A program made the position numbers and the translations under genes. A model generated the notes under the pieces. It searched no databases. It worked only from the letters and a program-made list of their open reading frames with translations, and had not been told where the DNA came from. A stretch of DNA of 64,000 nt from Acidobacteriota bacterium (GTDB lineage: Bacteria > Acidobacteriota > Thermoanaerobaculia > Gp7-AA8): contig JAFATB010000002.1 of NCBI GenBank assembly GCA_019244185.1, positions 102,551-166,550 of the forward strand, written 5' to 3'. Position 1 is the stretch's first letter. Each line of letters opens with the position of its first letter. Positions 1 through 64,000 of this stretch are shown here, one piece after another.

Positions 1-2
1 CG

Positions 3-1511
3 CTCAACGAGATCACCTCGCTCTACGTCGACGCGAACGGCACCGGCTGGGCCGCGGGCGTGAGCAACGTGTTGCCGAGCAGCGCGCCCGCGAAAGGGCA
101 GTCGAAGCAGGGCTCGTCGTCGTCCGGGTCTTCGTCGCAGCAACAGTCGGGCACGACCGCCGAGACGAAGAAGGAAGAACAGCCGGCCGGCACCGCCGAA
201 GTCACCTTCACCTTCGACGACAGCGGCAACGCCAGTGCAGCGTCCACGGGCGGTGCGGCGGAGGTCTACCGCATCGATCCCGACGGCTTCGTCGACACCG
301 TACGCAAGTTCGAGCGCGAGATGGTCTACGCCGTCAGCGGCGGGAGCGACGGCAGCGTGCTCCTCGCCACGGGACCCAACGGCCGCGTGTACGCATTGAA
401 GGATGGCGAGCTTTCCCTCCTCGGCGCCGTTCCGGAAAAACAGATCGTCTCCATCGGCGGAACTCCGGCCGTGATCACCACCACGAATTCCGGAGCCGTC
501 TACCGGATGGAAGGCGGCAGCGCCGCGAATGCGGAGTTCCGTTCTGCCGCCAAAGACGTCGAGCACTTCTCGCGCTTCGGTAACTACCGCATCGAAGGCC
601 GCAACCTCGGCAACGGCGCCGTGGCCATCTCCTTCCGCAGCGGCAACACCCGCACGCCCGACGCCACGTGGAGCGCCTGGTCGCCCGCGCAGACGACGCT
701 CGACGGCAACGTCCCCGCACCCGCGGGCCGTTACGTGCAGTGGAAGCTCAACATGCCCAAGGCGTCGAATGACGCCGCCGTCGACAGCGTGAGTGTCGCC
801 TTCGTCAACCGCAACGTCGCGCCGTCGATCGACGCCATCTCCGTGCAGGATCCAGCGGTCGTCTTCATCAGCTCCGCGTATCCCTCCGCGCCGCAGGTCG
901 TCGAGGCGACGAACCCCGACGAGTACGGCATCTTCTCGAGCCTCGACAACCCGCGCGACCGCACCAGCGCCGACCCCGGCAAGCGCGTCTACCGCAAGGG
1001 CTTCCGCACCATCACCTGGCGCGGCTCCGACGACAACAACGACGCGCTCCGCTACTCGCTCGCGTTCCGCCGGAAGGGGAGCGACCGCTGGCTGCGCCTG
1101 CGCGACAACATGGAAGAGACGCAGCTGAACTTCGACACCTCGCAGCTGCCCGACGGCCGCTACGAGCTGCGCCTCACCGTCACCGACGCCACCGACAATC
1201 CCGATCAGCCGCTCACCGACACGAAGGAAGGCGTCGAGTTCGACGTCGACAACACCGCGCCGGTCGTCACCGCGAGCACGAGCGGCGACAAGGTCATCGT
1301 GCACGTCACCGACGCGCTCTCGCCGGTCGGCAAGGTCGAGTATTCGGCCGACGCGCAGAAGTGGATCCGCCTCACGCCCGACGACGGCATCGCCGACTCG
1401 CGCAACGAGACCTACACGCTGCGCCGCGCCGATCTCGAAGGAAAGTTCGTCGTCGTGCGCGCCACCGACGCCTTCTTCAACGTCGCCACGCAGTCGATTC
1501 CTCTCCAGTAA
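3..1511 (+). CDS. Conserved uncharacterised beta-propeller / Fn3-like protein, 5'-truncated by the window edge
   Basis: Frame is open from position 3 (LNEITSLYVDANGTGWAAG...). Propeller-like repeats (LATGPNGRVY, TTNSGAVYR) are followed by WSAWS, RYVQWK and FDTSQLPDGRYELR segments. Strong GC3 bias. Confidence 0.75.
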   Translation, partial: LNEITSLYVDANGTGWAAGVSNVLPSSAPAKGQSKQGSSSSGSSSQQQSGTTAETKKEEQPAGTAEVTFTFDDSGNASAASTGGAAEVYRIDPDGFVDTVRKFEREMVYAVSGGSDGSVLLATGPNGRVYALKDGELSLLGAVPEKQIVSIGGTPAVITTTNSGAVYRMEGGSAANAEFRSAAKDVEHFSRFGNYRIEGRNLGNGAVAISFRSGNTRTPDATWSAWSPAQTTLDGNVPAPAGRYVQWKLNMPKASNDAAVDSVSVAFVNRNVAPSIDAISVQDPAVVFISSAYPSAPQVVEATNPDEYGIFSSLDNPRDRTSADPGKRVYRKGFRTITWRGSDDNNDALRYSLAFRRKGSDRWLRLRDNMEETQLNFDTSQLPDGRYELRLTVTDATDNPDQPLTDTKEGVEFDVDNTAPVVTASTSGDKVIVHVTDALSPVGKVEYSADAQKWIRLTPDDGIADSRNETYTLRRADLEGKFVVVRATDAFFNVATQSIPLQ

Positions 1512-1560
1512 GTGTGGAGCGGCGCGTGCGCGCGCCGCTCCTGCTCGTATAATCGTGCGC

Positions 1561-3210
1561 GTGAGTCGTCGGATCCTCACGCTCCTTTTCACGATCGTGC
1601 TGTGTCTCGCCTGCAGGCGGACCGAGCAACGCGTGCAGACGCCGTTGCCGCCGGTCGACGACAACCAGCCCGTCGACGGCGGCACGCTGTACCGCCGCCT
1701 CGACGTCGACATCGCCAGCTTCAACCCGATCCTCGCCAGCAGCCGCTACGACCGCTACGTCCAGGACTATCTCTTCACCTCGCTCATCCGGCTCGATCAG
1801 CATCTGCAGCCCGCGCCGGGACTCGCGACGTCGTGGGAGATCTCCGACGATGGCCTGCTGTACACGTTTCACCTGAACAAGAAGGCGACGTTCTCCGACC
1901 ACACGCCCGTGCGCGCCAGCGACGTCGTCTTCACGCTCGCGAAGATCGTCGATCCGAAGTCGGAAGCCGCGCAGATCGCCGGCGAGTTCGATCAACTCGA
2001 CCTCTCGAAGACGCGCGCCGTCGACGACAACACCGTCGTCGTCGCGTTCCGCCAGCCGCTCGCCTCGCAGCTCGATCACTTCTTCGATCTGCTCGTCCTG
2101 CCCGAGCACGTCTACGGCAAGGGCGACTTCCGCAACGACTTCCTCGCGCGCGCGGTCGGCAGCGGCGCGTACGTCGTCGACCACCGCGTCCCCGGACGCG
2201 AGGTCGTGGTCACGCGCCGCGCGGACTACTGGGAAGATCCGCCGCACGTGCAGCGCGTCGTCTTCAAGATCATCAGCGATCACACCACGGCGTGGAACGC
2301 GCTGAAACGCGGTGAGCTCGACGAGACCATCGTCGCCTCCGACACGTGGCTCCGCGAGCACAACAACCCGCTGCTCACGAAGTCGATCGACTTCCAGCGC
2401 TTCTACACGCGCAACTACAACTACATCGCCTGGAACGGCCGCGATCCCGTCGTCAGGGACAAGCGCGTGCGCCGCGCCCTGGCGATGTGCATCCCCATCG
2501 ACACGGTCATCAACGACATCTACCACGGCACCGCGCGCGCGATGAACGGGCCGTTCACGCCGGACGAATGGGCGTACAACGCCGCCGTGCCGGTGATCCG
2601 CTACGATCCCGAAGGCGCGAAGAAACTGCTCGCCGATGCCGGCTGGAGCGACTCGAACGCGGACGGCGTCGTCGATCACAACGGCGCGCCGATGAAGCTG
2701 GAGATGATCATCTTCGCCGGCAGCGGCGCGACGTTCCAGTTCGCGCAGCTCGTGCAGTCCGAGTTCAAGAAGATCGGCGTGCCGCTCACGCTGACCGTGC
2801 TCGATGGCGCCGCCGGCATCCAGCGCATCCTCGGCGGCAACTACCAGGCCGCGTATCTCAGCTGGGACCTCGATCCCGATCCCGATCCGTTCACGCTCTT
2901 CCACTCCTCGCAGTTCCCGCCGCGCGGACAGAACTTCGTCTTCTACGCGAATCCCGAGGCCGATCGCTTGATCGAGGCGGGGCGGCGGGAGATCGATCAG
3001 TCGAAGCGGAAAGACATCTACTACCAGCTCCACGCGTTGCTCGCCGACGATCAGCCGTACACGTGGACGGTGCAGAGCTCCGCGAAGTGGGGCATCAACA
3101 AGCGCGTGCGCGGCGTCACGACGAGCCCCGGCTACGGCTTGTTCCTGTGGTATCCGGGGCCGTTCGGCTGGTGGGTCCATCCCGGCGCGCAACCCTCCGC
3201 GCGACGCTGA
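1561..3210 (+). CDS. Peptide/nickel ABC transporter substrate-binding lipoprotein (family 5)
   Basis: Lipobox LCLAC; PGLATSWEISDDGLLYTFHL and AVGSGAY motifs. GTG at 1561 chosen because TATAAT lies at 1548-1553 (ORF track start is 1555). Confidence 0.9.
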   Translation: MSRRILTLLFTIVLCLACRRTEQRVQTPLPPVDDNQPVDGGTLYRRLDVDIASFNPILASSRYDRYVQDYLFTSLIRLDQHLQPAPGLATSWEISDDGLLYTFHLNKKATFSDHTPVRASDVVFTLAKIVDPKSEAAQIAGEFDQLDLSKTRAVDDNTVVVAFRQPLASQLDHFFDLLVLPEHVYGKGDFRNDFLARAVGSGAYVVDHRVPGREVVVTRRADYWEDPPHVQRVVFKIISDHTTAWNALKRGELDETIVASDTWLREHNNPLLTKSIDFQRFYTRNYNYIAWNGRDPVVRDKRVRRALAMCIPIDTVINDIYHGTARAMNGPFTPDEWAYNAAVPVIRYDPEGAKKLLADAGWSDSNADGVVDHNGAPMKLEMIIFAGSGATFQFAQLVQSEFKKIGVPLTLTVLDGAAGIQRILGGNYQAAYLSWDLDPDPDPFTLFHSSQFPPRGQNFVFYANPEADRLIEAGRREIDQSKRKDIYYQLHALLADDQPYTWTVQSSAKWGINKRVRGVTTSPGYGLFLWYPGPFGWWVHPGAQPSARR

Positions 3211-3219
3211 GCGCCCGCC

Positions 3220-4212
3220 ATGCGCGCGTACCTCGTCCGCCGCCTCCTGTACGCGCTGCTCACCTTCGTCGGCATCACCATCGCGACCTTCACGCTGATC
3301 CACAGCGTGCCCGGCGATCCGGTCACGTTCTACGTCGGACGCGTGAACGTCGGTTCGCTCTCCGCGCAGACGCTCGCCGCGATCCGCCACGAGTTCCATC
3401 TCGACGAGCCGCTGCCGCGGCAGTATCTGCGGTGGCTGCGCGGCGCGGTCACGCTCGACTTCGGACGCTCGATCCAGGACCGCCGCCCCGTGCGCGAGCG
3501 CATCCTCGAGAAGTTGCCGAACACCTTCGAGCTCAACTTCCTCGCGTTCCTGCTCGCCGCGGGACTCGGCATTCCGATCGGTTTGTGGAGCGCCGCGCAC
3601 TCGGGCCGGCTCGCCGAGCGCGCATCGGCGGTCGGTTTCTTCCTCATCTACTCGCTGCCGAGCTTCTGGGTCGCGCTGCTGCTCATCGAATGCTTCGCCG
3701 TCCGCTACGAGATCCTGCCGCTCCTCGGCCGCGTCTCCGACGACTACTTCGAGCTGAGCGCGTCCGCGCAGCTCGCCGATCGCATGCGCCATCTCGTGCT
3801 GCCGGTGCTGACGCTCGCGTACGCGCAGCTCGCGATCTTCGCGCGCTTCTCGAAGTCGGCGCTCACGGAAGTCATCCGCCAGGACTTCATCACCGCCGCG
3901 CGCGCGAAAGGCGCCGGCACCGCGGCCGTGCTGTGGCACCACGCGCTGCGCAACGCGCTCATCCCGCTCATCACGCTTCTCGGCATCACCATTCCGTATC
4001 TGCTCTCCGGCAGCGTCATCGTCGAGCAGATCTTTCAGTGGGACGGCATCGGGCTGCTCTACTACGACTCGATCCTCATGCGCGACTATCCGACGGTCAT
4101 GGGGCTCACCGTGATGACGGCGATCGTCACGCTCTTCGCGAGCCTCTTCGCCGATGTGCTCTACGCATTCGCCGATCCGCGCGTGCGGCTGGGGGAGGAG
4201 GCGATGCCGTGA
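3220..4212 (+). CDS. Peptide ABC transporter permease (OppB/DppB-like)
   Basis: TLDFGRS, EAA loop TAARAKG, HALRNALIP, VEQIF, RDYP. Confidence 0.92.
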   Translation: MRAYLVRRLLYALLTFVGITIATFTLIHSVPGDPVTFYVGRVNVGSLSAQTLAAIRHEFHLDEPLPRQYLRWLRGAVTLDFGRSIQDRRPVRERILEKLPNTFELNFLAFLLAAGLGIPIGLWSAAHSGRLAERASAVGFFLIYSLPSFWVALLLIECFAVRYEILPLLGRVSDDYFELSASAQLADRMRHLVLPVLTLAYAQLAIFARFSKSALTEVIRQDFITAARAKGAGTAAVLWHHALRNALIPLITLLGITIPYLLSGSVIVEQIFQWDGIGLLYYDSILMRDYPTVMGLTVMTAIVTLFASLFADVLYAFADPRVRLGEEAMP

Positions 4213-5159
4213 TGTGGCGCCGCTTCCGCCGCAGCCGGCTCGCGCTGACGGCGCTCGCGTACATCGCGTTCATGACCTTCGTCGCCGCGCTCGCGCCGCT
4301 GCTCGCGAACCGCAAGCCGCTCCTCGCGCACGGCCCGTCCGGCTGGAGCTTCCCCGCGTTCGCGGATTACGTCACCGCCGATCCCGACATCGACCTGCCG
4401 CCGCGCGTGGAGACGTTCGCGCTGCGCGCGCCGATCCCGTATTCGCCGAACTCGGTCGATCTGCCGTCGCGACTCGACGCGCCCGACCGCGCCCACTTCT
4501 TCGGCACCGACGACCTCGGGCGCGACATCCTCGCGCGCATGATTCACGGCGCGCGCGTGTCGCTCACCGTCGGCTTCTTCGCCACGCTCATCGCGGTGAT
4601 CGTCGGCTCGTTGCTCGGCGCGGTGGCGGGCTACTACGGCGGCTTCGCCGACTGGCTGGTCTCGCGCACGATCGAGCTCGTGCTCTGCTTCCCGTTCCTC
4701 TTTCTCGTCCTCGGCATCGTCGCGCTCTTCAAGCCGTCGCTCTACACGATCATGATCGCGCTCGGGCTGACGTCGTGGACGCACGAGGCGCGCTACGTGC
4801 GCGGTGAGTTCCTGCGCATCCGCGACATCGACTTCGCGCAGGCCGCGCGCGCGAGCGGCGCACGCGACGCGCGCATCATCTTCCGTCATCTCCTGCCCAA
4901 CGCGCTCGCGCCGGTGCTCGTCTCCGCAAGCTTCGGCGTCGCCGCCGCGATCCTCACCGAATCCGCGCTCTCGTTTCTCGGACTCGGCGTGCCGCTGCCG
5001 ACCGCGTCGTGGGGGAGCATCCTCTCCGCCGCGCACGAGCACATCGACGACGCGTGGTGGCTCGTGCTCTTCCCGGGACTGGCGATCTTCACGACGGTCG
5101 CGTCGTTCAATCTGGTGGGGGAGCGGTTTCGCGACGCGCTGGATCCGCGCAGCGAGTGA
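4212..5159 (+). CDS. Peptide ABC transporter permease (OppC/DppC-like)
   Basis: Real 3' part of ORF 2346..5159. ATG overlaps the upstream TGA (TGATG). HFFGTDDLGRD, AARASGA, RHLLPNA, ESALSFLGLG, DALDPR. Confidence 0.92.
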   Translation: MWRRFRRSRLALTALAYIAFMTFVAALAPLLANRKPLLAHGPSGWSFPAFADYVTADPDIDLPPRVETFALRAPIPYSPNSVDLPSRLDAPDRAHFFGTDDLGRDILARMIHGARVSLTVGFFATLIAVIVGSLLGAVAGYYGGFADWLVSRTIELVLCFPFLFLVLGIVALFKPSLYTIMIALGLTSWTHEARYVRGEFLRIRDIDFAQAARASGARDARIIFRHLLPNALAPVLVSASFGVAAAILTESALSFLGLGVPLPTASWGSILSAAHEHIDDAWWLVLFPGLAIFTTVASFNLVGERFRDALDPRSE

Positions 5160-5177
5160 GCCCGCGCAGCGATCGAA

Positions 5178-5702
<525 letters not shown>

Positions 5703-5806
5703 TCAACGTCTTGACGATCGCGCGCGCCGAACCTATCATGCAGACAATTCGAGTTGCGCCAGTTGATACGGCAGCCAGTGGTGAACGGGGTTAACGGGAG
5801 GGTGTG

Positions 5807-6256
5807 ATGCGGCAGCGAATACCGGTGAAACGCTCGAATGCGGCGCCCGAGCCCGCGCGGACGCAAACGCGAACGCAGAACCCGGCGAACAACATCCAGG
5901 CCGCGACCACCAACATGAAGGGGCGCCTCCTCTCCACGCTGCGCACCGTCCTTCCCGGGGCGTGGATCGTTCCGCGCGACAACGAGCTGATCACGCTCTA
6001 CCGCCTGCGCTACAAGATGGCGATGGAAGACGAGAAGTACGACATCGCCATGATCTTCCTCAACAAGATCCTCGAGCTCGATCCGATGAACCTCGAGGCC
6101 AAGCTGTGCAAGGGCGACATCTACCACCGCTGCCTGCACGACTACCCGAAGGCGATCGAGCACTACAACAAAGTCATCCGCCTCTCGACGCAGGACGACA
6201 CGGTGCACACCCGCGCCCGCGCCGCGATGTCGGAGATCATGGAGATGCTTTCGTGA
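5807..6256 (+). CDS. Small tetratricopeptide-repeat protein
   Basis: TPR-like helices (YDIAMIFLNKILELDPMNLEAKLCKGDIY, YPKAIEHYNKVI). SD-like GGGAGG upstream. Confidence 0.7.
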   Translation: MRQRIPVKRSNAAPEPARTQTRTQNPANNIQAATTNMKGRLLSTLRTVLPGAWIVPRDNELITLYRLRYKMAMEDEKYDIAMIFLNKILELDPMNLEAKLCKGDIYHRCLHDYPKAIEHYNKVIRLSTQDDTVHTRARAAMSEIMEMLS

Positions 6257-6309
6257 ACGATGAACGATGAACCGGGCGCCGCGAGCCGGCGTTCATCGTT
6301 CATCGTTCA
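6254..6309. repeat. Heptamer-repeat inverted repeat (TGAACGA)n...(TCGTTCA)n between convergent genes; possible bidirectional terminator
   Basis: Perfect 19-bp arms at 6254-6272 and 6291-6309. Each outer end is the TGA stop of one of the two genes. Confidence 0.85.
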
Positions 6310-6573
6310 GCTCTCATCGTTCCCTTCGCTCTCCAGCACGTTGTACGCGCGCACCAGCTCGACGCGAAACCGCAATTGCTCGTCGTACTCCTCATCCGAC
6401 CGCGCGAGCCGCAACTGCACGGCGAGCTTCGCCGCCGCGCGCCGCGCATCGCCGTGCGTGGGAAACGTCATCACCGCGGCGCGGTCGGGCTTCGTCAGAA
6501 ATCGCGCGATGACCTTGCGCCCTTCGACGCGCACGAGCCGCCGCAGGAACAGCGAGCTGCGGCGCTGACTCAC
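6307..6573 (-). CDS. Small hypothetical protein
   Basis: Start overlaps the upstream stop (GTGA); plausible codon usage; no family recognised. Confidence 0.55.
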   Translation of the reverse strand: MSQRRSSLFLRRLVRVEGRKVIARFLTKPDRAAVMTFPTHGDARRAAAKLAVQLRLARSDEEYDEQLRFRVELVRAYNVLESEGNDES

Positions 6574-7577
6574 CGGTCGCGCTCGAGCACGAAGTCGAGG
6601 GCCAGCTCCAGCGTCTCTTTGGCGGCCGACGCGCCGAACGGCTCGAGTGCGATGCGCGCGCGATGCGCGTAGTCGCGCGCGATCTCCCGCGTCTGCTCGA
6701 TCGTGTCGTAGCGCTCGGCGATCGCCAGCACCTCGGCGGGATCGAGTCCGTCGAACGACTTCCGCGCCGCGACGCGCGCGATGAGCTCGCGCTCGCGCGC
6801 GCTCGCATGCGGCGCCGCCAGGATCAGCGGCAGCGTGACTTTCCCTTCCTTGAGATCCGACAGCGCCGGCTTGCCGAGGACTTCCGTGCTCGACGTGAAG
6901 TCGAGGAGATCATCGATCAGCTGGAAGGTGATGCCGAGGTTGTAGCCGTAGTTGAAGAGCGCGGCCGCCTGCGACTCCGGCAGTTCGACGAGATACGCGG
7001 GGATCCGGCACGTCGCGCCGAAGAGCGCCGCGGTCTTGCGCGAGACGATCGAGAAGTAATCTTCAATCGAGAGATCGGTGCGACCGTTCTGTTCCGTGCC
7101 GAGGATCTCGCCTTCGATCATCTTGATCGTGGCGTCGGAGAGCAGGCGGAGGATGTCGAGATTCCCCTCGCCGAGCGCCATGTGCATCGAGTGCATGAAG
7201 ATGTAGTCGCCGACGAGCACGGTGAGGTTGTTGCCCCAGCCGTAGTTGACGGACGTTCTGCCGCGGCGCACGTCCGCTTCATCGATGATGTCGTCGTGGA
7301 TCAGCGTGGCGGTGTGGATGAACTCCACGACCGCGCCGTACACGATGTCGCGGCGCCCCTCGTAGCGGAGCATCTTCGAGACGAGCAGCAGCAGGGCAGG
7401 GCGGAGGCGCTTGCCGCCGCCGCCGAGAATGTGCTCGCCGACGTCGCGGATGGTCGCGATTTTCGAGAAGAAATTACGGCGCAGCTCTTCCTCGACCAGC
7501 TCGAGCTTCGGCGCGATGAGATCGAGAATCCGATCCGCATAAGCCGTCTGCCCGTTCAGCGTGCGAGGACCTGTCAC
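6570..7577 (-). CDS. Polyprenyl (octa/heptaprenyl) diphosphate synthase, IspB-like
   Basis: GGKRLRP, LIHDDIIDEADVRRG (FARM), FQLIDDLLD (SARM), DLKEGKVTLP. Confidence 0.93.
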   Translation of the reverse strand: MTGPRTLNGQTAYADRILDLIAPKLELVEEELRRNFFSKIATIRDVGEHILGGGGKRLRPALLLLVSKMLRYEGRRDIVYGAVVEFIHTATLIHDDIIDEADVRRGRTSVNYGWGNNLTVLVGDYIFMHSMHMALGEGNLDILRLLSDATIKMIEGEILGTEQNGRTDLSIEDYFSIVSRKTAALFGATCRIPAYLVELPESQAAALFNYGYNLGITFQLIDDLLDFTSSTEVLGKPALSDLKEGKVTLPLILAAPHASARERELIARVAARKSFDGLDPAEVLAIAERYDTIEQTREIARDYAHRARIALEPFGASAAKETLELALDFVLERDR

Positions 7578-7610
7578 GGGACGAAGGATAGTCGATCGGA
7601 CAGCATGCGC

Positions 7611-8105
7611 TCAACCGCGGTAGTTCGTGAACTGGAGCGGGATTCCGTAATCGTTTTCCCGCACCAGCGCGATGGCCTTCTGCAGGTCGTCCTTGCTCCG
7701 TCCGACCACGCGCACCTGGTCGGACTGAATCGACGCCTGCACCTTCACCTTCGCGTCCTTGAGCGTCTTCACGATCGCTTTCGCCTTCTCGCTCTCGATG
7801 CCCTGCACGATCTTCGCGCGCTGGCGCACGGTGCCCATCGCCGCCGCCTCGATCTTGCCGTAGTCGAGCGACTTGAGCGCGACCTTCCGCTTCACGAGCT
7901 TGCTCTCGAGGATGTCGATGACGCTGCGCAGCTTCCCCTCGTCGTCGCTGGCGACGACCAGCTCTTCGCCGGTGAGCTCGATCGAGCTCTTGCTGCCTTT
8001 GAAGTCGAAGCGCTGCGCGAGCTCCTTCTGCGCCTGCTGCACCGCGTTCGCGACTTCCTGCATGTCCGTTTTCGAGACGACGTCGAACGAAAACTCCTGC
8101 GCCAT
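7611..8105 (-). CDS. yajQ: YajQ family nucleotide/c-di-GMP-binding protein
   Basis: SFDVVSK, QRFDFKG, KVQASIQSDQVRV, KDDLQ, LQFTNYR. Confidence 0.95.
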   Translation of the reverse strand: MAQEFSFDVVSKTDMQEVANAVQQAQKELAQRFDFKGSKSSIELTGEELVVASDDEGKLRSVIDILESKLVKRKVALKSLDYGKIEAAAMGTVRQRAKIVQGIESEKAKAIVKTLKDAKVKVQASIQSDQVRVVGRSKDDLQKAIALVRENDYGIPLQFTNYRG

Positions 8106-8114
8106 GACCTTCCT

Positions 8115-8726
8115 CTAATCCGCGCGAATGACCTGCACGCCGGCAGGAGGATCGAAGCGAAACAGCTCGGCCGGCGCGGCGCGGCGATGATATCCCGAGA
8201 AGTCGAACGACGTCTGGTTGCCCTCGCGGTCGGTGTACTCGATGCGCGAGATGAGATGCGTCGACGGCGCGATCGTCACCGTCACGCTGCGCACGAGCGC
8301 GTTCGCATCGCGCGGCTGCAGCGTCGTCACGACGGAACCTCCGCGCGACTGCTCGCGCACGGCGAACGCGCGGTCGCGCGCGGCCGCATCGCCGAGCACG
8401 AGGAACGGCAGCTCGCGCCGCCGCGCTTCCGTCAGGCGTCCGACGGTGACCTGCTTGTCGGCCGGCACGTAGAACCACGAGCTCGTGCCGTCGAAGACGA
8501 ACAGCTTCTCCTCCGGACGTGCGTACGACCAGCGCATCATCGGCAGCGCGCCGAAGACGACCGAGCCGCTTTCGACCTGCGCGGTCTTGAAGCCTTTGGC
8601 GGTGAAGCGATGCGTGAAGCCCGCCTCCATGCCCGACATCGCCGTGGCGGCGCGGTCGAGCTCGAGCGGAGCAGCGGTGAGCGTCGTTGCGAAGACAGCT
8701 GCAGCGACGAAGGAAAGGATTCGCAA
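8115..8726 (-). CDS. lolA: Outer-membrane lipoprotein carrier protein
   Basis: Signal peptide; MRWSYARPEEKLFVFDG, WFYVP..KQV, DREGN, C-terminal FRFDPPAGVQVI. Confidence 0.85.
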   Translation of the reverse strand: MRILSFVAAAVFATTLTAAPLELDRAATAMSGMEAGFTHRFTAKGFKTAQVESGSVVFGALPMMRWSYARPEEKLFVFDGTSSWFYVPADKQVTVGRLTEARRRELPFLVLGDAAARDRAFAVREQSRGGSVVTTLQPRDANALVRSVTVTIAPSTHLISRIEYTDREGNQTSFDFSGYHRRAAPAELFRFDPPAGVQVIRAD

Positions 8727-8744
8727 GCGTGACCTCCTGTGGTC

Positions 8745-9101
8745 TTACATCTTCTCGACTTCGATCGAGACGATGGCGGAGTTCACAACGAAGATCCGGT
8801 CGTTTTTGCTCCGGTCCTCGGGATAGAGGAAAAAGCCGTTGCGTTCCGGGTTGTACTGCGCGGTGCCCCGGATGATCTCGCCATCGTTGAACTCGATGGC
8901 AATCTGCATGCCGCTGGCGGCCTCGGCTTCCCCGTCGCCGGCGCGCGGAAAGAACACCGCCTTCAGCTGCGTGAACGGCACCTCGGCCGTTCCGCCGTCG
9001 TCGTAGTGCGCGAGCAGCACTTCGGTCGACGGATCGATCGGCGCCAGCGTCGCGCGTTCCGTGCGGCCGTCGCGGTAGCGAAGAACGACTTTGTCATCCA
9101 T
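8745..9101 (-). CDS. Conserved hypothetical protein with a duplicated beta-rich unit (DUF6982-like)
   Basis: KVVLRYRDG, LKAVFF, IEFNDGEIIRG, GFFLYPED, RIFV pattern. Family name is from memory. Confidence 0.6.
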   Translation of the reverse strand: MDDKVVLRYRDGRTERATLAPIDPSTEVLLAHYDDGGTAEVPFTQLKAVFFPRAGDGEAEAASGMQIAIEFNDGEIIRGTAQYNPERNGFFLYPEDRSKNDRIFVVNSAIVSIEVEKM

Positions 9102-9103
9102 TT

Positions 9104-10081
9104 TCAGAAGAGCTCGAGACCCCACAAGTCGTGGATGTGAATGATACCTTCGACGCGCCGCGCCTCATCCACGATGAAGAGCGAGGTGATCTTCCGCTGT
9201 TCCATCACCTGAAGCGCGGCCGATGCCAGCTCGCCCGCCGCGATCGTCAGCGGATCGTGCTTGAGCGAGTCGCCCGCCGTGCGGCGCAGCACCTCTTCGT
9301 CCTCCTGCAACAATCGCCGCAGGTCGCCGTCGGAGATCACGCCTTCGAGCGCGCCGTGCTCATCGACCACCGCGGTGATGCCGAAGCCCTTCTTCGACAT
9401 CTCGTAGATGACGTCATGCATGCTCGCGTTCGCGCGCACGACCGGCACGTCGTCGCCGCGATGCATGAGGTCCTGCACGCGCAGGAAGCGCTTTCCGAGC
9501 TTGCCGCCCGGATGCAGGAACGCGAAGTCTTCTTCGCGGAAGCCGCGCCGCAGCAGCAGCGCCATCGCCAGCGCGTCCCCGAGGGCGAGCGTCGCCGTCG
9601 TCGACGCGGTCGGCGCGAGCCCGAGCGGACACGCTTCCTGTGAGATCGCGGCGGACAGATGATGATCGGCGCCGCGCGCGAGCGTCGACTGCGGATTGCC
9701 GGTGATCGCGATCATCGGCGCGCCGACGCGCTTGATGCTCGGCAGCACGCGAATGAGCTCCTCGGTTTCGCCGGAGTTCGAGATCGCGAGCACGACGTCG
9801 CCGCGCACGAGCATGCCGAGGTCGCCGTGAATGGCTTCCGTTGGATGCATGAAGAACGACGGCGTGCCGGTGGACGCGAGCGTCGCGCTGACCTTCTTGC
9901 AGATGATGCCCGACTTGCCGACGCCCATCGTCACGACGCGGCCCGTGCACGTGGCGACGCGCTCGACCGCGTCGATGAACGCCTGGTCGAGATGCTCGAT
10001 GATGCCGAGGATCGCCGCGGCTTCGACTTCGAGCACGCGCCGCGCTTCGACGATCGCGGGATGCGACGCAAGCTCCGTCAC
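9104..10081 (-). CDS. kdsD: KpsF/GutQ family arabinose-5-phosphate isomerase (SIS + 2 CBS domains)
   Basis: GVGKSG, ASTGTPSFFMHPTEAIHGDLG, EACPLGLAPTASTT, HPGGKLG, IHIHDL. GTG overlaps the panE stop. Confidence 0.94.
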   Translation of the reverse strand: MTELASHPAIVEARRVLEVEAAAILGIIEHLDQAFIDAVERVATCTGRVVTMGVGKSGIICKKVSATLASTGTPSFFMHPTEAIHGDLGMLVRGDVVLAISNSGETEELIRVLPSIKRVGAPMIAITGNPQSTLARGADHHLSAAISQEACPLGLAPTASTTATLALGDALAMALLLRRGFREEDFAFLHPGGKLGKRFLRVQDLMHRGDDVPVVRANASMHDVIYEMSKKGFGITAVVDEHGALEGVISDGDLRRLLQEDEEVLRRTAGDSLKHDPLTIAAGELASAALQVMEQRKITSLFIVDEARRVEGIIHIHDLWGLELF

Positions 10082-11004
10082 GCCTGCCTCGCCTTCATCT
10101 CCTGCGGCACGAGAGACTGATAGATGAAGTTCGTCGCCGGCGTGGCCACGCCGCGTTCGACGCCGAGGCGCACGATCGCGCCGAGCTGCGCCTCGAGCTC
10201 GGACGGCCGGCCGGCGAGGACGTCGCGCTGCAACGACGAGGTCGACTCCGGCGGCATCGCGTCGCACGTTGCCCAGATGCGCGCGACGGCGTCGGAGCCG
10301 AGGTCGACGCCGTGCGCCGCGGCGAGCGCCACGACTTCCTCGAGCGACGCGGTGACGATGTCGCGGATGCCCGGCACGATCCGCCACTGGCCAATCGGCA
10401 CGCGCGTGAGCGCGCCGATGCCGCTCATCGGCGCGATGAAGAGGAACTTCGTCCACATCGCCTGATGAATGTCCGGCGGGATCTCCGCCTTGACGCCGGC
10501 GCGCACGAACGCTTCGAGCAGGCGATCGGCGCGCGCGCTGCGCGCGTTGTCGAGCTCTCCGAACATCACCGTCGGCTCGTACGCGATGTGGCGGATGTGC
10601 CCCGGCTCGACGATGAAGCTGACGATCGCGCAGAGGCCGCCGAGCACGTGCTCGCGGCCGACGACGTTCGCGAGCACGGTGGGGGAGTCGATGCCGTTCT
10701 CCAGCGGGACGACGGCCGTGTCCTCGCCGATGAGCGGCGCGAGCTGCGCCGCGGCCTCGGGGATCTGCCACGCTTTCACGGTGACGAGCACCGCGTCGAC
10801 GGGACCGACGCTCGCGGCGTCGTCCGTGGCGTTGACATGGTCGAGCGTGAAATCGCCGGCGATGCTGTCGACGCGCAGGCCGCGCGTGCGCAGCGCGTCG
10901 AGCATGGCGCCGCGAGCGATGAACGTGGTGTCGACGCCCGCGTGCGCGAGCCGTCCGCCGAAGTAACCGCCAACGCCGCCGCAGCCGAGGACCGCGATCT
11001 TCAT
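10078..11004 (-). CDS. panE: 2-dehydropantoate 2-reductase
   Basis: VLGCGGVGGYFG, VKAW, PLENG, WTKF, SSLQRD...GRPSELE. Confidence 0.92.
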   Translation of the reverse strand: MKIAVLGCGGVGGYFGGRLAHAGVDTTFIARGAMLDALRTRGLRVDSIAGDFTLDHVNATDDAASVGPVDAVLVTVKAWQIPEAAAQLAPLIGEDTAVVPLENGIDSPTVLANVVGREHVLGGLCAIVSFIVEPGHIRHIAYEPTVMFGELDNARSARADRLLEAFVRAGVKAEIPPDIHQAMWTKFLFIAPMSGIGALTRVPIGQWRIVPGIRDIVTASLEEVVALAAAHGVDLGSDAVARIWATCDAMPPESTSSLQRDVLAGRPSELEAQLGAIVRLGVERGVATPATNFIYQSLVPQEMKARQA

Positions 11005-11031
11005 GCGGCGTTTTCTATCACGGTTTGCTTT

Positions 11032-11550
11032 TCACGGTTTCCACGCGCCGCCGTGGCGATGCGCCTTCATCCACACCTCGTGCACGCCGCCCGCGTCGAG
11101 CATCTTCGCGATCCAGACGATCTGGCCGACGTGCGTCGAGAGATGCGAGAGCACGTTGACGACGTCCTCGATCACGAGGTCGTGCATCGCCGGCTCGGGC
11201 GACGGCTCGCTGAGCCGCGCGGGCGTCAGCGCGTCGAACGTGCGCACCGCGCTCGCGACCATCTCGTCGAACATCGCCAGCACGTCCTTCTTCGGCAGCG
11301 CGCGCCGCTCGGCGAATTCCGCGGCGCGGTCGCGCGTGAACGGGAAGCCGCCGATGTTGCGATTGAGGTAGAGATTGAGCGAGCCGGTGAGATGCAGCAG
11401 GAGGTTGCCGATCGAGTTCGAAGACTCGTTCGGCCTCCACCAGAGCTGTTCGTCCGTGAGTCCGGCGACGGCGGCGTGGATCTGTTCCGGGAAGACGCGG
11501 GTCACGCGCGTCCGGAGCGCATCGATGAGCGTTTGCAGAGTGTCGGTCAT
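11032..11550 (-). CDS. DinB / DUF1572 family protein
   Basis: LWWRPNESSNSIGNLLLHLTG, RDRAAEF, H...HVGQIVWIAK. Confidence 0.85.
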   Translation of the reverse strand: MTDTLQTLIDALRTRVTRVFPEQIHAAVAGLTDEQLWWRPNESSNSIGNLLLHLTGSLNLYLNRNIGGFPFTRDRAAEFAERRALPKKDVLAMFDEMVASAVRTFDALTPARLSEPSPEPAMHDLVIEDVVNVLSHLSTHVGQIVWIAKMLDAGGVHEVWMKAHRHGGAWKP

Positions 11551-11596
11551 ATGGCGTGCCTCTATTTTGCGGTAGAATCGCGCCCTCCCGGCAACA

Positions 11597-11612
11597 CGGC
11601 GCGATCCTTGCG
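11597..11612 (+). promoter_or_regulatory. Possible sigma54 (-24/-12) promoter for pckA
   Basis: CGGCGCGATCCTTGCG versus consensus TGGCACG-N4-TTGCW, with exact GG-N10-GC spacing, about 40 nt before the ATG. Confidence 0.4.
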
Positions 11613-11654
11613 TCGGATTCGACTCACTTCAACGCCAACGTCAAAAGGACCTAC

Positions 11655-13265
11655 ATGAGCGAAATCGTATCCGCCACGAACACGGCTCCTGTCCGGCCCG
11701 CGGCCCATAAAACCGCATCCCGCCACGAGAAAACGCTGCCCGTCCATCCGAAGTCCGTCGTCTGGAATCCAACGCCCGAACAGCTGCGCGCGTTTGCGGC
11801 GGAGATGCCGAACGCCCGCGAGACGGAATTCGGGAACCTCAACGTCGCCACGCGCGTCGTGTCGCGTTCGAAGCTCTCAACCTTCATCGCCACCGACACG
11901 CCCGAACAGCACTCCGATCAGACGATCTCGCGCGAAGAGTACGCGCGCGTCGCCAAGCTGCAGGACGACTACATCGCCACGCGCGACATGCTCGTCATCG
12001 AAGGCTACATCGGCAACGACCCGGAGTTCCGCGTCCCGGCGCGCCTCATCATCGAGAAGTCGAACGCGAACATCGCCGCGATGCAGCACATCCTCTACTA
12101 CCCGGCCACGCCCGCGGAGATCGCGGAATTCGAGCCGGCGCTGACCGTCATCTACACGCCGAACCTGAAGGCGGACGGCTATCCCGACGAACGCCTCATC
12201 GCGGTCGACCTCGAGCACTACACGACGCGCGTCTTCAACTCGGATTACTTCGGCGAGTCGAAGAAGGGCGGTCTGCGCATGTGGAACAAGCTGGTGTACG
12301 AGCGCGGCGGTCTCGCGCTGCACGCCGGCTGCAAAGTGATTCCCGTCGACGGCCAGCAGCGCGTCGGCCTGATCGTCGGCCTCTCCGGCACCGGCAAAAC
12401 GACGACCACGTTCACGAAGCAGAACAACTCGCAGCCGGTGCAGGACGACTTCTGCGCGCTCATGCCCGGCGGCAAGATCTACGCGACCGAGAACGGCTGC
12501 TTCGCGAAGACGTTCGGCCTCAACCCGAACGACGAGCCGACGATCTATCACGCCTGCGCGTCGACGCACGCGTATCTCGAGAACGTCTCGCAGAATGAAG
12601 AAGGCAAGATCGACTACTTCGACACGTCGTACACGCCGAACGGCCGCGCCGTCATCCGCATGGACGACATCGCTGGCGCCGCCGACGCGCGCGAGGTGAA
12701 CAACGTCGACTTCCTGTTGATCCTCAACCGCAACGAGAACATCATCCCGGCCGTTGCGAAGCTCGAAGGTCCACTCGCCGCCGCCTACTTCATGCTCGGC
12801 GAAACGAAAGGCACCTCCGCCGGCGGCGCCGCCGAAGCCGGCAAGTCGCTGCGCGTCCCCGGCACGAACCCGTTCTTCCCGCTGCTGCATGCGTATCAAG
12901 GCAATCGCATGAATCAGCTGATGAAGGACAGCCCGATGGAGGTCTACCTCATGAACACGGGCGCCATCGGCGGCGACGGCAAGCAGGAAGGCTCGAAGAA
13001 GGTGAAGATCCAGCACTCGTCGGCCGTCGTGAAAGCGATCGCCGAGGGGACGATCAAGTGGGAACAGGACCCCGACTTCGGCTACCTCGTCGCCACCGAA
13101 GTCCCCGGCATCGACGACCCCGACTACCTCCAGCCGAAGAAGATGTACGAGCGGCAGGGAAGACTCGACGAGTACAACGCCCTCGTCGAGAAGTACAACA
13201 AGGACCGCCGCGACTACCTCCGCAAGTGGAAGGGCCTCGACGAAGAGATCGTGAACGCGATCTGA
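11655..13265 (+). CDS. pckA: Phosphoenolpyruvate carboxykinase (ATP)
   Basis: YFGESKKG, LHAG, GLSGTGKTT P-loop, QDD, ENGCFAKT, ENV, NGRA, YLMNTG. SD AAAGGA before ATG 11655. Confidence 0.93.
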   Translation: MSEIVSATNTAPVRPAAHKTASRHEKTLPVHPKSVVWNPTPEQLRAFAAEMPNARETEFGNLNVATRVVSRSKLSTFIATDTPEQHSDQTISREEYARVAKLQDDYIATRDMLVIEGYIGNDPEFRVPARLIIEKSNANIAAMQHILYYPATPAEIAEFEPALTVIYTPNLKADGYPDERLIAVDLEHYTTRVFNSDYFGESKKGGLRMWNKLVYERGGLALHAGCKVIPVDGQQRVGLIVGLSGTGKTTTTFTKQNNSQPVQDDFCALMPGGKIYATENGCFAKTFGLNPNDEPTIYHACASTHAYLENVSQNEEGKIDYFDTSYTPNGRAVIRMDDIAGAADAREVNNVDFLLILNRNENIIPAVAKLEGPLAAAYFMLGETKGTSAGGAAEAGKSLRVPGTNPFFPLLHAYQGNRMNQLMKDSPMEVYLMNTGAIGGDGKQEGSKKVKIQHSSAVVKAIAEGTIKWEQDPDFGYLVATEVPGIDDPDYLQPKKMYERQGRLDEYNALVEKYNKDRRDYLRKWKGLDEEIVNAI

Positions 13266-13288
13266 CGTTTGCGCTACGAATGAGACGA

Positions 13289-13318
13289 GCGAACGGCGGC
13301 CGCGAGGCCGCCCTTCGC
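13289..13318. terminator. GC-rich hairpin between convergent pckA and toxin genes
   Basis: GCGAA.GGCGGCC-GCGA-GGCCGCC.TTCGC with a GNRA loop; no long U tract. Confidence 0.6.
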
Positions 13319-13321
13319 GGT

Positions 13322-13627
13322 TCAGGTGAGTTGTTGGAGACGATCGCGCCAGTACGCGGGACGTCTTCGGTGATGGGCTACCGCCACGATCACGACTTCG
13401 TCCGCATCTGCCACGTAGATGACGTTGTACCGGAACGTCCGCAGCCCGAACTTCCGCACGCGGCCGCCGATTACTGGTCCCGCCAGCGGCCGTCTCGCGA
13501 TGAACTGCACGGCGTCGAGTAATGCGGCTTCGAAGCGCTCGCCGAGTCCTGCCCGCTGGCCGTCGAAGTACGCAATCGCCTCATCGACTTCCGCCTCGGC
13601 GACCCTGAGAAAGCGAACGTCGATCAC
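13322..13627 (-). CDS. RelE/ParE family type II toxin
   Basis: AEAEVDEAIAYF, LGERF, FRYNVIY, IVAVAHHRRRPAYWRDR. Overlaps the antitoxin stop. Confidence 0.9.
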   Translation of the reverse strand: MIDVRFLRVAEAEVDEAIAYFDGQRAGLGERFEAALLDAVQFIARRPLAGPVIGGRVRKFGLRTFRYNVIYVADADEVVIVAVAHHRRRPAYWRDRLQQLT

Positions 13628-13854
13628 TTACGTCGCGCACGCAGCCGCGCGAACACTTCCTCGGCCGGAACGGCGTCCGCTCGACCCTCTTTGTACGCGC
13701 GGTACCGCCGCTCCGCTTCTTGCGCCCAGAGCTGGTCATTCTCTTCTTCGGAGATCTCTTCGAGGCTGTCGAGCAGTTGGCTCGCGAGGTCCGCACGCGC
13801 CGCGATCGGGAGCTCCAGCGCTTCCGCAGCGATATCTTTCAGCGGCCTGCTCAT
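13624..13854 (-). CDS. Addiction-module antitoxin (unstable-antitoxin type)
   Basis: ALELPIAARADLASQLLDSL, WAQEAERRYRAY..G....VPAEEVF. Lies directly upstream of the toxin. Confidence 0.9.
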   Translation of the reverse strand: MSRPLKDIAAEALELPIAARADLASQLLDSLEEISEEENDQLWAQEAERRYRAYKEGRADAVPAEEVFARLRARRK

Positions 13855-13872
13855 GACGTCGATTGTAGCGGT

Positions 13873-16314
13873 TCAGGTCTCCACGTCGAGGAACAGATAG
13901 ATCGCCGACAACGCGAACAGGATGTTCGCACTCCACGCGGACAGCAGCGGCGGCAGGTTGCCGACTTCGCCGAACTTCGTGAAGACGGCGTAGATCATCC
14001 AGTAGACGATGCCGACCACGAGCGCGATGCCGATGCCGTACAGCGCGCCGCGTTTGCCCATGCGGAACGCGAACGGCAGCGCGATCAGCGACATGACCAG
14101 GCTGATCACCGGCCACGAGGCCTTCGAGTACAGCTTCACCGACAGCTCGTCCGCGCCGTAGCCCGAGCTGCGCACGCTCTGGATGTAGCGCCGCAGCTGC
14201 GCGTACGTCATCTGATCCGGCGGCTTCACCTCGGTCGCGAAATCCTCCGGGCGCTCGGGATAGAACAGCGCCAGCGGCTGCGTGATCCGCGTGAACGTCG
14301 AGCGGCCATCGTCGCCGAACGAGCGCATCCAGCCGTCCTCGAACGCCCACGCCTGGCCGTTCCACCGCGCGTGATTCGCGTAGACGCGCCGCGTCAGCCG
14401 GAACTCGGTCGGATGAAACTCGAAGACCTGTACCTGCGTCAGCTGCTTCGCGTTCTTGTCGTACGTGAGGAAGTTGATGAGGTATCGGCCCTTGCCGCGA
14501 TACCAGAGCTTCTGTTGCGCGGCCGACGTCACCGGCGGCTTGCCTTGGATCGTGCGCTTCAGTTCATCGACGCGCTGGTTCGAGTACGGAAGGATGAAGT
14601 CGAGGATGAAGTACGCGAGCACGCTGATGATCGCGGCGACGCAGACGATCGGCACCGCGATGCGATACAGCGACACACCGTTCGACTTGATGGCCGTGAC
14701 CTCGTTGTTCTTCGACAGCACGCCGAACGTCACCAGCGTTGCCACCAGGACCGAGATCGGCAGCGTCCAGTTCAGCACCTGGAAGATCTGGAAGCGGTAG
14801 TACGTGAGCAGCACGTCGAAGCCGATGTTGTTCTCGCGCACTTCCTTCGCGATCTCGGTGTAGTCGACGATGATGAACAGCGCGACCACCGAGATCAGCA
14901 CCATCGCCAGGATCTTGAGGAACTCGCGCAGGATGTAGCGGTCGAGGATGTTCGGGAACGTGATGTCGAGCCGGTTGAGCACCGGCTCATCCTCGACCTG
15001 CGCGCCGCTCGAGACCGCGACGGCAGGCGAGCGCCGCGCGCGTTTCGCCGACAACGCCCCGGCAATCCTCCGCACGATGCCGCCCTCGGGACGGCTGGAG
15101 AGCACATCGCGGTTCGCGCGGCTGAGCAGGTAGAACCCGAGAATCAGCAGCAGGACGTTCGCCGCCCACATCCCGACCGCCGGCGAGACTTTGCCCGTCG
15201 CGGCGAGATGCTCGCCGTTGTTGATCATCACGTAGTAGAAAAGGATGATCGCGATACTTAAAGAAAATCCTGAGCTTTTGCCGCCGCGGCGGTTCGTGAT
15301 GCCGAGCGGCAGGCCGAGGATGCCGAAGGCGATGCAGGCGAACGGAATGGCGAACTTCTTGTGGATCTCGACGCGCGCGAGATTGCGCGTCATGCGGTCT
15401 TCTTCCTGCGTGCTGCGGCGGAGCTTCTGTTCCTCGTTGAGCAGCTCGCGCAGGTCCATCTCACGGAGAGAACGCGCGAGCTGATTGCCGGTGAACTCGG
15501 TGTTGATCGACGGCAGGCGGATGCGCTGCGAGGCGTTGCGGGTGAAGTCGTAGCGGTCGGGCCGGCGCGGATCCCAGATGTGCGTCTCCGCGCCCTGGAG
15601 GTTCATCCACACTTCCTTCGACGGCTTGAGGATGGAGAGATTGCCGGTCTGGGCGACGATGACACGCTGGCCGCCGCCGGTCTGCACGAGCGCGGACGAG
15701 TCGTCGTCGGTGTGCGGCGCCGTAATGTTGTTCGACATCTGCTGCGGCGTCGTGGCGTCGTGCGATTCGTCGGCGCGGTTGTCGGCGACGAACACACCTT
15801 TCCATTTGCCCGTCGCCGGATCCGTATCGTTCACGTAGATCATGAGGTTTTCGTACTGGTCGTAGAAGATCCGCGGCTGGATCGCTTTCTCGGCCGACGA
15901 GGTCATGAGCTCCGCGCGCAGCGCGACGAACTGCTGATTGCCTTTCGGCATCACGAAATTGATGAGGTAGAGGCTCAGCAGGAAGACGAGCGTGCTGAAG
16001 AGAAAGACCGGGCGGTAGATCGTGCGCGTGGAGATGCCGAGCGCGCGCATGGCCACGATCTCGGAGTCGGACGAGAGCCGGCCGATGGCGATGAGGATGC
16101 CGAAGAGCAGCGACATCGGCACGGTGAGCACGATGATGTGCGGCATCGAATACAGGAGCAGCTTGCCGACGGCAGCGCCGGAGAGCGAGCGCCGGATGAT
16201 CATGCCGGCCATGTCGAAGAGGCGCTGCATGAGGATGATGGAGGTGTAGAACGCGAAGCCGAGAAGTGTCGGCCCGAGCATCTCCTTGAAGATGTAGCGC
16301 GTGAGGATCTTCAT
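13873..16314 (-). CDS. lptF: Fused LPS export ABC permease LptF-LptG
   Basis: Two tandem LptF/G units: GRLSSDSEIVAMRALGIS and ILDRYILREF...KNNEVTAIKSNGVS; ends with SAWSANILF. Confidence 0.92.
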   Translation of the reverse strand: MKILTRYIFKEMLGPTLLGFAFYTSIILMQRLFDMAGMIIRRSLSGAAVGKLLLYSMPHIIVLTVPMSLLFGILIAIGRLSSDSEIVAMRALGISTRTIYRPVFLFSTLVFLLSLYLINFVMPKGNQQFVALRAELMTSSAEKAIQPRIFYDQYENLMIYVNDTDPATGKWKGVFVADNRADESHDATTPQQMSNNITAPHTDDDSSALVQTGGGQRVIVAQTGNLSILKPSKEVWMNLQGAETHIWDPRRPDRYDFTRNASQRIRLPSINTEFTGNQLARSLREMDLRELLNEEQKLRRSTQEEDRMTRNLARVEIHKKFAIPFACIAFGILGLPLGITNRRGGKSSGFSLSIAIILFYYVMINNGEHLAATGKVSPAVGMWAANVLLLILGFYLLSRANRDVLSSRPEGGIVRRIAGALSAKRARRSPAVAVSSGAQVEDEPVLNRLDITFPNILDRYILREFLKILAMVLISVVALFIIVDYTEIAKEVRENNIGFDVLLTYYRFQIFQVLNWTLPISVLVATLVTFGVLSKNNEVTAIKSNGVSLYRIAVPIVCVAAIISVLAYFILDFILPYSNQRVDELKRTIQGKPPVTSAAQQKLWYRGKGRYLINFLTYDKNAKQLTQVQVFEFHPTEFRLTRRVYANHARWNGQAWAFEDGWMRSFGDDGRSTFTRITQPLALFYPERPEDFATEVKPPDQMTYAQLRRYIQSVRSSGYGADELSVKLYSKASWPVISLVMSLIALPFAFRMGKRGALYGIGIALVVGIVYWMIYAVFTKFGEVGNLPPLLSAWSANILFALSAIYLFLDVET

Positions 16315-16384
16315 GTCGCGGCTGGATCATCGCGGGATTGGTGCCTGGTCGCAAGGGCTGCCGCGGTTTCCCACGGTTTCCGCA

Positions 16385-16412
16385 GAGTCTCGTAAGATGG
16401 ATTATGTTAAAT
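16385..16412 (+). other. dif: XerC/XerD dif recombination site
   Basis: GAGTCTCGTAA-GATGGA-TTATGTTAAAT, 11-6-11 architecture. The XerD arm is identical to E. coli dif and the XerC arm keeps G...C.C.TAA. Intergenic. Confidence 0.85.
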
Positions 16413-16767
16413 ATCGTGAGGGGTGGCGGTGGGGCGGGCGGCGGCGGATGCGGCGCCCGCTCCTCCGATGACCGACGCCTTGCCGCTTGGAAGATGACTC
16501 GGCCCCGTGTCGCTGCGAGCGCCGGCACGCGTGCGCGCGTGCTGCGCGGCACGGCGCCGACGTGAACATGACCGGCGGCGCGGCCGACGATCGCGCCAAG
16601 AACGGCGTCACACCGCACGATCGCCAGCACGTCCAGCGTCGCGGGTCTTGAGCTTCATCGGACTCGAGCGCATCCGCGCGTGCCATGCGCTCGCGTGCGT
16701 TCGCCGACGCGCCGCTCGCTCGCACACCGCCGCCCGTACGAGTCGCACAACGTGCGCCTCGCGCACC

Positions 16768-17718
16768 TCACGCCGCCGCGATCTCCAGCACATCCGCCAG
16801 CACGGCCGCGGCGGTCGGCATCGAGCCGGCGCCGCGGCCGCTGAGGCAGATCTCGCCGACGGCGCGGCCGCGGATCACCACCGCGTTCTGTTCGTCGACA
16901 ACGCGTGCGAGCGGATCGTTCGCTGGCAACGCGCGTGTCTCGACCGTCAGCTCGACGCCGCCATGCACCCGTGTTGCCTCGGCGACTTGGCGCAGTACGC
17001 GACCGTTTCTGCGCGCATGCTCGACGTCCGCCACCGTGATGCTCGCGATGCCATCGACGCGCGTACGCCGTGGCGGTGCGTCGAACGCAAGCTCGGCGAG
17101 AATGCGCAGCTTCTGCGCCGCGTCTTCGCCGCTGAGGTCGAGCGACGGATCAGCTTCCGCAAACCCGCGCTCCTGCGCGCACGCGAGCGCCTCCGCCAAG
17201 GACAGTCCGGCTTCCATGCGCGTGAGCACGTAGTTCGACGTCCCGTTGAGGATGCCGCGGATCGACTCGATCGAATCGCCGGCGAGTCCGCGGCGCAATG
17301 CGCCGACGACGGGCACGCCGCCGCAGACGCTCGCCTCGAATCCGATCGCGACGCCGCTGCGCGCCGCCGCCGCGAACAACTCGCCGCCTGCCGTCGCCAG
17401 CAGCGCCTTGTTCGCGGTCACGACATGCCGCCGGCGCGCGAGCGCGCGGCGCACGAACGCGGCGGCCGCGTGCACGCCGCCGACCGTTTCGACGACGACG
17501 TCGCAGGTGTCGTCGTCGATGACGTCCGTGGCCGCCGTCGTGAGGAGCGCGCGATCCGCGATCGCGCGCTCCTTGGCGGCGTCGCGCACGAGAATGCGCG
17601 TGATGGAAAGCTCGACGCCGTGACGCGCGCGAATCCGCGCGCCTTCGCGTTCGACGAGCTGCACGAAGCCGCCGCCGACGGTGCCGCAGCCGAGGAGACC
17701 GATGCGCACGCGTTTCAT
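16768..17718 (-). CDS. hom: Homoserine dehydrogenase (short form, no ACT domain)
   Basis: GLLGCGTVGGG, VVTANKAL, FEASVCGGVP, GILNGTSNY, GFAEADP..D..GEDAAQKL, GRGAGSMPTA. ATG overlaps the metB stop (ATGA). Confidence 0.93.
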   Translation of the reverse strand: MKRVRIGLLGCGTVGGGFVQLVEREGARIRARHGVELSITRILVRDAAKERAIADRALLTTAATDVIDDDTCDVVVETVGGVHAAAAFVRRALARRRHVVTANKALLATAGGELFAAAARSGVAIGFEASVCGGVPVVGALRRGLAGDSIESIRGILNGTSNYVLTRMEAGLSLAEALACAQERGFAEADPSLDLSGEDAAQKLRILAELAFDAPPRRTRVDGIASITVADVEHARRNGRVLRQVAEATRVHGGVELTVETRALPANDPLARVVDEQNAVVIRGRAVGEICLSGRGAGSMPTAAAVLADVLEIAAA

Positions 17719-18902
17719 GCGACTCGCTCCTCGCCCGCCGCCGCGTCGCGGCGTACCGTACGCGCGAACGCCTGCTCGAGATCGTCGATGAGATCGCGCA
17801 CGTCTTCGAGTCCGACCGACAGTCGGATCAGACTGTCGCTGATGCCGACGTTTCGGCGCACCTCCGGCTCGACGGACGCGTGCGTCATCGTCGCCGGATG
17901 GCAGAAGAGACTCTTCACCGAGCCGAGGCTCTCGGCGAGCGTCCAGAGGTGCGGGCGGCGGGTGAAGGCGCGCGTTTCTTCGAGCGTGGTGTCGAGCTCG
18001 AACGACACGATCGCGCCGAAGCGCGCCATCTGGCGGCGCGCGATCGCGTGTCCCGGCTCGTCGACGAGGCCGGGATAGTAGACGCGTCGCACGAGATCGT
18101 GTGCGAGGAGCCAGCGCGCGACCAGCTCGGCGTTCGAGCAATGCCGCTCCATCCGCAAGCCGAGCGTCTTGATGCCGCGCAAGACGAGAAAGCAATCCTG
18201 CGGACCGGGCACCGCGCCGATGGCGTTCTGCAGGAACTTCAGCTCGTCGTAGAGTCCCTGATCGTTCGTGACCACGGCGCCGCCGAGGACGTCGCTGTGG
18301 CCGTTGATGTACTTGGTCGTCGAGTGCAGGACGAGATCGGCGCCGAGCGCGAGCGGCTGTTGCAGCACCGGCGTGGCAAACGTGTTGTCAACAACAGTGG
18401 TAATTCGGTTGGCACGAGCGATGGCAGAACACTTGGCGATGTCGGTGACATGCAGCAGCGGATTCGACGGCGTCTCCAGCCAGAGCAGCTTCGTCTCGGG
18501 GCGGATGGCGGCGTCGATGTTCGCCGGCGACGTCGTATCAACGAACGTGAACTCGATGCCGAAGCGCGCGAAGACTTTGGTGAAGATGCGCCACGCACCG
18601 CCGTAGAGGTCGCGCGTCGAGATGACGTGGTCTCCCCTGCTCAGCAGCGAAAGCACGGTGTGGATCGCGGCCATGCCGCTCGCGAACGCGAGGCCGTGGC
18701 GCGCGCCTTCGAGCGCGGCGAGGTTCTCCTCGAGCGCGGCGCGCGTCGGGTGACCGGTGCGCGCGTAGCAGAAGCCGTTATTTACGCCGGGCTCGGTCTG
18801 GCGGAAGGTCGAGGTCTGATAGATCGGCGTGGTGACGGCGCCGGTCGACGGATCGTCCGCCTGGCCGGCGTGAATGGCACGGGTATCGAAGCGGTAGGAC
18901 AT
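17715..18902 (-). CDS. metB: Cystathionine gamma-synthase/lyase family PLP enzyme
   Basis: PIYQTSTF, FASGMAAI, LETPSNP, VDNTFATP, HSTTKYINGHSDV, LAESLG, IRLSVGLE. SD GGAGG before ATG 18902. Synthase versus lyase not resolvable by eye. Confidence 0.85.
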   Translation of the reverse strand: MSYRFDTRAIHAGQADDPSTGAVTTPIYQTSTFRQTEPGVNNGFCYARTGHPTRAALEENLAALEGARHGLAFASGMAAIHTVLSLLSRGDHVISTRDLYGGAWRIFTKVFARFGIEFTFVDTTSPANIDAAIRPETKLLWLETPSNPLLHVTDIAKCSAIARANRITTVVDNTFATPVLQQPLALGADLVLHSTTKYINGHSDVLGGAVVTNDQGLYDELKFLQNAIGAVPGPQDCFLVLRGIKTLGLRMERHCSNAELVARWLLAHDLVRRVYYPGLVDEPGHAIARRQMARFGAIVSFELDTTLEETRAFTRRPHLWTLAESLGSVKSLFCHPATMTHASVEPEVRRNVGISDSLIRLSVGLEDVRDLIDDLEQAFARTVRRDAAAGEERVA

Positions 18903-18981
18903 TTGTTCCTCCGAACGCAAAGGTTCTGTGCGTGGCTGCGGGAGGGAAAGGCGCGGAGGGACCCGGGTCGGAAAACGCGGC

Positions 18982-19056
18982 TTACGCGTTCGCGCCCGGG
19001 CAACGCATCATCATTCGGCCCGAGAAGGTGAAGCTGTCGGTCGAACGGCGCGTCAT
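18982..19056 (-). CDS. Putative Met-rich leader peptide MTRRSTDSFTFSGRMMMRCPGANA (24 aa)
   Basis: Translated by hand. Contains ATG ATG ATG CGT TGC. Lies between the promoter and metB. Confidence 0.7.
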   Translation of the reverse strand: MTRRSTDSFTFSGRMMMRCPGANA

Positions 19057-19067
19057 GTTGGCGCGGG

Positions 19068-19096
19068 AGAGTACGCGTGCGTCAGTCGCGTGTCAA
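19068..19096 (-). promoter_or_regulatory. sigma70 promoter of the leader-metB-hom unit
   Basis: TTGACA (19096-19091), 17 nt, TACTCT (19073-19068). The -35 box overlaps the parB stop codon. Confidence 0.8.
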
Positions 19097-19926
19097 GCGT
19101 CCGCTTCGAGCCGCTTGAGCAGCTCGCGCACGGCTTCGATCACTTCCGTCTTCTCGACGTTCGGCTTCTTGAACGCGAGATTGAGCGTGAACGGGAGCGA
19201 TTTGTCCTTCAGCGCGAAGACGTAGTTCTTCGGACGCCCGGCTTTTTTCGGCTCCGGTTTCGCGGCCGTCTGCTTGCGCAGATCGTCGCGCGACAACTCC
19301 CCTGCCGCGAACGCGCGCACGACCTGCTCCATCGCTTCCTCGGAACCGGCGCGCGCGACCTGCACGAGGATGCTCTTGTTCGAGATGCCCGCCTCGCGGC
19401 ACATCGCGCGGATGCGATCGGGAATGTCGTTGATGAGCAGCGTCTCGGTGACCGTCGTGCGCGACTTGCCGATGACCTGCGAGATCTTCTCGTGCGTGTA
19501 GTCGAACTTCTGCTGCAGGATGGCGAGGCCTTCCGCTTCTTCGAACGGCGTCAGGTCCTTGCGCTGGATGTTCTCGATGAGCGCGATCTCGAGCTGCTCG
19601 CGATCGTCGACGTCGAGCTCGATGGCCGGAATCTCGTCGAGGCCCGCGAGCGTGGCGGCGCGGTAGCGGCGTTCGCCGGAGATGATCTGGTAGCGGTTCG
19701 GACCGATGAGGCGGACGAGGATCGGCTCGAGCACGCCTTTCTCGCGGACGCTCGCCGCGAGCTCTTCGATATTGCCGAGCTGCGTGCGCGGCTGTTCCGC
19801 GTTCGGCTCGATGAACTGCAGCGGCAGCATGGAGCCGATGTGGCGGCCGGAGCGGCGCGTGAGCTCCTCGACGTAATGCGAATCGTGGCGCATGACCGAG
19901 CGCTCGGGGAGTCCTCGTTTAGCCAT
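19093..19926 (-). CDS. parB: ParB/Spo0J family partition protein
   Basis: IEPNAEQPR, GVLEPILVR, ISGERRYRA CTP-binding motif, LIENIQRKDL, HTH. Start at MAKRGLP. Confidence 0.92.
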   Translation of the reverse strand: MAKRGLPERSVMRHDSHYVEELTRRSGRHIGSMLPLQFIEPNAEQPRTQLGNIEELAASVREKGVLEPILVRLIGPNRYQIISGERRYRAATLAGLDEIPAIELDVDDREQLEIALIENIQRKDLTPFEEAEGLAILQQKFDYTHEKISQVIGKSRTTVTETLLINDIPDRIRAMCREAGISNKSILVQVARAGSEEAMEQVVRAFAAGELSRDDLRKQTAAKPEPKKAGRPKNYVFALKDKSLPFTLNLAFKKPNVEKTEVIEAVRELLKRLEADA

Positions 19927-19942
19927 GGAAAACGCTCCGCGT

Positions 19943-20016
19943 TGAACGATGAACGGTGAACGATGAACGATGCGATCGCTGAACGTCAGCGTTCGTCGTT
20001 CCGCGTTCATCGTTCG
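19943..20016. repeat. Degenerate heptamer-repeat inverted repeat between parA and parB
   Basis: TGAACGA/G four times (19943-19970) with complementary GTTCG TCGTTCC GCGTTCA TCGTTCG (19991-20016). Confidence 0.75.
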
Positions 20017-20033
20017 TGCTACGCAACAAAGGC

Positions 20034-20786
20034 CTAAACACGCGACAGCAACTCCTCCGACAGCGAGTAGTACTCCATCGCGCCGCTCGATTTCGGCGCG
20101 AAGGTGAAGATCGATTCCTTGTACGCGGGACTCTCTTCGAGCCGGATCGACTTCGTGATCACGGTGTTGAAGAGGCGGTCGCCGAAGACGTGGCCGATCT
20201 GATCGTGGATGTCTTTCGCGAGCGTCGTGCGCTTGTCGTGCATGGTGATGACGACGCCGGCGAGTTGCAGATTCGGATTCGGCCGCGCCTTGATCTTCTC
20301 GATCGTCTCGAGCAGATCGTCGGTGCCTTCGAGCGCGAAATACGACGACTGGATCGGCACGAGGACGTGCGTCGACGCGACCAGCGCGTTGACGGTGATC
20401 ATGCCGAGGGTGGGCGGCGTGTCGATGAAGATGTAGTCGTACTCGTTGACGGTGTTCTTGAGACGGTCCTTCAGGCGGAACGGACCGTCGAGATCGCCGA
20501 TCAGTTTCGACTCGAGCTTCGCGAGCGCGATGCGCGACGGCGCGAGAAACAGGTTCGGAACGGGCGTCTCGATGATGACGTCGGGAAAGTCGAGCTCCTC
20601 GCTCACGAGCACGTCGTACATCGACTTCGTGACCGAGCGCGCGTCGACGTAGCTCATCGTCGAGTTGGCCTGCGGATCGAGGTCGATGAGGAGCGTTCGA
20701 CCCTTGTTGGCACACGCCGCGGCGAGGTTGATCGTGGTGGTCGTCTTGCCGACGCCGCCTTTTTGGTTGGCAACGGTGATGATCAT
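20034..20786 (-). CDS. parA: ParA/Soj family ATPase
   Basis: NQKGGVGKTTT, IDLDPQAN, IDTPPTLG, SIRLEESP. Confidence 0.95.
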   Translation of the reverse strand: MIITVANQKGGVGKTTTTINLAAACANKGRTLLIDLDPQANSTMSYVDARSVTKSMYDVLVSEELDFPDVIIETPVPNLFLAPSRIALAKLESKLIGDLDGPFRLKDRLKNTVNEYDYIFIDTPPTLGMITVNALVASTHVLVPIQSSYFALEGTDDLLETIEKIKARPNPNLQLAGVVITMHDKRTTLAKDIHDQIGHVFGDRLFNTVITKSIRLEESPAYKESIFTFAPKSSGAMEYYSLSEELLSRV

Positions 20787-20814
20787 TGAACCGAAGGCGA
20801 TTTTAGCAGCAGCG

Positions 20815-21303
20815 CTACATCTTGTACTTGCCGAGATCGTCCGGCTCGAGCGAGTCGAACCACTTCTTCATCTTCTCGCTCTGATCGTCGGAATCGGGGC
20901 TGATCGTCTGCGCCTGTTCGAGCACGGACTGCGCGACGTAGATCGGGGCCTCGACGCGCAGCGCGAGCGCGATGGCGTCGCTCGGACGCGCGTCGACTTC
21001 GAGCGTGCGGTCGCCGGTGATGATGCGGATCTGCGCGAAGAACGTCGAGTCGCGGAGGTCGTTGATGACGATGCGCGTCACGCGCGCGTCGAGCTGCGCG
21101 ATCGTGTCGCGCAGGAGGTCGTGCGTCATCGGCCGCGGCGTGGCGATGTTCTCGAGCTGCAGCGCGATCGCGTTCGCCTCGAAGATGCCGACCCAGATCG
21201 GGAGAAAGAAACGGTCTTCCTCATCCTTGAGCACCACGATCGGCGAGTTCGAGACCGGATCGAGCATCAACCCCTTGATCGACATCGGAACGAGCTCGGT
21301 CAT
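20815..21303 (-). CDS. Bifunctional nuclease family (DUF151) protein
   Basis: LPIWVGIFEANAI, PRPMTHDL, DARPSDAIALALR. Confidence 0.92.
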   Translation of the reverse strand: MTELVPMSIKGLMLDPVSNSPIVVLKDEEDRFFLPIWVGIFEANAIALQLENIATPRPMTHDLLRDTIAQLDARVTRIVINDLRDSTFFAQIRIITGDRTLEVDARPSDAIALALRVEAPIYVAQSVLEQAQTISPDSDDQSEKMKKWFDSLEPDDLGKYKM

Positions 21304-22598
21304 CGAACGGCCTCCCCGCGCAGCGTGTGGTGTTGTGCCGCATCGATACGCACGCCAAGGATACTCCCCAGCGGCGTGGCGGGGTCGCCGTGGAAATTCA
21401 CGACCCAGAAGTCGTCCGTGCGTCCCGACAGCATCGACGCGTCGTTGCGGCTCGGACCTTCGACGAGCACCGGCACGACGCGGCCGCGATACGACGCGAG
21501 CCGCTCCCGCTTGTGCTCCTCGTGCAGGTCGAATAACCGCTGCAGGCGTTCCGATGCGATCGCATCGTCGAGCGGCGGACCGATGCGCACCGACGGCGTG
21601 CCGGGGCGCGGCGAATACTTGAACGCGAAGAGCGAGCCGTAACGCACCTCTTCGATGAGCGAGAGCGTCTCCTGAAAGTCCTCCTCGGTCTCGCCCGGGA
21701 AGCCGACGATGATGTCGGTCGAGAAGTGGATCTCCGGAATCGCGGCGCGGATGCGGGCGATGGTCTCGAGATACTTCTCGCGCGTGTACAGCCGTTTCAT
21801 GCGGCGCAGCACGCGTGACGAGCCCGATTGCACCGGCAGATGCAGGTAGCGCGAGATGTTCGCGTGGTCGCGCATCGCCGCGATCATCGAGTCGTTCACC
21901 TCGGCGGGATGCGAGGTCGTGAAGCGCAGCCGTGCGACTCCTTCGAGTTCCGCGGCCGCCGCGAGCAGCGCGCCGAAGTCGTTGCCGGTGATCGGGCAAC
22001 GGTAGGCGTTGACGGTCTGGCCGAGGAGCTCGATCTCGACGCGACCGCTGTCGACGGCGGTGCGCACCTCGCGCAGCACGTCGTCAAACGGACGCGAGAC
22101 CTCGCGGCCGCGCGTGGTCGGCACGATGCAGAACGTGCAGTTCTTGTTGCAGCCTTCGATGATCGTGACCCACGCCTTCGTCGGCGACGTGCGATCGATC
22201 GCGAACGCGTCGTATTTGCGATCTTCGGGAAACTCGACGGCGAGCCGCGTCCCGTGCTCGAGCACCTCGTCGAGATGGCCGACGTTGCCCGGTCCCATCA
22301 CGAAGTCGACCCACGGCGCGCGTTCGAGGATGCGCTCCCCTTCCTGTTGCGCGACGCAGCCGCAGACGCCGATCTTCGCGCCGGTCTCGCGTTTCAGCTC
22401 ACGCAGGCGGCCGAGGCGCGAGAAGACTTTCTGCTCCGCCTTGTCGCGCACCGAGCACGTGTTGAGCAGGATGAGATTCGCCTGCGTTTCGTCGTCGACG
22501 CGCCGGTAGCCGCGCAGCTTGAGGTTGCCCGACAGCCGTTCGCTGTCGAGCTCGTTCATCTGACAGCCCCAGGTCTCGATGTAGTAGGTCTGGCTCAT
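21300..22598 (-). CDS. miaB: tRNA ms2i6A37 methylthiotransferase
   Basis: ETWGCQMNELDSE, NTCSVRDKAE, radical-SAM CNKNCTFC, HLPVQSGS, DIIVGFPGET, TRAM-like C-terminus. Confidence 0.95.
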   Translation of the reverse strand: MSQTYYIETWGCQMNELDSERLSGNLKLRGYRRVDDETQANLILLNTCSVRDKAEQKVFSRLGRLRELKRETGAKIGVCGCVAQQEGERILERAPWVDFVMGPGNVGHLDEVLEHGTRLAVEFPEDRKYDAFAIDRTSPTKAWVTIIEGCNKNCTFCIVPTTRGREVSRPFDDVLREVRTAVDSGRVEIELLGQTVNAYRCPITGNDFGALLAAAAELEGVARLRFTTSHPAEVNDSMIAAMRDHANISRYLHLPVQSGSSRVLRRMKRLYTREKYLETIARIRAAIPEIHFSTDIIVGFPGETEEDFQETLSLIEEVRYGSLFAFKYSPRPGTPSVRIGPPLDDAIASERLQRLFDLHEEHKRERLASYRGRVVPVLVEGPSRNDASMLSGRTDDFWVVNFHGDPATPLGSILGVRIDAAQHHTLRGEAVR

Positions 22599-23050
22599 TC
22601 GGGTTTCGCGGCGGCGAGCTCCGCGCGCGTGGCGTCGAGCTGCTTCTTCGTTTCCTCGAAGCGCCGCACGATCTCGGTGTCGCGCCGCTGCAGGTCGTTC
22701 TCGTCGTAGTAACTCTGTTCGATTTGCGAGAGCTGGATTTCGAGCTCCGTCACGCGCTTCTGGATCGCCTCGGCACGCGCGTCACCGGCAGCGCGCGCGC
22801 GGCGCGACGCTTCGAATTCTTCGGCCGACATTTGCGGCGGCAGCGGCTGGACCGGCGGCAGCGATCCCGCGGGCCGCTCGATGAGCTTGCCCTTCGACTT
22901 CTTCACGTCGGCGTTCGTGATGACCTTCGTGCTGCTCTTCTTCCGCTGCTTGGCCTGCTTCGACGCCTCGACGAGTTTCGTCGTGTCGCTCGTCTGCGCA
23001 ATGACAAGCGCGGCGTTCGACAGCAGCAGAAGGAGCGCGAGAGCTTTCAT
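22595..23050 (-). CDS. Secreted coiled-coil hypothetical protein
   Basis: Signal peptide; KVITNADV motif; helical C-terminus; coupled to both neighbours. Confidence 0.7.
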   Translation of the reverse strand: MKALALLLLLSNAALVIAQTSDTTKLVEASKQAKQRKKSSTKVITNADVKKSKGKLIERPAGSLPPVQPLPPQMSAEEFEASRRARAAGDARAEAIQKRVTELEIQLSQIEQSYYDENDLQRRDTEIVRRFEETKKQLDATRAELAAAKPE

Positions 23051-23424
23051 ACGCGGCCGTAGCGGTCTTCGAGGCGCACGACGTCATCGAGCTCCGGCGT
23101 CGACACCTCGGCCACATCGGTATCGGCGAGCGCTTCCATCCGGTGGATGAGGCGCGGCGGAATGTGGAACGACTCCCCCTTCCGCAGCATCAACTCGCGC
23201 CGGTCGCCGTCGTGCTCGATGGTCAGCCGCAGCTCGCCGTCGACAACGTACAGCGTCTCTTCTTTCATTTCGTGGTACTGGAGGCTCAGCGATTCGCCGC
23301 GGTTGATGTGGAGGATCTTGCCGACGTACTTGTCCGTCTTCGCGAAGATCAGCTCGTAGCCCCACGGCTTCGCGACGTGCGTGATGTGATGGATCTCGAA
23401 GAGCTGTTCGTACTCGGGCGTCAT
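23047..23424 (-). CDS. Cupin-domain protein (mannose-6-phosphate isomerase-like)
   Basis: KPWGYELI, LSLQYH..KEET, IHRMEA, EVSTPELDDVVRLEDRYGR. ATG overlaps the ptsI stop. Confidence 0.88.
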   Translation of the reverse strand: MTPEYEQLFEIHHITHVAKPWGYELIFAKTDKYVGKILHINRGESLSLQYHEMKEETLYVVDGELRLTIEHDGDRRELMLRKGESFHIPPRLIHRMEALADTDVAEVSTPELDDVVRLEDRYGRV

Positions 23425-25205
23425 AGGGATTTGCTCGCCAGTCCTTCCGGAAAACGCATGGCCACGCTTTCGATGATGTACTCCTCGATCTCCTGCGCGG
23501 TCTTCTTCTGCAGCGCGCTCTCCGCGATGCGCTTGCAATCTTTGTAGCGCACCGAGCGCACGACGTTCTTCAGCACGGGGATCGACGACGGGTTCATGGA
23601 GAAGATCTCCAGGCCGAGGCCGAGGAGCACGATCGCGTAGATCGGGTCGGAGGCCATCTCGCCGCACATCGAGACCGGGATGCCGGCGCGCTTGCCGGCG
23701 TCGATCACGCCTTTGATCAGCCGCAGCAGCGCGGGATGCAGCGGCTCGTAGAGATAGCTCACGTTCTCGTTGCCGCGGTCGATCGCGAGCGAGTACTGAA
23801 TGAGGTCGTTCGTGCCGATCGCGAAAAAGTCCGCTTCCGTCGCGAGGAGGTCCGCGATCACGGCGGCGGACGGCACCTCGATCATGATGCCGATCTGCAG
23901 CTCGCGGTTGTACGGGATGCCCTCGGCGTCGAGCTCGAGACGGATCTCGCGCACGAGCGTCTTCACCTGACGCAGTTCCTGCACGCCGGAGACGAGCGGG
24001 AACATGATCTTGATCTTGCCGAACGCGGACGCGCGCAGCAGCGCGCGCAACTGCGTCTTGAACATGTCGCGGTGCTGCATGCAGAGGCGCAGCGCGCGCA
24101 GGCCGAGGACGGGATTGTCTTCCTTCGAGCCCATCACCTCGCGCGCGAGCTTCTTGCCGCCGAGGTCGAACGTACGAATGACGCACCAGTTCGGCGCCGT
24201 GCCTTCGGCGAGCTTGCGATAGATGTTGAAGTGCTCTTCTTCCGTCGGCAGATCGGGACTGGTCGAGATGTAGAGGAACTCGGAGCGATAGAGGCCGATG
24301 CCTTCCGCGCCGAACTTCACCGCGTCGCCGACTTCCTCGATGAGCTCGATGTTCGCCTGCAGTGAGACGCGATGGTTGTCCTTCGTCATCGCCGCGAGCT
24401 CGCGGTTCGTGAGGAGCTTCTGCTCGGCTTCCTCGTGACGCGAGACGCGGCTGCGGTACTCGGCGATCATCGCCTGCGTCGGGTTGATGAGGATCGTGCC
24501 CTCGTAGCCGTCGACGATCACGAGCTCGTCGTTGTCGACGATCTTCGTGAGGCGCGGCACGCCGATGACCGCGGGCATGAACAGCGACTTCGCGATGATC
24601 GACGTATGCGAGGTGCGTCCGCCGACTTCCGTCGCGAAGCCGACGATGGGGCGGCGGTTGAAGTGAATCGTGTCGGACGGCGTGAGGTCGTCGGCGATGA
24701 TGATGACGTCGTGCGCGATCTCGGACAGATCGTGATGCGCGACGCCCTGCAGGTTGACGAGCACGCGCTCGGCGACGTCCTTCACGTCCGCCACGCGCTC
24801 GCGCAGGTAGTCGTCGTCGAAGCTGGCGAAGCGCGCCTGCAGCTCTTCCTGTACTTCCGCGAGCGCCCACTCCGCGTTGACTTGCTCGTTCTCGATCTTC
24901 TGCGCGACTTTGTCGGCGAACGATGCGTCGCCGACGATCATCGCGTGCGCCTCGAAGATCTGCGCGTACTCGTCGCCCATCGAGCGGCTGACTTTTGCCT
25001 TCAGCTCCAGGAGCTCGTCGCGCGTTTTCTCGAGCGACTCGAGGAAGCGCGTGACCTCGGCGGCCACTTCCTCGTCGCGGATCGGCACGCGGTACACCGA
25101 CGCGACGCGCTTCTCGACGATGACGGCGCGGCCGATGGCGATGCCGGGCGACACGCCGACGCCTTTGTAGGTCCGAATGTCGCTGCGGGTCTGAGCGGCC
25201 GGCAT
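23421..25205 (-). CDS. ptsI: PEP-protein phosphotransferase (PTS enzyme I)
   Basis: GGRTSHTSI phospho-His, GIGLYRSEFL, IRTFDLGGKK, GIMIEVPSA, IGTNDLIQY, MCGEMA. Confidence 0.95.
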   Translation of the reverse strand: MPAAQTRSDIRTYKGVGVSPGIAIGRAVIVEKRVASVYRVPIRDEEVAAEVTRFLESLEKTRDELLELKAKVSRSMGDEYAQIFEAHAMIVGDASFADKVAQKIENEQVNAEWALAEVQEELQARFASFDDDYLRERVADVKDVAERVLVNLQGVAHHDLSEIAHDVIIIADDLTPSDTIHFNRRPIVGFATEVGGRTSHTSIIAKSLFMPAVIGVPRLTKIVDNDELVIVDGYEGTILINPTQAMIAEYRSRVSRHEEAEQKLLTNRELAAMTKDNHRVSLQANIELIEEVGDAVKFGAEGIGLYRSEFLYISTSPDLPTEEEHFNIYRKLAEGTAPNWCVIRTFDLGGKKLAREVMGSKEDNPVLGLRALRLCMQHRDMFKTQLRALLRASAFGKIKIMFPLVSGVQELRQVKTLVREIRLELDAEGIPYNRELQIGIMIEVPSAAVIADLLATEADFFAIGTNDLIQYSLAIDRGNENVSYLYEPLHPALLRLIKGVIDAGKRAGIPVSMCGEMASDPIYAIVLLGLGLEIFSMNPSSIPVLKNVVRSVRYKDCKRIAESALQKKTAQEIEEYIIESVAMRFPEGLASKSL

Positions 25206-25209
25206 CAAG

Positions 25210-25479
25210 TCATTCTACTTCGTCGAACTTGGCCTCGATGAGCTTCTCGATGTCGTCGAGCGCCTGGCGTTCGTCCTCGCCGTCGGCGCGCAGCGTGATG
25301 ACGGAGCCGCGGCCGGCGGCGAGCAGCAGGATGCCGAGGATCGACTTGCCGTCGACTTCCTCGTCGCCCTTGCGGATCTTGATGTCGGACTTGAAGCGCG
25401 CGGCGGTGTGCACGAGCTTCGCCGCGGCGCGCGCGTGCAGTCCGAGCTTGTTCTTGATCTCGACTTCGCGCGAGATCAC
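25210..25479 (-). CDS. ptsH: Phosphocarrier protein HPr
   Basis: NKLGLHARAA (His15) and VDGKSILG (Ser46). Confidence 0.94.
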   Translation of the reverse strand: MISREVEIKNKLGLHARAAAKLVHTAARFKSDIKIRKGDEEVDGKSILGILLLAAGRGSVITLRADGEDERQALDDIEKLIEAKFDEVE

Positions 25480-25901
25480 GCCGGCACTCCCGCGCGCTTC
25501 TCGGCGGTCAGGAGATCGGAGGCGACGCGGATCGCCTTCGAGCCTTTCTCGACGATCACGTGCGCCAGCGTGGCCACGTCTTTCGCTTCCTGCTTCACCG
25601 TCGCGAACTTCACGATCATCGGCAGGTTCACGCCGGTGACGATCTCGATCCTCCCCTGCTCGAGGAACGAGAGGCTGATGTTGCTCGGCGTCCCGCCGAA
25701 CATGTCGGTGAAGATGATCACCGCGCGGTCGTGCCCGACGCGCGCCAGCGCCTGCGCGATCTTCTCGCGCGCGGCGTCGACGCTGTCGTTCCATTCGAGC
25801 GGCAAGGCCTCGATGCCGGAGACGTCCGCTTCGATCTGACGCGCCGCGTTCAGCAGCTCGTGCGCCAGGTTTCCGTGAGTCACGATCAATGCCCCAATCA
25901 C
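25476..25901 (-). CDS. PTS mannose/fructose-type EIIA component
   Basis: IVTHGNLA, FTDMFGGTPSN, GVNLPM. GTG start lies 7 nt after TGCTATCAT. Confidence 0.9.
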   Translation of the reverse strand: MIGALIVTHGNLAHELLNAARQIEADVSGIEALPLEWNDSVDAAREKIAQALARVGHDRAVIIFTDMFGGTPSNISLSFLEQGRIEIVTGVNLPMIVKFATVKQEAKDVATLAHVIVEKGSKAIRVASDLLTAEKRAGVPA

Positions 25902-25930
25902 GCTGCGCATGATAGCAGCGGCACGGAAGC

Positions 25931-26797
25931 TCACCGGTTCATGTCGCGGTGCACGATCTCAACGGCATATCCCGCGCCGGCGAGCTCGTTGCCGAGGCGC
26001 TGGCCGATGGCGACGGAGCGGTGCTTGCCGCCGGTGCAGCCGATGCCGATCGTGAGGTAGCTCTTCATCTCTTTGCGGTAGCCGGGCAGCACGTAGCTGA
26101 CGAAGTCGAAGAGGCGGCGGTAGAACTCCGCGTAGCCTTCCTGCGCCTCGAGGTACGCGACGACTTCGGGGTCGACGCCGGTCTTCGGGCGGAGCGCGTC
26201 GACGAAATGCGGGTTCGGGAGAAAGCGCACGTCGAACAGCAGATCGAGGTTGTACGGCAGGCTGTACTTGAAGCCGAACGTGATGATCGTGACGAGCGTC
26301 GACGGCTCCTGCCCCGGAAGCTGGAAGCGCCGCATGATCTCGGCCTTGAGCTCGTGCACCGAGAACTGCGAGGTGTCGAGCACCATGTTCGCGAGCGACT
26401 TCACTTCCGTCAGCGCCGCGCGCTCCGCCTGAATCGCGTCGATGAGCGGACGGTCTTTCGCGAGCGGGTGCGGGCGGCGCGTCTCGGAGTAGCGCCGCGC
26501 GATCACTTCTTCCGAGGCCTCGAGGAAGATGAGGACCGTGTTCGGTACGAGCTTCTGCAGGCGCTCGCGGTAGAAGTTCGGGAAGATGGTCGCGAAGTCG
26601 TGCGTGCGCACGTCGACGACGATGCTCACGCGGTCCGCCTTCTCGTGCGACGACACCTCGTTGAGGTACGGCTCGATCAGCTCGATGGGCAGATTGTCGG
26701 AGCAGTAGAAGCCGAGGTCCTCGAGGGTCGACTGCACGTACGACTTGCCGGAGCCGGAGAGGCCGGTGATGACGACGAGGTACTCGGGGGCGTTCAA
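25931..26797 (-). CDS. rapZ: RNase adapter / P-loop nucleotide-binding protein
   Basis: ITGLSGSGKS, LEDLGFYCSDNLP, RYSETRRPHPL, FDVRFLPNP, IGCTGGKHRSV, HRD. TTG start. Confidence 0.93.
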   Translation of the reverse strand: MNAPEYLVVITGLSGSGKSYVQSTLEDLGFYCSDNLPIELIEPYLNEVSSHEKADRVSIVVDVRTHDFATIFPNFYRERLQKLVPNTVLIFLEASEEVIARRYSETRRPHPLAKDRPLIDAIQAERAALTEVKSLANMVLDTSQFSVHELKAEIMRRFQLPGQEPSTLVTIITFGFKYSLPYNLDLLFDVRFLPNPHFVDALRPKTGVDPEVVAYLEAQEGYAEFYRRLFDFVSYVLPGYRKEMKSYLTIGIGCTGGKHRSVAIGQRLGNELAGAGYAVEIVHRDMNR

Positions 26798-26823
26798 GTG
26801 AGCGTTGTCTCCTCGCGCGGCCG

Positions 26824-27906
26824 CTAGCGCTGCCTGCGCGTGCGATCGATGACGTCCGGTGCGAATCGCGTGCGCGAATGGAGGCTGCGCATCTCGGAGC
26901 TGCGCAGCTCCTCGCGATTCGTCGCCGGCAGCGTGTCGGACACGCCCGCGCCCTGCCGCGCGATCTGCTCGTCGATGCGCCGCGTGAACTCGCGCGCGGA
27001 GTCGTAGCCCTGCAGCTTCATGAGGTGGTTGCGCGCGGCGATCTCGACGAGCAGCGCGAGGTTGCGTCCAGACGCGACCGGCAGCCGCACGTACGGCTTC
27101 GACACGCCGAGCAGCTCGTACGTCTCGCCGGTGATGCCGAGGCGATCGTACTCCGCGCCTTCGACCCACTTCTCGAGCTTCACCACGAGATCGATCGGCT
27201 TGACGTCGCGCGTCGAGGCCACGCCGAAGAGGTCTTTGATGTCGATGATGCCGATGCCGCGCAGCTCCATGTGGTGGCGCAGCAGATCGTTCGAATAGCC
27301 GAGGAGCACGTCGTTCGGATGGCGCTTCACGACCACGAGATCGTCGGCGATGAGCCGATGCCCGCGGTAGATGAGGTCGAGCGCGCATTCGCTCTTGCCG
27401 ATGCCGCTGTCGCCGAGGAGCAGCACGCCGATGCCGTAGACGTCGAGGAGACCGGAGTGCATCGTGAGACGCGGCGCCATCGTCTCCTCGAGCGCGTACG
27501 TCGTGCGCGTGATGGTCGTCGACGACATCGCCGGCGTGGAGAAGAGCGGCACCGAGCGCTTCTCGCATTCGACGCGGAACTCGTCCAGCGGCGTGATGCC
27601 TTTGGTCACGATGAAGCAGGAGATGTCGAGGCCGGCGACGTCGCGGATGCGTTTCTCGCGCAGGCGCGGCGGAAGGCTCTGCAGGTACTTCGTCTCCGAC
27701 GCGCCGATGATCTGCACGCGCCACGGCTTGATGTACTCGTAGTAGCCGGCGAACGCGAGGCCGGGCTTCTGCACGCGCGGCCGCGCGATGACACGCGCGA
27801 GACCGTCGTCGCCGGTGACGAGCTTGAGCTGCAGGTCGTCGAGATCGCCGACGCGCAGCGACTCGACGGTCGTCTCGATGAAGTCTTCCTCGGCGGCATC
27901 GGTCAC
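26824..27906 (-). CDS. hprK: HPr(Ser) kinase/phosphorylase
   Basis: QKPGLAFAGY, GDSGIGKSECALDLI.RGHRLIADD, MELRGIGII, GRNLALLVEIAARN. Confidence 0.95.
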   Translation of the reverse strand: MTDAAEEDFIETTVESLRVGDLDDLQLKLVTGDDGLARVIARPRVQKPGLAFAGYYEYIKPWRVQIIGASETKYLQSLPPRLREKRIRDVAGLDISCFIVTKGITPLDEFRVECEKRSVPLFSTPAMSSTTITRTTYALEETMAPRLTMHSGLLDVYGIGVLLLGDSGIGKSECALDLIYRGHRLIADDLVVVKRHPNDVLLGYSNDLLRHHMELRGIGIIDIKDLFGVASTRDVKPIDLVVKLEKWVEGAEYDRLGITGETYELLGVSKPYVRLPVASGRNLALLVEIAARNHLMKLQGYDSAREFTRRIDEQIARQGAGVSDTLPATNREELRSSEMRSLHSRTRFAPDVIDRTRRQR

Positions 27907-27981
27907 GTCCCTATCGTACCCGAAACGAAATGGCCGGCAGGTTGCCCCGCCGGCCACGAAGAACACGCGTGTGGTGCGTTG

Positions 27982-28641
27982 CTACTTCTTGACGACCGAG
28001 GCCGCGGCGACCGACTCGAAGATCGCATCGAGGTCTGCCTGCTGCTTCTTGTCCTTCAGCGCCATCTTGCCGTTTACCAGATCCACGGTCACACCGGTGA
28101 TGAGCTCTTCGCGCTGGAGACCGGGGACACTCTTGCGGAAGAACGTGAATGTGAAATCGCGGAACGTCGAGCCGGGCGTGGTCGTTGCGGCCCGGGAACC
28201 GTCTTCGGCCGGCCCGAGCCCGCCGCTCGTCCCGCCGACATTGTTCGGGTCGACCATCGGCTTGTTGACGCGCTTCGTGGTGACCTTCCGGTCGGTGATC
28301 TCTACGCTGTCGGGGGCGCCGAACAGGACGAGCATCTTTCCGCCGATCGTCTGCGAACCCTTGACTTTGCCGAAGCTGAGGTACTTGTCGGCGATGGCCG
28401 TACGTTTCTCGACTTCCGCCAGCCACGCCGTACCGCCGCGGCTGGCGACGAAGTCGTCGACGAACGTCTCCGCCTCGGCCGAAGTCGAGATTCCCGCCCA
28501 CTGCATCCGTTCGGCGCTGGTCATGAAGTACGCCTGCGGCGACTGCCCCCAGTCGGCGAGTGGGCCGGGAGGATTCGCGTGAACGACGGCAGCCGACAGC
28601 AATCCGCCAAGGCCGAGAACGAAAGCGAGGATGCGCTTCAT
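27982..28641 (-). CDS. Secreted GWxTD-like domain protein, paralogue 3
   Basis: Signal peptide; W..SPQAYFMT..E...W, EVEKR, GSQTIGGK...LFGAP. Confidence 0.7.
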   Translation of the reverse strand: MKRILAFVLGLGGLLSAAVVHANPPGPLADWGQSPQAYFMTSAERMQWAGISTSAEAETFVDDFVASRGGTAWLAEVEKRTAIADKYLSFGKVKGSQTIGGKMLVLFGAPDSVEITDRKVTTKRVNKPMVDPNNVGGTSGGLGPAEDGSRAATTTPGSTFRDFTFTFFRKSVPGLQREELITGVTVDLVNGKMALKDKKQQADLDAIFESVAAASVVKK

Positions 28642-28654
28642 CGTTCCCGTTGCC

Positions 28655-29317
28655 TTATTTTTTGACGACCGAGGCCGCGGCGACCGACTCGAAGATCGTG
28701 TCGAGGTCGGCCTGCTGCTTCTTGTCCTTGAGCGCGGCCTTGCCGCTGCCGAGATCGACGGTGACGGTCGTGTCGAGCTGCTCGCGGTTCAGGCCCGGGA
28801 CGCTCTTGCCGTAGAACGTGAACGAGAAGTCGCGGAACGACTGGCCGGGCGCGAGCGTCGCGTTGGTGCGGCCTCCGTCTTCGACCGGCGCGCCGCCGGC
28901 GCTACGGCCGGACGCGGCGTACGAGCCCGGATCGGGAGGAGCGGCGTTGTAGTGATGCTTCGCGGCGCGGTCGTTGATCGCGACGCTCGCCGGCGCGCCG
29001 AAGAGCACGAGCATCTTGCCGCCGATCGTCTCCGAACCCTTGGTCTTGCCGAAGCTCAGGTACTTGTCGGCCATCGCGGCGCGCTTCTCGGTCTCGGCGA
29101 CGAACGCCTGTCCGCCGCGCTTGGCGACGAAGTCGTTCACGAAGGCTTCCGCTTCCTGATCGGTGGCGAGCTTGTCCCACTGCGCCTTCTCGGCCGCGGT
29201 CATGAAGTAAGCCTGCGGCGACTTGGCCCAGTCGACGTACTTCTGTCCTTGCGGCGCCGCCTGCATCGCGGCCGCAACCAGCATCGCGGACACCATCACG
29301 GTCATCGTGCGTTTCAT
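28655..29317 (-). CDS. Secreted GWxTD-like domain protein, paralogue 2
   Basis: SD AGGAGG; same motifs (GSETIGGK); C-terminus nearly identical to paralogue 3. Confidence 0.7.
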   Translation of the reverse strand: MKRTMTVMVSAMLVAAAMQAAPQGQKYVDWAKSPQAYFMTAAEKAQWDKLATDQEAEAFVNDFVAKRGGQAFVAETEKRAAMADKYLSFGKTKGSETIGGKMLVLFGAPASVAINDRAAKHHYNAAPPDPGSYAASGRSAGGAPVEDGGRTNATLAPGQSFRDFSFTFYGKSVPGLNREQLDTTVTVDLGSGKAALKDKKQQADLDTIFESVAAASVVKK

Positions 29318-29432
29318 GGATTTCTCCTCCTGCTGTCGGTCTACGCTGAAAAATGGGATCGCGCGATAGTACAAAGAACTGAGGCGCCGGAATTCCGGTG
29401 CCTGTGACAATCGAGCGAATTGTCGGGAGGAG

Positions 29433-30032
29433 CTACTCGACGATCGACGCGCGCGCGGCGGCCTCGAACGCATCGGCGAGACGCTGCTCCATGCGCGGAT
29501 CGCGGATGCGATCCCTGCCGCTGGAGGCAGCGACTTCGACGGAGACGTCGAGCCGCTCCTGCGGCAGCGACGGCGTGGTCTGCCGCGTGAACGTCATGAC
29601 GTAGATCTTCACGGAGCTATCGGCCGCGGCGGCGCCGCCACGCGCGATCGCGGTCGGATCGGGCTGCGCGGCTGCGCGCTTTGGCGGCTCCTGCACGGTC
29701 ATACTCGCGGGCGTGCCGAGGAGGATCAGCAGCTTGCCGCGCAGCGTGTCGGAGCCCTGCGTCTTGCCGACGGTGAGGAACTTGTTGGCCTGTTCGACGC
29801 GCTGCTCGACTTCCGCGCCGAAGCCTTTCGCGCGCTTGTTGAGAAAGCTCGCGATGAACGTCTCCGCTTCGGCCTCGGTCGACACGGTGCTCCACTGCTC
29901 GCGCTCGGCCTTGGTCATGAAGTACGCCTGCGCGCTGCGGCTCCAGTGCGCGAAGCGGCCGAGGTCCGCCGGCGCGGCGTTCATGGAGAACGCCAGCGCC
30001 AGCGTAATGACGATGACGAGCGAGCGCCGCAC
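29433..30032 (-). CDS. Secreted GWxTD-like domain protein, paralogue 1
   Basis: WSRSAQAYFMTKAEREQW, EVEQRVEQANKFL, GSDTLRGKLLILLGTP. Confidence 0.7.
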   Translation of the reverse strand: MRRSLVIVITLALAFSMNAAPADLGRFAHWSRSAQAYFMTKAEREQWSTVSTEAEAETFIASFLNKRAKGFGAEVEQRVEQANKFLTVGKTQGSDTLRGKLLILLGTPASMTVQEPPKRAAAQPDPTAIARGGAAAADSSVKIYVMTFTRQTTPSLPQERLDVSVEVAASSGRDRIRDPRMEQRLADAFEAAARASIVE

Positions 30033-30035
30033 GCG

Positions 30036-30599
30036 TCAGAACTCCGGCGCGATCAGGCCGAGGTTGTTGTCGCGGCGCTTGTAGATGACGGAGACGCGGT
30101 CGGTGTCGATGTCGCGGAAGACGATGAACTCGTTCTTCGACTCGTCGAGCCGCAGTGCCGCTTCCTCGATCGACATCGGACGGATGGAGATGTTGTTCGT
30201 CTTCACGATGCGCGGCGCGCGCTGCTGCGTTTCCTCGCGGAGCTGGCCCGGCTCGAGGACCTGCACGGCCCATTCGGTGACCTTGCGGCCGTTGCCTTCC
30301 TTGCGGTGATGGTCGCGGATCTTCTTGCGGTTCTTCTGGGCCTGGCGTTTCAGATGATCGAGGGCCGCGTTGATCGCGTCCTGCATCGAGTCATCCGACT
30401 CCTGCACGGTCTTGACGTCGTGTTCTTTGCCTTTGATGAGGATCTCGCAGATGTTGCGGTACTTCTCGACCTGCAGCACGACGCGCACGTCGATGACGTC
30501 GTCGAAGAGCTTCTCCTGAATCTTGGCGAGCTTCTTCTCGACCAGGTCGCGGATGTCGGGAGGGATCTCGTAATTGCGGCCGGAAATCTCGGTTGCCAT
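30036..30599 (-). CDS. hpf: Ribosome hibernation promoting factor, long form
   Basis: Follows rpoN. ISGRNYEI N-domain; C-terminal RPMSIEEAALRL....EFIVFR....VSVIYKRRD..LGLI. Confidence 0.92.
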   Translation of the reverse strand: MATEISGRNYEIPPDIRDLVEKKLAKIQEKLFDDVIDVRVVLQVEKYRNICEILIKGKEHDVKTVQESDDSMQDAINAALDHLKRQAQKNRKKIRDHHRKEGNGRKVTEWAVQVLEPGQLREETQQRAPRIVKTNNISIRPMSIEEAALRLDESKNEFIVFRDIDTDRVSVIYKRRDNNLGLIAPEF

Positions 30600-30613
30600 G
30601 ACTACACCTCGAA

Positions 30614-32065
30614 CTAAAAGATTTGTTTGCGGTCCGTGGACGACGGGATGTTCAGCTCGTCGCGATACTTCGCCACGGTCCGGCGGGCGATGTTGATCCC
30701 CTCGTCGTTGAGGATCTTCATGATCTTCGAGTCGCTGAGGGGCTTCCGCGGGTCCTCGTTCTCGATGTAGCCCTGAATCTTCTTCTTCACCGTGAGGGAC
30801 GAGATGTCCTCGCCCGTATCGGAGTCGATTCCGCTGTGGAAGAAGTACTTCATCAGAAAGAGGCCGCGCGGCGTGTGCATGTACTTGTTGGACACGACGC
30901 GGGAGACGGTGGACTCGTGCATCTGGATGTCGTCGGCGACGTCGCGCAGCACGAGCGGGCGGAGGAAGTCGATGCCGCGCTCGAGGAACTCGCGCTGGTG
31001 TTTGACGATCGACTCGGCCACCTTGTAGATCGTCCGCTGGCGCTGGTCGAGCGACTTGATGAGCCAGACCGCGGAGCGGATCTTGTCTTTGATGTAGTTG
31101 ACGGTCTCGCCGTCGGACTTCGAGTCCATCGAGTTGAGCATGGCGCGATAGCCGCCGTTGATGCGCAGCTTGGGCATGCCGTCCTCGTTGAGGACGATCA
31201 CGTATTCGTCGCTGACCTTGTGCACGTAGACGTCGGGCTCGACGTAGATCGCTCGCTCATTGGAGTATTTCCTCCCCGGCTTCGGATCGAGATGCTTGAT
31301 CAGCTCGACCACGCTCTCGAGCGTCTTGAGGTCGATGCCGAGCGTCTTCGCGAGCGGAACGAACTTCCGCTGCATGAACTCGTCCCAGTGGTCGCGCACG
31401 ATGACGTCGACGAGCGGCGCATCGAGCTCGAGGAAGTGCAGCTGAAGGAGGAGGCATTCGCGCAGATCGCGCGCGCCGACGCCGATCGGGTCGAGCGACT
31501 GCACCGCGCTCACGGCCTTCTCGACTTCGTCGGCCGGATAGCCGCCGGACGCCATGATCTCCTCGTCGCTGGCGCGGAGATAGCCGTCTTCATCGATGTT
31601 GCCGATGATGAACTGCGCGATCTCTTTGGTGCGCGGCGAGGCGTCGGACATCGACAGCTGCCAGGTGAGGTGATCGGAGAGGTTCGGCGGCCGCGTGAGC
31701 GTGTTCTCGATGGGGAACTCTTCATGTTCCTCCCCCATCCCCCGCGGGTTGTAGCCGTACTCGATGTAGTCCTGAAAGTACGCGTCGTAGTCGATCTCGT
31801 CGAAGGAGTCTTTCTCCTTCTCTTTCGTCTCGACTTTCGGCGCTTCCTCGGTCTCGCTCTTCGCTTCCGCTTCTTCCGCGGGCGTCTCCTCGGCCTTCGC
31901 CTCTTCGGCGGTCTCCTCGAGGAGCGGGTTTTCGAGCAGCTCCTGGTTGAGCACTTCCTGGAGCTCGAGTTTCGAGAGCTGCAGCAGCTTGATCGCCTGC
32001 TGCAGCGACGGCGTCATGATCAGCTTTTGGCTGAGTTTTAGATGAAGCTTCTGTTCAAGTGCCAT
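30614..32065 (-). CDS. rpoN: RNA polymerase sigma-54 factor
   Basis: MTPSLQQAIKLLQL, DPIGVGARDLRECL, MHESTVSRV, RpoN box ARRTVAKYR. Confidence 0.98.
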   Translation of the reverse strand: MALEQKLHLKLSQKLIMTPSLQQAIKLLQLSKLELQEVLNQELLENPLLEETAEEAKAEETPAEEAEAKSETEEAPKVETKEKEKDSFDEIDYDAYFQDYIEYGYNPRGMGEEHEEFPIENTLTRPPNLSDHLTWQLSMSDASPRTKEIAQFIIGNIDEDGYLRASDEEIMASGGYPADEVEKAVSAVQSLDPIGVGARDLRECLLLQLHFLELDAPLVDVIVRDHWDEFMQRKFVPLAKTLGIDLKTLESVVELIKHLDPKPGRKYSNERAIYVEPDVYVHKVSDEYVIVLNEDGMPKLRINGGYRAMLNSMDSKSDGETVNYIKDKIRSAVWLIKSLDQRQRTIYKVAESIVKHQREFLERGIDFLRPLVLRDVADDIQMHESTVSRVVSNKYMHTPRGLFLMKYFFHSGIDSDTGEDISSLTVKKKIQGYIENEDPRKPLSDSKIMKILNDEGINIARRTVAKYRDELNIPSSTDRKQIF

Positions 32066-32098
32066 GGTCCGGTGGGGTACTGCTTCTCGCGGCCTCGC

Positions 32099-32857
32099 TC
32101 AGTTCAGATTGAAAGTCTCACCCAGGTAGATACGCCGGACCTCCGCGTCGGCCGAGAGGCTTTCCGGTTCTCCCTGCCGGAAGATCTCCCCTTCTTTGAT
32201 GATATAGGCGCGATCTGTGATCTTCAAAGTTTCCCGTACGTTATGGTCGGTGATGAGGATCCCGATCCCGCGGGCGCGGAGTTGCGACACGATGCGCTGA
32301 ATCTCGAAGACCGCGATTGGATCGATTCCTGCAAACGGCTCATCTAGCAAGATGAATGCCGGATTGATCGCGAGGCTCCGCGCGATCTCCACGCGCCGCC
32401 GCTCCCCTCCCGACAATGCATACGCCCGGCTCCGCGCGATGTGCGTGATGCCGAACTCCTCGAGCAGCTGCCGCGTACGGCGCTGACGCTCCGCGAGCGG
32501 AAGGTTCATCGTCTCGAAGACCGAGAGCAGATTCTCTTCGACGGTGAGCTTGCGGAACACGGACGCTTCCTGCGGCAGATAGCTGATGCCGCGCTGCGCG
32601 CGGAGATACATCGGCAGCGACGTGATGTCGTCGTCGCCCAGCGCCACCGTTCCGCCGTCGGGACGCACGAGGCCGACGATCATGTAGAACGTCGTCGTCT
32701 TGCCCGCGCCGTTCGGGCCGAGGAGACCGACAATCTCGCCTTGCGCGATGTCCACCGAGACGTCGCGCACCACGCGGCGGCCCTTGTACACCTTCACGAG
32801 ATGCGTCGCCGTGAGGCGGAGCGGGGCGGCAACGGCGGCGTTGGGCGCGTCAGGCAT
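32099..32857 (-). CDS. lptB: LPS export ABC ATPase
   Basis: [58 protein letters not shown]. Confidence 0.97.
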
Positions 32858-32897
32858 GCGCGCGGAGATTACATCAGAAGTCGCGCCAGCCGCCGCA

Positions 32898-34856
32898 TCA
32901 GCCGTCGTGCTTGTACGTCCCTTTCGTCTGACCGGCGGGACTGACGACCTGCACTTTGTTCTTCGTGAGATCGAAGACGATCTGCTGCCCGGTCACCGAG
33001 CCGGTCGGATCCGTCACCGTCGCGGGCGAGCCGAAGAAGTAGATCATCTTCTTGTCGACGTAGTACGTGGCCTTGTCGCCGGTGCCTTTGCGCTGCGTCG
33101 GCGCCTCCGCGACGTTGACCGCGTTCTCCGCTTCGATGCGCTGGATCTTGTGATTCTCATCGAGGTAGAACGACGCCTTCTCCGACTTCAGCGTGCGCGT
33201 CTCGTCGACGATCGTGACCTTGTTGAGCAAATCGATGCGCCGGTCGTTCTTCCTCGCCACCAGCTGCTCGCTCGTCGATTCGACCGGCGTCTTCCGCGCC
33301 TCGGTGCCCGTGTTGTAGAGCAGCGTGCGCACGCCGCCGCGCGCCGTGATCTGGTCGCCGCTGCCGATGACCTGCAGTTCCGCCGCGAGAATCGTGTTCG
33401 TGTCCTGCCACGCGCGCACGTTGCCCGAGAACACCGCGCTCTTGTCCGCCTGCCGCATCACCACCTGATCGGAGTTGACGAAGACCGGCTTGCCCGATGG
33501 GAAGAGACTCGTCGACTCGGCCGTCGCCGCTTTCCCCTTCGACGCGAGCTGCGCGATGACCGAGCCGGTCGCGCGCGCGGTCTGTGCCTTCGGCGAGAAT
33601 TCAATTTGCTTCGCTTTGAGCGTCGAGCCGTCGGAGACGACCGTCGCCTGCCAGCCGGGATCGGTCGTGAGCACGACGCGGTCGTTGACGATGTCGTAGT
33701 TCGCGCGGAACGCCGACGCGGTCGTGCGCGGATCGGTGTAGTGGAACGCGCCTTCGAGCAGCGCCGTCGACGCGTGGTGCGCGTTCTGGTCGAACCACAC
33801 CGTGGCGTGCTCGGCCTGGATCTGCCGCGGCGTCTCGCCGAGCTCTTTCATCACCACCTGCCAGTCGGCGCGGATCTCGGAGACCGCTTTGTTCGCGAGC
33901 GCGATGCGAAACGTGCGCGCGACGATGTCGCGCTTCGGCGGGCCGTCGAGGATCGCGTGCACCGGCGCGGGTCCGCTGCTCGTCGCATTGATGGCGCTGA
34001 TCTGGCCGTCGCCGCCGACTTCGGTGAAGAAGCCGTCGGAGAGGATCTCCTTGCGTCCGCCGAGGTTCTCGCCGGGGCCGGGCGCGGCGGACATCACGAT
34101 GTCGCAGTGGCCGGTGCCCTGCAGCCCGACGAGATGCTTGCGGTCCTGCGTGAAGCGGCCGATGACGTAGTCGGATTTGACGACGTCGGCGACGCGCGTC
34201 ATCTCGACGTTCCGCTGGAACTCGACGATGTTCTCGCGCCGCTTGAACATGCTCTCGTCTCCCTTGAGCGTCATCGGCGCCTCGGCCGGCGTCGCGGGAG
34301 TCATCACGGCGCTGACGTTCTTGAAGAGGCGCAGCGTCTCGCCCTGCACGTCGAGGTCGAGCGCGCCGGCGTTGCCGTTCCAGCGGTCGACGCGGAACTG
34401 CACGGGGATGTCGTTCGTGAGGCGGCTGCCGTCGTAGTGGATCTCGGCCGTGCGGATCTCGACGTTGTCGCTCGACACCACGCGCACGCCGCCTTTCGCC
34501 TCCGCTTCTTTCGTCTGGCTGTTGAACTGCGCCTGCGGACAGGAGAGGTCGTACGTGAGGCCGTTCGGCCGATACAGCGTGAGCGCGACGTTCTCGAGCG
34601 TCGTCCAGCCCGACGCGTAGCCGACGACGCGCTGCGCGCGAATGCGCGCGACGACCCGGCCGCCGATCGTCTGCACGTCTTCGAAGGTGCGCGACTCCGC
34701 GAGCGGTCGCTCGCCGTTACGCGACGACGCGACCGGCTGGCCGCCGCTGCGGTCGCGCTGGGAACTCGTCTTCTTGAAGTTGAAGTAGATGATCGCGATG
34801 AACGCGACGATCGCGAGCGGCAGCGCCACGCGGAGGACTCGGATGGTGCGCTGCAT
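32898..34856 (-). CDS. lptC: LptC-LptA fused multi-jellyroll LPS transport protein
   Basis: N-terminal TM helix followed by repeated OstA-like beta-jellyroll segments ([24 protein letters not shown]). Directly upstream of lptB. Confidence 0.8.
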
Positions 34857-34926
34857 GTCGTTGCGCCGTAACACCTTTGCCACGAAATTCGTTCCGGCGA
34901 CTCAGTATTGTGAAGGAGACACGAAC

Positions 34927-35346
34927 ATGCGCCGCGCTACGATCACGCTCATCGCCGCCACCCTGCTTTGCGCAACCGGTGCCGCCCCGCAGGAAGACCC
35001 CGACATCGCCGCCATTCTCAAGCAAATCAAGGGCAAGGAAGATCGTCCCGCCTCCGAGGTCTTTCACAACGTGAAGCTCCTGCAGGACCTCTCCGCCACG
35101 CGCCTCCTCCGCACGATGGACGGCTTCAACCGCGCCCTCGGCACCAGCTGCGATTACTGCCACGTCGACGATCGCTGGGAGGCCGACGACAAGCGCCCGA
35201 AACGCGCCGCGCGCGAGATGCTCGTGATGACCCGCGGCATCAACGAGCAGCTCGGCAAGATGACCGAGATCGACGAGTCGGAAGCGTCGGTGCAGTGCGT
35301 CACGTGCCACCGCGCGCACGTGAAGCCGGCCGAAGGCATTCGCTAG
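34927..35346 (+). CDS. Small secreted di-haem c-type cytochrome (PufC/RC cytochrome-like repeat)
   Basis: SD AAGGAG; signal peptide; CDYCH and CVTCH; NVKLL, M..F..ALG, K..AR.M..M...IN pattern. Confidence 0.85.
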   Translation: MRRATITLIAATLLCATGAAPQEDPDIAAILKQIKGKEDRPASEVFHNVKLLQDLSATRLLRTMDGFNRALGTSCDYCHVDDRWEADDKRPKRAAREMLVMTRGINEQLGKMTEIDESEASVQCVTCHRAHVKPAEGIR

Positions 35347-35356
35347 TCGCGACCGC

Positions 35357-37015
35357 TCACGCGGCGCGGCTGTCGACGATCTCGAGGCGCGCGGTCGTGT
35401 AGCGATCCGGCTCGATCTTCACCAGCAGATCGAGCGGCCCGCGCACGAGCTCCGGCGCGAGCACCTTCGCGCTCGGCCAGAGCACCGCCGTCCCGCGCCC
35501 GGTCGCGTCTTCGAGCGCGAGCTCGCAACAGTCGTCGGCGAACGTCCGCGTGCCGACGACGGACACGCCGCGCACGGCGAAGAGCGGCTGCGGGTTGCCC
35601 GCGCCGAACGGCTGCAGCTGTTCGTGCGCGGCGACGAATTCCGGATCGATCTCCGCGAGCGTCACGCACGCGTCGACGCGCGCCTCGCGGCGGAAACGCG
35701 CCTCGTCGAGCTCATCGAACTGCGCCGCGAGCCGCGCGCGTAAAGCGCCGAGGTTCCGAAGCTCGAGCGAGAAGCCGCATGCGAACTCGTGGCCGCCGAA
35801 ATGCGTGAAGAGCTCGTGGACGCGCTCGAGCTGCGCGTGCAGATCGATGGTCGGGATGCTGCGCGCGGAGCCGATGACGGCGTCGCCTTCGACCGTCATC
35901 ACGAGCGTCGGGCGGTGGGTCTTCTGCGCGATGCGGCCTGCCGTGAGCCCGAGGACGCCGCGATGCCAGCCTTCGCCGGCGAGCAGCAGCACGCGCTCGG
36001 AGCCGCCGATTTGCGACTCCGCGGCGGCGCGGACGTCTTTTTCCACTTGCTGGCGTTCGGCGTTCATCCGATCGAGCTCCGCGCAGATCTCCCACGCCGC
36101 GTCTTCGTCGACCGCCGCGAAGAGTTCGATGGCCGTGTTCGCGGAGGCGAGCCGGCCCGCGGCGTTGATGCGCGGCCCGATCTTGAAGCCGACGTCGACC
36201 GAGCGCAGCGGACGTCCTGCCAGCCCTAAGCGTTTCAGCAGAGCGCGCAGGCCGGGGTTCCGCACGTCCGCAAGGCCGGCCAGACCTAAGGCCGCAATGG
36301 TGCGGTTCTCGCCGACGAGCGGCGCGACGTCCGCGATCGTGCCGATGGCCGCGATCTTCAGCAGCGAGTCGATGGAGATCTTCCGGCCGTGCCGCCGGAT
36401 CAACTCGCAGCAGAGCTTGAACGCGACGCCGACGCCCGCTAGGTCTTTGAACGGATAGGTGCAACCGGGCTGCTTCGGATTGAGCACGGCCGCCGCGTCG
36501 GGCAGCGTGCCGGGCGGGAGGTGGTGGTCGGTGATGATGACGTCGATTCCGCGGTCGAGCGCGCGCTTCACCGGCTCGACGCTGGTGATGCCGCAGTCGA
36601 CCGTGATGACGAGCTTCACGTTGCGCTCGGCGAGCACGCGGTCGAGGACTTCGGTCTTGAGGCCGTAGCCGTCGACGAGCCGGTGCGGCACCACAAAGCC
36701 CGCGTCCGCGCCGAGCGCGCGCAGCACCGTCTGCAGCAGGACGATCGAGGTCACGCCGTCGACGTCGTAGTCGCCGTAAATCACGATCGCTTCGCCGTCA
36801 CGAATCGCCCGCCCGATCCGCTCGCACGCGTGCGACATCCCGTGAATCGTCGAAGGATCGTGCAGATCCTCCGCCCCCGGCGCCACGAACTTGCGATACG
36901 CATCGACGTCGTCGATCCCCCGCCGGATGAACAACGCCCGCAACGCAGGATGCGCGACCGGAATGCGCAAGTTGTCAGCAGGAGGCTCGAGAAAGGTCCA
37001 GACGTCGTGGATCAC
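35357..37015 (-). CDS. recJ: Single-stranded DNA exonuclease RecJ
   Basis: YGDYDVDG, R..DGYGL, ITVDCG, TDHH, GTIADV, PRINAAGRL, GSARS, GGH, QPFGAGNPQP. Confidence 0.96.
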   Translation of the reverse strand: MIHDVWTFLEPPADNLRIPVAHPALRALFIRRGIDDVDAYRKFVAPGAEDLHDPSTIHGMSHACERIGRAIRDGEAIVIYGDYDVDGVTSIVLLQTVLRALGADAGFVVPHRLVDGYGLKTEVLDRVLAERNVKLVITVDCGITSVEPVKRALDRGIDVIITDHHLPPGTLPDAAAVLNPKQPGCTYPFKDLAGVGVAFKLCCELIRRHGRKISIDSLLKIAAIGTIADVAPLVGENRTIAALGLAGLADVRNPGLRALLKRLGLAGRPLRSVDVGFKIGPRINAAGRLASANTAIELFAAVDEDAAWEICAELDRMNAERQQVEKDVRAAAESQIGGSERVLLLAGEGWHRGVLGLTAGRIAQKTHRPTLVMTVEGDAVIGSARSIPTIDLHAQLERVHELFTHFGGHEFACGFSLELRNLGALRARLAAQFDELDEARFRREARVDACVTLAEIDPEFVAAHEQLQPFGAGNPQPLFAVRGVSVVGTRTFADDCCELALEDATGRGTAVLWPSAKVLAPELVRGPLDLLVKIEPDRYTTARLEIVDSRAA

Positions 37016-37069
37016 GTGGGATCAGAGTAACGCATGGACGCGCGCTGCAGGAGGCGCACGCCGTGGAAT

Positions 37070-37732
37070 CTACTCCTCGTAGCGCGCGAGGAAGTCGTTC
37101 ACCGCCTCCGCGTGCGTGATGTTGAACAGATGACCGGCTTCGGCGACGACGCGATCCGGCATCACGCGACGAACGGGAATCACGCGATCGCGCTCTCCAT
37201 GCACGTGGCGAATCGGCATCGGCAGTCGATCGACGCCCGCCCACGAGAACACCGCGCGCGACGCCCATCGGACGAATGACGGCGAAGTCGCGGTCAGCAT
37301 CTCCGCAAACAGCGCGACGTGACGCGGCTCGCGCGCACCAAACCAGCGCGCAACGAGCGGCAGCAACAAGCGCGGCGGATGCAGCAGTCGATCGGGCGCC
37401 ACTGCCGCGAGCGAGCGAAGCGCGCGCAGCAGCGGCGCGACCGCATTGCGCGAACGGCAACTGCCAAACAGAAACACCTGCCGCGGCGCGAGGTGCCGCG
37501 CAAGCTCGAGCGCCACCATGCCGCCGAACGACGCGCCGCCGAGATCGAACGGCTCATCGAACGCAAGCTCGCGCGCGAGCCGCGCCGCGTAATGCGACAA
37601 GGTCTCCCCCGCATCGACCGGCGCGATCCAGCGGATCGGCCGAATCTCGCGAACCGCGCGCTGCGCGTCGAACAATCGTTCGTCCGCGCCGATCCCGGAA
37701 AGTACGAAGAGCGGCCGCGCCACGCGCGCCAT
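37070..37732 (-). CDS. Alpha/beta-fold hydrolase
   Basis: SGIGADERLF, nucleophile GASFGG, HGERDRVIP, AGHL. Confidence 0.85.
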   Translation of the reverse strand: MARVARPLFVLSGIGADERLFDAQRAVREIRPIRWIAPVDAGETLSHYAARLARELAFDEPFDLGGASFGGMVALELARHLAPRQVFLFGSCRSRNAVAPLLRALRSLAAVAPDRLLHPPRLLLPLVARWFGAREPRHVALFAEMLTATSPSFVRWASRAVFSWAGVDRLPMPIRHVHGERDRVIPVRRVMPDRVVAEAGHLFNITHAEAVNDFLARYEE

Positions 37733-38005
37733 CGTAACGAAGCGCCATCAAGTCAGCTCGAACGAACTCGCGCGCCGCGGGAGGCGCTGATTCCCCGGAT
37801 GCTCGGCCGCATGGCACCCGCGGCAACGCAACCGCAGGTTCGCAAGGTCGTGCCATCGGCCATCGCGAACGCGCCGCACCTGGTGCACGTCCGAGCCGCA
37901 CACGCGCCACCTTCCGTCCGCGCACGACCGACGGGACGCATTCGCATGCGCGGCACGGTTGTAGAGCTGAGTTGCTGAAGGCCGACTGTGCCGCGTAGAA
38001 CCGGC

Positions 38006-38701
38006 CTACACGATTCTGCCGTCGCGCAGACGGATCACCCTCGCCGCTTCCTGCGCGACGTCGTCTTCGTGGGTGACCATGATGATGGAGTTGCCGCGGC
38101 GGTGGAGCTCCTGGAAGAGGTCGAGGATTTCGCGGCCGGTCTGGGAGTCGAGGTTGCCGGTCGGCTCGTCGGCGAGGAGCAGCGACGGGCGGTTGACGAG
38201 GGCGCGGGCGATGGCGACGCGTTGGCGCTGGCCGCCGGAGAGCTCGTTCGGCTGGTGGTTCATGCGCTCGGCGAGTCCCACCGCCACGAGCGCTTCCTCG
38301 GCGAGCTGGCGGCGTTCGTTGCGGGGGATCTTCGCGTAGACGAGCGGCAGCTCGACGTTCTGCAGCGCGGTCGTGCGCGCGAGGAGGTTGAACGTCTGGA
38401 AGACGAAGCCGATCTTCTTGTTGCGCACGGCGGCGAGCGCGTCGTCGTCCATCGACTCGACGGGAACGCCGTCGAGCAGATACGAGCCGGAGCTCGGCGT
38501 GTCGAGGCAGCCGATGACGTTCATCAGCGTCGACTTGCCCGAGCCGGACGGTCCCATGATGGCGACGTACTCGCCGGGATCGATGGTGAGATTGACGCCG
38601 CGCAACGCGAAGATCTGCTGCGGGCCGAGGTCGTACACGCGCGTGAGCTCGCGCATTTCGATGAGGTGCGCGCCCTGCTGTTGGGGAACTGCGGCGGTCA
38701 T
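38006..38701 (-). CDS. MacB/LolD-type ABC ATP-binding protein
   Basis: [48 protein letters not shown]. Confidence 0.95.
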
Positions 38702-39939
38702 TGAGAGTCCTTGTTCTTGTCGCTGCTCGAGGTCGTGCTCTTCGACGTCTTCTTCTCTTCTTTCGTGACCACGATCGGCGCGCCGTCCTTGAGCGACTTC
38801 AGCGTCCGGAACGGCCCCGTGATCACGGCGTCGCCGGCGTTGATGCCGGAAAGCACCACGACGTGCGTTGCGTCACTGATGCCCGTCTGTACGTCGACCT
38901 GCTTCGCTTTGTTGCCGGTCGCGAGATACACGACCTTCTTCTTCGGCGCGTTCTCGTCGTCCTCGTCGCCCGATGTCGTCCGCTCGAGCACGGCCTGGAT
39001 CGGCACGGACACCGCGTTCGGCGCGCTGCTGGTGACGATCGAGACCTGCGAGGTCATGCCCGGACGCAGCCGCTCGTCGCTGTTGTCGATCGCTACTTTG
39101 ACATCAAAGTAACGCACGCCGGAGCCCGCGCCCTGCCGCACTTCCGCGGAGCTGCCGATCTCGACGACGTGGCCGCGGTACTCCTTGTCCGCCACCGCAT
39201 CGACTTTGATCGACGCTTCCTGTCCGACGCGGATGCCCACGACTTCAGTCTCGCCGACTTCCGCTTCCACGAGGATCTCCGAGAGGTCAGCGATCACCGC
39301 GATGACCGAGCCGGGATTGTTCATCGTGCCGGTGACGACGACTTCGCCCTCGTGCGCGTTGAGCTGCACGACCTTGCCGTCGATCGGCGAGACGATGGTC
39401 GTGCGCTCGAGGTCCGTCGCCGCCTGCCGCAGTCCCGCCTCCGCCTCGCTGACGCCCTGCTGCGCGGCGGCGTACGCGGCGGTCGCGTTGTCGTACGCGA
39501 GGCGCGTCTGATCGAAGAGCTCCTGCGCCTGAATGCCCTGGTTCGCGAGGTTCTGCGCGCGGTTGAACGCCGCCTTCGCCGTCGCGAGCGCGGCGCGGGC
39601 GCGCTGCACTTCGACGCGGCGGCTCGCCAGCTCCGCGGTCAGCCGGTCGCGCTGCGCGACGTAGAGATACTTCTCGAGCTCGACGAGCTTCTGGCCGCGC
39701 TTCACCGGATCGCCTTCGTTGAAGTAGAGGCGCTCGATCTTGCCGACGATGTGCGCGCTGATGTTGACCTTGACCTTCGGATCGATCTGTCCCGGCGCCG
39801 TGACGACGGCCGAGATCGTGCGGCGCGCGGCGGGCTCGGTGTAGACCTTCTCCCCTTTCGGCCCGCCGCCCTGAATGCTGAAGATGACGATGGCGATGAC
39901 CGCGGCGGCGATGACGCCGCCGACCACCCACCGCTTCAC
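38698..39939 (-). CDS. Efflux periplasmic adaptor (MacA/YknX-like MFP)
   Basis: N-terminal TM; lipoyl halves ([16 protein letters not shown]); LRPGMTS; VQTGISD. Confidence 0.9.
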
Positions 39940-40721
39940 GAGGCTTTCTTCCCCATCGCGCCGAGGGCGGCGAAGCCGATGCGGATGACGATCATCACGA
40001 TCCAGAGCGAGATCACGATGCCGGCCGCGCGGCTTTTCGGCGTCTTCGCCAGCTCCGCGAAACCGAAGATCAGCAGCACGACCGTCCAGATGGTGAAGAC
40101 GTCGAACGCGCCGAGGAGCGTGAAGAGGATCGGCTGCGTCTTGAGATCGACGAGGAACGCCGGATTCGACTTCACCAGCGTGGCCATCTCGATGGGATCG
40201 ACCGTGCCGCGCGAGACCGCGATGACGGCCAGCAGAATCCCGAAGATCGTCAGCGGCACCCACGAGTAGAGCGTCGCGGAGAACGCCTGCTTGTACGTCC
40301 CCTCACCGCCGAACAACCGGAACGCGAGCAGCAGCACGCCCGAGACCAGCGCGAACCAGCCGATGTTGAGGAGCGGCGCGAACCACGCGATGGCCTTTCC
40401 CACCGCCGATCCCATCTTCACCGCGCGCTCCATGTCCTCGGACGACATCTGCCGTCCCGAGTTCTCCATCTGCGTGCGCACCGCGGCCTGGAAGTCCATG
40501 CGCGGGATCAGCAGCGCGGAGCTGAGGATCGAGATGATCACCAGCACGAGGAGCGGCGCGATGACGTCGGGACGCCGCGCGATCTCCCGAAACGTTTCCG
40601 CCGGCGCGAACAACACGCCGGCGAATCGTGCGAATACGTTGGATTTCGGGCCCGCCGCGGGCGGCGGTGTGGATGGCGATGCAGGTGTCGGCGAGAACGG
40701 TGGCTCCGGGATCTCCGTCAT
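39936..40721 (-). CDS. Yip1 family membrane protein (YknW-like)
   Basis: GVLFAPAETFREI, five TM segments, FDVFTIW. ATG overlaps the TolC stop. Confidence 0.8.
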   Translation of the reverse strand: MTEIPEPPFSPTPASPSTPPPAAGPKSNVFARFAGVLFAPAETFREIARRPDVIAPLLVLVIISILSSALLIPRMDFQAAVRTQMENSGRQMSSEDMERAVKMGSAVGKAIAWFAPLLNIGWFALVSGVLLLAFRLFGGEGTYKQAFSATLYSWVPLTIFGILLAVIAVSRGTVDPIEMATLVKSNPAFLVDLKTQPILFTLLGAFDVFTIWTVVLLIFGFAELAKTPKSRAAGIVISLWIVMIVIRIGFAALGAMGKKAS

Positions 40722-42376
40722 TTCGGCGTTTCCTCCAACCGGCCCAGATTTCCGTAATTCAGCCAATTGTACCGGTCGAGGAAGGGAAGGATCTTCGGTT
40801 CTTCAACGGGAGGCAGATCCGCGAGCGCGATGTTGTGGATCTGGAGGATGTCGCCGACCGAGCGGTGATACGCGGCCACGGCCTTGTTGTAGCCGACCAG
40901 CGCAAGCAGTTCGCGGACGCGCGCGTCGGAGAGCTGCTGCTGCACTTCGAGCACCTGGAAGTTGGTGGTCATGCCGTTCTCGAAGCGGCGGCGCTCGGCC
41001 TCGAGGTTGCGCTCGGCGGCGTCACGCGCGGCACGCGAGGCCGCGATGGTGCGCGCGTACGTCTCGACCGCACGCGCGGCGGAGCGGACTTCGACGGAGA
41101 TGTTCTGCTCCGTCTGCGCCTGATTGAGGCGCGACTCTTCGAGGTCGAGCTGCGCGGCGCGGGCATTCGCGCGCGCGCCGATGTTGAGGATGGGGATGCC
41201 GAAGGTCACGCCCACTTTCCAGCTCGGGAAGTCGGAGCGGAAAACGTCGGTGAGCGCATCGGTGAACGGCTCGGAGATGACGCGTCCGGTCGGATCTCCG
41301 TTCGAATTGATTTCGGCGCGGCGTCCCGCGACGCCCGCGGCACCGTAGGTGAGATTGAGGTCGAGCGCCGGGAGTGTCTGGTTGCGCGTGTAGAGCGCCT
41401 GCACGCGGAGGTTCTCGGTGGCGAAGCGCTGCTGCGCGATCTCAGGACGGTTCGCCAGCGCCTCGCGGACGGCCGCTTCCGTGTTGATCGCGAGCGGCGC
41501 GTAGCCGACGTCGTCGGTCGGAATGATGGGGCGGTCCCAGTCGGCCTGCGGGAGGTTGAGCAGTGCGCGCAGGCGGTCTTCCGCATCGCGCACCGCGGCC
41601 ACCGCGCTGACGAGCGATTCCTCGGTCGTGGCGATCGTGACGCGCGGCTGCAGGATGTCGAGCGGCGCGGAGGCGCCGACGTCGATGCGGATCTGCGTGA
41701 TGCGCGCCTGATCGCGCGCGAGGAAGAGCGACTCTTTCACGACGTCGACGTTGCGGCGCGCGTAGACGAGATCGAGGTATGCCTGCTCGGTCGCGTGCAC
41801 GGTGTCCATCGTGACGGTGCGGAACTGCTCGTCCGAGATGCCGAGGTTGTTGCGGGCGATGGCGATGCCGCGGCGGTTGACGTCGATGCCGAAGTCGCGC
41901 AGGAGCGGCTGGTTGAACGCGAGATCGAGCCCGGAGCCGTACTGCGGGTTGATGCCGCCGTTGACGGTCGAGCGCGAGTTCGAGACGCCGACGCTGTAGT
42001 CGCCGCCGGTCGGAAGGAACTGGCTGACGCCCGCGCCGATCGAGAGGTCGTGCGAGGTCGGGTTGCCCGGCGTGCTGTTCTTCGAGATCGCCGCGGTGCC
42101 GCTGGCGATCCAGTCGAAGGGACCGTACGCCGCGCGCAGGTTCTCGCCGGTGATGCGATATTCGTACTGCTGCACCTGAACGCCGAGGTTCGATTGCAGC
42201 GAGGTGGTGAGCGCGTCGCGCAGCGTGAGCCGCATCGCGCGCGGATTGTTCACGTCCTGGTCCGTCTCCGCCGAAACCGGCTCGGTCGCCCGCGCGACCG
42301 GCGCCTCCTGCGCGAGCAGCGCGGTCGCGGTCAGCGACAAGAGCAAGGTAGTAATGAGCCGTCGAACAACAGTCAT
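40718..42376 (-). CDS. TolC family outer-membrane protein
   Basis: Signal peptide; LTLRDAL, FNQPLLRDFG, AYLDLV, ALANRPEI, ERRRFENGMTT. Confidence 0.9.
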   Translation of the reverse strand: MTVVRRLITTLLLSLTATALLAQEAPVARATEPVSAETDQDVNNPRAMRLTLRDALTTSLQSNLGVQVQQYEYRITGENLRAAYGPFDWIASGTAAISKNSTPGNPTSHDLSIGAGVSQFLPTGGDYSVGVSNSRSTVNGGINPQYGSGLDLAFNQPLLRDFGIDVNRRGIAIARNNLGISDEQFRTVTMDTVHATEQAYLDLVYARRNVDVVKESLFLARDQARITQIRIDVGASAPLDILQPRVTIATTEESLVSAVAAVRDAEDRLRALLNLPQADWDRPIIPTDDVGYAPLAINTEAAVREALANRPEIAQQRFATENLRVQALYTRNQTLPALDLNLTYGAAGVAGRRAEINSNGDPTGRVISEPFTDALTDVFRSDFPSWKVGVTFGIPILNIGARANARAAQLDLEESRLNQAQTEQNISVEVRSAARAVETYARTIAASRAARDAAERNLEAERRRFENGMTTNFQVLEVQQQLSDARVRELLALVGYNKAVAAYHRSVGDILQIHNIALADLPPVEEPKILPFLDRYNWLNYGNLGRLEETPK

Positions 42377-42494
42377 GCAAGTCCTCCCAGACACGCCTCT
42401 TGTACGTAAACGTCGAGCGATGGGTTTCCGGTGCAGCGAGGCGCGCCGAATTCTAGAACAGACGCTGCGTTTCGACGGGAGTTAGCGTCGCCGT

Positions 42495-43697
42495 TCAAGG
42501 CAACGTTGCCGTCAACCCTTCCGGATCGGTCGTCGCCGGCAGCGACTCACCCGCGAAATGACACGCTGCGAAGTGTCCCGGTTTGTGCTCGACGAGCGGC
42601 GGCACCTCGGCACTGCAGATCGGGAACTGCGCGATCGGACAGCGCGTGTGGAAGACGCAGCCGCTCGGCGGATTGAGCGGCGTCGGAATGTCGCCCTTCA
42701 GCAGAATGCGCGTTTTCTTCACCGCCGGATCGGGCACCGGCACCGCGGACAGCAGCGCCTTCGTGTACGGATGCAGCGGATCTTCGTACAGCGCGCCGCG
42801 GCCGGCGAGCTCCATCACCTTGCCGAGATACATCACCGCCACGCGCGTCGAGATGTGCTCGACGACCGAGAGATCGTGCGCGATGAAGAGGTACGTGAGG
42901 CCCAGCTCGTCCTGCAGGTCCTGCAGCAGATTGACGACCTGCGCCTGCACGGAGACGTCGAGCGCGGAGACCGGCTCGTCGAGCACGAGGAACTTCGGGT
43001 TCGTGGCGAGCGCGCGCGCGACGCCGATGCGCTGCCGCTGCCCGCCGGAGAACTCGTGCGGATAGCGCTTGCGGTAGTCGGGACTGAGTCCCACTTTCTC
43101 GAGCAGCTGCGCCACGCGGTCCGCGCGCTCGGACGCGCCGAGCTCACCGAAGTGAATCGCGAGCGGCTCGCCGACGATCGCGCCGACCGTCATGCGCGGA
43201 TTGAGCGAGGCGTACGGGTCCTGAAACACGATCTGCATGTTGCGACGCATGCGGCGCAGATCGCCGGAGTCGAGATCGAGCACGTTCGTGTTCTCGAACT
43301 CGATGCGCCCCGAGGTCGGCTCGATAAGGCGAAGGATGCAACGGCCGACCGTGGTCTTGCCGGAGCCCGACTCGCCGACGAGGCCGAGGGTCTCGCCGCG
43401 GGCGACGCCGAAGCTGATGCCGTCGACGGCCTTCACGTTCGCCACGACGCGCGCGAGCACGCCGCGCTTCACCGGAAAGTACTTGCGCAGATCGCGCACG
43501 ACGAGGAGCGGCTCGCCCTTTCCCAGCGGAACGACAGGCGTCGTTTGCGGCGCCGACTGCTCACGCGGATCGTGCGCCGGCTTCGCATCGCGATCGCGCT
43601 GCCGCGCCGTCTGATCCGCCGGCGTCGGCAGGCCGCCGGTGATGGCGGGAGCGAGCTTGGCGTCGCCGTCGCCGGGGATGAAAGGGGTGTCAGGCAT
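42495..43697 (-). CDS. Oligopeptide ABC ATPase (OppF/DppF-like)
   Basis: [45 protein letters not shown], Cys-rich C-terminus. Confidence 0.93.
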
Positions 43698-44042
43698 GAA
43701 CGCCGCCTCCGGCGGCTTGAATGAAGAACGCAGAACGCAGAACGCAGAATGTAGAAAGGAGCACCGGTCTCCCCTTTCTCAATTCTTCCTTCTGCGTTCT
43801 GCGTTCTTCATGCATTTTTTGACTCTCTCCGGATCCGCCTCATCGCCATGCGAATAGCACCCCGCCGGGCTCAGGCATGAACGCCGCCTCCGGCGGCTTG
43901 AATGAAGAACGCAGAACGCAGAACGCAGAATGTAGAAAGGAGCGCCGGTCTCCCCTTTCTCAATTCTTCATTCTGCGTTCTGCATTCTTCATTCATCTTT
44001 TGATTCTCTCCGGGTCCGCCTCATCGCCATGCAAATAGCACC
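43690..44042. repeat. Diverged tandem duplication (2 x 172 bp) of the oppD-end / intergenic / oppF-start junction, each copy with a (GCAGAAC)n inverted repeat
   Basis: Copies at 43690-43861 and 43871-44042, period 181, 8 substitutions counted by eye. Confidence 0.92.
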
Positions 44043-45069
44043 GCGCGCTCCGCCCTTCCCCCACCGGCATCAGCGCCGGTTCGTTGCCGAGGCAGATGTC
44101 CATGACGTCGGGGCAGCGCGGGTTGAACTTGCAGCCTTGCGGGAGGTTCGTGATCGGCGGGACCATGCCGCTGATCGTCGGCAGGCGTCCGACCGGCGTG
44201 CCGGCGACGAGCGCGGCGCCGGGCAGCGACTTGAGCAAGCCGCGCGTGTACGGATGCGCGGGATTCGCGAAGAGGCGCGACACCGGCGCTTCTTCGACGA
44301 CGCGTCCCGTGTACATCACGATGACGCGCTCGCAGAATTCCGCGACTACGCCGAGGTCGTGCGTGATGAGGAGGATCGCGAGGCCGAGGCGTTTCTGCAG
44401 CGACGCGAGGAGCTCCATGATCTGCGCCTGAATCGTGACGTCGAGCGCGGTCGTCGGCTCGTCGGCGATCAGCAGTTCCGGATCGCACGAAAGCGCGATG
44501 GCGATCATGACGCGCTGCCGCATGCCGCCGGAGAGCTGGTGCGGATAGTCATCGAGGCGCTTGACCGGATCGGGGATCGACACGAGATCGAGCATCTCCC
44601 CCGCCATCTTCCACGCGGCCTTCTTCGACAGCTTGCGATGGATGCGGATCGCCTCCGCGACCTGCGCGCCGATCTTGAAGACGGGATTGAGCGACGTCAT
44701 CGGCTCCTGGAAGACCATGGCGATGTCGTTGCCGCGCACCGTGCGCATCTCGTTTTCGGAGAGCTCGGCGAGGTTGCGTCCCTTGAAGCGGATTTCGCCG
44801 CCGGTGATGCGTCCGGGCGACGCGACGAGGCGCATGACCGACATCGCGGTGACGCTCTTGCCGCAGCCCGACTCGCCGACCAGCGCGACTGCCTCGCCGC
44901 GCCGCACGTTGAAGGAGACGTTGTCCACGGCGTGCACGAGTCCGCGCTCGCTCGGAAACGACGTGCGCAGGTTCTTCACCTCGAGCAGCGCCTCGGCGGG
45001 ATCGACGTCGACGTCCGCGACGCGCGCGCCCGTCATTCCCACCGGCTGCTGGACCGACGTATCCGTCAC
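43993..45069 (-). CDS. Oligopeptide ABC ATPase (OppD/DppD-like)
   Basis: [49 protein letters not shown] start lies 8 nt after TGCTACCAT. Confidence 0.93.
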
Positions 45070-45112
45070 GCGGCGGGATGGTAGCAAGAACGGTGACAGT
45101 CGCGAGTGCTGT

Positions 45113-46132
45113 TCAGCGGCCGTTGCACGCGGAGCTGAACTGCGCCGCGCGCCGCGTGCCGGTCGCGGGATCGTCGTAGTAGACCGCGAGCAGCATCGTC
45201 TCGCGCGCCTCCAGCGCCCGCGTCGACGCCGCGATCGTGAAGCGGCAGCGCTGCCGCGGCGCGAGCACGCGCAGGCATTCCTTCGCGCGCACGTCGTAGC
45301 CGGAGAGCACCTCGCCCGTGCGTCCGAGCGGCACGACGGCGACGACCGTCAGCGGCGCCGGCTCGGGATTGATGAGCGTGACCTTCTGAATGCCCGGCTT
45401 GATGAAGCGCACGAACGCCGGCTCGAAGCAGAGCAGGCGCGCCGGCAGAGGTTTGGGCGGCGGCACCACGATCTGTGCGACGGCCGTCGACGAAAGCGGC
45501 GGGGTGGTCTGCGCCGGCACGGTCGTCTTCGGCGTGTCGGCCACGGGCGGGCGCGGAATGCTGCCGCGCAGCGGGATCTGCGCGCGCTGCCCATCGGCGG
45601 TCACGTGCAACGTACCGGCGGAACTCCCCGCCTGTTTCGGCGTGAAGGCAATGGCCACCGCGCATTGCGCGCCGGCCGCGAGCTCCGCCGGACAGCCGCT
45701 CGTCAGCAGAAACGGTCCGGCGATGCGCACGTTGAGATGCGCGAGCGGCAGCGCGCCATCGTTGCGGATCATCGCGAGTTGCGGAGCGATGCCGCGCGCC
45801 GGCGCCGCCTCGCCGAAATCGATCCGCGCCGGCGTGGCGGCGAGATGCGCGGGTGCGGGCGGCGGCGGTGTTGATGTGGTCGTCGCAGTGGTGGCGGTCG
45901 TTTCGGTGGCGATCACGGGAATGGTCGTTGCGGTCGGCGGTGTCACGAGGGGGTCCGGTTGCCGGACCTCCACCTTCGGCGTTGGAGTCGACGTCGGAAC
46001 GACGACCCGCGGACGCTCGCGCGTGAGCGCGATCGCGGCGCCCACGCCGACGAGCAGCGGAAGGATCCACTTCCGGCGGCGCTGTCTGCGCTCGCGTTCA
46101 TTGGGACCGAAGTAAAGGTCGACGCGGTGCAT
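45113..46132 (-). CDS. Membrane-anchored Pro/Thr-rich protein with ASH / choice-of-anchor-D-like Ig domains
   Basis: TM after a basic patch; Thr/Pro linker; IDFG, IRNDG..PL, C...LAAGAQC.V...FTP...G...GTL; a second Cys-paired repeat. Confidence 0.65.
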
Positions 46133-46137
46133 CGCGC

Positions 46138-46545
46138 TCAGCTCGCGCGTTCGACGTTGTGAATCTCGCCGCCTTCGACGCGCATCGTGACCGTCGGCGC
46201 GTCTTTGCCGCCCCCGCCGCCGCCGAGCAGCGAATGCACGCGATCGGCGCCGGAGAAGACGACCAGCCACGTCAGCGACGCATCGAGCCACTCCGGCACG
46301 TTGTTGAGCTGCAGCAGCTTCAGGAGCCGCAGCTGCGCGCGGTCGACCACGATGAAGGCGATCACCGCCGCGATGACGAGCAGCACGAGCTTGCGGAGCG
46401 CCCGCGCGCGCAACCCTCTCGCGAGACTGCGACGCACGCGTGCGAGGCGCACGGTGTTCATCAGATAGCCGGCCGCCGCAAGCACGCGTTCGGTCGCGAA
46501 CGCGGCCACGGCGACGATTGCCAGGAATCGGGCGGTAGCGTCCAT
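46138..46545 (-). CDS. Small membrane hypothetical protein
   Basis: Three hydrophobic segments; SD GGAGG; same strand as, and 5 nt from, the ASH gene. Confidence 0.6.
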   Translation of the reverse strand: MDATARFLAIVAVAAFATERVLAAAGYLMNTVRLARVRRSLARGLRARALRKLVLLVIAAVIAFIVVDRAQLRLLKLLQLNNVPEWLDASLTWLVVFSGADRVHSLLGGGGGGKDAPTVTMRVEGGEIHNVERAS

Positions 46546-46636
46546 GAGGTCGCCTCCGTGGGAAATAGTGCGCCTGATCCATAGTTCGTTACAAATCGCT
46601 CAAACTCTCGGGCTTTGCCGGCGTATAGAGAAAACG

Positions 46637-47455
46637 ATGCACGCGAAGGTCGTCACCGCTCTCGCTCTCTGTGCGCTCGGCGCGTTCGACACCGCCGCGC
46701 AGCCCACGGCGCCCGCCCCGCCTCCGCGCGCCGAGGTGCTCGTGCTCGGCGTCTATCACATGGCCAATCCGGGCCACGACGTCTTCAATACGCAGGCGGA
46801 CGACGTGCTCGCGCCGAAACGCCAGCAGGAGATCGCGCAGGTCATCGACGTCCTGAAGAAGTTCCATCCGACGAAGATCGCCATCGAAGCGGACCCGTGG
46901 AGCCCGCGCGCAAAACGCGAGTACGCGGACTACCTCGCCGGCAAGTACACCCTCTCGCGCAACGAGATCGATCAACTCGGCTATCGCCTGGCGAAGGAGC
47001 TCGGACATCCGGCGATCTATCCCGTCGACGTCGACGGCGACTTCCCTTGGCAGCGCTTCGTCAACTACGCGAAAGGCAGCGGCCACGCGAAAGAGCTCGA
47101 CGCGATCATGAGCGAGATCGGCGCGATGGTGAAGGCGCAGAACGAGTACCTCGCGTCGCACACCGTGCTCGAGACGCTGCTCTACATGAACGCGGACGCG
47201 AAGGTCGCCGAAGACGTCGGCTTCTACTACCGCGAGGCGCAGCTCGGCGAAGCCGGCGACTGGCCCGGCGCCGATCTCGTCGCCGACTGGTTCCGCCGCA
47301 ACATGCGCATCTACACGAACGTCACGCAGCTCATCGAGTCGCCGAATGAGCGCATCCTCGTCATCTTCGGCTCCGGCCACCTCGGCTGGCTGCGCCACGA
47401 CTTCGCGAGCAATCCCGCGCTGCGCGTGCGGACGCTCGCGGAGTTCGCGCGCTGA
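46637..47455 (+). CDS. Secreted DUF5694-like protein
   Basis: VLVLGVYHMANPG, KRQQEI, F.PTKIAIE, NEIDQLGYRLA, WFRRN, LVIFGSGH. Family name is from memory. Confidence 0.75.
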   Translation: MHAKVVTALALCALGAFDTAAQPTAPAPPPRAEVLVLGVYHMANPGHDVFNTQADDVLAPKRQQEIAQVIDVLKKFHPTKIAIEADPWSPRAKREYADYLAGKYTLSRNEIDQLGYRLAKELGHPAIYPVDVDGDFPWQRFVNYAKGSGHAKELDAIMSEIGAMVKAQNEYLASHTVLETLLYMNADAKVAEDVGFYYREAQLGEAGDWPGADLVADWFRRNMRIYTNVTQLIESPNERILVIFGSGHLGWLRHDFASNPALRVRTLAEFAR

Positions 47456-47499
47456 CGCGCTACCGCTTCACGAAACGGTTCAGCGTCGCCCGCGCCTCG
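47456..47499. repeat. Left copy of a 44-bp perfect direct repeat (duplicate of the murJ 3' end)
   Basis: CGCGCTACCGCTTCACGAAACGGTTCAGCGTCGCCCGCGCCTCG, identical to 48918-48961. Confidence 0.95.
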
Positions 47500-47539
47500 T
47501 CACCGTCGGCGCGTCTTTGCTGCGGCCGCAGATCGCGCT

Positions 47540-48868
47540 TTACTGCAGGTCCACCCTCGCGATTTTGTTGAAGCTCAGTTTGTGCGCGGCCTGAAGCACC
47601 TGTTTGAGACGGGCCTTGTCGCTTTTGTACATCTGCTCGAACAGCGTCGTGCTGATCACCACCAGCGTCGACGAGGTGTCTCCTTTGTTGCTGCGGTAGG
47701 TTTTCGCGCCGCCGAGTTGCACCTGCAGATTTACGGTTTCTTTGGAGGAAGGCTGAAAATCGTGGCGGCTGTACTTGAACGAAATGGAACCGGTGAGATC
47801 GAGTCCTTCGATGGCCTCGAGCACGGCGTCGCTCACGCTGGTTCCGTTGCTGTATTCCTCGAATGGATCCTCTCCCGATTTCATGCGGATCTTGTTCGTC
47901 TGCGTAACGGTCATCTGGTAGAGCTTGTTCTGCACGTCGACGTCGAGCGAGACGAACTTCGCCACCTTCTCGTTTTCCTCGATCTTGAAGATGTCGTTGT
48001 TGTTGTTGTTGTTGCTGACGAAGCCGGTGTTCTCGTAGCCACTGATCAGCGCAGCGGCTTCGTTCATCTGTTTTCGAATCTCGCTGATCTTCAGCGACGT
48101 GAGGGGCGGATTGTTTGTCATCGACTCGTAGAGTTCCGCCATCTCGTAGTAGGCCGGCATGACGTTGTGCTGCTTTGCGACGTCCGCCAGATACGCCGCA
48201 TACCGCAACAGCACCGTTTGCGGTGCAACGATCTTCCACGGATGCTTGAGCATGTCGTGAATGCGCTTGAGCATCTGCACGGTTCGCGGCCGTGCGGATT
48301 TGGGCTGCACCGCGGAGGCACGCGTCGCCATGCGCTCAGCCTCGGCCTCCAGCGAACGATCGTGCACGAGCGCCACGCCGCTCCCGAAAGGATTACGCAC
48401 GCGCCCCGCGCGCTGCTGGACGACATGGGCGAGCTCGCGCCCGAGGATCTGCTGGCCGTGCGCGGTGTCCGGATCGTACTGGCCGGGAGCGAAATGGATG
48501 TGCGATCCGTGCGTGAAGGACGTCGCGCCGAGCGTCGAAGCCTGCGGCCCGACGTGAATGCGCACGTCGCGAAAGTCGGTGCGGAAGATGGCCTCCATCT
48601 TCTGGCGGACCTGCGGCGGCAGCGGTTGCCCTCCCGCCGGCGCGAGCTCCACCGCGTGCTGCTGCAACTGCACGGCGTTCGGATGCGCAGCTGCCGTCGG
48701 AGCGGCCTGCCGCTGCACCGGCCGCGGCGCGCCGGGAGCTCCGACGCGCGCCTGCACCCACGCGGGGGTGGAGTGCGCGGCCAGCGGCTGCGCGGCGGCT
48801 GGTGCCGGCGCAACGCGTGACAAACCGTTCGGGAACGAGCCCTGGATCACGGCGGCATTGTTCGGCAT
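47540..48868 (-). CDS. DUF4157 (eCIS core) domain protein with an unknown C-terminal domain; putative effector (442 aa)
   Basis: GQPLP..VRQKME..F..DFRDVRIH, ATSFTHGSHIHFAPGQYDP, LGRELAHVVQQR, LEAEAE. The C-terminal half is lower in GC. This is the real 3' part of the 1386-aa track ORF. Confidence 0.85.
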   Translation of the reverse strand: MPNNAAVIQGSFPNGLSRVAPAPAAAQPLAAHSTPAWVQARVGAPGAPRPVQRQAAPTAAAHPNAVQLQQHAVELAPAGGQPLPPQVRQKMEAIFRTDFRDVRIHVGPQASTLGATSFTHGSHIHFAPGQYDPDTAHGQQILGRELAHVVQQRAGRVRNPFGSGVALVHDRSLEAEAERMATRASAVQPKSARPRTVQMLKRIHDMLKHPWKIVAPQTVLLRYAAYLADVAKQHNVMPAYYEMAELYESMTNNPPLTSLKISEIRKQMNEAAALISGYENTGFVSNNNNNNDIFKIEENEKVAKFVSLDVDVQNKLYQMTVTQTNKIRMKSGEDPFEEYSNGTSVSDAVLEAIEGLDLTGSISFKYSRHDFQPSSKETVNLQVQLGGAKTYRSNKGDTSSTLVVISTTLFEQMYKSDKARLKQVLQAAHKLSFNKIARVDLQ

Positions 48869-48875
48869 GGCAACA

Positions 48876-48904
48876 AGTATGGACCGATGGCAGGGGTCCG
48901 GCAA
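48876..48904 (-). promoter_or_regulatory. sigma70-type promoter predicted to give a leaderless DUF4157 mRNA
   Basis: TTGCCG (48904-48899), 17 nt, CATACT (48881-48876), 7 nt, ATG. Confidence 0.6.
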
Positions 48905-48917
48905 TTCGGCCGCCGTG

Positions 48918-48961
48918 CGCGCTACCGCTTCACGAAACGGTTCAGCGTCGCCCGCGCCTCG
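48918..48961. repeat. Right copy of the 44-bp direct repeat (native murJ 3' end including TAG)
   Basis: Identical to 47456-47499; offset 1462 bp. Confidence 0.95.
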
Positions 48962-50589
48962 GGGATCTTCAGCGCGAACGCGGCGAGGAAGTAGATGACG
49001 CCGAATACGCCGGCGACGAGTCCCGCCTCGACGATGCGCGCGAGCGGGAGATGGTTCGACGCGCGGCGCGCGGCGAGGAGGTCGAAGGCGACGGCCACGG
49101 CGGCGGCGACGATCGCGGCGATCCACAGACGCGTTTCGTAGCCGCCGCTCGACTCCATCTTGCCGATGCGGCGCTGCAGGCCGCGGCGCAGCAGCAGGTA
49201 TTCGACCCAGCCCGCGAATCCCGCGGACGCGGTGAGACCGACGGCGCCGAGGGCCGCTTCCCCGCCGGGAACGTTCGGCAGCGGGAGGTGCAGCGCGGTG
49301 ATGACGCCGACGATGACGAAGCGCAGCGGAAACGCGAAGAGGTAGCCGAGGCCGCCGGTGAGCGCGACGCGCGCGGTGGCGTAGCGCAGCGGAGACTTCG
49401 TGTCGCCGAGCGCGTAGAACGCCGACGAATAGAGACGCCCGAGCGTCGCGGCGAGGAGACCGACCGTCGACCCGGCGAGGATGTACCAGACGTAGCGCGT
49501 GGTTTCCGGGGTGAACTTGCCGGTCTCGTACAGCGCGGCGACGAGCACGCGGCCGATCGCGGCGAAGGCGACCACGGTCGGGATGACGAAGAACGCGATC
49601 TGCCGCAGTCCGCGCGCGAGCCGCTTGCGCAGCGCGGCGTGCACTTCTTCTTCCGAGCCGAGCTCGCCCGACATCTGCGGCAGCTCCGCCGCGGCGACGC
49701 TCATCCCGAAGAGGCTGATCGGCAGTAGATAGATGATCTGCGCGTACGACAGCGACGCCACCGCGCCTTCCGGCAGATAGCTGGCGATCATCTGATCGAT
49801 GTACGCGCTGAGCTGCACGACGCCGCGGCCGACGACGACGGGGCCGAAGTTGCGGATCGCCTCGTTCACCGGCTCGAGCCGTTCGATGCCGAACGAGAGA
49901 TGCTTCGCGTAGCGGAAGACGAACGGCAGCTGCACGCCGAGCTGCAGCGCGCATCCCGCGACCGTGCCCCACGCGAGCGCGACGGCGAGCGGAAACTCTT
50001 TCAGCCGCGTCCCGAAGATGACCAGCGTCGCGATCATCGCGCAGTTCCACAGCACCGGCGCGACGTAGGAGAGGAAGAACTTGCGATGGCTGTTCAGAAC
50101 GCCGAGGCACCAGGCGGAGAGGACGAGCAAGCCGACGCCGGGAAACAGGATGCGCACGATGCGGATCGTGAGCACGCGCACGTCGCCTTCGAAGCCGGGC
50201 GCGATGATGCCGATGAGCAGTGGCGTGAGCAGCACGCCGAGGAGCACGAGGATGCTCGTCACGAGCGCGAGGATCGTGGCGATGACGCCGGCCACGCGCC
50301 CCGCGAGCTTCTCGTCGTTGCGCGCGAGAAGGCGCGCGTACACCGGGATGAACGACGCGGAGAGCACGCCTTCGCCGAAGAGGTTCTGCAGGAAGTTCGG
50401 CACCTTCAGCGCGGCGTTGAACGCGTCGGCGGCGCGCGAGCTGCCGAGGAAGTGCGCCATCACGCGCGTGCGCACGAGACCCGCGAGGCGGCTGAGGAAG
50501 ATGCCCGCGGCGACGAGCGCGGCGTAGCCGCCGGCGCGGCGCTTCACCGGCTTGGCATCGTGTAAGGGCTCGGCAGGCGCGTCCGGCAC
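48922..50589 (-). CDS. murJ: Lipid II flippase MurJ (MviN)
   Basis: LSRLAGLVR, ADAFNAALKVPNFLQNLFGEG.LSASFIP, LSYAQ.IY.LP..LFG, FYALGDTKSP. GTG start lies 8 nt after TATCTT. Confidence 0.93.
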   Translation of the reverse strand: MPDAPAEPLHDAKPVKRRAGGYAALVAAGIFLSRLAGLVRTRVMAHFLGSSRAADAFNAALKVPNFLQNLFGEGVLSASFIPVYARLLARNDEKLAGRVAGVIATILALVTSILVLLGVLLTPLLIGIIAPGFEGDVRVLTIRIVRILFPGVGLLVLSAWCLGVLNSHRKFFLSYVAPVLWNCAMIATLVIFGTRLKEFPLAVALAWGTVAGCALQLGVQLPFVFRYAKHLSFGIERLEPVNEAIRNFGPVVVGRGVVQLSAYIDQMIASYLPEGAVASLSYAQIIYLLPISLFGMSVAAAELPQMSGELGSEEEVHAALRKRLARGLRQIAFFVIPTVVAFAAIGRVLVAALYETGKFTPETTRYVWYILAGSTVGLLAATLGRLYSSAFYALGDTKSPLRYATARVALTGGLGYLFAFPLRFVIVGVITALHLPLPNVPGGEAALGAVGLTASAGFAGWVEYLLLRRGLQRRIGKMESSGGYETRLWIAAIVAAAVAVAFDLLAARRASNHLPLARIVEAGLVAGVFGVIYFLAAFALKIPEARATLNRFVKR

Positions 50590-50614
50590 GGCGCGATAAG
50601 ATACCTTGCTTTCG
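50590..50614. promoter_or_regulatory. 25-bp divergent intergenic region with overlapping back-to-back -10 boxes
   Basis: Minus-strand TATCTT (50603-50598) and plus-strand TACCTT (50602-50607), 8 and 7 nt from the two start codons. Confidence 0.5.
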
Positions 50615-51757
50615 ATGTCCGACATCGCTCCCATCCGCATTGCAGGCGCGGGACCATCCGGCTTCGCCGCCGCGATCGCGCTCGCCCGCGCCGGCCGCGC
50701 GGTCGAAGTGCACGAGGCCAAACGCGACGTCGGCACGCGCTTCATCGGCGACCTGCAGATCATCGAGGCGGCGTCGGAACGCGAGCCCGTTCCCGACTTC
50801 CTCGACCGCATCGGCATCGCGCGTAACTTCTACTTCCGCCCCGCTTTGTCGGCGACGTTCTTCGACGCGCGCGGCGCGCAGCGCGAGATCCGCGCGGCGT
50901 CGCCGTTCGGGTACTTCATCCGCCGCGGCGCGGAGAAACGGACGCTCGACCGCGGCCTCCTCGCGCAGGCGCGGGAGCTCGGCGTCGACGTGCGCTTCAA
51001 CAGCCGTCTCGCGTCGGATCATGCCGACATCGTCGCGACGGGTCCCGCGTCGCCGGACGGACTGGCGCGCGAGATGACGTGGCGCACCGACGACCCGGAA
51101 CGCGTCGAGGTCTACTTCAACCATCACCTCGCGCCGGGCGGCTACGCGTACCTCTTCATCCTCGACGGCATCGCCACGTTCGGCTGTGCGATCGTCGCGG
51201 ACTTCAAGAAGATCGACGACTACTTCGCGCACTCGCTCGCCGCCGCGCAGCGGATGCACGCGTTCGTGATTCCATCCGAGACGCGCACCGGCTATTCGTA
51301 CATGAACTTTCATCTGAAGACGCACGCGACGAAAGCGGGCGCGCGCTACGTCGGCGAAGCCGGTGGCTTCCAGGACTATCTCTTCGGCCTCGGCATCCGC
51401 TACGCGCTCACGAGCGGCTGGCTCGCCGCGCGCAGCATTCTCGAGTCGCGCGACTTCGACGAGCTGTGGCGCGCCGAGCTCGCGCCGAAGCAGGAGACGT
51501 CGCTCGTCAATCGTTTCCTCTACGAAACCGGCGGCAACTTCGGCCTCTCGATGTTCGTGCGGCAGGCCGCGCACGCGAAGGACTTCCAGCGGTACCTCAG
51601 CGGCTGGCACGCGCGGACGTGGTGGAAGTCGCTGCTGCGCCCCGTCGTGCAGCGCGTGTGGCGCCATCGCGGCCGCTGCCAGCACAAGCCGGGCGAGCAC
51701 TGGTGCCGCTCGCGCGACACGGAAATCAAGGTACCGCCGCTGGGGCCGATCGTCTGA
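50615..51757 (+). CDS. FAD-dependent oxidoreductase (geranylgeranyl reductase-like)
   Basis: IAGAGPSG, VHE, LDRGL..QA, ATG, APGGYAYL, VGEAGGFQDYLFGLGIRYALTSG..AA. Confidence 0.8.
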   Translation: MSDIAPIRIAGAGPSGFAAAIALARAGRAVEVHEAKRDVGTRFIGDLQIIEAASEREPVPDFLDRIGIARNFYFRPALSATFFDARGAQREIRAASPFGYFIRRGAEKRTLDRGLLAQARELGVDVRFNSRLASDHADIVATGPASPDGLAREMTWRTDDPERVEVYFNHHLAPGGYAYLFILDGIATFGCAIVADFKKIDDYFAHSLAAAQRMHAFVIPSETRTGYSYMNFHLKTHATKAGARYVGEAGGFQDYLFGLGIRYALTSGWLAARSILESRDFDELWRAELAPKQETSLVNRFLYETGGNFGLSMFVRQAAHAKDFQRYLSGWHARTWWKSLLRPVVQRVWRHRGRCQHKPGEHWCRSRDTEIKVPPLGPIV

Positions 51758-52632
51758 TGGCGGACGGGATGAACGTCGATCGTCCGATGAACGTCGATGA
51801 GGCGTATGCGTTCTGCCGCGCGATCGCGCACAAGCACGGCGCGAACTTCTCCGTCGGCTTCCGCTTTCTCCCCGCGGTGAAGCGCCGCGCGGTGTACGCG
51901 GCGTACGCGTACTGCCGCTTCGCCGACGACATCGCCGACGAGCCGGGCGAGCACGTGCTGGAGCGGCTCGACGCGTGGCAGCGCGAGCTCGACGCCGCGT
52001 ACGAAGGCACGCCGTCGCACGCGGTCACGATCGCGCTCGCGGACGCGCTGCGGCATTTCGCGATTCCGAAGCGCGCGTTCATCGCGCTCATCGACGGCTG
52101 CCGGCAGGACTTCGTGAAGACGCGCTACGAGACCTTCGACGAGCTCCTCGCCTACTGCGATCTCGTGGCGACGTCGATCTCCGACATCTCGCTGGCGATC
52201 TTCGGCTACCGCACCGACGCCGCGCTGCGTTATGGCCGCAACCTCGCCACGGCGCTGCAGCTGACGAACGTGACGCGCGACATCGGCGACGATCTGACGC
52301 GCGACCGCATCTACATTCCGGCGACGGAGCTGCGCGCGTTCGGCGTGAGCGAGCGCGAGCTCGTCGAGCGGACCGAGAACGAGCGCATGCGCCGTCTGAT
52401 CGAGTTTCAGATCGACCGCGCCGAGCGCTACTTCCGCGACGCGGAGCCGCTCCTGCGCGAGCTCGCCTTCGACGCGCGTTTTCCGACGCTGCTCATGGGC
52501 GGCGTCTACGCGACCGTGCTCGCGAAACTGCGCAAGGATCCGTTCGCGGCCATCCGCGAGCGGCTCTCGCTTTCGCCGCTGCAGAAGCTGCGCGTGGTCG
52601 GCGCGCGCGTCTTGCGTCCACACTTCCTCTGA
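51757..52632 (+). CDS. Phytoene/squalene synthase family protein
   Basis: YAYCRFADDIAD, YETFDELLAYC..VA, ALQLTNVTRDIGDD....RIYIP. Coupled to the reductase (TGATG). Confidence 0.9.
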   Translation: MADGMNVDRPMNVDEAYAFCRAIAHKHGANFSVGFRFLPAVKRRAVYAAYAYCRFADDIADEPGEHVLERLDAWQRELDAAYEGTPSHAVTIALADALRHFAIPKRAFIALIDGCRQDFVKTRYETFDELLAYCDLVATSISDISLAIFGYRTDAALRYGRNLATALQLTNVTRDIGDDLTRDRIYIPATELRAFGVSERELVERTENERMRRLIEFQIDRAERYFRDAEPLLRELAFDARFPTLLMGGVYATVLAKLRKDPFAAIRERLSLSPLQKLRVVGARVLRPHFL

Positions 52633-52665
52633 AACTCACAGATAATCTCCACCGTCAGAGGCTTG

Positions 52666-53433
52666 ATGGCGTTCCTTCGACGGCTGCTCCTGCTGTGCGC
52701 ATTCGCCGCCGCGGTCGCGGCGCAGGAGCGTCCCGTCGCGAGCAATGCCGACGCGGCCACGAGCACGGTGATCGTGCCGGTGGTCGGCAGCGTGATCGGC
52801 GCGTCGATGGCGCATTGGAAGACGGACCTCGAGCTGATCAACGACACCGGACACGAGGCCGACGTCGCGCTCGAGCTGAGCACCGCCACGGACTCGCCGG
52901 CGATCGTGCTCACGCTCGCTCCCGGTGAAGTGCAGCGCTTCTCCGATCTCGTCGGGCAGGCGTTCGGCCTCGACGCCGTGCTCTCGCCGCTGCGCGTGAC
53001 GACCAGCGGCCGCCGCTCGGTCACCGTGCGCGCGACGGTGTACGCGATCAGCGCCGGCGAGGTCTCGCCGCCGCAGCCGATCGCGGTCTACACGCCGCAG
53101 TCGTTCTATCCGCTGCGCGCGCTCGACAACCTCGCCTTCAGCGACGAGTTCCGCACGAACATCGGTCTGCTCAACTACAGCGAGCAGGACGCGATGTTCG
53201 TGCTGGCGCTGCAGCGCATCCCGGGACGCAACGTCGCCGTGTCGTACATCTCCGTCGGCGCCGGCTCGCTGCTGCATACGTCGATTCAGTCGCTCTTTCC
53301 GCTGATCGAGACCGGCAGCGGCTTTTCGGTGGTCGTCGAGTCGGGAACGCCGGAGACGTACGTCTACGCGTCGGTGATCGAGAGCGCGCGTCAGGCAGGC
53401 CAGTTCATCGCTCCGCGTCCCGCGAATCGCTGA
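52666..53433 (+). CDS. Secreted hypothetical protein
   Basis: Signal peptide; IVPVVGS..GA....WKTDL.L.N, FRTNIGLLN and YVYASVIE segments, a repeated beta-sandwich-like pattern. Confidence 0.7.
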   Translation: MAFLRRLLLLCAFAAAVAAQERPVASNADAATSTVIVPVVGSVIGASMAHWKTDLELINDTGHEADVALELSTATDSPAIVLTLAPGEVQRFSDLVGQAFGLDAVLSPLRVTTSGRRSVTVRATVYAISAGEVSPPQPIAVYTPQSFYPLRALDNLAFSDEFRTNIGLLNYSEQDAMFVLALQRIPGRNVAVSYISVGAGSLLHTSIQSLFPLIETGSGFSVVVESGTPETYVYASVIESARQAGQFIAPRPANR

Positions 53434-53449
53434 GGTATTCTTGGCGCCG

Positions 53450-53614
53450 ATGGACGAGCCGGATTACCTCATCTGCCTGCAGTGCGAGACGCCGACGTAT
53501 CAATTCGAATACGTGAACGGCAAGCTGTCGACGGTGGTCTGCAACACCTGCGGCAACGACGACTCCTCCGACTTCGTCACCGAATCCGAGTACGACGAGC
53601 AGACCGGCGCATGA
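53450..53614 (+). CDS. Small acidic zinc-ribbon protein (54 aa), missed by the ORF track
   Basis: MDEPDYLICLQCETPTYQFEYVNGKLSTVVCNTCGNDDSSDFVTESEYDEQTGA. Two CxxC motifs; stop overlaps the udk ATG (ATGA). Confidence 0.8.
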   Translation: MDEPDYLICLQCETPTYQFEYVNGKLSTVVCNTCGNDDSSDFVTESEYDEQTGA

Positions 53615-54225
53615 AGCCCGTCATCATCGGCATCGCCGGCGGCACCGGCTCGGGCAAAACCACCGTCGCGCGCTCGATTTACGACCGCGTCGGCAAAGAC
53701 CGCATCGAGTGGGTCTCGCACGACTCGTACTACCGCAACTTCGAGGGACTCGATCCCGAGCAGCGGCACCACATCAACTTCGACCACCCCGACTCGCTGG
53801 AGACGGAGCTGCTCTGCCGGCACCTCGACGTCCTGAGCAAAGGCTCGTCGGTGGAGGTGCCGATCTACGACTTCACCACGCACTCGCGCAAGGCCGCGAC
53901 GCAGCGCGTGGAGCCGCGCAAGGTGATCATCGTCGAAGGCATCCTCGTCCTGGCCGAGCCGGAGCTGCGCAAACGGATTGATATCAAACTGTTCGTCGAC
54001 ACGCCGTCCGACATCCGCTTCCTGCGCCGCCTCATGCGCGACATCCAGTCGCGCGGCCGGAGCGTCGAGTCGGTCATCGACCAGTACATGACCACCGTCC
54101 GCCCGATGCACGAGGAGTTCGTCGAGCCGTCGAAACGGCACGCGGACCTGATCATCCCCGAGGGGGGCGAGAACCTCGTGGCGCTCGACGCGATCATTTC
54201 GCGCGTCGAGCACCTGCTGGCCTAG
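53611..54225 (+). CDS. udk: Uridine kinase
   Basis: IIGIAGGTGSGKTT, HDSYY, NFDHPDSL, PIYDF..HSR, IVEGIL, RD...RGR, PMHEEFVEPSK. Confidence 0.96.
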   Translation: MKPVIIGIAGGTGSGKTTVARSIYDRVGKDRIEWVSHDSYYRNFEGLDPEQRHHINFDHPDSLETELLCRHLDVLSKGSSVEVPIYDFTTHSRKAATQRVEPRKVIIVEGILVLAEPELRKRIDIKLFVDTPSDIRFLRRLMRDIQSRGRSVESVIDQYMTTVRPMHEEFVEPSKRHADLIIPEGGENLVALDAIISRVEHLLA

Positions 54226-55241
54226 GGCGCCAGGTCCGCCAATTTGGTCCACTGCTTGACCGTCGCCGGATCGCACGACGCCTGGTTGCAGACATAGAAC
54301 TGCGTGATGGGATGCACTTCCCAGAGGCTGAAGCGCTTCGGCTGTCCGGAGATCAGCCGCTTCGGGTTCTTGTTCACGCGGTGGATGTTGTCGTAGAGCA
54401 GGCCGCCTTCGACGAGCACGCGTTTCTTCGCTTTCTTCACTCTCTGAAGTGCGTCGAGCGTCCACGCATCGAGGCGGTCCTGCGGGATCATCTCCACGAC
54501 GATGCCGCTCGTCTCGTCGTCGCCGGCGTGCGGCGCGAGGGTGATGTGGAAGTCGTTGTTGGCCGGCCCTTTCAACGAGCAGTTCACCGACTCTCCGGTG
54601 TTCGGATGCGGCGTGCCGACGATGAAGCCGGCCACGCGGACGAGCTGCCCTTCTCCGATGGTGCTGCCGCTCACCTTCAGATGGCGGATGGTCTGGCGGT
54701 CGGCGGCGCTGAGGTCCGCGCCTTCGCCCACCGCATCCGACGCCGCGTTCTGCAGCGCCGAGAAGAGCGCGAACGTCGTCACGCGCGCCTTCCCCGTCGG
54801 TGGGCCGTGCTTGGCGGTGTTGAAGAGGCCGTGCGACGACTCCGCGCCGGCACAGCCGAATGCCTGGCATTGGACGAGCGTCGACGGACAGGCCGCCGCC
54901 GCTGCCGCCGCCGCGGCGACGGGACGCGCGAAGAGCTTCGGCGTGAGCTGCACGCCGGCGGTTTTCGAGTCGAGGAAGTGGCGGTCGATCCAGCCGATCG
55001 CATCCCCCGACTGCACGCGTACCCAGCCGTTGCCGTGGAAGCCCAGCACCGTGACGTCCGTGTTCGCGCGGAGCGTGGACGTCGCCACGCCGTTCGGCGA
55101 GCGGTGCAGCCGCACGTCGTGGTTGACGGTGGCCAGCACCACGGCGTCCGACGGCTCAGCCTCGTCCTCCTGCTCGACTTCCTGTCCGGCCAGCGGCAAC
55201 GCGGCCGCCACGACGAGGACGGCGATCCAGAATGCTTTCAT
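54222..55241 (-). CDS. Secreted SH3-domain protein with an uncharacterised Cys/His/Asp-containing C-terminal domain
   Basis: SD GGAGG; signal peptide; SH3b-like VRLHRSP...GWVRV....IGWI; then GESVNC, NDFHI, VEMIP, LYDNIH, WEVHPIT. Confidence 0.7.
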   Translation of the reverse strand: MKAFWIAVLVVAAALPLAGQEVEQEDEAEPSDAVVLATVNHDVRLHRSPNGVATSTLRANTDVTVLGFHGNGWVRVQSGDAIGWIDRHFLDSKTAGVQLTPKLFARPVAAAAAAAAACPSTLVQCQAFGCAGAESSHGLFNTAKHGPPTGKARVTTFALFSALQNAASDAVGEGADLSAADRQTIRHLKVSGSTIGEGQLVRVAGFIVGTPHPNTGESVNCSLKGPANNDFHITLAPHAGDDETSGIVVEMIPQDRLDAWTLDALQRVKKAKKRVLVEGGLLYDNIHRVNKNPKRLISGQPKRFSLWEVHPITQFYVCNQASCDPATVKQWTKLADLAP

Positions 55242-55289
55242 GAGGCACCTCCATGTTTATGGAGATGCCTCGCTGGCGACTTTCCCGAC

Positions 55290-57353
55290 CTACGGCTTTG
55301 TCAACTGCCACCACAAAAACCCCAGCTCCTCGGCAGTGCTGTGCACCTGCACGTGCAGCGGCTCGCCGCCGGAGTGTCCCGCCGCGGTCTTGTAGCGGAG
55401 GAGGATCGGCTCGTCGCCGCCGTTCGACGCCTGCATCAGCGCCGTCATCTTGCGCGCGTGCAGCGGCGCGACGCGCGTGTCGGCGTCGCCGGTGACGAAG
55501 AGCGTCGCCGGGTAACGCGTCCCCTGCTTCACGTGCTGGTACGGCGAGTACGCGTAGAGCGCCGGGAAGTCGGCCGCGCTCGACGCGCTGCCGTACTCCG
55601 GCACCCAGAAGCTGCCGACGAGGAACTGGTCGTAGCGCAGCATGTCGATGAGCGGATAGCGGCAGATCACGGCGCCGAAGAGATCGGGACGCTGCGTCTC
55701 GGCCGCCATCACCAGCAGGCCGCCGTTCGAGCCGCCGGCGATGCCGAGGTGGGAGGAGGAGGTGTAGTGCTGCGCGATGAGATATTCGCCGGCGGCGATG
55801 AAGTCGTCGAACACGTGCTGCTTCTGCTCGAGCATTCCCGCGCGATGCCACGCCTCGCCGAACTCGCCGCCGCCGCGCAGGTTCGCCAGCGCGTAGACGC
55901 CGCCCTGCTCCACCCACGCGATCGCGCGCGACGAGTACGTCGGCACGGAGCTCGACGTGAAGCCGCCGTAACCGGTGAGATACGTCGGCGCCGTACCGTT
56001 GCGGACGAAGCCCTTCTTCGTCAGCACGAACATCGGGACCCGCGTGCCGTCTTTCGATGGATACCAAACCTGCTCGACGTTGAACTGGTTCGGATCGACC
56101 GGCGCGCTTTGCCGCGCGAAGACGGTGCGTTCGCGCGAGGCGACGTTGTACTGGTAGAACGTCGGCGGCACGTGGAAGGAGCTGAAGCTGAAGAACGCGA
56201 TCGGCGAGCTCCACGTCCCGCTCATGTCTTCGAGGCTGCCCAACGTTTCAAACGAAACATCCTCGCCGCGCGCGCCGGTGAGGTCGTAGCCGGTGATGCG
56301 CGGCTTCACGTTTTCGAGGTAACTGACGAAGACCTTCCCTCCGGCCAGCGATACGCCCTGAATGGCCGCCTTCGGGTTCTCCGGCACGATTTCCTTCCAT
56401 TGGTCCCGCTGCGGCTGCGCGAGGTTCGCGACCATCACGCGATCGTTCGGCGCGTTCCAGTTCGTCTGGATGACGAGTTTGTCGCCGGCCAGCGATGCAT
56501 ATGAGCGGAAATCGAGATCGTTGACCACCGTACGCGGCGGCGCGGTGTCGAGCAGATCGTCGACGTAGATCTCCGTCTTCTTCGGCGCGGAGCCGTACGC
56601 GACATGGATGAGCAGATAGCGCGCGTCGTCGGAGAGCGACGCGTAGATGATCTTGTCCGGCGTGTAGCCGCTGCCGAAGAGCAGTTCCTCCGCGCCGCCC
56701 GCCACCGCCCGCCGATAGAGCCGCGGCCCGCTCGCTTCCGCGCGCGTGAAGTAGATCATCCGCCGGTCCGGCGTCAGTTCGATGCCGTAGTAGCGCGCGG
56801 CCGCGAGCGGCGCACCGGTGTCGTGCTTCGCGTCGATGTCGAAGAAGCGCACCTCCGCCTCGTCCGCGCCGCCGCGGCGCACGTCGTACGCGAGCAGCGT
56901 TCCGTCTTCGGTCACGTCGTCGATGTCGACGCTCGTGGTGTGATCGGGACTGAGCGGCGCCGGATCGATGAGCACTTCCTCGGCGCCGTTCGCGCTGCGG
57001 CGCATCACGATCGAGTAGAGGTCCTGCCCCACGCCGCGATGCTTGTAGAGGTAGCGGCCGTTGCGAAAGATCGGCGTCGCGAACTGATCGGTGCTGAGCA
57101 GCGCCTCGAGCCGCGGCGCGAAACGCTTCTGCTCCGGGCGATGGCCGAGCACCGCATCGGTGTACGCGTTCTGCCGGTCGATCCACGCGCGCGTCTCCGG
57201 CGCGTTCTGGTCTTCGAGCCAGCGGTAGGGATCGGTGACCGTGACGCCGTGGAGCGTCTCGACGACCGGGCGCGCGGGCGTCGGCGGCGGGGTAAGATAG
57301 GTGGCGCAGGCGGCGAAAACAAGGGCGAGCGAAGTTATTGTCAGCGAACGCAT
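55290..57353 (-). CDS. Prolyl oligopeptidase (S9A), predicted lipoprotein
   Basis: Lipobox VFAAC; DPYRWLED; SKDGTRVPM; GYGGF; GGSNGGLL; DTRV; AGH. Confidence 0.95.
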   Translation of the reverse strand: MRSLTITSLALVFAACATYLTPPPTPARPVVETLHGVTVTDPYRWLEDQNAPETRAWIDRQNAYTDAVLGHRPEQKRFAPRLEALLSTDQFATPIFRNGRYLYKHRGVGQDLYSIVMRRSANGAEEVLIDPAPLSPDHTTSVDIDDVTEDGTLLAYDVRRGGADEAEVRFFDIDAKHDTGAPLAAARYYGIELTPDRRMIYFTRAEASGPRLYRRAVAGGAEELLFGSGYTPDKIIYASLSDDARYLLIHVAYGSAPKKTEIYVDDLLDTAPPRTVVNDLDFRSYASLAGDKLVIQTNWNAPNDRVMVANLAQPQRDQWKEIVPENPKAAIQGVSLAGGKVFVSYLENVKPRITGYDLTGARGEDVSFETLGSLEDMSGTWSSPIAFFSFSSFHVPPTFYQYNVASRERTVFARQSAPVDPNQFNVEQVWYPSKDGTRVPMFVLTKKGFVRNGTAPTYLTGYGGFTSSSVPTYSSRAIAWVEQGGVYALANLRGGGEFGEAWHRAGMLEQKQHVFDDFIAAGEYLIAQHYTSSSHLGIAGGSNGGLLVMAAETQRPDLFGAVICRYPLIDMLRYDQFLVGSFWVPEYGSASSAADFPALYAYSPYQHVKQGTRYPATLFVTGDADTRVAPLHARKMTALMQASNGGDEPILLRYKTAAGHSGGEPLHVQVHSTAEELGFLWWQLTKP

Positions 57354-57428
57354 CAGCAACATTCCTTTGCGGTGCTGCAACTTACAACAATTCGTTCGAC
57401 TTACGGAATCGGAACGGGTCGCGGCCGG

Positions 57429-57457
57429 TTGAAGCGCACCGGATCCGGCCTTAAAAT
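57429..57457 (+). promoter_or_regulatory. sigma70 promoter of the rpsU operon
   Basis: TTGAAG, 17 nt, TAAAAT. Confidence 0.7.
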
Positions 57458-57522
57458 GAGCGAGCCCGCAGGGACTTGCCCAAGCGATCCAACAGCTCAA
57501 GCCGAAGGGGGGGAATCGGAGA

Positions 57523-57729
57523 ATGCCTCTCGTACACGTCAAAGAAGACGAGACTTTCGAGAATGCGCTTCGCCGCTTCAAGCGGAAATGTGAGAAGTCG
57601 GGGATCCTCTCCGAGCTGAAGAAGCGCCAGCATTACGAGAAGCCGAGCACGAAGCGGAAGCGCAAAGCGATTGCGGCCCGCAAGAAAGTGCTTCGGAAAC
57701 TCGCGGAAGAGCGCCGCGCCGGATACTGA
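57523..57729 (+). CDS. rpsU: 30S ribosomal protein S21
   Basis: [31 protein letters not shown]. Confidence 0.97.
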
Positions 57730-57748
57730 TTCAGCAACAACGTTCTTG

Positions 57749-57788
57749 AAGCGGCTCGCGGGTTCGTCTCGCGAGCCGCTTTTGTTTT
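57749..57788 (+). terminator. Intrinsic terminator after rpsU
   Basis: AAGCGGCTCGCGGG-TTCG-TCTCGCGAGCCGCTT followed by TTGTTTT. Confidence 0.88.
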
Positions 57789-57792
57789 GGCC

Positions 57793-60156
57793 ATGAACAC
57801 TCCCGATACCCTCGAATTCGATCGCGTGCTCGCCCTCGTGGCGATGGAGGCCAAGAGCGCGCCGGGCAAGGCCGCGGTCGCGCGCCGCCGTCCGCTCGCC
57901 TCGCTCGAACAGTGCGAGCGCGCGCAGGCGGAGCTCGGCGAGATGGTCCGCTACGTTCATGCGGAAGGCCACCTCCCGCTCGCCGGCATCATCGACGTCG
58001 TCCCGTTCTTCCACCGCGAGACCGTGCTCGAGATCGACGAGTCGTGGCAGGTCGTGCGCGCCGTGCGCGCGACGCAGGCCATGCGCGAAGCGCTGCTCCG
58101 CACCGAAGGCTACGCTCGCCTCTCCGCGCTCGCGCAGTCGATCGCCGACCTCGGCGAGCTGCTGACGAAGACGAACAAGTACTTCACACGCGAGGGCAAG
58201 CTGCGCGAGGAAGCCTCGGCCGAGCTGCGCGCGATCCGCACGCGCGTCCACGCGAAGCGCAACGCGATCCAGCGCGCGCTGCAGGACGTCATGAACCGCA
58301 ACGCCGACGCCGTGCAGGAGCCGCTCGTCGTCATGCGCGGCGACCGCTACTGCATCCCCGTGCGCAGCGATCATCGCAACGCGGTCCCGGGCATCCTCCA
58401 CGAACGCTCCGGCTCCGGCGCGTCGTTCTTCATCGAGCCGATGGGCGCGATCGAACTGAACAACGACCTCGCCGACCTGCTCATCCAGGAGCGCGAGGAG
58501 ATCGCGCGCATCACGCGCTTCCTCTCGCAGACGCTCTTCGAACAGCACGAGACGATCGAGGAAGCGGTGGCGGTCTGCGGCGAGCTCGATGCGCTGCAGG
58601 CATGCGCGCTCTTCCACGACACGATCCGCGGCACGCGCCCGCTGTTCTCCGCCGACCGCACGCTGCAGATCCTCGACGGCCGCCATCCGCTGCTCGACGA
58701 GCGCCTCGCGCCGCAACGGCAGGAAGCCTTCGGCGAAGAGCCGGGCACGCGCAAGGTCGTGCCGCTGACGATCGAGCTGAACGCGGAACGCTCCGCGCTC
58801 GTGATCTCCGGACCGAACGCCGGCGGCAAGACCGTCGCGCTGAAAACCGCCGGACTGCTCGTCGCGATGGGCATGAGCGGACTGCCCGTCCCCGCGACGG
58901 AAGGCACGGTGCTCCCCTGCGTCGACGCGCTGCACGTGCTGATCGGCGACGACCAGAGCGTGCTTGAACATCTGTCGACGTTCTCCGCGTACCTCGTGCG
59001 CCTCAAGCGCGTGCTGACGCGCGCGACGCCGCGCTCGCTCGTGCTGCTCGACGAGCTGGGCTCCGGCACGGATCCCGAGGAGGGCGCGGCGCTCGCGGCG
59101 TCCGTCATCGAACATCTGCTCGCCACCGGCGCGCTGCTCATCGTCACGACGCACCTCTCGGCGCTGAAGAGCTTCGCGGTCAACGACGGCCGCATCGTGA
59201 ACGCGTCGATGGAGTTCGACTCCGCGACCGGGCAGCCGACGTATCGCCTCATCAGCGGCATCCCCGGACGTTCGCGCGCGATCGAAGTCGCGCAGATGAT
59301 CGGCCTCCCCGCCTCGATCATCGCCAGCGCGCGCGAGCGCCTCGGCGAACGCTACGGCGAGACCGATCATCTCCTGGCCACGCTGCAGAAGCGGATGTCG
59401 GAGATCGTCGCGCAGCAGGACGAGCTCGCGCGGCTGCGCCGCGAGTCCGAGCAGTCGAAACGCGCGATGGACGAGAAAGCCGCGCAGCTCGAAGCGGAAC
59501 GCGCGCGCCTCGGCACCTCCTATCGCGAGGAGCTCGAGCGCCTGCGCGACGACGTCACGCGCACGCTGACGAACGAGCTGAAAACCCTCCGCGAGATGGA
59601 CCGCGCCGCGCGCTCCAGCGTCAGCGCGCCGGAAGTGCTCAAGACCGTCACGAAGAGCGTCGACAAGGCGATGGAGTTCATCCCCGCGGAACAGCGCGAG
59701 GTGCACGTTGGCGACCGCGCCGAGCACCGCAAGTTCAAAGTCGTCGGCGACGTGATCTCCGTGAATGACGGCAAGGCGGTGCTGCTCGTCAGCGGACGGA
59801 AGATGACCGTCGACGTGCGCGACCTCATCACGAAGGCGAGCGCGAAACCGGCGCAGCCGCAGACGAAGATCCGCGCGCAGAAAGGCAGCGGCAGCGACGT
59901 CGCCGTGCAGGTTTCCGCGGAGCTCAACCTCATCGGTCAACGTGTTGACGATGCTCTCGACGTATCCGATCGCTTCCTCGACCGCGCGCTGCTCGAAGGC
60001 AAGCAGGCCGTGCGCATCATCCACGGCTTCGGCACCGGCACGCTGCGCAAGGCCGTGCGCGAGCATCTGCGCAAGCATCCGGCCGTGAAGTCGTGGCGTC
60101 CCGGCGAAGACAACGAGGGCGGCGACGGCGCGACGATCGCGGTGCTGGACGCGTAA
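57793..60156 (+). CDS. mutS2: MutS2 (ATPase + coiled coil + KOW + Smr)
   Basis: TLEFDRV, SGSGASFFIEP, RHPLL, ISGPNAGGKTV, IGDDQS....LSTFS, DELGSGTDP, Smr IIHGFGTGTLR...EGGDGAT. Confidence 0.94.
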   Translation: MNTPDTLEFDRVLALVAMEAKSAPGKAAVARRRPLASLEQCERAQAELGEMVRYVHAEGHLPLAGIIDVVPFFHRETVLEIDESWQVVRAVRATQAMREALLRTEGYARLSALAQSIADLGELLTKTNKYFTREGKLREEASAELRAIRTRVHAKRNAIQRALQDVMNRNADAVQEPLVVMRGDRYCIPVRSDHRNAVPGILHERSGSGASFFIEPMGAIELNNDLADLLIQEREEIARITRFLSQTLFEQHETIEEAVAVCGELDALQACALFHDTIRGTRPLFSADRTLQILDGRHPLLDERLAPQRQEAFGEEPGTRKVVPLTIELNAERSALVISGPNAGGKTVALKTAGLLVAMGMSGLPVPATEGTVLPCVDALHVLIGDDQSVLEHLSTFSAYLVRLKRVLTRATPRSLVLLDELGSGTDPEEGAALAASVIEHLLATGALLIVTTHLSALKSFAVNDGRIVNASMEFDSATGQPTYRLISGIPGRSRAIEVAQMIGLPASIIASARERLGERYGETDHLLATLQKRMSEIVAQQDELARLRRESEQSKRAMDEKAAQLEAERARLGTSYREELERLRDDVTRTLTNELKTLREMDRAARSSVSAPEVLKTVTKSVDKAMEFIPAEQREVHVGDRAEHRKFKVVGDVISVNDGKAVLLVSGRKMTVDVRDLITKASAKPAQPQTKIRAQKGSGSDVAVQVSAELNLIGQRVDDALDVSDRFLDRALLEGKQAVRIIHGFGTGTLRKAVREHLRKHPAVKSWRPGEDNEGGDGATIAVLDA

Positions 60157-61892
60157 TGGCGTACGTCGACCTCAACGACTCCATCATCGCGCAGGTGCGC
60201 GGCGCCGCGGACATCGTCGACTTCGTGCAGCAGGTCACGCCGCTCAAGCTCGCGGGCAAGAGCTACAAAGGTCTCTGCCCGTTTCACCGCGAAAAAAGCC
60301 CGTCGTTCCACGTCGATCGCGACAAGGGACTCTTCTACTGCTTCGGCTGCGGCACCGGAGGCGACGTCTTCAAGTTCCTCACGCTGACGGAACGCTTCAC
60401 GTTCCCCGAGGCGGTGGAGCATGTGGCATCGCGCGTGGGAATCGAATTGCCAAAGCGGCGGCGCGCGCAGCGCGACAACGACAAGGACGATCTGCTCGAG
60501 CTGATGGACGACGCGTCGGAAGCGTTCCATCAGGCGCTGGCCTGGACGCCGAACGCCGCGGATGAGTATCTGAAGCATCGCGGCGTCCCGCAGGACGTCA
60601 TCCGCAAATACGGCTTCGGCTACGCGCCCGAGTCATGGGACTACCTGCTGCGCCGCCTCGGCCAGAAGCACGGCGAGAAGAAGCTCGAAGCGGCGGGCTT
60701 GATCACGCCGCGCAAGACCGGCAACGGTTTCTACGACCGCTTTCGCAACCGGTTGATCATTCCGATTCATTCGGACACCGGCGCGCTGGTCGGCTTCGGC
60801 GGGCGCGCGCTCGACGACAGCGAGCCGAAATATCTCAACTCGCCGGAGTCGGAGCTCTTCAACAAATCGCGGCTGCTCTACAACCTGCATCGCAGCAAAG
60901 ACGCGATGCGGCGCTTCGATCGCGCGATTCTCGTCGAGGGCTACTTCGACGCGATCGCCATCGATCACGCGGGAGTGCCGGGCGTCGTCGCGTCTATGGG
61001 CACCTCGCTCACGCCGGGCCAAGCGTCATTGCTGCGCCGTTTCACGCGCCGCGTGATCCTCGCGTACGACGGCGACAACGCGGGACGCGCGGCCACGCTG
61101 CGCGCGGCGCCGATCCTGCTCGCGGCGGGGCTGCACGTGGAGGCGCTCGATCTGCAGGGCGAGAAAGATCCCGATGCGCTCGTGCAGAAGCACGGCGCCG
61201 ATAAGTTCCTCGAGGTGCTGTCGAACGCGCTCGACATCTTCGAGTTCGGCCTGCGCGAATGGGCCTCCGACGCGGCGCAGTTGAGCGGGCGCGAGAAGTC
61301 GGAGCGCGTCGAGCAGTTCATGCCGATGCTGTCCGCGGTCTCGGATCCGGTGGTGCGCAACGAGGCCGCGCAGCGGATCGCCGACGCATTCCGGCTCGAG
61401 TTCGAGACGGTGTGGTCGCGCGTGCGCGGGAAAGCGGCGCCGGCGAAAACGGTGGAACGGTCGGCGGTGGCGCCGATCGGCGCGGGCGAGAAGTTCGTGC
61501 TGACGGCGGCGCTTCAGGGGCGTCTGACGCGCGAACAGCTGGGCCGGTTGCAGGAGGAGTTTTTCGAAGACCCGGCGTGCAAAACGCTCTTTTCTATCAT
61601 AAAAAATGATCTCGTAACCGGTGACCCTATTGATTTTGCGAAATTGGGAGCCCATCTTAGGGGCGAGGCCGAGTTGACGCTGCTTTCCGAGCTCAGCCTC
61701 AGCGAAGAGATTGACGACCGCTCTCTCCAACGCCTCGACGAAAACCTCCGTCCGATGGAGAGAAACTACTTGTCCCGCCGGATGCGCCAAATCCAACGCG
61801 AAATCATCGACGCCGGGAACGACGGCGAACGTGTGGCCAGGCTGGACCGCGAAAAGCTCGAACTGTCCCGTATGTTGCAGTCCCTGAAATAA
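60156..61892 (+). CDS. dnaG: DNA primase
   Basis: CPFHREKSPSF, CFGC, DRFRNRLIIPI, KYLNSPE, VEGYFD, YDGDNAG, KDPD. ATG overlaps the mutS2 TAA. Confidence 0.97.
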   Translation: MAYVDLNDSIIAQVRGAADIVDFVQQVTPLKLAGKSYKGLCPFHREKSPSFHVDRDKGLFYCFGCGTGGDVFKFLTLTERFTFPEAVEHVASRVGIELPKRRRAQRDNDKDDLLELMDDASEAFHQALAWTPNAADEYLKHRGVPQDVIRKYGFGYAPESWDYLLRRLGQKHGEKKLEAAGLITPRKTGNGFYDRFRNRLIIPIHSDTGALVGFGGRALDDSEPKYLNSPESELFNKSRLLYNLHRSKDAMRRFDRAILVEGYFDAIAIDHAGVPGVVASMGTSLTPGQASLLRRFTRRVILAYDGDNAGRAATLRAAPILLAAGLHVEALDLQGEKDPDALVQKHGADKFLEVLSNALDIFEFGLREWASDAAQLSGREKSERVEQFMPMLSAVSDPVVRNEAAQRIADAFRLEFETVWSRVRGKAAPAKTVERSAVAPIGAGEKFVLTAALQGRLTREQLGRLQEEFFEDPACKTLFSIIKNDLVTGDPIDFAKLGAHLRGEAELTLLSELSLSEEIDDRSLQRLDENLRPMERNYLSRRMRQIQREIIDAGNDGERVARLDREKLELSRMLQSLK

Positions 61893-62055
61893 TTATCGTC
61901 CCTCCAGGATTACGCGGGTGTCCACTCTGGACGATACTTTGGCGGCGTTGTCAACCATAAAAGTGACGGCCCCGCCAAGGCCTCGTCCGGGGGCCTGAGC
62001 CGAGAGTGCCGAAGCGGCGATCACGACGCTGCCCAACGCGAGGAGCGAAAACGAC

Positions 62056-63885
62056 ATGACGACACGCCTGCGCACTTCGAATCTCGAACCGGAATCCACT
62101 TTTGAAGACGAGGGGGTTGGCGAGTTGAGCGTCGAAGAAAAGTATGCGGAAGTAAAGCAGCTCATCGCGATCGGCAAAGAAAAGGGCTTTCTGCTTTACG
62201 ACGAGATTTACGAGGTGCTCCCGGAGGAAGTGACGTCTCTCCCCGAGGAGCTCGACGAGATCTACATCCGCTTCAACGACCTGGGCATCGACGTCGTCGA
62301 AGATGCCGAGAAGCCGCTGCAGACGACTCCGAAGGGAATCGTCACCATCGACGGCACCATCGAAGAAAAAGAGATGGACCAGCGCGAGGAGGTCCAGCAG
62401 GACATCATCGCCGCGTCCAGCGGAATCGTCGACAAGACCAACGACCCGGTCCGCATGTACCTGCGCGAGATGGGCACGGTCAAGCTCCTCGACCGCCAGG
62501 GCGAAGTCGACATCGCCAAGCGCATCGAAAAGGGCGAGCGCAAGGTCTTCAAGGCGCTCTCCGCGAACCGCATCATCCGCGAGGAAATCCTCAAGATCTA
62601 CGAGGCCGCGAAGAAAGACGCGCGCGTCATCAAAGAGACCATCGACCTAGCCATGCCGGACGATGAAGGTGTCGAGATCACCGCCGACGGCGAGCCGAAA
62701 CTTCCCGCCGCCGCCGCGAACAAGATCCACGACATCATGTTGATCTTCGAGGGCATCGCCAAGCTCGACAAGCGCATCAAGGACGGCCTGGTCAAGCTCG
62801 CCGATCCGAAGAAGCTCTCCGATCGCACCATCGCCACGACGCTTCGCAACGTCGATCGTCTCGAGCAGGAGCTCGCCGACGAGCTGCAGCGCGTCGACTT
62901 CACGCCGCAGACGCGCAATCGGATGATCAACAAGCTCAAGGACATCGACAACGAGCTCGCGCAGGCGGTGTCGATGATCCGCAAGGACGAGCAGGCGCTG
63001 AAGCGCGAGAAGGACAAGACCCGCCGCGACTTCTATCGCCGCCGCCTCCAGAAGTATCAGGAGAAGCTCGGCGAGCTCGAGACGTTCTACGGCCTCACGC
63101 ACGAGGACCTGCGCAAGACCATACGCGAGATCCGCCAGGGTGAGGAAGAAGCAGATCAGGCCAAGCAGGAGCTGATCGTTGCCAACCTGCGCCTCGTCGT
63201 CTCCATCGCGAAGAAGTACACGAACCGCGGCCTGCAGTTCCTCGACCTCATTCAGGAAGGCAACATCGGCCTCATGAAGGCGGTCGAGAAGTTCGAGTAC
63301 CGCCGCGGCTACAAGTTCTCGACGTACGCGACGTGGTGGATCCGCCAGGCCATCACGCGCGCGATCGCCGATCAGGCGCGCACGATCCGCATCCCGGTGC
63401 ACATGATCGAAACGATCAACAAGCTGATTCGCACCTCGCGCGCGCTCGTGCAGGAACTCGGGCGCGAGCCGACGTCGGAGGAGATCGCGAAGCGGATGGA
63501 CATTCCCGTGTCGAAGGTCCGCAAGGTCCTGAAGATCGCGCAGGAGCCGATCTCGCTCGAGACGCCGATCGGTGAAGAGGAAGACTCGCATCTTGGCGAT
63601 TTCATCGAGGATCGCGGCGTGATCTCCCCCATCGATCACGTGATCGTCGCGAACCTCAAAGAGCAGACGAACAAGGTGCTTCGCACGCTCACCCCGCGCG
63701 AAGAGCAGGTCCTCAAGATGCGCTTCGGCGTCGGCGACGGCGCCGAGCACACGCTCGAGGAAGTGGGCCGCTCGTTCAACGTCACGCGCGAGCGAATCCG
63801 CCAGATCGAGTCGAAGGCGCTGCGCAAGCTGCGTCACCCGTCGCGCTCGAAAAAGCTCCGTCCGTTCCTCGACTCGACGTTCTAG
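62056..63885 (+). CDS. rpoD: Primary sigma factor sigma70
   Basis: [62 protein letters not shown]. Confidence 0.98.
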
Positions 63886-63911
63886 TCTTGGACCATTTGC
63901 AATTCGCCTCG

Positions 63912-63940
63912 AGGGCGGCCAACATGGCCGCCCTTTTCTT
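63912..63940 (+). terminator. Intrinsic terminator after rpoD
   Basis: AGGGCGGCCA-ACA-TGGCCGCCCT followed by TTTCTT. Confidence 0.85.
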
Positions 63941-63943
63941 CTG

Positions 63944-64000
63944 ATGATGAAACCGACGCCCGCCATCGCCCTCCTGTTCGCCCTCGCCACCGCGGCCGCT
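63944..64000 (+). CDS. Start of a probable secreted protein, truncated by the window edge
   Basis: MMKPTPAIALLFALATAAA looks like a signal peptide. Confidence 0.45.
   Translation, partial: MMKPTPAIALLFALATAAA

Follow-up and report, generated by a model that had tools for sequence, protein, structure and literature searches.

Upstream of two methionine-pathway genes of an acidobacterium, metB and hom, lies a tiny, conserved, methionine-rich reading frame, followed by a conserved RNA hairpin and a sequence that can mask the metB ribosome-binding site, and together these look like a ribosome-based methionine sensor of a kind not yet described for this amino acid. The element is on the minus strand of the 64,000-nucleotide stretch of DNA analysed here (the window), where a 24-codon small open reading frame (sORF) lacking a Shine-Dalgarno (SD) sequence contains three tandem AUG codons, and a GC-rich hairpin encloses its stop codon (Table 1). 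We collected 49 distinct copies of this arrangement, all in one family of Acidobacteriota (listed as Thermoanaerobaculia) and associated with metB. We favour, tentatively, a Met-tRNA-sensing leader-peptide attenuator that is probably leaderless and acts on SD masking, perhaps reinforced by Rho. The sensor is well supported, although by comparative evidence only; the switch is not.

An initial annotation had proposed a methionine-sensing ribosomal attenuator at this site, with a promoter, an SD-less leader ORF with a Met-Met-Met run and a Cys codon, a hairpin around the stop codon, and a C-rich tract with complementarity to the metB SD. What it observed is confirmed: each of these elements is where it was placed, and the arrangement is far from chance, because it recurs in 49 distinct loci. 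Its interpretation is partly supported, in that a Met-codon leader peptide upstream of metB-hom stands whereas the proposed switch does not have support.

Table 1. Features of the metB-hom leader region, in window coordinates
Coordinates	Strand	Feature	Remarks
19091..19096	-	-35 box TTGACA	Overlaps the stop codon of the upstream ParB-like gene; TTGAC at the matching place in 43 of 48 related loci
19068..19073	-	-10 box TACTCT (TAnnnT type)	17-nt spacer from the -35 box; matches TATAAT at only 3 of 6 positions and was not listed by a consensus promoter scan
18982..19056	-	Leader sORF with no SD, probably leaderless: MTRRSTDSFTFSGRMMMRCPGANA plus stop TAA	ATG at 19056-19054, 11 nt after the -10 box; TAA at 18984-18982
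19006..19014	-	Putative regulatory Met codons AUG-AUG-AUG	Family-wide M-x-M
19021..19053	-	5' arm of helix P0	Variable N-terminal coding part; pairs with the Met-codon region
19002..19020	-	3' arm of P0 (region A), GGCCGAAUGAUGAUGCGUU	Core nearly invariant, even at synonymous sites
18961..19001	-	Hairpin P1/P2	GCCCGGG...CCCGGGU outside, GAACGCG-UAAGC-CGCGUUU inside; starts 4 nt after the last Met codon; sORF stop codon in its loop
18952..18960	-	Anti-SD CCCUCCGCG	Directly after the hairpin
18913..18960	-	C-rich, G-poor tract between hairpin and SD	Candidate Rho loading site or standby site
18908..18912	-	SD GGAGG of metB	Invariant in the alignment of 44 relatives
17715..18902	-	metB-like gene (Cys/Met metabolism PLP enzyme)	ATG at 18902; Pfam PF01053 at 502 bits; closest model cystathionine gamma-synthase, NCBIfam NF005871 at 511.1 bits against a cut-off of 513
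16768..17718	-	hom (homoserine dehydrogenase)	ATG overlaps the metB stop as ATGA; hom follows metB in 36 of 49 loci

Conservation of the leader reading frame and its link to metB

Orthologous leaders keep a short ORF with a Met-codon cluster in a conserved frame, one of the comparative tests set out in advance. The promoter-proximal ATG is in frame with the Met core in 48 of 48 loci, although the distance between them takes 11 different values from 24 to 72 nt. The stop codons are TAG in 27, TAA in 17 and TGA in 5, lying 30 nt after the first core Met in 46 of 49. The core tripeptide is M-x-M in 49 of 49 copies (MMM 34, MVM 12, MIM 1, MAM 1, MLM 1), so that the run is not strictly MMM. Additional ATG trinucleotides in the N-terminal part fall 43, 5 and 0 in frames 0, +1 and +2, and 25 of 45 unique peptides have Met three residues before the core, where only the third base is constrained. 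Each peptide has two to five internal Met residues (two copies keep only two), and internal Met makes up 16% of residues against 1.2-1.3% in neighbouring genes. The copies are related, however, so these counts are not independent events.

The leaders are 18-34 codons long, with the conserved core R-M-x-M-R-[RCS]-P-G-A, usually with one to three further Met codons just upstream. The Cys codon that the initial annotation included is not conserved, being Arg in most copies and Ser in two. The Met region is nearly invariant in nucleotides even at synonymous sites (GCCGAAUGRUGAUGCGY), so that something beyond coding constrains it, which a pure codon-counting model does not explain. A TAnnnT hexamer lies 8-12 nt before the ATG in 48 of 48 loci, and exactly 11 nt before it in 34, and there is no SD; the leaderless start is inferred from this arrangement alone. 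We considered whether CGA before the Met run might act as a rare, slow codon, but it accounts for 33 of 169 Arg codons in three neighbouring genes, and this was rejected.

All 32 loci with the exact core and 15 of the 17 parsed diverged loci directly precede a metB orthologue; in the other two a Cys_Met_Meta_PP gene follows after about 450 nt. The element occurs once per genome, including a single copy in the genome of the window, and only in front of a methionine-pathway operon. A genome-wide scan for other Met-rich sORFs in front of long ORFs listed 41 candidates, nearly all of them looking like out-of-frame noise, and only the metB leader was convincing. One covariance-model hit outside the family (33.6 bits) lies inside long open frames without sORF architecture, and was judged spurious.

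No relevant Rfam family matches at E<=10, as the three hits on 18500-19500 all lie inside the metB coding sequence, and there is no match at E<=0.1 in 12 diverse related loci; neither search found a SAM riboswitch or a T-box. In the whole genome SAM-I and SAM-IV were not found, with positive controls detected; SAM-I/IV and SAM-SAH were not found either, but their controls were detected nowhere, so those two answers are weak. There is also no hairpin-plus-U-run terminator within 18500-19500, and the hairpin is followed by UCCCUCCGCG; the element is therefore not a member of the classical transcriptional subtype of leader-peptide attenuators.

Predicted RNA structure and the effect of a ribosome footprint

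Hairpin P1/P2 folds at -19 to -35 kcal/mol in the 29 relatives folded. Across relatives 92.1% of cells are paired, against 87.1 +/- 0.7 in shuffles and 31-54% in slid controls, and 5 pairs and 20 cells carry compensatory changes, reached by 0 of 500 shuffles. The anti-SD pairs with the metB SD region in 49 of 49 loci at -10 to -19 kcal/mol. Covariation in this helix is modest, with one outer pair being CG in 16 and UA in 8, and 16 compensatory cells against 10.7 +/- 2. Support for P0 is weaker: the duplex with the Met region averages -15.8 kcal/mol, with z = -1.59 against shuffles and 36 of 48 loci below -1, but it is only weakly better than natural GC-rich sequence (z = -0.77, in the best 10% in 13 of 48). 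At the middle codon an A-U pair of P0 changes to G-C. The leader as a whole folds no better than shuffles (z = -0.86).

Three abutting helices were found – P0, P1/P2 and anti-SD:SD – none of which share a strand. We found no anti-anti-SD and no shared-strand alternative helix of the trp 1:2/2:3/3:4 type. The alternative GAACGC/GCGTTC pairing suggested by the initial annotation is present in the window, but is not predicted across relatives (0.0-0.2 expected pairs between those segments). A classical 1:2 hairpin, GGGC:GCCC around the Met codons, was proposed by RNAalifold on a MAFFT alignment but rejected as a family feature because GGGCC becomes GAGCC or GCGCC in other genera. Other long-range pairings gave no signal against shuffles: the Met region with the pre-SD segment (z = -0.52), the spacer with the pre-SD segment (z = 0.04) or with the Met region (z = +0.40), and the 5' coding part with the anti-SD (-0.05), the SD region (0.00) or the metB start region (-0.05).

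Equilibrium folding with a ribosome footprint does not show a clean switch. The predicted cost of opening the ribosome-binding site (RBS) is high, at 13.2 kcal/mol in the free RNA, and is 12.8, 11.8 and 11.8 kcal/mol with Met codons 1, 2 and 3 in the A site and 12.5 kcal/mol with the ribosome at the stop codon (n = 48). The gain on stalling is therefore only about 1.4 kcal/mol; for the third Met codon it exceeds 1 kcal/mol in 26 of 48 loci, but it is absent or reversed in 22 of 48. The SD remains paired in every ribosome state (mean unpaired probability 0.04-0.14).

A proposed methionine-specific attenuator and its rivals

Our preferred explanation, held tentatively, is a ribosome-mediated attenuator of the leader-peptide type that is specific for methionine. 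In this view, transcription starts at or a few bases before the SD-less ATG, and a pioneer ribosome translates the leader. The last Met codon lies exactly 4 nt before the GC-rich hairpin, which is followed within 1-3 nt by the anti-SD (CCCUCC). Without stalling, the RNA would settle into the three abutting helices and metB-hom would be poorly translated. When charged elongator Met-tRNA is scarce, the ribosome would wait on the Met codons, replace P0, and sit against or fray the base of P1, exactly where the anti-SD helix has to stack. This would weaken SD masking, so that metB, and hom through its overlapping ATGA, would be translated, and Rho acting on the C-rich untranslated tract may amplify the off state. 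The analysis itself demonstrates the sORF frame, the Met-codon enrichment, the hairpin, the anti-SD:SD complementarity, and the exclusive link to metB (or, in two loci, to a more distant Cys_Met_Meta_PP gene). By contrast, the transcription start, translation and stalling on the leader, the direction of the response, the steric or stacking coupling, and any role for Rho are inferred from sequence; a search for sequencing runs returned DNA metagenomes and one RNA run, which holds only 5% of the sampled words, and as contigs that cannot show starts or ends.

Among the alternatives, the most plausible – although unlikely – is that the same Met-codon leader peptide is the sensor but the primary output is Rho-dependent termination, with SD masking secondary. 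A ribosome running on to the stop codon would melt the hairpin and leave its 3' arm and the C-rich tract single-stranded for Rho loading, whereas a ribosome stalled on the Met codons would leave the hairpin folded and the site shortened or shielded; with the stop codon inside the hairpin loop at a fixed position in 46 of 49 loci, only a ribosome that does not stall would open the hairpin. The tract averages 42% C and 17% G in 46 loci, with the first 45 nt after the hairpin in the window (18960-18916) in the top 0.05% of its 45-mers for C minus G, and a rho gene is present (725.8 bits, over the cut-off). Hairpin-plus-U-run terminators are not enriched in 20 kb of the window (9 found, 11.4 +/- 4 expected), and tnaC and mgtL provide precedents. 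However, the 3' arm of the hairpin is not itself C-rich, the tract is short for a Rho site (mean 58 nt), and its 5' end is the conserved and covarying anti-SD, which points to control of translation. The same genome also uses an ordinary hairpin-plus-U-run terminator after a SAM-II-like element upstream of metH, so Rho is not the only option in this organism.

Three further readings are each considered improbable. A constitutive leader, setting a low, stable level of metB-hom expression through mRNA protection, a standby site or translational coupling, with the Met codons a by-product of the conserved RNA sequence, would fit the nearly unchanged SD masking across ribosome states and the replaceable middle Met codon, but not the in-frame Met enrichment at several variable positions, the occurrence only in front of a methionine-pathway operon, or the exact spacing of Met codons, hairpin and anti-SD kept across genera. 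Slightly less likely is an undescribed ligand- or protein-binding RNA switch in which the sORF is incidental or only unfolds the RNA. The sequences GCCGAAUGRUGAUGCGYYGCCCGGG and GACCCGGGUCCCUCC are kept at the nucleotide level across genera, including synonymous sites, the hairpin and anti-SD form a classic expression platform, and Met genes are usually under riboswitch control; but beyond a simple hairpin there is no multi-stem junction or pseudoknot with covariation, no Rfam family matches in the searches described above, and an RNA-only element does not explain the frame kept through 11 length classes, the three stop codons at one position, or the in-frame ATG bias. Least likely is an arrest peptide, in which the nascent chain ...R-M-x-M-R-R-P-G-A-x-A stalls in response to free methionine or SAM, as TnaC does with tryptophan or plant CGS1 with SAM, rather than to a lack of Met-tRNA. 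The C-terminal 11 residues are conserved across 11 genera while the N-terminus varies freely, the distance from core to stop codon is fixed, and the gene is a cystathionine gamma-synthase-like enzyme, as is the target of nascent-peptide control in plants. Nevertheless, the residues after Pro-Gly are dictated by the hairpin, with the variable residue changing together with the opposite arm (one copy ends in PGVD and two others in PGASD...), and the R-M-x-M-R part is as invariant in nucleotides as in amino acids, so nothing shows selection on the peptide itself. The extra in-frame Met codons at varying positions fit codon sensing better, and a stall at high ligand would have to switch the operon off, for which no structural route was found.

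A bolder possibility, which we consider doubtful although not excluded, is that this is the first methionine-specific ribosome-mediated attenuator and works by a route not described before, in which the stalled ribosome does not free an alternative strand but physically displaces a 5' helix and butts against a hairpin whose base carries the anti-SD, so that occupancy is passed on by steric or stacking effects. It may also be bivalent, as Thr codons are three-fold enriched in frame in the variable part of the leader (16.1% against 5.6% background and 4.8% in the other frames), which would suit hom, whose product homoserine feeds both threonine and methionine.

Comparison with known systems

Leader-peptide attenuation is a textbook mechanism for Trp, His, Phe, Leu, Thr and Ile/Val, and more recently for Cys and Pro, whereas methionine genes are taught as the domain of SAM riboswitches, T-boxes and repressors; our full-text literature searches and the papers examined turned up no Met-codon attenuator. 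If the element responds as proposed, it fills that gap, shows that Met-tRNA charging, and not only SAM, can be read directly, and adds a terminator-free, leaderless design from a poorly studied phylum known almost only from metagenomes. As the same genome appears to place metH under a SAM-II-like element, the pathway may be split between a SAM signal and a Met-tRNA signal. The element is small (about 190 nt) and self-contained, and thus suitable for reporter work.

Classical attenuators of amino-acid operons (trpL, hisL, thrL, leuL, pheL and ilv leaders) similarly have a short translated ORF upstream of a biosynthetic operon, rich in codons for the end-product amino acid, with RNA structure overlapping the ORF and its stop codon. 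The element described here differs in its amino acid, in having no SD on the leader ORF, no hairpin-plus-U-run terminator and no demonstrable set of helices sharing strands, and in using an anti-SD as expression platform. In ermC-type translational attenuation, as is proposed here, a ribosome stalled in a leader ORF changes RNA pairing and frees the downstream SD, but stalling there depends on a drug and a nascent peptide and works through a cascade of helices that share strands, and no such cascade was found here. The Rho-dependent tnaC-tnaA and mgtL-mgtA leaders share a leader ORF followed by a C-rich, unstructured tract without an intrinsic terminator, where ribosome position could decide Rho access; in tna the Rho site abuts the stop codon and the stall is at the stop, whereas here the presumed stall is 21-27 nt before the stop and a hairpin lies between the stop and the C-rich tract.

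SAM riboswitches, such as the SAM-I-like 5'UTR of the Xanthomonas met operon (PMC6230763) and the SAM-II-like element before metH in this genome, control the same class of target genes with SD masking as the output, but sense SAM directly by RNA; the metB leader matches no SAM riboswitch model and carries a predicted translated ORF, so it would report Met-tRNA charging rather than SAM. Arabidopsis CGS1 exon 1 (MTO1) controls the same enzyme family through translation of an upstream peptide-coding segment, but it is eukaryotic, the MTO1 peptide lies inside the coding region, responds to SAM and triggers mRNA decay, and there is no sequence similarity. A precedent is provided by the leaderless polycysteine sORFs of mycobacteria (Canestrari et al., bioRxiv 10.1101/834739), which relieve SD masking when ribosomes stall. 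There, as is inferred for the element described here, the leaderless sORF is the first cistron, has its regulatory codons near the 3' end, and controls downstream translation without a terminator, in a high-GC organism and upstream of a sulfur amino-acid pathway. The phylum and amino acid differ, there is no sequence relationship, and in mycobacteria the Cys codons themselves pair with the SD region, whereas here the Met codons do not (0.1 expected pairs) and the anti-SD is a separate element beyond a hairpin that lies outside the codon run.

Organization of the metB-hom leader region

The region comprises a ParB-like gene, a 190-nt spacer, a gene for a Cys/Met-metabolism PLP enzyme, and a homoserine dehydrogenase gene (hom), all on the minus strand. 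The closest model for the PLP enzyme is cystathionine gamma-synthase (NF005871, 511.1 bits against a cut-off of 513), and we refer to it as metB. The start codon of hom overlaps the metB stop codon as ATGA, which suggests translational coupling, such that control at the metB ribosome-binding site (RBS) would pass on to hom. In the upstream ParB-like ORF of 540 codons the ParB_N and HTH_ParB domains lie only in residues 296-474, so that either the true start is later or there is a long N-terminal extension, and its stop codon overlaps the -35 box of the leader promoter.

Coordinates of features in and around the metB-hom leader and of related features at other loci
Feature	Position	Strand	Description
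ParB-like gene	20715-19093	-	540 codons
-35 box	19096-19091	-	TTGACA; 17 nt before the -10 box
-10 box	19073-19068	-	TACTCT; 11 nt before the sORF ATG
sORF start codon	19056	-	ATG, opening MTRRSTDSFTFSGRMMMRCPGANA
Variable N-terminal part of the sORF	19021-19053	-	Corresponding part of the 43 unique leaders is 16.1% Thr
Three Met codons	19014-19006	-	
Hairpin P1/P2	19001-18961	-	Starts four bases after the Met codons; loop holds the sORF stop codon
sORF stop codon	18984-18982	-	TAA
Anti-SD	18960-18952	-	CCCUCCGCG, directly after the hairpin and followed by a C-rich tract
metB Shine-Dalgarno (SD)	18912-18908	-	GGAGG
metB	18902-17715	-	Cys/Met-metabolism PLP enzyme
hom	17718-16768	-	Homoserine dehydrogenase
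metB stop and hom start	17715-17718	-	ATGA overlap
SAM-II-like aptamer before metH, outside the window	L089:1501-1576 (G000:C23:31250-31325)	-	Followed by a GC hairpin with a U run
Leader and downstream gene, locus L086	L086:161-1651	-	Longer leader C-terminus
Leader and downstream gene, locus L087	L087:582-2103	+	Longer leader C-terminus
Leader copy without in-frame ATG, locus L056	L056:1-154		GGGGAGGCGCCUCCUCC palindrome upstream
Inverted repeat, locus L068	L068:2896-2979	both	Weak match to a plant microRNA precursor model

The spacer reads exactly as the initial annotation had described it – a promoter, a short ORF containing three tandem Met codons, a hairpin enclosing the stop codon, and a C-rich tract before the metB SD – and that observation is confirmed. 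A consensus-based scan lists neither a promoter nor a terminator in this region, the -10 box matching TATAAT at only 3 of 6 positions, and a search against Rfam at E<=10 finds nothing relevant. The leader as a whole folds no better than shuffled sequences (z = -0.86), and taken alone the sequence would be only suggestive.

Distribution and coding signature of the leader sORF

A tblastn search of 60 related genomes with MetB identified orthologues at 81-100% identity in 24 loci, including that of the window itself, and one at about 70% identity in another genus. All 24 loci with enough upstream DNA carry the same leader; one locus (L024) is cut off but keeps the 3' half, and five loci (L026-L030) that hold 54-56% paralogues downstream of another gene lack the leader. 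An exact-pattern scan of 185,579 species genomes gave 31 loci, all titled Acidobacteriota or Thermoanaerobaculia, and after removal of duplicates there were 32 distinct copies, all of which were recovered by a covariance model of the core. In an even sample of the class the model hit 24 of 35 genomes of the window's own family, in 11 genera, and 0 of 115 genomes of other families; in a sample of the phylum it hit 3 of 4 genomes of the family and 1 of 146 outside it, the last lying inside long open frames and judged to be spurious. Of 18 diverged copies 17 were parsed, the remaining one (L080) being absent from later counts only because its SD escaped the search pattern, although its sORF is visible in the sequence. 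The working set is 49 distinct copies, one of which (L012) comes from a genome flagged as unpublished, and leaving it out lowers each count by one. The window's own genome holds a single copy.

The promoter-proximal ATG is in frame with the Met core in 48 of 48 copies, at distances that take 11 values between 24 and 72 nt. The other copy, L056, has no in-frame ATG upstream of the Met core in the 127 nt available before its contig ends, and the upstream DNA holds a GGGGAGGCGCCUCCUCC palindrome instead of the usual promoter and ATG. The stop codon lies 30 nt after the first core Met in 46 of 49 copies, and is TAG in 27, TAA in 17, and TGA in 5. These patterns are hard to explain for an untranslated RNA, although the copies are related, and the real number of independent events is nearer the number of length classes than 48. 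A TAnnnT hexamer lies 8-12 nt before the ATG in 48 of 48 copies (11 nt in 34), TTGAC lies upstream in 43 of 48, and no SD is present, such that the mRNA is probably leaderless or has a 5' UTR of a few bases, with the start site itself being inferred.

The core tripeptide is MMM in 34 copies, MVM in 12, and MIM, MAM, and MLM in one each, and the run is therefore M-x-M rather than strictly MMM. The Cys codon noted in the initial annotation is Arg in most copies. Outside of the core and the start codon, ATG occurs 43 times in frame, compared to 5 and 0 times in the other two frames; 25 of 45 unique peptides have Met three residues before the core, at a codon where only the third base is constrained, and one genus reads M-M-S-M-R-R-M-V-M. 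Internal Met residues number 2-5 per peptide and average 16% of residues, relative to a background of 1.2% in four neighbouring proteins, and ATG is 1.3% of codons in three neighbouring genes. Thr is also common in the variable N-terminal parts of the 43 unique leaders (16.1% of residues, compared to 5.6% in four neighbouring proteins and 4.8% when the same DNA is read in the other two frames), and a few leaders have TTT runs. This could reflect a second, threonine input, which would suit hom, or could be a side effect of the conserved AUGACGC start.

Every copy precedes the metB orthologue, although two copies of one genus do so with about 450 nt and an open frame of no assigned identity in between. 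In one genus (L086 and L087) the leader has an MMMM or MMM core and a longer C-terminus ending in RG, and is followed by an SD and about 100-166 codons with no Pfam match before the Cys_Met_Meta_PP domain, which represent either an N-terminal extension or an extra small gene. hom follows metB in 36 of 49 loci; of the 13 without a hit, 8 have too little DNA after metB to tell, and 5 have room but something else follows. At one locus (L068) a weak match on both strands to a plant microRNA precursor model (31.5 and 29.4 bits, gathering score 80) points to a long inverted repeat about 1.4 kb from the leader, and this is almost certainly not a microRNA.

Predicted RNA structure and candidate modes of switching

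The P1/P2 hairpin was examined on a model-guided alignment of the 32 exact-core copies, not including the diverged copies, in which 92.1% of cells are paired compared to 87.1 +/- 0.7 in shuffles. Five pairs and 20 cells carry changes on both sides, which is reached by 0 of 500 shuffles, and slid controls give 31-54%. The alignment was fitted to the structure, which favours it, but even so the raw sequences show CCCGGG/CCCGGG against CCCCGG/CCGGGG, and GGA/UCC. A duplex between the anti-SD and the SD with an energy of -10 to -19 kcal/mol forms in 49 of 49 copies. In an alignment of 44 copies – omitting the five with long insertions (L023, L048, L051, L057, and L075) – the five central pairs barely vary, but the two outer pairs covary, with CG 16 and UA 8 at one, and UG 14, GC 7, and UA 6 at the other. 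Compensatory cells number 16 compared to 10.7 +/- 2 in shuffles (reached by 0 of 500), and one genus changes both sides, to CUCCCG and CGGGAG; the support is real but modest. The insertions in those five loci are hairpin-forming, are 30-120 nt in length, and sit between the C-rich tract of the conserved leader and the metB SD, with the anti-SD:SD complementarity being kept; in L048 the insert looks like a hairpin followed by UUCUCU.

A further helix, P0, is predicted between the variable 5' coding part and the Met-codon region, with a mean duplex energy of -15.8 kcal/mol and z = -1.59 against mononucleotide shuffles (36 of 48 below -1). Against natural windows of the same loci z is only -0.77, with 13 of 48 in the best 10%. 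In favour of P0, where the middle codon of the core starts with G (13 copies, which may go back to few events) that G pairs with C in 13 of 13, and where it starts with A it pairs with U in 17 of 33 and is unpaired in 16. The three helices abut, with the Met region ending where P1 begins and the anti-SD beginning 1-3 nt after P1 ends. The Met region (GCCGAAUGRUGAUGCGY) is nearly invariant even at synonymous sites, which neither Met coding nor P0 fully explains.

To ask how the leader might switch, we masked a ribosome footprint at different positions and folded the remaining RNA. The SD stays paired in every state, with a mean unpaired probability of 0.04 in the free RNA, 0.04, 0.12, and 0.11 with Met codons 1, 2, and 3 in the A site, and 0.14 with the ribosome at the stop codon (n = 32). 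The cost of opening the RBS is 13.2 kcal/mol in the free RNA, then 12.8, 11.8, and 11.8 kcal/mol, and 12.5 kcal/mol at the stop codon (n = 48), and for Met 3 it is lower than free by more than 1 kcal/mol in 26 of 48 copies. The direction of the trend is right, but the effect is small. A segment-by-segment pairing map (n = 46, without L056, L086, and L087) shows no strand that changes partner in a consistent way; the classical scheme of helices sharing strands is not present, and the Met codons do not pair with the SD as the Cys codons do in mycobacteria.

The 4-nt distance from the last Met codon to P1 and the 1-3 nt from P1 to the anti-SD are fixed, and suggest to us that a ribosome waiting on the Met codons replaces P0 and sits at the base of P1, where the anti-SD helix must stack, and weakens it sterically, although this is an inference beyond the reach of the folding model. 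Rho could be the main output, or could amplify the off state. The tract between the hairpin and the SD is 42% C and 17% G (46 of 49 copies, three not matching the pattern used), the first 45 nt of the window's own tract are in the top 0.05% of 45-mers in the window for C minus G, a rho gene is present, and hairpin-plus-U-run terminators are not enriched in 20 kb of the window (9 found, 11.4 +/- 4 expected). Against Rho as the only device, the same genome has a textbook hairpin-plus-U-run terminator after a SAM-II-like element directly upstream of metH (S-methyl_trans plus Pterin_bind), which scores 38.1 bits on RF01726 (gathering score 44) and 31.4 bits on RF00521 (gathering score 36). The genome may therefore put metH under SAM control and metB-hom under the Met leader. 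SAM-I and SAM-IV were not found in the genome in searches whose controls gave a signal, and SAM-I/IV and SAM-SAH were not found in searches whose controls gave none.

The proposal in the initial annotation that this is a methionine-sensing ribosomal attenuator is thus supported in part: the reading as a Met-sensing leader peptide is well supported by comparative evidence, whereas the switching step and its direction are unproven, and both the transcription start and the steric coupling are inferred. We regard the steric mechanism as tentative, and consider it somewhat more likely than not that the leader is a Met-tRNA-sensing attenuator of some form, including the Rho variant.

Relationship to described attenuation systems

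A full-text literature search identified no Met-codon attenuator, although most subscription journals and supplements were outside its reach and an older report could have escaped us. The methionine-responsive 5' UTR of the Xanthomonas met operon is SAM-I-like and not a leader peptide (PMC6230763), a survey of Actinobacteria reports no conserved RNA element for methionine operons (PMC1262725), and we found no mention of a methionine leader in PMC2965389 or PMC4833913. In the genomes searched the element is confined to one family of Acidobacteriota.

In the reading favoured here the element would work like a leader-peptide attenuator, but it lacks the intrinsic terminator that is the defining feature of the classical transcriptional subtype. 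The closest described system is the leaderless poly-Cys sORF of mycobacteria (bioRxiv 10.1101/834739), with which it shares a leaderless start (inferred here), regulatory codons near the 3' end, and SD masking (predicted here) without a terminator, and from which it differs in that the regulatory codons of the mycobacterial system are themselves the anti-SD.
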